Part shown: piece after piece, positions 1 to 29,158 of the stretch
How positions within the stretch are numbered: position 1 is the stretch's first letter
How the letters are laid out: every line of letters begins with the position of its first letter
Assembly: GCA_013298105.1 (NCBI GenBank)
Contig: JAAFJK010000329.1
Span: 1-29,158, forward strand
Reading direction: 5' to 3'
Source of the DNA: Cytophagales bacterium
Lineage (GTDB): Bacteria > Bacteroidota > Bacteroidia > Cytophagales > Microscillaceae
Length of the DNA: 29,158 nucleotides
The notes under the pieces: generated by a model
Database searches by the model: none
What the model was told of the DNA's origin: nothing
What the model saw: only the letters and a program-made list of their open reading frames with translations
Made by a program: the position numbers and the translations under genes

Positions 1-116
1 GTTTTTTCAAAAAGGGGACAAATGGCAAATGCTCCCGTTTTCGTATTTTTTTTGGTTGTCAATCCGCTCGCGGTTGGCAATCCAAAAAAAAAAAATCGCG
101 CTTGTCGCAAATTAAG

Positions 117-154
117 AAAATCGTAATTCGTAAATCTAAAATCGTAATTCGTAA
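117..154 (+). promoter_or_regulatory. Perfect 17-bp direct repeat AAAATCGTAATTCGTAA x2 (117-133 and 138-154, 21-bp period) ending 1 bp before the ATG of the Fe-S oxidoreductase. Candidate operator or response-regulator binding site
   Basis: Read directly from the sequence. A second degenerate repeat GGTTGNCAATCC x2 lies at about 52-91. Confidence 0.35.
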
Positions 155-155
155 C

Positions 156-1490
156 ATGGAATTTATACCTATCATAGCTTTTATCCTTGCCCTTGCCTGC
201 GTGGGCTACTTAGTCAGCAAACGCATCAGGCGTATCAGTGCCAATATCAAACTTGGTAAGCCCTTCGCGCCTGTAGGCAGGCAAGGCGAAAGGCTGAAGA
301 CTATGTTATTGGTGGCTTTTGGACAAGGCAAAATGTTTCATAAGCCCTTGGTGGGTTTGTTGCATTTTGTGATTTATGCGGGTTTTCTGCTCGTCAATGT
401 AGAAGTGCTGGAGATAATCATTGACGGCATTACGGGACAACACCGCATATTTAGCCAATTCTTGCCTACCTCGTTTTACAATTTCTTGATAGGCTTTTTT
501 GAATTTTTGGCAGTCAGTGTCATAGCGGTTTGCGTGATATTCCTTTGGAGGCGCAATATCCAAAAAGTAGCGCGTTTCCAAAAAGCTGAAATCAAAGGCT
601 GGGCGCGTCTTGATGCCAATTTGATACTTGTGTTTGAGATAGTGTTGATGTTTGCTATTTTGACTATGAATGCTACAGACAGCATTTTGCAGGCAAGGCA
701 CGTACACCATTATCCAAATGTAGGCGAAAAGTTTTTATTCAGCCAATTCTTAATCCCTATTTTTCAAGGCATTGAGAACAATACTGTCCTGACAGTCATT
801 GAGCGTACTGCGTGGTGGTTGCATATCTTAGGCATCATGGGATTTGCGTTGTATGTTACATACTCGAAGCATTTGCATATTTTCCTTGCCTTCCCAAATA
901 CCTACTTCTCGAACTTGGAAGCAAAGGGCAAGTTCAAAAATAATGCCATTGTAACACGCGAAGTTAATCTGGCACTTGGACTGATACAAGATGATGGCGT
1001 AGCCTCTGAAGTAACCCGCTTTGGGGCAAAAGATGCCACCGACCTTACATGGAAAAATCTCATGGACGCATACTCTTGTACCGAATGTGGACGTTGTACG
1101 GCTTCTTGTCCCGCGAATTTGACAGGCAAAAAACTCTCTCCACGCAAAGTCATGATGGATACGCGCGACCGCATAGACGAGATAGGACGCTATCTGGAGA
1201 GTGGGAAATCGCTTGCTGACGCACTCGCGGCTGGAAATCCACTCTATTCTGAACAATATACCTCCAAAGAAGAACTCATGGCTTGCACTACTTGCAATGC
1301 GTGTGTAGAGGCTTGTCCTATCAATATCGACCCGCTTAGTATCATTATCCAAATGCGCCAATATATCGCTATGGAAGAATCTGCCACGCCTCCCGCATGG
1401 ACTGCTATGCTCCAAAACATAGAAACGAGTTTTTCTCCTTGGAAATTCGCACCTACAGATAGATTCAACTGGGCAAATGATTTGAAATAG
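156..1490 (+). CDS. Membrane-anchored Fe-S oxidoreductase with two 4Fe-4S ferredoxin-type cysteine motifs (GlpC / heterodisulfide-reductase-like). The upstream ORF extension from 102 is probably not translated
   Basis: Long ORF. Hydrophobic N-terminal segments (MEFIPIIAFILALACVGYLV, FVIYAGFLLVNV, FLAVSVIAVCVIFLW and others). Two CxxCxxCxxxCP motifs (CTECGRCTASCP, CTTCNACVEACP). ATG at 156 sits directly after a 17-bp direct repeat. Confidence 0.7.
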   Translation: MEFIPIIAFILALACVGYLVSKRIRRISANIKLGKPFAPVGRQGERLKTMLLVAFGQGKMFHKPLVGLLHFVIYAGFLLVNVEVLEIIIDGITGQHRIFSQFLPTSFYNFLIGFFEFLAVSVIAVCVIFLWRRNIQKVARFQKAEIKGWARLDANLILVFEIVLMFAILTMNATDSILQARHVHHYPNVGEKFLFSQFLIPIFQGIENNTVLTVIERTAWWLHILGIMGFALYVTYSKHLHIFLAFPNTYFSNLEAKGKFKNNAIVTREVNLALGLIQDDGVASEVTRFGAKDATDLTWKNLMDAYSCTECGRCTASCPANLTGKKLSPRKVMMDTRDRIDEIGRYLESGKSLADALAAGNPLYSEQYTSKEELMACTTCNACVEACPINIDPLSIIIQMRQYIAMEESATPPAWTAMLQNIETSFSPWKFAPTDRFNWANDLK

Positions 1491-1531
1491 CAGTTGGGCA
1501 GGCAAGGTATTTCCCTTGCCTGCCCAACTGC
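1490..1531. terminator. Perfect 18-bp-stem palindrome GCAGTTGGGCAGGCAAGG-tatttc-CCTTGCCTGCCCAACTGC starting at the stop codon of the Fe-S oxidoreductase
   Basis: Inverted repeat read from the sequence. It contains the genome-wide GGCAGGCAAGG motif. Confidence 0.6.
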
Positions 1532-1536
1532 TATGC

Positions 1537-1570
1537 GGGTAGGCAAGGAAGTTACAAACCTTGCCTACCC
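1537..1570. terminator. Second hairpin GGGTAGGCAAGG-aagttacaaa-CCTTGCCTACCC
   Basis: 12-bp perfect inverted repeat built from the T-variant of the same motif. Confidence 0.5.
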
Positions 1571-1586
1571 AACAAAACAAAGACCG

Positions 1587-1629
1587 CTTATTTTCTACGT
1601 TGTCCATGGTAGAAAATAAGTTTTTTTTT
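1587..1629 (+). terminator. Rho-independent terminator CTTATTTTCTAC-loop-GTAGAAAATAAG followed by T9
   Basis: 12-bp stem plus a poly-T tract. Confidence 0.6.
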
Positions 1630-1728
1630 GTTTATTGTAACCTTTTTTTTTGAAATACGTACAACCCCATGAAAAGTTACGCTTTTTTAAAAAATCATAC
1701 ATCAGAAATAAAAAACAAAACATTGAAA

Positions 1729-2400
1729 ATGAAACTTTTACTACTACTTACTTTTTTCACGCTGTTTTCTATAGAAGCTACCGCACAAAAGAAAACAAAC
1801 AAAAAAACCGAAAAAGAACCCAAAGAGCCTAAAGAGCCTAAACTTACCAAAGCCGAAAAAAAAGAATACAGGCGCAAAGCCGAAGAACTCCGCAAAGAGT
1901 TCAAAGCACAATACGGCAAAGACCCTGAAAAATTCAAAGAATTTAAAAAAAATAATGCAGAAGTAAAAAAAGAAGCCGCCAAATTAGATGCAGAAGTTAC
2001 AAAACTTAAGCAAAACGAAGGCACACAAAAAGAACAGGTGGAGAGCCTCAAGCAAATGAACGCAGAAGACGAAGCCAAAATATTACAGCTTCAAGAAGCT
2101 ATTAACAAGAAAAAACAGGCTTCAGGAGGTGCTATAAATAAGACAGACCTTACCTTGCCTACTTCTGGCACTTTTTATGCAGTACACATAGGCGAAACAA
2201 ACCCCGAAATGCTTACCAAGATTTTGGAGAATGGATTGGGTGAAATACGCAACACGCAAGATACCACAGGACATAACTTTTATGTATTGGGACTTTTTCC
2301 CAATGCACAAGCCGCACAAGCCCTTAAGCAAAAAATCATGGCTATGGGGATTCGCCAAGCCAATGTCGTAACTATCAAAGACGGAAAACTCAATCGCTAA
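1729..2400 (+). CDS. Secreted SPOR-domain protein with a K/E-rich coiled-coil linker
   Basis: Signal peptide MKLLLLLTFFTLFSIEATAQ. Lys/Glu-rich low-complexity middle. C-terminal FYAVHIGETNPEMLTKILENGLGEIRNTQDTTGHNFYVLGLFPNAQAAQALKQKIMAMGI resembles SPOR peptidoglycan-binding repeats. Start chosen at the second in-frame ATG (1729) that begins the signal peptide. Confidence 0.6.
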   Translation: MKLLLLLTFFTLFSIEATAQKKTNKKTEKEPKEPKEPKLTKAEKKEYRRKAEELRKEFKAQYGKDPEKFKEFKKNNAEVKKEAAKLDAEVTKLKQNEGTQKEQVESLKQMNAEDEAKILQLQEAINKKKQASGGAINKTDLTLPTSGTFYAVHIGETNPEMLTKILENGLGEIRNTQDTTGHNFYVLGLFPNAQAAQALKQKIMAMGIRQANVVTIKDGKLNR

Positions 2401-2414
2401 ATCAAAAACAGAAA

Positions 2415-3365
2415 ATGAAAAAAATAATATTACTTGTTACTATAGCTTGTTTGTTTTCACTTACAGCTACCGCACAACGAAGGTACTCGGCACGCTATAA
2501 TTACACCACAGTTGGCTTCAACGTAGGTACATTCAACTACATGGGCGACTTAAACCCAAAAACAACCAGAACAAGTATCGCTCTCGACAGGACTTCTTGG
2601 GGCATAGGCGCAGACATTACCTTCAAAGTAGCAAAAAACATCAGATTGCGCTCTATACTCTATTATGGTCGCATCAAAGGGGACGACAGGTCTGCCGCAG
2701 ACCCCAATGACGACAAAGCTATATTCAGGTATGCCCGAAACTTGCATTTCCGAAATGCACTGATAGAATTGGGCGAACACATCATCTATGACTTCAGACC
2801 AGGCAAAGGCAGATTTTATCGCAGAGCCATGGTAGTACCCTACATATTTACGGGCATATCAGTCGTTTATAGCAATCCAAAAGCCCGCACCCCCGAAGAT
2901 TTGGGAAATAAATGGGTAGCATTGCGTCCACTCCATACCGAAAACCAAAAATATGGACCATTTACTATCGCTATCCCTATGGGCGGAGGTGTACGATTCA
3001 AAGTAAGCGACAGGCTTGATGTGGCTTTGGAGGCTTCTATGCGCTATACTTTCTCAGACCACTTAGATGATGTAAGTGGCAATTATGCCAATATAGATGA
3101 ACTTGGTAGCGATTTAGCCAAAAGAATGTATAACAGAACCGCAGAGCTTACTTCTCGCTTCAACAACAAAGAACGCGATATGGCAAGGGTTACGGCTGTT
3201 TTGGGAGGAATATCCAACGAAAACGGATATAATAGACTTACGGGCATGGGCATGGCTGGCGATACGCGCGGATTGTCCAAAGACAAAGACGTTTTCTTGT
3301 CTGTAAATGTTCACGTCAATTACGTCATTGGTATCCAACGATACAGACCAAGAAGCAGAAAATAA
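2415..3365 (+). CDS. Outer-membrane beta-barrel protein (porin-like, unknown family)
   Basis: Signal peptide MKKIILLVTIACLFSLTATAQ. Alternating hydrophobic and aromatic beta-strand-like segments. Ends ...YRPRSRK. Confidence 0.5.
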   Translation: MKKIILLVTIACLFSLTATAQRRYSARYNYTTVGFNVGTFNYMGDLNPKTTRTSIALDRTSWGIGADITFKVAKNIRLRSILYYGRIKGDDRSAADPNDDKAIFRYARNLHFRNALIELGEHIIYDFRPGKGRFYRRAMVVPYIFTGISVVYSNPKARTPEDLGNKWVALRPLHTENQKYGPFTIAIPMGGGVRFKVSDRLDVALEASMRYTFSDHLDDVSGNYANIDELGSDLAKRMYNRTAELTSRFNNKERDMARVTAVLGGISNENGYNRLTGMGMAGDTRGLSKDKDVFLSVNVHVNYVIGIQRYRPRSRK

Positions 3366-3389
3366 TATACAATCTAAATATTTTTCAAA

Positions 3390-4076
3390 ATGAAAACATT
3401 GCTATCCATCATCTTATTGGCTTCTTTTTTTTTAATCATCCCTGATGCAAATGCCCAAAAAGGAAAAGATAAAAAAAAGAAAGAAACCAAGAAAAAAAGC
3501 TCCTCTGATAAAAATGCTTCGCGCGAACTAAAGTATGAGATGCAAGAATATTATTATGACATCGAAAAATACGAACGTACACGCAACGAAGTCGCAGCAG
3601 CCAAAAAAACAGCCGATTCTCTCAGCAAAATAGCCATAGAATTGCGTAAAAAAGAAGCCGAAAGCAACGAAGCCATGCAAAAAGTCCATGACGAACGTGA
3701 GAAAAATCAAGAAACTATCCGAAAACTTGAAGAAGAACTCAAGGCATCAGCAGAACAAAAAGCTGTCCCAGAAGAGGGTACTTTCTTTAGCATACAGATA
3801 GGCGCGTTCAATCAAGGGGCTTTACACGAAATATTTGGAAAAAGTGCCGTAGAAATGAAAGTAGAAACAGACGCTACAGGCATCAAAAAATACATGATTG
3901 GAGGCTACAAAGTCTATGAAGAAGCCGCCGCCGCCCGCAAAAAATTACGCGAAATGGGTGCGAAAGACGCTTGGATTGTAGCTTACAAAAACGGTTCGCG
4001 TGTACCTATGACTGATGTACGCACTACACCCATACCCGAAGACGAGCTTAAACAGCTTGAAGGCACCAAAAAATAA
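3390..4076 (+). CDS. Secreted SPOR-domain protein, paralog of 1729-2400
   Basis: Signal peptide MKTLLSIILLASFFLIIPDANAQ. K/E-rich coiled coil. C-terminal FFSIQIGAFNQGALHEIFGKSAVEMKVETDATGIKKYMIGGYKVYEEAAAARKKLREMGAKDAWIVAY is a classic SPOR-like motif. Confidence 0.65.
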   Translation: MKTLLSIILLASFFLIIPDANAQKGKDKKKKETKKKSSSDKNASRELKYEMQEYYYDIEKYERTRNEVAAAKKTADSLSKIAIELRKKEAESNEAMQKVHDEREKNQETIRKLEEELKASAEQKAVPEEGTFFSIQIGAFNQGALHEIFGKSAVEMKVETDATGIKKYMIGGYKVYEEAAAARKKLREMGAKDAWIVAYKNGSRVPMTDVRTTPIPEDELKQLEGTKK

Positions 4077-4081
4077 TCATC

Positions 4082-4105
4082 AAAGCCCTCCAAGGGCTTT
4101 TTTCA
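4082..4105 (+). terminator. Rho-independent terminator AAGCCC-tccaa-GGGCTT followed by TTTTT
   Basis: Stem-loop plus T-run immediately after the SPOR gene stop. Confidence 0.6.
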
Positions 4106-4177
4106 ATTCAGATACATTTTGTTTTTTGGCAGGCAAGTTGCAGTTTTAAAGAAATTTAAGTTTTTAAAAAGCACAAT

Positions 4178-4327
4178 AATAAGGAACGAGTAAAAAATAA
4201 CTTGAGAATATTTAGCCACGCTGTAAGCGTCTGTTATCGAGCTTTTACGCGGTTAGGCAATACCAACAGACGCTTACAGCGTGGCTTCGCGTGAGTGAAA
4301 TTATCATGTTATTTTATTTTCATTCCT
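4178..4327 (+). mobile_element. 150-bp MITE-like element, copy 1. Imperfect ~20-bp terminal inverted repeats (AGGAACGAGTAAAAAATAAC ... GTTATTTTATTTTCATTCCT) and an internal perfect 20-bp-stem hairpin (4216-4235 and 4265-4284)
   Basis: 147/150 identity to 5689-5838. TIR and hairpin read from the sequence. Confidence 0.6.
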
Positions 4328-4376
4328 AATAACTTCATTTTCAAATATTTACAAACAAAAATCGTAAATCTTTCTT

Positions 4377-5648
4377 GTGGATACAAACACACCAGAGAAA
4401 AAAAATAGAGGAAAAGGCATAGGACATGAGATATATCCTATGCGCGTAGTGGGCTACCTTGTGCTTTGCATTGAGTTATGGCTTGCTATGCGCATACAGC
4501 CTCCTAAGATACACTTCATCTACATAGCTTGGATAGTGTTCTTTTTTTTATATCCACACCTCATTTTTCAGATTTATCGCTATTTCAAAGCCCGCAATGA
4601 CATCGAGCGAGCTTGGCTTGTCTTAGATTTATTTTGGATAGGGATAGTAGTTGTGATGATTTCGTTTTCGCTGATGCCTACTATGGCACTGATAGTCTAT
4701 AGTACCGCTACTTGCATAGGCATAGGAGGCGTATCTATGTGGCTGAAAGGGCTGGCTACTTTGGGAGTTTCGCAACTTTTGATGTGGTTTTTTTGGGGAA
4801 ACTTTTATGTTACAAGCAATCCAAGCGTGTGGTCAAATATCATAGGCTTCATGTATATGTTTATCGGCTTCAATGCCTACAATTTTGCTTACTATAGGCG
4901 AAGCATTGCTTTCAAAAAAATCCGTATGCAGATAGAAAAGCAAAAAGCCGAGATAGCCGAACAGAAAGAAGAAATAGAATCTACACTTGGCTTAGTAGAA
5001 ATAGAACGCCAAAAATCAGACGAACTTTTGCTGAATATTTTGCCCAAAAGTATCGCTCAAGAGCTAAAAAACTATGGCTTTGCCACGCCCAAACGATTCA
5101 ATAAAGCCACCGTACTGTTTACAGACTTCAAAGGATTTACGCAAATCGTTTCAAAAATGGAGCCAGAGCAAGTCTTGGACAATCTAAACTACTGCTTTAC
5201 GGCTTTTGATAAAATTATTCGCAAATACAATCTTGAAAAAATCAAAACCATTGGTGATGCCTATATGTGTGTAGGTGGCTTGCCTACCGAAGACGAAAAC
5301 AATCCAATACGTGCTGTAGAAGCGGCTTTGGAAATACTTGCTTTTATGAAAGATTGGAAAGCAAAAAAAATCAAATCAGGCAAGGAAGTTTGGGATATAC
5401 GGCTTGGTATTCACACAGGTACAGTGATAGCGGGTGTAGTAGGTCAATACAAATTTGCGTATGATATATGGGGCGATACTGTAAATGTTGCCTCTCGTAT
5501 GGAGAGTAGCGGAGAGGCAGGCAAGGTAAATATCTCTGGCACGACTTACGAACTTGTGAAGCACCAATTTATGTGTACTTACAGGGGGGCTATCCAAGCT
5601 AAAAATAAAGGCGAAGTGGAAATGTATTTTGTGGAGAACAAAATTTAA
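4377..5648 (+). CDS. Membrane-anchored class III adenylate/guanylate cyclase
   Basis: N-terminal TM helices, then a cyclase catalytic domain (TVLFTDFKGFT, KTIGDAYMCVGGLP, IRLGIHTGTVIAGVVG, YDIWGDTVNVASRMES). The ORF as given starts on GTG at 4377. An in-frame ATG at 4440 (MRVVGYLV...) is an alternative start. Confidence 0.8.
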   Translation: MDTNTPEKKNRGKGIGHEIYPMRVVGYLVLCIELWLAMRIQPPKIHFIYIAWIVFFFLYPHLIFQIYRYFKARNDIERAWLVLDLFWIGIVVVMISFSLMPTMALIVYSTATCIGIGGVSMWLKGLATLGVSQLLMWFFWGNFYVTSNPSVWSNIIGFMYMFIGFNAYNFAYYRRSIAFKKIRMQIEKQKAEIAEQKEEIESTLGLVEIERQKSDELLLNILPKSIAQELKNYGFATPKRFNKATVLFTDFKGFTQIVSKMEPEQVLDNLNYCFTAFDKIIRKYNLEKIKTIGDAYMCVGGLPTEDENNPIRAVEAALEILAFMKDWKAKKIKSGKEVWDIRLGIHTGTVIAGVVGQYKFAYDIWGDTVNVASRMESSGEAGKVNISGTTYELVKHQFMCTYRGAIQAKNKGEVEMYFVENKI

Positions 5649-5688
5649 CATTGAGCAAAGGAAAAGTAAGGATTCTTCGAAAGTTTTG

Positions 5689-5838
5689 GATAAGGAACGA
5701 GTAAAAAATAACTTGAGAATATTTAGCCACGTTGTAAGCGTCTGTTATCGAGCTTTTACGTGGTTAGGCAATACCAACAGACGCTTACAGCGTAGCTTCG
5801 CGTGAGTGAAATTATCATGTTATTTTATTTTCATTCCT
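5689..5838 (+). mobile_element. 150-bp MITE-like element, copy 2, in the same orientation as copy 1
   Basis: 3 mismatches to copy 1. In an RNA, one stem mismatch would be a G-U wobble. Confidence 0.6.
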
Positions 5839-5900
5839 TAGTATAAGCGCGGTGCTAAAGTGGCAAACATTCGAAGAACCAAAACTTCTTAAAACAGCCA

Positions 5901-8900
5901 CTACTCCACACTCGGCAATTCAATAAAGAAAGTTGTACCCATATCTTCTTCAGTTTCGAACCAAATGCGCCCGCCTGCGTGTTCTACTGCCCGTTTGGAG
6001 AGTACCAAACCAATCCCCGAACCGCTCGACTTAGTCGTAAAACTTGGCGAAAACATCTTTTCGCGTATGTCTTCAGGTATGCCTGCGCCATTGTCTTGGA
6101 TAGCAATTTGTACCAATCCTTCGCTGTCTTGCGTGAGGGTAGTTTGTATCTGTGGTAGCCTGCCTTCAGGAATAGCCTCGAGCGCGTTTTTGATAAGATT
6201 AATAAATACACGCCCCAACAGTTTGCGGTCTGCATTGACATAGCAAGGCTTGGTAGGCATCATAAAAATTAAATTGCCTTCTGTTTCGGTATAAAGATTT
6301 TCTGTTTCTGCCAAAAGCGCGACCATATCAAACTTTTCCATAACAGGAATGGGCATTTTGGCATACGCCGAGAAAGAAGTCGCAATACCATCAAGCACTT
6401 CTATTTTTTCTAAAAGCGTGTCCATGTAACGCTTAAAAAGCTCTTGCACATCTTCTCCAAAGCTCTCCAAACGCCTTTGCATCATCTGCACGCCCAACTT
6501 CATGGGCATGAGCGGATTTTTGATTTCGTGGGCTACTTGCTGTGCCATTTCGCGCCAAGCATTCTCGCGTTGTGCCTCGATGAGTTTTTGCCTACTCTCG
6601 TCGAGGGTTTGTATCATTTTGTTGTATTCTTGTACGAATAGCCCGATTTCGTCTTTTACTTTCCACTCAAGCGGTTGATTTTGAAGCGATTGCTCATAGT
6701 CGGTGTAGGCGGTTTTGCGGACTTGCTGAGTGATGAGGCGCAAAGGCAAGGTAAGCAAACGCGAAGCAAAAAACGAAATAGCTACCAAAACTATGAACGA
6801 ACTTGAGAAAATATTGACCATCAGCGCCAGTAGCTCCATTTGCTTTTTGTTGATTTCATATTGTGCTTCAAAGAAAGGTATGCCCACTATCCCCAGCAGT
6901 TGGCGCGTATCGCCTTCATAGTTGCGGAGGGGCAGGTAAGTCGTACTAAACTCGAGCTTGCCTACCGATTCGGGCAAAATGGCATACCGATTTTTGCGCT
7001 TGCCTACCAACTCGATGGCTTGTGGATTGATGTAAGGCGCAAGCAAGTTTGCTTTTTCATAAATCGCAGGCTGGCTACTTGTGATGAGCAAACCGCCTCC
7101 ATCAAAAAGGCTAATGTCTGTGCCTGTATGTCGTGCTATGTCAAGAAGTTGTTTGTCAAACTCATCACGAGTGATGTCGCCACTTCGGAGCTTCAGCATT
7201 TGGGGCTGGAGGCTGAGGGCTACAGTTTCGCCTTTTCTAAAGTAGTTATTCTCCAAATCTTGTTGATAGTTTGCACGCATGACGTTCAGCGTTACGAGGC
7301 TGACCACAAAAAGCGGCAGGAAAAAAGCTACATTCAGGTAGATTTGTATGCGTGTAGCAAAGGTAGCGTGTACGCCATAACGACCTTTATAGACGCTGTA
7401 TATCAGTACACCCAAAAGAATGCACAATATCAAAAGCAAAAAGAAAAACGAAAAATTCGAGAAAATATCCCAAAACGCATACGTAGGCGCAGACACGATA
7501 ACGCGCTTTTTGAACCCGCCCGTTACTGCCAAATGCTCTATGCCTTGCTTTACAAAACCTTGCCTGAAGATGGCATCATCAACGAACCAACTTGTCCGAA
7601 AGTCTTTTTCATAATTGAACTCTCCCTTCGAATAGACAAGGGCTTGGTCATCATAAACGGCATAACTGTAGTGCTTTGCAAGAGGCGAAAGCGCGTAATT
7701 TTTGCCCAAAAGTAGCTCAGGATATACATTTTGGGGCTGTCCATCTATGATGCGTTGCTCAAGGTCTATCACGATTTGGGCGGTTTGCTCCTTGCCTACC
7801 GACATCTGCACAAAGGCAAGATAGCGTTTACTGCTGTTTACGCCCGCTTTGTTGATGAATTTGATGGCGGGATTGTCGGTATCGTAGTAAATTTTTGCAA
7901 ATTCTTTGCTCAAGGTTTCTATGCGCATTTGGGCATCGCCTGTAGTATAGCGCGGGAGTGAATCATTCACGCCATAAAAGTACAATTTGATGTCATAATT
8001 GGAGAAATAATTGCCCAAATATTGCTTTATAATCCTTGAACCTTGTCCCAAAGTAGGCGTTGTTTCTGTATTTTTTGAGGCAGGGGGCTTGAGGAAATTT
8101 ATAAACTCTGTATTGGTTTTGATTTGGGTAATGGCTTCGCCCAGTTGCTGTTCGGCTATAGCATCATTTTCGGGCAGTAGCATATTGCCGAAGGCGCGTT
8201 TATCTGCGAGGCTACTTTTTGCCCCAAAGCTATAAATGCTATACGTACTGACTGTAGAGGCAAGCAACGCTCCAAAAAACAAATAAATTGAGGTCGCATA
8301 TCTGAATCTTGCCAAAGCGCGAGGCAGGCGCGTAACATATATCGTGAGTAGGTAGGCAAGGTGAAAGACCATGAGCCATATACTGCTGACTTTCAACAGC
8401 CACGCACTTATCCCAAAAATCACACTTGCCACCAAAATAACTATGGCTTGGGTAGGCAAGGTAGGGGGCGCAAACTGCATACAAATCCGCGTAAAAGTAT
8501 GCAATACAAAGAAATAAAACCCCGAAAGTGCTACAAACATCACAAAACCAAAACCATTCAAGGCAGTCCACTCAAGCGTATTGGCTATTGCCAAACGCTG
8601 TTCGGGGTGCAGGAATATAGAGCCAAGCGCATTGTAATAAATCAGCGTTACCCAAAAAGTAAGAAAAACCAAAAAGCCCATCAAAAAAACGCGCCCAGCC
8701 TGCCCCACACCCAACAGCAATTTATAGGATTGCGAATAAGGGTAACTTCTCAAAAAATACATCAAAACGCCCCCAAGTACCAGCATATTCAGCGCGAGGT
8801 CGCCCAGCGAAGGCGTAAAACGCGAAGCTGGATAAAGGGCGCGATTGAACAAATCCCAGCCTGTCCACTCAAAAGGAAAAACAGCATAAATCATCAAAAA

Positions 8901-9668
8901 TCGCAATCCCAAGCCTGTGATTGTCCACATGAGTACGCTCAGTTCATAGCGTTTTTTGCGGTGCAGTCGCAAAGAAAACCCACGCAAAGCTATCAAACCC
9001 AGCAAAACGGCACTCACCGCGAAGCCTCCCACGAGCCATAAAAAAGCAAGGTTTTTGCCTCTAAAGTCTTTCGTAAAACTAAGTGCAACTACAGGCGTTT
9101 TGTCAGGTAGAAGTAGCGTATAAGGATTTTTTTCTAAGTTCTCGAAGCTGAATGTGATGCCTTTTTCGGTTGCTATGGCGGCGTTGTGTGAAGACTGTAG
9201 GTATTTGTTTTCTAAGCCATAATGATGCGTAAGCGGTAAATATGAAATGATAGCCAGTGAATCTTGTGCTATCTCGGCTATGGATTTTATAAGCAGTCCA
9301 TAGCCTTGTGAAGTTTGTAAGACCTTGTATTTAAAATCTCCTGCCACACTTGCCTGCGTGGGCGCGAAGTGGTAATCTGTCCAATGAATCAGTTGCGAAT
9401 TTTTGAAAATATAATGCGCATAGCGTTCGCGCCCGTTGGTAGGCAAGGCGTTGAAGTTCTTTTTTAGGTTTTGGCGAATGGTGTTATTTTCGGCTTCTAT
9501 GCTTGCGCGGAGTGCCTCAAACCTTGCCTGCCCTTGCGTATGTGCATAGGCAAGATGGTTTTTGGCTAATTTATCACGTTGGCTAAAAAATATCCAAGCA
9601 CTTGCCGCACCAAGTAGGCAGGCAAGGACGAGGCTTATAAAATCTATGTTTTGTAATATTTTTTTCAT
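5901..9668 (-). CDS. Large multi-TM sensor histidine kinase with two extracytoplasmic regions, a multi-helix TM block and a C-terminal HisKA/HATPase
   Basis: H-box HEIKNPLMPMKLGVQMM. G-boxes IQDNGAGIPEDIREKMFSPSFTTK and SGSGIGLVLSK. Many TM helices. True ATG at 9668 (MKKILQN...); the ORF track extends 3 codons further on TTG. Confidence 0.8.
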   Translation of the reverse strand: MKKILQNIDFISLVLACLLGAASAWIFFSQRDKLAKNHLAYAHTQGQARFEALRASIEAENNTIRQNLKKNFNALPTNGRERYAHYIFKNSQLIHWTDYHFAPTQASVAGDFKYKVLQTSQGYGLLIKSIAEIAQDSLAIISYLPLTHHYGLENKYLQSSHNAAIATEKGITFSFENLEKNPYTLLLPDKTPVVALSFTKDFRGKNLAFLWLVGGFAVSAVLLGLIALRGFSLRLHRKKRYELSVLMWTITGLGLRFLMIYAVFPFEWTGWDLFNRALYPASRFTPSLGDLALNMLVLGGVLMYFLRSYPYSQSYKLLLGVGQAGRVFLMGFLVFLTFWVTLIYYNALGSIFLHPEQRLAIANTLEWTALNGFGFVMFVALSGFYFFVLHTFTRICMQFAPPTLPTQAIVILVASVIFGISAWLLKVSSIWLMVFHLAYLLTIYVTRLPRALARFRYATSIYLFFGALLASTVSTYSIYSFGAKSSLADKRAFGNMLLPENDAIAEQQLGEAITQIKTNTEFINFLKPPASKNTETTPTLGQGSRIIKQYLGNYFSNYDIKLYFYGVNDSLPRYTTGDAQMRIETLSKEFAKIYYDTDNPAIKFINKAGVNSSKRYLAFVQMSVGKEQTAQIVIDLEQRIIDGQPQNVYPELLLGKNYALSPLAKHYSYAVYDDQALVYSKGEFNYEKDFRTSWFVDDAIFRQGFVKQGIEHLAVTGGFKKRVIVSAPTYAFWDIFSNFSFFFLLLILCILLGVLIYSVYKGRYGVHATFATRIQIYLNVAFFLPLFVVSLVTLNVMRANYQQDLENNYFRKGETVALSLQPQMLKLRSGDITRDEFDKQLLDIARHTGTDISLFDGGGLLITSSQPAIYEKANLLAPYINPQAIELVGKRKNRYAILPESVGKLEFSTTYLPLRNYEGDTRQLLGIVGIPFFEAQYEINKKQMELLALMVNIFSSSFIVLVAISFFASRLLTLPLRLITQQVRKTAYTDYEQSLQNQPLEWKVKDEIGLFVQEYNKMIQTLDESRQKLIEAQRENAWREMAQQVAHEIKNPLMPMKLGVQMMQRRLESFGEDVQELFKRYMDTLLEKIEVLDGIATSFSAYAKMPIPVMEKFDMVALLAETENLYTETEGNLIFMMPTKPCYVNADRKLLGRVFINLIKNALEAIPEGRLPQIQTTLTQDSEGLVQIAIQDNGAGIPEDIREKMFSPSFTTKSSGSGIGLVLSKRAVEHAGGRIWFETEEDMGTTFFIELPSVE

Positions 9669-9753
9669 GTCATGCAAGTATATTACAAAAAGTTTGCAAA
9701 ACTATGCGAAAATGGATAAATTCTTTTAGGACTACCGTACCAAGTAACATTTT

Positions 9754-9894
9754 TGGTTGTCTGACAATTTTTGTGGTAGTTTTTTTTGCTCAGTAGGATA
9801 GGGTTTAAAACCCTATCCTATTGAGCAAAAAAGGCGTTTCTTGAATCCGAACTTGCTCAAAAGATATTTTTCCACAAAAGTTGTCAGACAACCA
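9754..9894. repeat. Nested inverted repeat. Outer 23-bp arms are 9754-9776 and 9872-9894 (22/23 complementary). Inner near-perfect 23-bp-arm palindrome is 9784-9830, centred on GGGTTTAAAACCC
   Basis: Read from the sequence. It lies in the divergent region between the kinase start and the low-GC R-M island. Confidence 0.6.
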
Positions 9895-10168
9895 CATTTT
9901 TTTGATATATCACAAACTGCACCGTACCGCAAATCAGCGCAAAAAACCTAAAACATATAATAGAGTTCTTGCAAAAGTGCTGTTTTTGATGCCTCACCCC
10001 TCCCCTTCTCCAAATGGAGAAGGGTTAAAAATACTTTCTCAAGAAGTCTAATTCAAAGTTAGGCATTATTTCTCAATCTAAAAAAAAATCTTGTTTTTTG
10101 TTTTTAAGTTTTTATTTTTGAAAATACTTCAGTATGTTTGCATAAAATTGATACAATTTGATATTTAT

Positions 10169-12808
10169 ATGCAGTCCGAAAATAAAAATCAAAAATTACT
10201 AACCGTAAAAGAAGCGGCTGAACTGCTGAAAGTTGCCGAAATATCTGTAAAAAGGTATGTTTCGCAGGGGCTTATTCCTTCTGTCAAGATTGGCGGAGCA
10301 AGGCGTATTGTTCAGAACGAAGTTTGGGAAGACTTTGTTAATTATTCGTCTGATAATCAAGATAATAGTCCTGAAATTATCAACGGTGTACAGTTCTATT
10401 GGTCGCAGAAAAATGCTTCTGTTGCTAATCAAATCTACAAAGAATATTGCAAAGACAATGCAGTTATTCTTGATGGCTTTTTAGGTGGTGGCTCATCTTT
10501 GTATGGTATTAGAAATACAAATTTAAAATTTGTGGGAGTAGATATTAACGAAATGCCTTATCAAATTGCAAAATTCAATTTGCAAAATATTGATAGTCAG
10601 TTTATTGACAGCTTGGAAAAGGAACTAAAAAACATACAATCGCAATTTAATGAGATTTATCACTACACTTGTAGCGATGGGAAAATTTTAGAATTTATCA
10701 AGGTTGTTTTTGATGACAAAGACAATCCACAAATCAAAATTATTCATTTACAAGATGCAGAAGGCAATCGTTTCACTTCTGAAAACTATCCTGAAGCAAT
10801 AGATTTTTATTTGAAAAACTATAAAAATTTTCAAAATATCGTTTGTGGGGATACAAATAACGGCATTGAAGGTTTAGAAAATCCTTTGCTTACCAAAAAT
10901 AGCAGAATTGCTATTAAGGAAAATATGTTTTTAGCTGATATTTTTAGCCCTATCAATTTTTTTGTTTTGTCTGAACTCAAAGAAAAAATTAAAGACAGCA
11001 AAAATCTAAGATTTATTCTTTCTTCTGTTCTACAACTTTGTAAACTTACAGATACCAAATCACAATCACAATTTCCGTTTTGGTTGCCAAAAATTGATTT
11101 GGTAGATAGAAATATCTTTGTTACAATGCTCAATAAAATACAATCTTTGAAAAAGCAAATTGGGCAAGGGCAAATTCAAGAAGTTGAAAATTTTGAAAAA
11201 CTAAAATATGCTTTTGGTAATGCCTGCCTACTGATAAACAAGCCTTTACAAAATATTACCAATGAAATTCCTGATAATTCTATAGATTTTGTTTTGACAG
11301 ACCCGCCTTATTTCGACCAAGTAGCATATTCAGAGTATGCCAAAATATGGGAGTTTTTCTGTGGTTATAAGGCAAATTTTGAAGATGAAATTATTGTTTC
11401 GCAACGTGATATTTGCCAAAGTGATGAAAAAATGTATTTAGAAAACTTGCAAAAAAGTTTTCAAGTCATTTTTGATAAAATGAAATCTCAAGCGCAATTA
11501 TTGATTTATTTTAAAGATAGCCGACCTGAAAAAATGTTTGCTTTTTTGGATATTTTAGATAAAATTGGTTTTTCATTTTTGGGGCAAGAATATTTAGACA
11601 CTGCTAAATTTACCTACAAACAAAATACTACCACCAAAACCACTTTGACAGGAGAGAGTATTTTGAAATTACAAAAGATTGAAAAACAAGAGATTATAGA
11701 AGAAGGAAACTTGCAAATTATTGAAAATTTAGGTATCCAAGAAGTAGAAAATTTAGTAATATATTTTACTAAAACATATCTTTTCGTTCATAAAGAAGCA
11801 ACCTTAAATGAAATACTAAGTAGTGGTTTGATAAAATTATTGTATGATAAAAAAGCCTTGTCATTACTTAAAAAAGCCAAAGATTTTACTACTATTTTTG
11901 AAAAAATTTGCAATTACAATGATGAAAATAGGACATATAGCCTCAAAAACATAGAAATTAAAAACCAACTTTTCTTAGGAGATTGTTTAGAAATTCTAAA
12001 AGCAATCCCTACTAATTCTATAGACTGCCTGATTACAGACCCTCCTTATAACATTTCAGGTTATGACCATAAAAAACAAATTGGTTGGCTTAAATCTAAT
12101 GATTTTTGGAAAAAACAAAAAGCCTTCAAAAAAATAGACGAAACTTGGGATAAATTTTCTGATGATGATTATGAAAGTTTTACAATAGAATGGTTATCTG
12201 AAATCAAAAGAATTGTAAAACCAAATGGCAATATTGCCATTTTTGGAAGTTATCACAATATCTATAAAATAGGTTATTTGATAGAGAAATTAGACTTAAA
12301 AACTATCAATTCTATTATCTGGTATAAACGCAATGCTTTTCCGAATGTAACACAAAGAATGTTTTGCGAAAGTACAGAACAAATTATTTGGTGTGTGAAT
12401 GAAAGCAAGAAAAATGCAAAAAATTGGACTTTCAATTACCAAAAAATGAAAGAATTAAATGGTGGTGTGCAAATGCGCAATCTTTTTGATGTACCTTTAA
12501 CCAAACAATCTGAAAGAGAATTTGGCAAACATCCTTCACAAAAACCTTTAGAAGTTTTGAATAATTTAGTGCTTGCTTTGACAAATGAAGGTGATGTAGT
12601 TTTGGACTGTTTTTTAGGTTCAGGGACTACAGCAGTTTCTGCTTTACAACATCAGCGTAATTTTATAGGTATCGAGCAAAATTATGAGTATTTGCAAATT
12701 GCAGAAAAGAGGTTGGAAAATATTGAATCTGTGATATTTAACAAACCTGAAAACGAAAAAAAGAAATCTAAAACTAAGACCTTGGGAATATTTGACAAGC
12801 CTCAATAA
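10169..12808 (+). CDS. Two-domain DNA amino-methyltransferase with an N-terminal excisionase/MerR-like HTH. Domain 1 has motif I FLGGGSS then motif IV DPPYF (alpha order). Domain 2 has DPPYN then FLGSGTT (beta order). Likely modifies both strands of an asymmetric site
   Basis: LLTVKEAAELLKVAEISVKRYVSQGLIPSVKIGGARRIV HTH. Two DPPY motifs and two FxGxG motifs. Very AT-rich codon usage unlike the flanks. Start taken at ATG 10169, preceded by a TAnnTTTG-like -7 box. Confidence 0.8.
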   Translation: MQSENKNQKLLTVKEAAELLKVAEISVKRYVSQGLIPSVKIGGARRIVQNEVWEDFVNYSSDNQDNSPEIINGVQFYWSQKNASVANQIYKEYCKDNAVILDGFLGGGSSLYGIRNTNLKFVGVDINEMPYQIAKFNLQNIDSQFIDSLEKELKNIQSQFNEIYHYTCSDGKILEFIKVVFDDKDNPQIKIIHLQDAEGNRFTSENYPEAIDFYLKNYKNFQNIVCGDTNNGIEGLENPLLTKNSRIAIKENMFLADIFSPINFFVLSELKEKIKDSKNLRFILSSVLQLCKLTDTKSQSQFPFWLPKIDLVDRNIFVTMLNKIQSLKKQIGQGQIQEVENFEKLKYAFGNACLLINKPLQNITNEIPDNSIDFVLTDPPYFDQVAYSEYAKIWEFFCGYKANFEDEIIVSQRDICQSDEKMYLENLQKSFQVIFDKMKSQAQLLIYFKDSRPEKMFAFLDILDKIGFSFLGQEYLDTAKFTYKQNTTTKTTLTGESILKLQKIEKQEIIEEGNLQIIENLGIQEVENLVIYFTKTYLFVHKEATLNEILSSGLIKLLYDKKALSLLKKAKDFTTIFEKICNYNDENRTYSLKNIEIKNQLFLGDCLEILKAIPTNSIDCLITDPPYNISGYDHKKQIGWLKSNDFWKKQKAFKKIDETWDKFSDDDYESFTIEWLSEIKRIVKPNGNIAIFGSYHNIYKIGYLIEKLDLKTINSIIWYKRNAFPNVTQRMFCESTEQIIWCVNESKKNAKNWTFNYQKMKELNGGVQMRNLFDVPLTKQSEREFGKHPSQKPLEVLNNLVLALTNEGDVVLDCFLGSGTTAVSALQHQRNFIGIEQNYEYLQIAEKRLENIESVIFNKPENEKKKSKTKTLGIFDKPQ

Positions 12809-13806
12809 TCACTAAATCGCCTTTGCTAAGAGAAACTTGTAAACGCCTAACTTCTTTGTCTTTTTCAGCATAGTTTTGGGCTTTTTCTCGAAGTTTCTCT
12901 TTTAATCTTTCTACTACTTTATCAGGTTCTGCCGAAAAAATTGTCAAAACTTCTACTTTTGTTTTATCTACAACAGCCAAAATAATTGCTTTATCCTCTT
13001 TATATTTTTCTAATACATTTGCAGAAATATCTTGAAATTGCCAAGAATATGTTTTTGAAACTTTATATTCATATTCATTCCCATGCTCGTCAAAAGCATC
13101 GTGAGAACCTGCCCCGCCCACCTTGTTCAGAATTTACATTGTGGTTAAGTTCAACCGCAACTAAAACCTCCCATATCTTATTACTTGTCAATAGGTTAGT
13201 AACATTTGTACACTTCTCTAATTCTGCGTTCAAATTGTATAATTTTTGTAGCCAAATATCATATTTTCCATTGGTTTTAGGTACTAAAATTTTTGTTTTC
13301 TGCAATTTTAAATCATTTTCTATTTGTTTTGCAGAAATATTTATCATTCGTCTTGCATTAGGTTTGCCTTTTGGTTTTCTTGCTAATAAATCGTCTGTTC
13401 TTTGTTTTAGGTACAAAGAACAAATTTTTCCGTTTACCAAAATGTACCAATCCAAAAGTGCTGGAAAAACTGTATCATCAATATGAGCAAAAACTACACC
13501 TTCAGCAAGCCCTAAGTTGCTAATTGTGCTGTCTGTGTAGTCGTTAAAAGTCCAAGAGTGGTTGCTACTTGTTTCTTTATAATGCTTGTATTCATATTCG
13601 CCTCCATCTTCATTTTTGGCATCTTTTGAGCCTGAATGTCCCGCAATTAAGTCGTGGTCGAGTTCGTTAGCGATAATAATTTCATAGATTTTTGAATTAG
13701 AGAAGATGTCATCAACGCCAAAAACTTCTAAAAAATCTGCTTGTATTTGGCGAAATTCGTTAATGAGTTGGTAAAAATGGGTTTTATTGATGGTTGTGAA
13801 CTTCAT
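12774..13806 (-). pseudogene. Restriction endonuclease candidate made of two tandem homologous domains, each with ELDHD/ELNHN ... G(S/A)GS.DA..E.G.EYEYK, possibly PD-(D/E)XK-like. It is split into two ORFs (13090-13806 and 12774-13121) by a +1 frameshift inside the second repeat
   Basis: Domain 1 reads ANELDHDLIAGHSGSKDAKNEDGGEYEYKHYKE. Domain 2 reads AVELNHNVNSEQGG | AGSHDAFDEHGNEYEYKVSK, and the alignment continues across the frame change at GGTGGGCGGGGCAGG (about 13105-13121). Convergent 35-bp overlap with the MTase 3' end. Confidence 0.5.
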
Positions 13807-13967
13807 TGATAAATATGGTAGTTAGTAATCTTTGCAAAGTTACAAAGTTTTTACATACCTTTTGGGTTATATTGTTATAAAATGGCAGGCTTGCTAATGT
13901 TGAAGCATCAAATATTTTAACGACAGGTGGTAACTCCATAAATTCTTACCTTTTGGTGTAAAGTATC

Positions 13968-14006
13968 AAAAACCCGCAAAAGCGGAGGGCTTTTGCGGGT
14001 TTTTAT
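13968..14006. terminator. Hairpin ACCCGCAAAAGC-ggagg-GCTTTTGCGGGT with A/T runs on both sides, acting as a bidirectional terminator
   Basis: Inverted repeat plus flanking A5/T5. Confidence 0.55.
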
Positions 14007-14008
14007 GG

Positions 14009-16129
14009 TTATTTCTTTTTCAAAAACATATTGAAATAGCTACACTCTTTCAAAATTTCTTGGTAGTATTTGGTTTTAGAAAAATCTTTTTTCAAGGTAG
14101 CAAAATAACGCCTGTATTGTGGGTCGAGCGTAACCTCTGGATAATCAGGTTTGGGTTCTTTTACCATTTTGATATAATATTCGTTTTGCTCACACTTAGC
14201 CGCCATGTATGCCGCTTGCGCCCCAAGTTCGCGGTCTTGGTCTTTCATGGCTGTGTTCATGGCTTTCTCAAAATAGTATTTTGCCTTGTTTGTATCGTCA
14301 TTCACATAGTCATACACTTTGCCTTGCCTTTGGTACTTGCCTGCCAAGTCATACGAAGAAGTGTAATAATCGATGGCGTACCAGCTATTGCCAAAAATGG
14401 TCATGTTATAATAGATACAACCGAGTTGAAAATATTGTTGGGCTTGGTCTATATTGGGTGTTTCGACCATTTTCTTCAGATTGATGATTTTGTAGGCTAA
14501 AGTCATGCGGTTGTATTTGTTTTTGCCTGTGCCATCTACGCTTGCGCCATTGTCTTGGATACTGAAGCCGAGTGGATTTTCTTTGAGCTTGCCTACCTTT
14601 TCTACAGGTATTTGCTCATAAAGGGCTACGGCTTCTTTCAATTTTTCTTCTCTAAAAAGAACAGTGGCTTTAATTTCTCTAAGCACATTAAGCGCGTCTT
14701 TGCCATAATTTTTTTCGAGCAAATATTGTATGGCGGGCGTTTGTTTTTTGTTTTCGGCTACAGGGACGAGCTGGTCTAGTACAGGCAGGAGAGGATTGTA
14801 TCGGATTTCTATAAATTCACACATTTGCGCCTTGCCTACCTCATTTTGTTTGGTGTATAGCTTATTGAAAATAGCCCACATGAAGTTTTCTAATTCCTGT
14901 TTTTCAGTTTTTTTGACAGCGTTGAAAAGTTCAGTTTCGGCAACTTCGTCTATTTTAGTAAGTCCAGCCACTTGGATAGCGAGTTTACAAATTTCTATTT
15001 GTTTGGTATAGATAGGGTCTTTGGTTTGTTTGCTGAGTTCGTCAAGTTTTTTCAAGGCTTGAGGACTGTTGCCTGCGAGGAAGTCGAGGTGTCCACTTGC
15101 GAGCGCGAAAACTTCTTTCTTTTGTACCTTGCCTTCAGCTACACACTTGGTAGTAAAGGCGCGGAGTTTGTGTAGTTTTTTGGCGGCTTCTTCGGGTGAG
15201 CTTTCGCCTGTTTTGCCCAAAAACCAAAGGCTTTCTTTTGTGTCCGATTGCATCAAAGCATTCTCGAGGCTGTTGATTTCACTCAAAAGCAAGATATACA
15301 ATTTGTCATAATCGGGTGCTTTTTCATAGATGTTTTTCATCTCTGCGAGCATATCGCCATTTTCGCGGACAGCTCTGATGAAATGTAGCGCGGCTTGTTC
15401 TTGGGGATTTTGGCAAAGGGCAGAAGTACCTTTCCATGCCGCTTCGTCTGTTACATTCCAGCTAAGGGCAGAAGAAACTCTTTTGGAAGGACATTTTTCA
15501 TAGATTTGCGCAAAAAGATAATTGGCTTCATTTTCCTTGCCTGCCTTTGCCAAACAGCCCGCCTTGTGTGCCAATGCCCAATATTTGATAGGGCTTTCGG
15601 TTTTGGCTTCGAGGGGCTTGACAAGTTCATCATAAAGCGTGATGCCTTTTTGGTGTTGCCCACTGTATTGCGCCATACGAACAGCTTGGTAAGCAAAACG
15701 CAACTTGAGGAAGTCATTGGAGGCTTTTTCTTTGTAATATTGCTTGCCTGCATCTGCAAGGAATTTCATCTTGTCAGCTTCGCGTTTTCCCTCCTTTGCG
15801 TCCCATTTATTTTGAAAATCGCCTGCTTGGGTTTCGCACTGTTTGGCATAAAAAAGATAGTCTATATCTTCTACGTTTCTGTCGTTTTTCCAATATTTCA
15901 GGAGTGAGTTTTTCTGCCATTCGCTGGGTACAGTTGCACCATTGGCTACAAAAGCGCGAACTTCCTGCATATCACTTGCTGAAAATTTATAGATTACAGT
16001 ACGTACATCTTCGATGTCGGGTTTGTTTTTGAGGTAGGCAAGCCAATCTTTTAGGTTGGCATCTTCAGTAGCTTCGGGCTTTTGCCAAAAGTCTGTCATG
16101 TGCGCAAAAGGGAGTGGAGAAAAGCACAA
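14009..16129 (-). CDS. Large hypothetical protein, probably helical/TPR-like repeats. It may be secreted if fused to the upstream signal-peptide ORF
   Basis: Long ORF with no recognisable catalytic motif. Start is uncertain: TTG at 16129, in-frame ATG at 16099, or a frameshift from the 16250 ORF. Confidence 0.4.
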   Translation of the reverse strand: MCFSPLPFAHMTDFWQKPEATEDANLKDWLAYLKNKPDIEDVRTVIYKFSASDMQEVRAFVANGATVPSEWQKNSLLKYWKNDRNVEDIDYLFYAKQCETQAGDFQNKWDAKEGKREADKMKFLADAGKQYYKEKASNDFLKLRFAYQAVRMAQYSGQHQKGITLYDELVKPLEAKTESPIKYWALAHKAGCLAKAGKENEANYLFAQIYEKCPSKRVSSALSWNVTDEAAWKGTSALCQNPQEQAALHFIRAVRENGDMLAEMKNIYEKAPDYDKLYILLLSEINSLENALMQSDTKESLWFLGKTGESSPEEAAKKLHKLRAFTTKCVAEGKVQKKEVFALASGHLDFLAGNSPQALKKLDELSKQTKDPIYTKQIEICKLAIQVAGLTKIDEVAETELFNAVKKTEKQELENFMWAIFNKLYTKQNEVGKAQMCEFIEIRYNPLLPVLDQLVPVAENKKQTPAIQYLLEKNYGKDALNVLREIKATVLFREEKLKEAVALYEQIPVEKVGKLKENPLGFSIQDNGASVDGTGKNKYNRMTLAYKIINLKKMVETPNIDQAQQYFQLGCIYYNMTIFGNSWYAIDYYTSSYDLAGKYQRQGKVYDYVNDDTNKAKYYFEKAMNTAMKDQDRELGAQAAYMAAKCEQNEYYIKMVKEPKPDYPEVTLDPQYRRYFATLKKDFSKTKYYQEILKECSYFNMFLKKK

Positions 16130-16417
16130 AATTGCTTACATTGTACTCGTAGCGGTCGCCTCCACCGCAAGTGGATTGGGCTATTTTGGTAGGGCGCAAA
16201 CTGAACGCTAAAGTCAATAACGCCAAAAGAGAAAGTTGAATAAACTTCATAAGTGAGTTTTTTATTTTTACAATGCTTTGAATATCAGAGCTTTAAATTC
16301 GTATTTTATACCTCTTACTTCAAACCTATTACTTAACGTTGCAATAGTATAGGATATTTTCAAAAAAACCATAAACTTTTCAAAACAATCTCTAAATTTG
16401 CGCAAAAATTTTAAATC

Positions 16418-17713
16418 ATGAAATACGTATTCAGTTCATTGCGTCTAAGTGTGTTGTGGGGCATTATGTTGGTTTTTACATTTTGCGATAATAAAACAGA
16501 CAAAACAGACGAAAAAAAAGGCGAAGCCAACAAAAAAGAAACTCAACCCAAAGCCAAAGGCGGAGGCGAGGACACGACTCAAGTAGCCGAAAAAGAAGAA
16601 AAAGGCACTGCCAAAAAACGTAAAAAACCCGCCAAAGTTACGGCAGACCGCAAATTCAATGACATCGCTCGCTTCATAGCAGGACTCGAAGGCGAGGAGG
16701 GAACGACTATGGCAGAGTACGAGAGTGTACCCGCTTGGAAAACTTACGCCCAAAACCGCGATGCCCAATGGAAAGGCATGGAAGCAAAAATGCCCAAAAT
16801 GCGCGACTGGGCAGGCAAGGAATTGAAAGCCATCAACGATAAAAAAGCCACGCTTTTTTACCCTTTTGCGGGAGCGGACTTTTTGCACGCGACTACCTTT
16901 TTCCCAGAGATGGACGAGATAGTGATGATGGGACTTGAACCTATAGGCTCTCTGCCTGACTTTGGGGCTATCCACAAAAAAGGCGCGATACCTGCCTACT
17001 TCAATGCCATGAACCAATCGCTTGTGAGTATCTTGCAATACAGCTTTTTTCAGACATTGCACATGGCAAACGACTTCAACAAGCGCGTTTCGTATGACAT
17101 AGATGGCACTTTGCCTGTGTTGTTGTTTTTTATAGCGCGTACAGGACACCGCGTACTGAAGTACGAAAAAATAGCTCTCAGTCCCGAAGGCGACCTTATC
17201 AGTGCTGACCAAGTGAAAGTACGAGGCGCGTATTATGGCACAAAAATCACTTATGCACGCGAAGGAAAAACAGATGAGCAAAAAACAATCTACTACTATG
17301 CTGTGAACTTGGGCAACAACCAACATGATATGCTCAAAGGCTTGCCTCAAAGAGCTGACCTCAGCAAATACATTGAGAGCTTGAATATCTCTGTTACGTA
17401 CTTAAAGTCCGCTTCTTACCTCATGTACATGGAGTCATTCAGCGTGATACGCGATATGATTTTGGACAATTCGCCTTACCTGCTTCAAGACGATTCGGGA
17501 ATGCCACTGGCAAGTGTGGTGAACAATAAAAATAAGTGGGATTTGATATTTTATGGCGTATATGCAGGACCTATTCCGCTTTTTGCGAATCGCTGGCAGA
17601 ATGACATGAAAGTGGCTTTCCAAAAACCTGAACAAGTCCGCCCCCTACCTTTTGGCATAGGCTACCAGTACCGCGAAGGCTCATCTAACTTGATGTTGGC
17701 TACTAAAAAATAA
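16418..17713 (+). CDS. Hypothetical lipoprotein
   Basis: Signal peptide with lipobox (LVFTFC-DNK). K/E-rich low-complexity segment, then a globular domain. Confidence 0.5.
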   Translation: MKYVFSSLRLSVLWGIMLVFTFCDNKTDKTDEKKGEANKKETQPKAKGGGEDTTQVAEKEEKGTAKKRKKPAKVTADRKFNDIARFIAGLEGEEGTTMAEYESVPAWKTYAQNRDAQWKGMEAKMPKMRDWAGKELKAINDKKATLFYPFAGADFLHATTFFPEMDEIVMMGLEPIGSLPDFGAIHKKGAIPAYFNAMNQSLVSILQYSFFQTLHMANDFNKRVSYDIDGTLPVLLFFIARTGHRVLKYEKIALSPEGDLISADQVKVRGAYYGTKITYAREGKTDEQKTIYYYAVNLGNNQHDMLKGLPQRADLSKYIESLNISVTYLKSASYLMYMESFSVIRDMILDNSPYLLQDDSGMPLASVVNNKNKWDLIFYGVYAGPIPLFANRWQNDMKVAFQKPEQVRPLPFGIGYQYREGSSNLMLATKK

Positions 17714-17718
17714 CTAAA

Positions 17719-17746
17719 AACACGCCCGAAAAGGCGTGTTTTTTAC
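17719..17746 (+). terminator. Rho-independent terminator CACGCC-cgaaaa-GGCGTG followed by T6
   Basis: Stem-loop plus T-run immediately after the lipoprotein stop. Confidence 0.6.
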
Positions 17747-17768
17747 AAAAATAATTATTTCAAAAATT

Positions 17769-29158: not shown

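Follow-up and report, generated by a model that had tools for sequence, protein, structure and literature searches.

Correia elements (also called NEMIS or CREE) are found in Neisseria, where they are 100-155 bp long, carry inverted ends of ~26 bp, use a TA target and lie in intergenic DNA beside genes. These elements may be co-transcribed and form long hairpins that are cleaved by RNase III, and they are not known to have a parent transposase. In MITE-bounded units such as the integron mobilization units, two copies of a MITE (a miniature non-autonomous transposon) bracket a gene segment, and common target duplications surround the whole unit at several loci.

MITECca01 of Cardinium is derived from IS982 and was recognised by comparing its ends with those of the insertion sequence (IS) (PMC9769881). 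The MITEs of Porphyromonas gingivalis are further examples of IS-derived MITEs in the Bacteroidota (PMC4596501). Zator elements are autonomous transposons of eukaryotes whose transposase is related to that of ISAzo13 and which make a 3-bp target duplication (PMC5718144, PMC10045372), and 3-bp duplications have also been reported for ISAzo13 itself (PMC10045372). No report of ISAzo13-derived MITEs was found in the literature searched.

In this report we examine repeats that surround a cyclase gene in a window of 29,158 nucleotides, the whole stretch of DNA analysed, from a Cytophagales contig. Two of the repeats, copies 1 and 2, are with a probability of about 0.88 MITEs that were mobilised in trans by an ISAzo13-family transposase and inserted separately. 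Judged from their sequence, the repeats that flank this gene are transposons of the ordinary miniature, non-autonomous kind, with ISAzo13-family IS ends. The elements of the window would be a further member of a familiar class, the MITEs of an ISAzo13-type IS, because their ends match the IS, other transposase-less elements share these ends and the flanks read T-W-A.

Structure and surroundings of the repeats

Copies 1 and 2 stand in direct orientation on either side of the cyclase gene (Table 1), as the original prediction had stated and as the comparison of the repeats bears out. They are identical at 146 of 149 positions (4179-4327 against 5690-5838). The repeat is real, but the predicted figure of 147/150 was off by one, the count over 4178-4327 against 5689-5838 being 146/150. 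Copy 2 differs from copy 1 by 4221 C>T, 4250 C>T and 4283 G>A, all of which are transitions, and because only these three changes separate them both copies probably derived from one recent master copy. No open reading frame (ORF) of at least 80 amino acids lies inside either 144-bp copy. Terminal inverted repeats, predicted to be imperfect and about 20 bp long, are present at the ends of copy 1 and match at 21 of 27 positions. An internal hairpin with a 29-nt loop was also found as predicted, but its stem is 22 nt rather than 20 nt long, with arms (4214-4235 and 4265-4286) that are 100% complementary.

Only 47 nt separate copy 1 from the start codon of the downstream cyclase gene (GTG 4377), and the protein N-terminus that begins from this codon (GVG) is conserved among the orthologues. 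Copy 2 starts 42 nt past the cyclase stop codon. The statement that all three loci lie immediately 3' of genes is true, yet copy 1 is also close to a start and could, given the 47 nt, influence expression of the cyclase. No Bacteroidota -7 box (TAnnTTTG) was found in the 200 nt that precede the start of the cyclase, and a scan for sigma-70 promoters is not informative for Bacteroidota. A tRNA/tmRNA scan returned no genes. Copy 1 appears to have inserted between the terminator of the upstream gene and the start of the cyclase, and copy 2 would have inserted, separately, where the cyclase and histidine-kinase genes converge, in a small palindrome that lies between them.

The third locus was predicted to share the first ~25 nt of the other two, and an exact 25-mer, TAAGGAACGAGTAAAAAATAACTTG, is indeed present at 22052-22076 on the minus strand (three matches in the window against 0 expected). 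Copy 3 begins 2 nt past the TGA stop (22081-22079) of ORF 22079-22729. The TAA flank of the element was taken for the stop codon of this ORF, which was wrong as the TAA lies 2 nt further. The hairpin at this locus had been regarded as the same architecture with a variable core; it belongs to a separate 122-bp element that was inserted with an 8-bp duplication, found at 22050-22043 and 21920-21913 on either side of it. This nested element folds at -59.5 kcal/mol. When it is deleted from copy 3 together with one ACATTTTG, the joined sequence is identical at 54 of 56 positions to an uninterrupted element of the copy 3 subfamily in a Cytophagales MAG (L001), which sits in a different gene context. 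Copy 3 may be an older, degenerate member of another subfamily that was later hit by the unrelated 122-bp element. Logan contigs of the same organism, assembled independently from short reads, break off 26 nt inside copy 1 and 24 nt inside the nested element, which is the behaviour expected of repeats.

Table 1. Positions of the repeats, their flanks and the cyclase gene in the window
Feature	Position	Strand	Remarks
Copy 1 (putative MITE)	4183..4326	+	144 bp, no coding capacity; ends match ISAzo13-type IS ends
Copy 2 (putative MITE)	5694..5837	+	144 bp, three transitions from copy 1
Left terminal inverted repeat, copy 1	4183..4209	+	First 21 nt identical to the IS end adjoining the transposase C-terminus
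Right terminal inverted repeat, copy 1	4300..4326	+	Reverse complement is GGAATGAAAATAAAATAACATGATAAT; 21/27 against the left repeat
Perfect internal hairpin, copy 1	4214..4286	.	22-bp stem, 29-nt loop
TAA flank left of copy 1	4180..4182	.	Putative 3-bp target duplication; same triplet as 4327-4329
TAA flank right of copy 1	4327..4329	.	
TAA flank left of copy 2	5691..5693	.	
TTA flank right of copy 2	5838..5840	.	Differs from left flank
MASE2 and class III adenylate/guanylate cyclase gene	4377..5648	+	Between the copies; a neighbour of them; PF00211 E 1.5e-56, PF05230 E 1.6e-11
Left arm of 64-bp palindrome, second family	5670..5690	+	End GG(A/T)TTCTTCGAA; split by copy 2
Right arm of split 64-bp palindrome, second family	5841..5880	+	
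Copy 3, left part	22043..22076	-	TAA flank 22076-22074, ISAzo13-type end GGAACGAGTAAAAAATAACTTG, then GGACATTTTG
Copy 3, remainder beyond nested insertion	21873..21912	-	Only a degenerate right end visible (...ATATTCATTGC)
Nested 122-bp palindromic element, second family	21921..22042	-	Inverted ends 19/23; 8-bp duplication ACATTTTG

Ends, relatives and target sites

The 19-mer GGAACGAGTAAAAAATAAC occurs three times in the window (0 expected) and is the terminus of a 1278-bp IS from metagenomes, for which full copies (L011, L018 and L023) and partial copies (L009, L012, L016 and L020) were found. This IS encodes a DDE transposase of the ISAzo13 family (PF07592, E 6.6e-85), and its two ORFs match NF033519 (DDE_Tnp_ISAZ013) with E values of 1.3e-92 and 1.7e-17. 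The left end of copy 1, GGAACGAGTAAAAAATAACTT, is identical to L018 145-165 at all 21 positions, and its right end agrees with the IS end on the other side, GGAATGTCAAAAAAATAAC, at 16 of 19 positions, although this right end is about equally like either IS end (16/19 and 15/19). Outside of ~27 nt at each end, the 144-bp elements share no sequence with the IS. The description of the elements as MITE-like therefore holds, given their 144-bp length, inverted ends and ISAzo13-type IS ends. An IS5/PIF-Harbinger parent, which was guessed from the TAA flanks, was rejected as the full-length element encodes an ISAzo13 transposase. The terminal inverted repeats of ~27 bp would be the sites that a DDE transposase of the ISAzo13 family binds and cleaves, and this enzyme would recognise GGAACGAGTAAAAAATAACTTG at one end and a GGAATG... 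end at the other.

The 144-bp elements contain no ORF and no transposase was found in the 29-kb window, the sole contig of the source genome that was compared; they are therefore classed as non-autonomous derivatives and not as autonomous ISAzo13 ISs. No full-length ISAzo13 element was found in the source-genome DNA compared (this contig only), which counts against the reading of the copies as MITEs mobilised in trans. The base composition also counts against it, as the hosts of the ISs with the identical end are GC-rich (52-59% GC) and the window has 39% GC. A full-length IS outside of the window would supply the transposase in trans, perhaps to the present day, and the 1278-bp IS of L011, L018 and L023 is an example with an identical end.

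The same 19-mer recurs in L001-L007, L009, L011, L012, L016, L018, L020 and L023. Short transposase-less elements that combine the GGAACGAGTAAAAAATAAC end with a matching inverted end around unrelated cores were found in MAGs of Cytophagales, Saprospiraceae, Chitinophagales and other Bacteroidota. L004, L005, L007 and L008 contain elements of 120-159 bp whose left end is the same or closely related, whose right end is inverted and whose cores are unrelated, and L006 probably holds another such short element. The original prediction of a family with a conserved end and a variable core is supported, as no fewer than six other Bacteroidota MAGs carry the same end on unrelated cores and in different contexts, and a full-length ISAzo13-family IS carries it as well. 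A second ISAzo13 member (1302 bp, Calditrichia, L029-L038) encodes a transposase of 56% identity and has a related end, GGATCGGTTAAAAAATAACTTG. At its distinct junctions the left flank is TAA in four of five cases (the fifth is TTA) and the right flank is TAA in three of three. Viral contigs and PLSDB plasmids gave no match to the elements searched.

Nine complete elements of the family provide 18 flanks, all of which read T-W-A (18/18) and most of which are TAA. The two flanks of an element are identical in 6 of the 9, which is not significantly above chance for independent T-W-A flanks. The T-W-A flanks appear to fit the 3-bp duplication reported for ISAzo13, and may represent duplicated target DNA rather than a fixed flank. 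In copy 2 and in two of the IS copies the two flanks differ, one being TAA and the other TTA, which a simple 3-bp duplication does not predict. A model with a 2-bp TA duplication (element ends A...T) was also considered and fits only 3/9 elements, compared to 6/9 for the 3-bp model. The transposase would insert the elements at T-W-A, mostly TAA, in AT-rich intergenic DNA and duplicate 3 bp.

The expected empty site of copy 1 reads ...GCACAATAA-TAA-TAACTTCATT..., and that of copy 2 is the restored 64-bp palindrome, GGATTCTTCGAAAGTTTTGGA-TAA-GTATAAGCG... An empty site was recovered for no family member among the sequences searched, and insertion itself is read from the sequence of the occupied sites. 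Short Logan contigs of the same strain were the only source of matches to the proteins of the window, and several exact look-ups gave no match. For the IS in L011, a neighbour gene that is 95% identical was located in L039, but the DNA downstream of it was not alignable.

Alternative explanations

The original prediction included a composite-like arrangement that could mobilise or duplicate the cyclase gene, in which case the two direct MITEs and the gene would form one 1655-bp mobile unit (4183-5837) that arrived or was duplicated whole. The direct orientation leaves one GGAACGAG-type and one GGAATG-type end on the outside, the same pair as in a single element, and cyclase orthologues with 63-69% identity (the nearest at no more than 69%) sit in different gene neighbourhoods. 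However, loss of synteny is expected at this identity even without transposition, and the surroundings of the orthologous cyclase genes are free of ISAzo13-type ends. The outer flanks of the unit, TAA (4180-4182) and TTA (5838-5840), form no common target duplication around it, whereas copy 1 alone has TAA on both sides. Additionally, copy 2 seems to have entered the 64-bp palindrome on its own because both palindrome arms (5670-5690 and 5841-5880) abut copy 2 alone, with the left arm between the cyclase stop and copy 2. Scans of genomes and metagenomes for the end sequence revealed no locus at which two ends bracket a cyclase gene, and we consider arrival as a unit very unlikely. Movement of the 1.66-kb unit by a transposase in the future is possible in principle. 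Owing to the direct orientation, each of the two types of end occurs once on the outside of the 1655-bp segment, so that an ISAzo13 transposase might treat the cyclase gene and both MITEs as one transposon, and the 22-bp hairpins, which would lie in the cyclase mRNA, might set its stability or translation in the way known from the Correia elements of Neisseria. This combined proposal is a long shot, but if true the locus would show, in nature, how MITEs capture and rewire a second-messenger signalling gene in the Bacteroidota. It is barely conceivable that the repeats are cassette boundaries or site-specific recombination sites (integron attC-like) that flank a gene cassette. Imperfect palindromes in direct orientation do bracket a single gene and each lies 3' of an ORF, but the window contains no integrase or other recombinase, the core sites RYYYAAC and GTTRRRY are absent from the element ends by inspection, these ends are of the DDE-transposon type, and the third copy lies 16 kb away in the opposite orientation. 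The probability of an assembly artefact or a local segmental duplication in place of a mobile element is also close to nil. The window is a MAG contig and metagenome assemblies make chimeric joins at repeats, as seen for the left flank of the Calditrichia IS, which is joined to differing right flanks. However, the three differing sites let assemblers resolve the copies, the passage from the upstream gene into copy 1 is seen again in a Logan assembly made independently, and many unrelated assemblies contain the same ends.

The hairpin element could also be a 3'-UTR, terminator or small-RNA module under selection for RNA pairing, with the repeats as copies of a regulatory RNA gene. The folds are very stable (-61.8 and -52.6 kcal/mol, z -9.4 and -6.6, with -61.8 obtained for the 150-nt stretch that includes copy 1), the elements lie in untranslated regions adjoining genes, and one substitution in copy 2 is compatible with G-U pairing. 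It had been claimed that the copy 2 stem still pairs via a G-U wobble and that this hints at selection at the RNA level. Of the two stem changes, 4221 C>U does leave a U-G pair on the + strand, but 4283 G>A turns its pair on that strand into a C-A mismatch, and on the - strand the roles swap; either strand has one G-U-compatible and one disruptive stem transition, and the fold of copy 2 loses about 9 kcal/mol on both. All three changes are transitions, for which G-U and A-C outcomes are equally likely, and RNA-level selection is unsupported because the stem changes as expected for neutral transitions in G-C pairs. The palindrome is a property of the DNA because both strands fold equally well. 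Furthermore, family members share only the transposase-type ends and differ in their cores, and no U-run follows the stem. The Rfam check that had been proposed was run with Rfam 15 on the whole window and gave no match at the gathering threshold; in E-value mode, both regions matched only generic miRNA-precursor hairpin models (29 and 27.5 bits against gathering scores of 54 and 63). A conserved RNA is highly improbable, and the long internal hairpin would be part of the palindromic core that is common in MITEs. The MITE and family parts of the original interpretation are thus retained, and RNA selection, kinship of the hairpin at the third locus and gene import by the pair are not.

Significance and comparison with described elements

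The reading of the copies as MITEs mobilised in trans would place a previously unclassified repeat of several uncultured Bacteroidota lineages in a named, little-studied IS family, ISAzo13. The conserved end of ~22 nt and the T-W-A target could be used by annotation pipelines to find such MITEs, and the repeats can be flagged as sites of breaks or wrong joins in short-read assemblies. The suggestion of a new structured RNA or gene-capturing device at the cyclase locus is removed. The practical value of the result is modest.

The elements resemble the ISAzo13 ISs (DDE_Tnp_ISAZ013, NF033519) in their shared end and in their T-W-A/TAA flanks, which would fit a 3-bp duplication (PMC10045372), but they are 144 bp long without a transposase and may be derivatives or hitch-hikers of these ISs. 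The relevance of Zator is limited to support for the 3-bp duplication in the ISAzo13 family. Like MITECca01 and other Bacteroidota MITEs, whose inverted ends copy those of a resident IS family, the elements are short and transposase-less (PMC9769881, PMC4596501). They differ from MITECca01 in that the parent family is ISAzo13 instead of IS982, and the ends and the target also differ.

The integron mobilization units differ from the cyclase locus, where the outer flanks are not the same and copy 2 has its own insertion context. The Correia elements have no sequence relation to copies 1 and 2 and use a different target, and a candidate parent transposase has been identified for the elements of the window. 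By analogy, the Correia elements plausibly illustrate what side effects copies 1 and 2 might have on the mRNA of the cyclase.

Ends and flanks

The window carries a 149-nt block in two direct copies that are 98% identical (146/149); the near-identical pair of the original prediction is thus upheld, but not its count of 147/150. Only three transitions separate copy 1 from copy 2, which suggests that these elements were recently active. The two ends of the MITE form an inverted repeat with 21/27 matches, and the internal hairpin that had been reported in each repeat is present, with its stem length corrected to a perfect 22 bp. The elements have no coding capacity and no transposase gene was found in the window. 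An exact 25-mer from the end, TAAGGAACGAGTAAAAAATAACTTG, has three matches in the window, including one on the minus strand, and none in 100 shuffles.

When one genome per species was scanned for exact matches to the 22-mer end, seven loci were returned, each with one copy; their MAGs are labelled Cytophagales, Saprospiraceae, Chitinophagales, and Bacteroidota. The elements at loci L004, L005, and L007 are 120-159 bp long, begin with the 22-mer and end with the inverted ...ACTCGTTCC or a close variant, and their cores are unrelated to one another and to the window copies, as expected of the predicted family with a conserved end and a variable core. A sister MITE with the ends GGAACGGGCAAATAATAAC occurs twice in locus L008. 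The 19-mer GGAACGAGTAAAAAATAAC was found at 16 loci in a scan of metagenomes, and at seven of these one common longer element starts. It is complete in L011, L018, and L023, where it spans 1278 bp from GGAACGAGTAAAAAATAACTTATAAT... to ...ATTATAAGTTATTTTTTTGACATTCC and encodes a transposase across two overlapping frames. The 310-aa ORF matches Pfam DDE_Tnp_ISAZ013 (E 6.6e-85) and the NCBIfam model 'ISAzo13 family transposase' (E 1.3e-92), and the 95-aa ORF matches the N-terminal portion of the latter (E 1.7e-17). The left end of the window MITE is identical to the end of this insertion sequence (IS) over 21 nt, and its right end (reverse complement GGAATGAAAATAAAATAAC) agrees with GGAATGTCAAAAAAATAAC, the opposite IS end, at 16/19 positions. 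The elements are therefore MITE-like as predicted, with inverted ends matching those of an ISAzo13-type IS.

A second ISAzo13 member of 1302 bp, with 56% transposase identity and the related ends GGATCGGTTAAAAAATAACTTG, comes from a MAG of Calditrichia and from related metagenomes. In both members a short ORF (86-95 aa) is followed in the -1 frame by a long ORF (310-314 aa), with a conserved A-run after GG(N)GG(N)CG at the split (A9 in L018, A7 in L029), a pattern suggestive of programmed -1 frameshifting or transcriptional slippage. The closest homologues are 290-345 aa in most cases.

When the bounds are set at GGAAC...TTCC, T-W-A is found at 18/18 flanks of nine complete elements. The flanks are TAA/TAA for copy 1, L004, L005, L007, and the L008 element, TTA/TTA for L011, and TAA/TTA for copy 2, L018, and L023. 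The 1302-bp member has TAA at 4/5 distinct left junctions (TTA at the fifth) and at 3/3 distinct right junctions. A TAA on each side forms a direct and not an inverted repeat, in keeping with the 3-bp target duplication given in the literature for ISAzo13 and for Zator, its relative in eukaryotes (PMC10045372; PMC5718144). Such a duplication by the family of the window MITEs is likely but not proven, because identical flank pairs (6/9) are not significantly more frequent than expected of independent T-W-A flanks and no empty site was recovered. One left flank is joined to differing right flanks in the metagenome contigs that carry the Calditrichia element (L029-L038). Such joins across the IS are chimeric, and flank pairs taken from short metagenome contigs are therefore no reliable basis for identifying target duplications. 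Wrong-flank joins may explain the unequal flanks of L018 and L023, but not those of copy 2.

Coordinates of features (window unless a locus is named)
Feature	Position	Strand	Remark
Terminator-like hairpin	4082-4100		Upstream SPOR-domain gene
Near-match to -7 box	4105-4125		TACATTTTG
149-nt block, copy 1	4179-4327		
149-nt block, copy 2	5690-5838		
Stem arms	4214-4235 / 4265-4286		Spacing 29 nt
Copy 1 to copy 2 changes	4221, 4250, 4283		C>T, C>T, G>A
Cyclase gene	4377-5648		GTG start
Split 64-bp palindrome	5670-5690 + 5841-5880		
25-mer, third locus	22052-22076	-	
Nested 122-bp element	22042-21921	-	
11-mer, example sites	1487-1534, 21766-21794, 22761-22810, 25384-25415, 28066-28098		
Low-GC islands	10000-14000; 26000-28000		GC 0.28-0.33 (0.40-0.45 elsewhere)
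HTH + double N6/N4 DNA-methylase protein	10091-12808		905 aa; first island
AAA_15/AAA_21 + DUF3696 ATPase	26245-27399		Second island; paralogue 17736-18911
MVP homologue	22812-25292	-	826 aa
Transposase frame split	L018 1096-1140		Likewise L011, L023
Transposase frame split	L029 1244-2445		

The third locus and the internal hairpin

At copy 3, the minus-strand locus, the shared end is followed by GGACATTTTG and then by an interrupting 122-bp near-perfect palindrome that folds at -59.5 kcal/mol, has the inverted ends GGTTCTTCGAAATTTATTGCGGA / GGTTCTTAAAAAGTTATTACGGA (19/23), and is bordered on either side by the direct 8-bp repeat ACATTTTG. Removal of this palindrome and one ACATTTTG restores a 54/56 match to an uninterrupted element in a Cytophagales MAG (L001), where the gene context differs. 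The original prediction of a third related locus therefore holds for the 25-mer end and fails for the shared hairpin architecture, as the hairpin belongs to the nested element. The latter is a second small mobile element, unrelated to the MITEs, with an 8-bp duplication; its end motif GG(A/T)TTCTTCGAA (three window matches, 0.23 expected) also forms the arms of a 64-bp palindrome split by copy 2. Plasmids gave no match to this palindromic family, of which the 122-bp and 64-bp palindromes are copies. No convincing right end of copy 3 is present in the window sequence, and we read it as an old, decayed family member. Logan contigs of the source organism (SRR9948921, SRR9948933) end within copy 1, after 26 nt, and within the nested element, after 24 nt; these repeats appear to break short-read assemblies.

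A G-U wobble in the copy 2 stem had been taken as a hint of selection at the RNA level. Position 4221 pairs with 4279 and 4283 with 4217; on the plus strand of copy 2 the change at 4221 results in U-G and that at 4283 in a C-A mismatch, and the reverse is true on the minus strand. About 9 kcal/mol is lost per strand (-61.8 to -52.6 and -60.3 to -51.4 kcal/mol). Since a transition in a G-C pair is equally likely to give G-U or A-C, neutral change would be expected to produce one of each. The feature conserved across the family is the transposase-type end and not the core, and no Rfam family matched the window elements. RNA-level selection is thus not supported.

The cyclase gene and other window features

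Copy 1 lies ~80 nt past the terminator-like hairpin, with its end 47 nt upstream of the cyclase start, which is placed at the GTG because the N-terminal KKxRGKGIGHEIYPMR is conserved in orthologues. The exact Bacteroidota -7 box TAnnTTTG is absent from the 200 nt upstream of the start (4177-4376) but present in orthologues, at -118 and -74; copy 1 may thus belong to the cyclase leader, with a transcript that would start upstream of it. A near-match to the box is found upstream of copy 1. Copies 2 and 3 are located between convergent genes, where insertions are least harmful.

The composite-like layout described earlier is real, and the direct orientation would give a unit of both MITEs and the cyclase gene one of each end type at its outer ends. 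Arrival as one unit is argued against by its unequal outer flanks, TAA and TTA, with copy 1 by itself flanked by TAA/TAA, and by the split palindrome, whose left arm lies between the cyclase stop codon and copy 2, so that copy 2 entered the palindrome alone. A third point against it is that orthologous cyclase genes, at 63-69% identity, have no MITE-type ends nearby; at such divergence their differing neighbourhoods are uninformative.

Elsewhere, the 11-mer GGCAGGCAAGG (variant GGTAGGCAAGG) occurs at 35 sites on both strands (0.34 expected in 29 kb), 25 within ORFs and ten in the non-coding 9.5% of the DNA, with frequent inverted pairs directly past gene ends. It resembles DNA uptake sequences or REP-like elements and no literature match was found; it also occurs in the Logan contigs of the source organism and once each in L001 and L026. 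The 826-aa protein is, by its domain matches, a bacterial MVP homologue (major-vault-protein shoulder PF11978, E 9.7e-31; vault-repeat PF17795, E 2.7e-9). The two low-GC islands are probably defence or mobile islands.

Probable mobilization and relation to known elements

We consider it highly probable (about 0.88) that the window elements are MITEs that a DDE transposase of the ISAzo13 family mobilizes in trans; it would recognize their ~22-27-bp ends and insert them at T-W-A. MITEs are a well-known kind of element. A literature search found no report linking them to ISAzo13, and IS-derived MITEs have been described in Bacteroidota, such as the IS982-derived MITECca01 (PMC9769881).

Follow-up and report, generated by a model that had tools for sequence, protein, structure and literature searches.

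The block between 10.13 and 13.86 kb of the window (the whole 29,158-nt stretch of DNA analysed here) is quite probably a compact, horizontally mobile and horizontally acquired Type II restriction-modification (R-M) cassette (Type IIT/IIA). It comprises an intact gene, in which an HTH domain precedes two DNA methyltransferase (MTase) halves of opposite motif order, and a convergent gene for a tandem PvuII-like endonuclease. Since a 1-nt insertion splits the nuclease gene, the cassette is most likely in decay, leaving a solitary methyltransferase that regulates itself. The PvuII-like partner nuclease, its frameshift and a direct-repeat element upstream of the MTase gene are new compared with the first-pass annotation of this DNA. 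All feature coordinates are summarized in Table 1.

Table 1. Features of the restriction-modification cassette and its right border (positions in the window).
Feature	Position	Strand	Remarks
Putative −7 box TATGTTTG (Bacteroidetes-type TAnnTTTG)	10133..10140	+	Read from sequence
Putative operator TGATAC-aatt-TGATAT (two 6-mers, 10-bp period)	10149..10164	+	4 nt before ATG
Fused HTH-M(alpha)-M(beta) DNA methyltransferase gene	10169..12808	+	879 aa, intact
Excisionase/MerR-like HTH_17 domain	10196..10309	+	aa 10-47; Pfam PF12728
Alpha-order amino-MTase half	10385..11947	+	aa 73-593
Motif I FLGGGSS (alpha half)	10478-10498	+	aa 104-110
Invariant SQSQFP(F/Y)W of the inserted domain	11060-11083	+	Domain of ~200 aa within alpha half
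Motif IV DPPYF (alpha half)	11300-11314	+	aa 378-382; ~270 aa beyond motif I
Beta-order CcrM-like amino-MTase half	11960..12772	+	aa 598-868
Motif IV DPPYN (beta half)	12038-12052	+	aa 624-628
Motif I FLGSGTT (beta half)	12611-12631	+	aa 815-821
Restriction endonuclease gene, tandem PvuII-like, single chain, disrupted	12774..13806	−	ORF 13806-13090 + ORF 13121-12774
Catalytic motif, nuclease half 2: D-AFDEHGNEY-E-Y-K	13062..13100	−	D236, E246, K248 (intact-homologue numbering)
Frameshift site, G-rich run GGTGGGCGGGGCAGG, one extra base	13108..13122	−	DNA alignment with L004, L005, L006
Catalytic motif, nuclease half 1: D-AKNEDGGEY-E-Y-K	13585..13623	−	D62, E72, K74
Possible −7 box TAACTTTG of the nuclease's own promoter (weak call)	13835..13842	−	Partly conserved in L006
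Terminator hairpin of neighbouring 706-aa gene	13968..14004	+	Marks right edge of cassette

The mobility of the cassette is deduced from a drop in GC content (30.6% in 10130-13860 vs 40.5% across the remaining window) together with flanking genes that differ from genome to genome when the loci of relatives are compared. The first-pass annotation had already proposed an AT-rich, horizontally acquired block, and both observations agree with this view. On the right side, likeness to other cassettes stops between 13860 and 13968. The triad of alpha MTase, beta MTase and convergent nuclease is kept in approximately 50 loci from Bacteroidota, Pelagibacteraceae, Melainabacteria, Actinomycetota, Oligoflexia and others. 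Neither a tRNA at the cassette borders nor a recombinase or integrase among the flanking ORFs was found, and no BREX genes lie near the cassette. A plasmid origin was checked against PLSDB, which returned no DNA or protein match, and one unannotated phage-like contig gave a match. Intact copies of the system are also present in the cultured Hugenholtzia roseola (MTase WP_051203169.1, nuclease WP_027001115.1).

The MTase ORF was listed from 10091 to 12808 on the forward strand, with an ATG at 10169 and a stop codon at 12806-12808, and its product has full-length homologues with up to 93% identity (best in the protein collection). Across 37 fused homologues, the motif I/IV pairs of the two halves hardly vary. 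The earlier reading of a single polypeptide made of an HTH, an alpha-type and a beta-type domain was confirmed: the HTH is real, and both halves match N6A/N4C MTase models (PF01555) with opposite motif orders. In distant relatives, the same MTase parts are encoded by separate adjacent genes (alpha ~509 aa, beta ~255 aa). The HTH belongs to HTH_17, with PF12728 E-values of 3.8e-8 (whole protein) and 5.7e-10 (aa 1-60 alone) and scores of 33.9-39.8 bits vs a cut-off of 27. It also passed the TIGR01764 'excise' model (29.0 vs 28.8) and weakly matched BldC (NF033787). The resemblance to MAD1 of the MADS defence system (NF047737, 25.7 bits vs a cut-off of 80) was rejected, as it reflects the shared HTH_17 fold only, and a C5-cytosine MTase was discarded because no such match was found and both catalytic halves are amino-MTases (PF01555). 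The protein is a three-part fusion and would act as a self-regulated double adenine MTase, with adenine specificity predicted for both halves.

The C-terminal half contains a full PF01555 domain in normal order, with aa 618-847 corresponding to profile positions 1-221, and scored 162.5 bits when scanned alone (cut-off 26.7), which places it in the beta class of N6A/N4C MTases. Its best relatives in sequence and structure are the beta-class adenine MTases CcrM and M.HinfI (GANTC), and the CcrM structure PDB 6pbd matched it with an E-value of 1.9e-50. However, the NCBIfam CcrM model NF050803 reached only 243.8 bits (E 2e-72) against the equivalog cut-off of 830, and the match covers profile positions 3-266 of 350, the C-terminal domain of CcrM being absent. 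The half was therefore not assigned to the CcrM equivalog, the cell-cycle MTase for GANTC, and with a score so far below the cut-off, GANTC specificity cannot be assumed.

The N-terminal half is more distant from known enzymes. When aa 61-580 were scanned alone, PF01555 scored 36.9 bits (cut-off 26.7) in two circularly permuted stretches, with aa 77-135 matching profile positions 162-220 (motif I end) and aa 372-514 matching positions 1-111 (motif IV end), so the opposite motif order is shown directly. With motif I before motif IV, a large insertion between them and a Rossmann MTase fold, the half falls into the alpha class. The D12-class (Dam-like) model PF02086 scored the whole protein at 19.1 bits (cut-off 22) and gave a partial match of 22.4 bits on the fragment aa 61-280 (profile positions 9-129 of 253). 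Structural neighbours were generic Rossmann MTases only; the inserted domain gave no structural match, and the half is without a close solved relative. Two BREX candidates were rejected, namely PglXI, for which only aa 257-491 matched profile positions 381-611 of 919 (E 2e-21), and the DUF1156 MTase NF042963 (15.8 bits vs a cut-off of 1000).

Upstream of the MTase gene, a putative promoter and a conserved direct repeat can be recognized. In all Bacteroidota loci, TAnnTTTG, the −7 consensus of Bacteroidetes promoters, precedes the first repeat unit by 8 nt, and the loci from other taxa carry TATAAT-like boxes instead. The repeat TGATAC-N4-TGATAT has a single match within the window. Exact TGATAY-N4-TGATAY occurs once per locus in 16 HTH-bearing loci, always upstream of the MTase start, and is absent from approximately 47 HTH-less loci. 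The number 16 refers to the 17 HTH-bearing loci listed minus the incomplete L011/L031, where the motif is present too. Due to this strict distribution, the TGATAY repeat is likely the autorepression operator of the MTase gene, and the co-occurrence suggests that it is bound by the HTH. An N-terminal HTH combined with a putative operator starting 8 nt past the −7 box corresponds to the layout of a self-repressing HTH-MTase. The first-pass annotation had cited N-terminal HTHs on MTases as autoregulators, and section 17 of PMC3874152 indeed documents such autorepression. The palindromic operator that it envisaged at this promoter was not found: the inverted repeats near the MTase promoter (I3, 10102-10118/10179-10195) are AT-rich and unconserved, and the conserved element is the direct repeat with its 10-bp period.

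A direct repeat fits the HTH family. BldC, an excisionase/MerR-like wHTH of the same superfamily (HTH_17, TIGR01764), binds direct repeats head-to-tail (PMC5859096), which matches the 10-bp-period site found here. BldC, however, is a free-standing developmental regulator of 68 aa with the repeat unit AATTxxxx(C), whereas the cassette HTH forms one domain of an enzyme, with TGATAY as the repeat unit. The HTH-bearing enzymes M.SsoII, M.Ecl18kI, M.EcoRII, M.ScrFIA and M.MspI are C5-cytosine MTases, in contrast to the amino-MTase with an HTH_17/excisionase-type domain described here. The R and M genes of Ecl18kI are divergent according to PMC2760811, and those of the cassette are convergent. Unlike in SsoII/EcoRII-type systems, the putative operator is a direct repeat and no element was seen at the R promoter. 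No copy of the TGATAY repeat was found upstream of the nuclease gene, so the repeat does not account for a delay of R expression after transfer.

The partner nuclease is encoded by two ORFs of 238 aa (13806-13090) and 115 aa (13121-12774), convergent with the MTase gene, which are internal repeats of each other (BLASTP E 2e-9; halves ~34% identical). An intact homologue, P0001, has 343 aa and is 93% identical to the reconstructed nuclease. The catalytic residues D62/E72/K74 and D236/E246/K248 are invariant in alignment A2, and those of half 1 align to D58/E68/K70 of PvuII. The family profile matched the PvuII structures 3ksk and 2pvi with an E-value of 1.9e-5 and aligned D/E/K residues. The window fragment alone scored 18.1 bits with PF09225, below the cut-off of 25, and precomputed PF09225 matches exist for most homologues. 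The AF2 model (pLDDT 92.4) had the engineered single-chain PvuII 3ksk as its best PDB match over the full length (E 2e-14), with a TM score of 0.62-0.70 (TMq 0.62-0.64, TMt 0.67-0.70), and each half gave a Foldseek probability of 1.00 (TMt 0.60-0.71). Homology, the aligned D...E-x-K residues and the predicted PvuII fold place the nuclease among the PvuII-like enzymes, and its own family counts more than 600 members at 90% clustering. No REase model of PADLOC matches it, all family members are annotated as 'hypothetical', the names of homologues being 'hypothetical' or generic, and the literature offered nothing tying it to a named enzyme beyond a general review, nor anything on Hugenholtzia methylation.

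PvuII itself is a homodimer acting on palindromic CAGCTG and is accompanied by an m4C MTase and a C protein. The cassette nuclease shares the fold, the D-x9-E-x-K spacing and the aligned catalytic residues with PvuII and scPvuII 3ksk, on which the 343-aa chain superposes; however, it is a natural tandem duplication, whereas 3ksk was engineered. Residues invariant within each half differ between the two; half 1, for example, contains SSNHSW and half 2 has no N-H, implying two different half-sites. With engineered single-chain PvuII as the best fold match, the nuclease is better placed in Type IIT, where an asymmetric site goes with two different catalytic sites, than in FokI-like Type IIS, and two different invariant catalytic sites were indeed found in one enzyme. 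The Type IIT systems BmgBI, BsrBI, AciI, BssSI and BbvCI in section 35 of PMC4081073 have single-chain or heterodimeric nucleases and likewise a pair of different catalytic sites of similar size. As in these systems, the nuclease halves resemble recognition-plus-catalysis modules, and the two MTases, which that section describes as separate or joined, are one or the other depending on the lineage. No link in sequence or specificity between these named enzymes and the cassette nuclease was found.

In the proposed mechanism, the recognition sequence would be asymmetric, and each MTase half would methylate an adenine on one of its strands, in keeping with the DPPY motif in both halves. As the enzyme accumulates, the excisionase-type HTH would bind the two TGATAY repeats past the −7 box, and the MTase would shut off its own transcription. 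The nuclease would act as a monomeric pseudo-dimer of two diverged PvuII-like halves, each with a D-x9-E-x-K site, so that one chain could suffice for cleaving both strands, either inside the asymmetric site or at it. We infer an asymmetric methylated motif from this arrangement; neither the window nor the cassette gave informative counts of candidate sites (GANTC, GAGTC, CACGTC, CCGCTC and others) for the recognition sequence, and 20-kb loci from many genomes give too little power for k-mer avoidance.

Other readings of the individual parts were considered. A FokI-like Type IIS system cutting a fixed distance away from its site is highly improbable, since two PvuII-like catalytic/recognition halves make up the entire 343-aa nuclease, leaving no separate cleavage domain, and the whole chain has its fold match in single-chain PvuII. 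Fused double MTases are nevertheless classic for FokI and AlwI in section 34 of PMC4081073, which also presents M.FokI and M.AlwI as carrying two amino-MTase modules per chain, presumably one per strand of the asymmetric site. The comparison with M.FokI drawn in the first-pass annotation thus stands for the link to asymmetric sites (PMC4081073, sections 34-35) and fails for the nuclease; moreover, the cassette MTase differs from M.FokI and M.AlwI by its alpha-then-beta order, the HTH in front and the PvuII-like partner. It is also very unlikely that the alpha half is degenerate and serves the CcrM-like half as a recognition or scaffold module, methylation then affecting only one strand or a symmetric site. 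Its weak match to MTase profiles and the missing solved relative could point this way, and a single CcrM-type enzyme can methylate both strands of GANTC. Similarly, the MlyI system uses one GASTC MTase (PMC4081073, section 34). However, motif I (D-x-F-L-G-x-G-S-S) and motif IV (TDPPYFDQVAYSEY) of the alpha half are invariant or near-invariant in the 37 fused and 62 stand-alone homologues, and most lineages keep the alpha MTase as a separate gene beside the beta MTase, a pattern expected of two active enzymes. Slightly less improbable, yet still unlikely, is that the TGATAY element is no HTH operator and instead encodes an N-terminal extension, acts in translation or as part of the mRNA, or is the methylation target of the MTase in a methylation-sensitive promoter switch. 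Some gene callers do start the MTase at an upstream TTG or GTG and read through the repeat (P0121, P0127, P0130, P0137 and others), and section 17 of PMC3874152 reports methylation-dependent promoter control of M genes. However, the distance from repeat to ATG (4, 9, 11 or ~40 nt) and the reading frame vary between loci, and L010 carries an in-frame TGA inside the repeat, so the repeat is not coding. The HTH-less loci, which share the same alpha/beta MTase and nuclease families, all lack the motif, which speaks for the HTH rather than the catalytic domains as its reader.

The frameshift allows two interpretations as well. With the intact P0001 as query, tblastn returned two HSPs in frames −2 and −3, and the closest relatives (L006-L008) keep an intact 343-aa gene. 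Since the extra base sits in a short G-rich run, it could be an assembly error. Alternatively, the break maps to a surface loop of lower confidence in the nuclease model (pLDDT blocks 81-83) with an intact catalytic motif on each side, so that complementation between the fragments of 238 aa and 115 aa is conceivable. A fully functional R-M system, be it through an assembly or homopolymer error or through reassembly of the fragments into an active nuclease, is nonetheless rather doubtful. The other large ORFs of the window are unbroken and give no sign of systematic indel errors, and the second fragment needs a GTG start inside the first ORF. Furthermore, three related loci carry independent, unambiguous lesions of the nuclease gene, namely a MITE-like insertion of approximately 220 bp (L004/L089), a stop at codon 2 (L005) and an almost complete loss (L093), from which it follows that loss of the nuclease is recurrent in the clade. 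The MTase gene is intact in the window and in all of these relatives. Restriction has thus presumably been lost in the organism of the window, and with the nuclease gene frameshifted, the MTase may in effect stand alone as an orphan.

The cassette is an ordinary kind of system with uncharacterised details and does not overturn the current understanding of R-M systems. As a tentative extension, the nucleases may form a widespread natural family of single-chain PvuII-like Type IIT enzymes with new asymmetric specificity, the MTase being controlled by a BldC/Xis-like head-to-tail direct-repeat switch, and the Cytophagales clade repeatedly losing the nuclease but keeping the self-regulated double MTase, perhaps for epigenetic regulation. 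If this is true, each nuclease half could be converted to a strand-specific nickase, and the HTH/direct-repeat switch would be a control mode undescribed so far for R-M systems. For enzymology, the family represents the natural counterpart of engineered single-chain PvuII and a plausible source of new asymmetric specificities and nicking enzymes. With regard to regulation, the strict co-occurrence of HTH and direct repeat offers a candidate operator, open to direct testing, for an amino-MTase with an excisionase-type HTH. In annotation, the two 'hypothetical' ORFs of 238 aa and 115 aa become one broken restriction gene, and the 879-aa protein would be renamed accordingly as a putative self-regulated double adenine MTase.

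The fused methyltransferase (M) carried all four catalytic motifs at the positions claimed by the first-pass annotation, as read in its translation, and the N-terminal helix-turn-helix (HTH) proposed there was recovered by HTH_17 and by the 'excisionase family' model TIGR01764, both above their cut-offs (29.0 against 28.8 for the latter). Alpha and beta domains of opposite order were also found, both halves matching the amino-methyltransferase model PF01555. The C-terminal third scored 162.5 bits as a complete PF01555 domain of standard beta order, and aa 61-580, scanned alone, reached 36.9 bits (threshold 26.7) in two stretches of swapped order, with aa 77-135 aligning to profile positions 162-220 and aa 372-514 to positions 1-111. 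This swap directly demonstrates that the N-terminal catalytic half is circularly permuted and has the alpha order. Among 37 fused homologues, the motif I/IV pairs of the two halves were invariant or near-invariant, and DPPY in both halves suggests N6-adenine as the predicted modified base. The best relatives of the C-terminal third are CcrM-type enzymes (PDB 6pbd, E 1.9e-50; NF050803, E 2e-72), hinting at a GANTC-related strand motif for this half, although its 243.8 bits fall well short of the NF050803 equivalog cut-off of 830. Counts of candidate sites in the window gave no pointer to a recognition sequence. Within the alpha half, aa 257-491 (window 10937-11641), comprising an inserted domain and the motif IV region, matched the BREX type 3 methyltransferase PglXI (PADLOC, E 2e-21) and, weakly, DUF1156 anti-phage proteins, which suggests a common ancestry of this module and BREX methylases.

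Features of the window (nucleotide positions in window numbering; aa, residues of M)
Feature	Position	Strand	Remarks
R-M cassette	~10.13-13.86 kb		M and R
M	10169-12808	+	879 aa from first ATG; frame 10091-12808 (ORF list)
HTH_17	aa 10-47		Pfam, E 3.8e-8 (whole protein), 5.7e-10 (aa 1-60)
FLGGGSS	aa 104-110		motif I, alpha half
DPPYF	aa 378-382		motif IV, alpha half
DPPYN	aa 624-628		motif IV, beta half
FLGSGTT	aa 815-821		motif I, beta half
Putative TAnnTTTG promoter box	10133-10140		TATGTTTG
Direct repeat, putative operator	10149-10164		upstream of M start
R ORF 1	13806-13090	-	238 aa, immediately downstream of M, convergent
R ORF 2	13121-12774	-	115 aa, immediately downstream of M, convergent
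MITE-like repeat, outer arms	9754-9776 / 9872-9894		23 nt, 96% complementary
MITE-like repeat, inner hairpin	9782-9806 / 9808-9832		25-nt arms
Further short hairpin	~10002-10025		cccttctccaaatggagaaggg
Menshen-like cassette 1 (PADLOC)	17736-19827	+	NsnB, NsnC
NsnB, cassette 1	17736-18911	+	E 9e-99
NsnC, cassette 1	18913-19827	+	E 2e-42
Major Vault Protein homologue, bacterial	22812-25292	-	826 aa; MVP_shoulder E 1e-30, Vault_3 E 3e-9
Menshen-like cassette 2 (PADLOC)	25419-27995	-	NsnA-like, NsnB, NsnC
NsnA-like ORF, cassette 2	27995-27396	-	199 aa, partial vs profile
NsnB, cassette 2	27399-26245	-	E 8e-100
NsnC, cassette 2	26252-25419	-	E 9e-30

The partner nuclease gene (R) occupies two ORFs, the downstream one overlapping the 3' end of M by 35 bp. 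The ORFs share 34% identity (E 2e-9), and each has the pattern G-x-S/G-x-DA-x5-G-x-(Y/F)-E-Y-K and, after it, SW-x-F-x-D. Of the two repeat units, the second starts within ORF 1 and runs on in ORF 2 in a different frame. Removal of one base joins them into a 343-aa protein, and intact homologues exist in a Cytophagales MAG (343 aa, 93% identity) and in Hugenholtzia roseola (342 aa, 88%). More than 600 relatives were found, all annotated as 'hypothetical'. In an alignment of 56 family members, two D-x9-E-x-K triads were invariant (D62/E72/K74 and D236/E246/K248), and the family profile matched PvuII sequences in the PDB with D58/E68/K70 of PvuII aligned, the best match being the engineered single-chain PvuII 3ksk (E 1.9e-5). 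In Foldseek, the AlphaFold model (pLDDT 92.4, pTM 0.88) likewise came closest to 3ksk, aligned along the whole chain (E 2e-14 and TMq 0.62-0.64 over 348 columns), with PvuII monomers next, matching each half. The two triads, the PvuII profile and the 3ksk fold match together identify R as a predicted natural covalent pseudo-dimer of PvuII-like units. Its halves have diverged, each with its own conservation pattern: N82-H83 is invariant in SSNHSW of half 1, and half 2 lacks N-H, its loop being shorter. Such a pattern would be expected if two different half-sites were read.

The review by Pingoud et al. (PMC4081073) describes Type IIT enzymes as having two different catalytic sites and cleaving asymmetric sequences within or beside the site, with two methyltransferases that are joined in some systems and separate in others. 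The R pseudo-dimer agrees with this definition. The first-pass annotation had linked the fused methyltransferases to asymmetric sites and FokI-like Type IIS systems; an asymmetric site is also predicted from the Type IIT-like nuclease architecture, which does not match a FokI-like one. Its observation is confirmed and its interpretation was essentially right. The cassette is a Type II R-M system of known kind, Type IIT-like with joined methyltransferases and a methyltransferase-borne HTH, while the family as a whole appears uncharacterised. Worth recording are the natural single-chain PvuII-like nuclease, the strict linkage of a direct-repeat putative operator to the HTH and the broken R.

In a 50%-identity representative library, the R family condensed to roughly a dozen clusters of full-length members and some fragments, with weak matches to PvuII-size proteins of ~160 aa and a few other two-stretch proteins of ~300-355 aa. 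Among the latter, P0304, P0325, P0326, P0338 and P0346 (303-355 aa; weak two- or three-stretch matches) may represent other distant tandem PvuII-like single-chain families, and matches of ~156-171 aa (e.g., P0342, P0345, P0348) may be single-unit relatives. A tandem homologue (40% identity, 85% of query) also occurs at 7389-8201 of MT836948.1, an 8.2-kb unannotated 'Bacteriophage sp.' contig from human faeces in the phage collection.

The window carries an intact M beside a frameshifted R. An intact homologue gave two tblastn HSPs in adjacent frames, and alignment with the DNA of three related loci traced the shift to one additional base within the G-rich run 13108-13122. Since the break falls in a lower-pLDDT loop of the model, an assembly error or functional complementation by the fragments retains some weight but is rather unlikely, and independent R lesions beside an intact M recur in related loci: a ~220-bp insertion bounded by 12-13-bp inverted repeats (9850-10073 of L004, same contig as L089), a TAA directly after the ATG (L005) and a remnant of 37 residues (L093). 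Because of this recurrence, genuine decay of R is the likeliest reading. The L004 insertion, which divides R of a Cytophagales MAG into ORFs of 146 and 238 aa, is AT-rich and looks MITE-like (inverted repeats CTTTCCGCACCC / GGGGTGCGGAAAG).

Upstream sequences of M were fully divergent between relatives except for a ~40-bp block. Wherever the HTH is present, even at only ~36% identity in that region, this block holds a direct repeat TGATAC-N4-TGATA(C/T). One exact copy, always upstream of the M start, was present in 16/16 listed HTH-bearing loci (about a dozen non-redundant sequences) as well as in the truncated L011 and L031, and in none of ~47 loci with an HTH-less alpha methyltransferase. 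The palindromic operator anticipated for the promoter region does not exist; this direct repeat is found instead. Some gene callers place the protein start upstream of it, but a coding role is ruled out by the varying spacing and frame of repeat and ATG and by an in-frame TGA inside the repeat of L010. Bacteroidota loci show a TAnnTTTG box, the established Bacteroidetes promoter consensus, with the repeat 8 nt on, and other phyla a TATAAT-like box directly upstream of the repeat; from this placement, the repeat should overlap the transcription start. Autorepression through an N-terminal methyltransferase HTH, as the first-pass annotation had stated, is established for EcoRII, SsoII, Ecl18kI and ScrFI (PMC3874152), and BldC, an excisionase/MerR-like wHTH, binds direct repeats head-to-tail (PMC5859096). 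From the co-occurrence of HTH and repeat and these two precedents, we infer that M autorepresses through the putative operator. No related element was found upstream of R. In L092 (~7445-7580), an ORF with an XRE-type HTH end (…EKGERNVSITVLEKLSKALNIPIKDFF) abuts the nuclease start. Possibly this ORF, which the window lacks, encodes a C-protein-like controller in the L092 lineage.

Scanning metagenomes and genomes for the HTH-plus-alpha region yielded some 60 loci with an alpha methyltransferase, nearly all in the order alpha methyltransferase, beta methyltransferase, convergent nuclease. In most lineages, including Pelagibacteraceae, Melainabacteria, Actinomycetota and Deltaproteobacteria, the methyltransferases are encoded separately, by genes for 509 and 255 aa whose stop and start codons overlap; fusion, with the HTH in front, is seen in the Cytophagales/Bacteroidota clade and a few others. 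A small ORF (73-104 aa) precedes the alpha gene in the HTH-less split systems L001 (5599-5877(-)), L002 and L003; it had no Pfam match and could be a stand-alone HTH (sequence …KKKLSLKRISEILFERGYRS…). In the HTH-bearing metagenomic L012, tblastn matched the beta region (5411-6165) in two adjoining segments (aa 1-137 and aa 138-252 of the query), so that M may be frameshifted there.

The proposed horizontal acquisition is well supported: the cassette is AT-rich, as claimed (GC 30.6% vs 40.5% in the rest of the window), and its neighbours differ in every genome examined. In the window these are the genes of a histidine kinase and of a 706-aa protein; L006 has TsaD and an M56 peptidase at this place, L005 has aconitase and an SDR, and L004 has a giant protein and an S8 peptidase. 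Neither a tRNA nor a recombinase was found next to the window cassette. Together with the R-M cassette, two Menshen-like cassettes make the window a defence-rich region, the second of which likewise falls in a stretch of low GC (0.28-0.32 at 25.5-28 kb). A bacterial Major Vault Protein homologue is also encoded, and a MITE-like nested inverted repeat is located at 9754-9894, in the interval separating the R-M cassette from the histidine-kinase gene.
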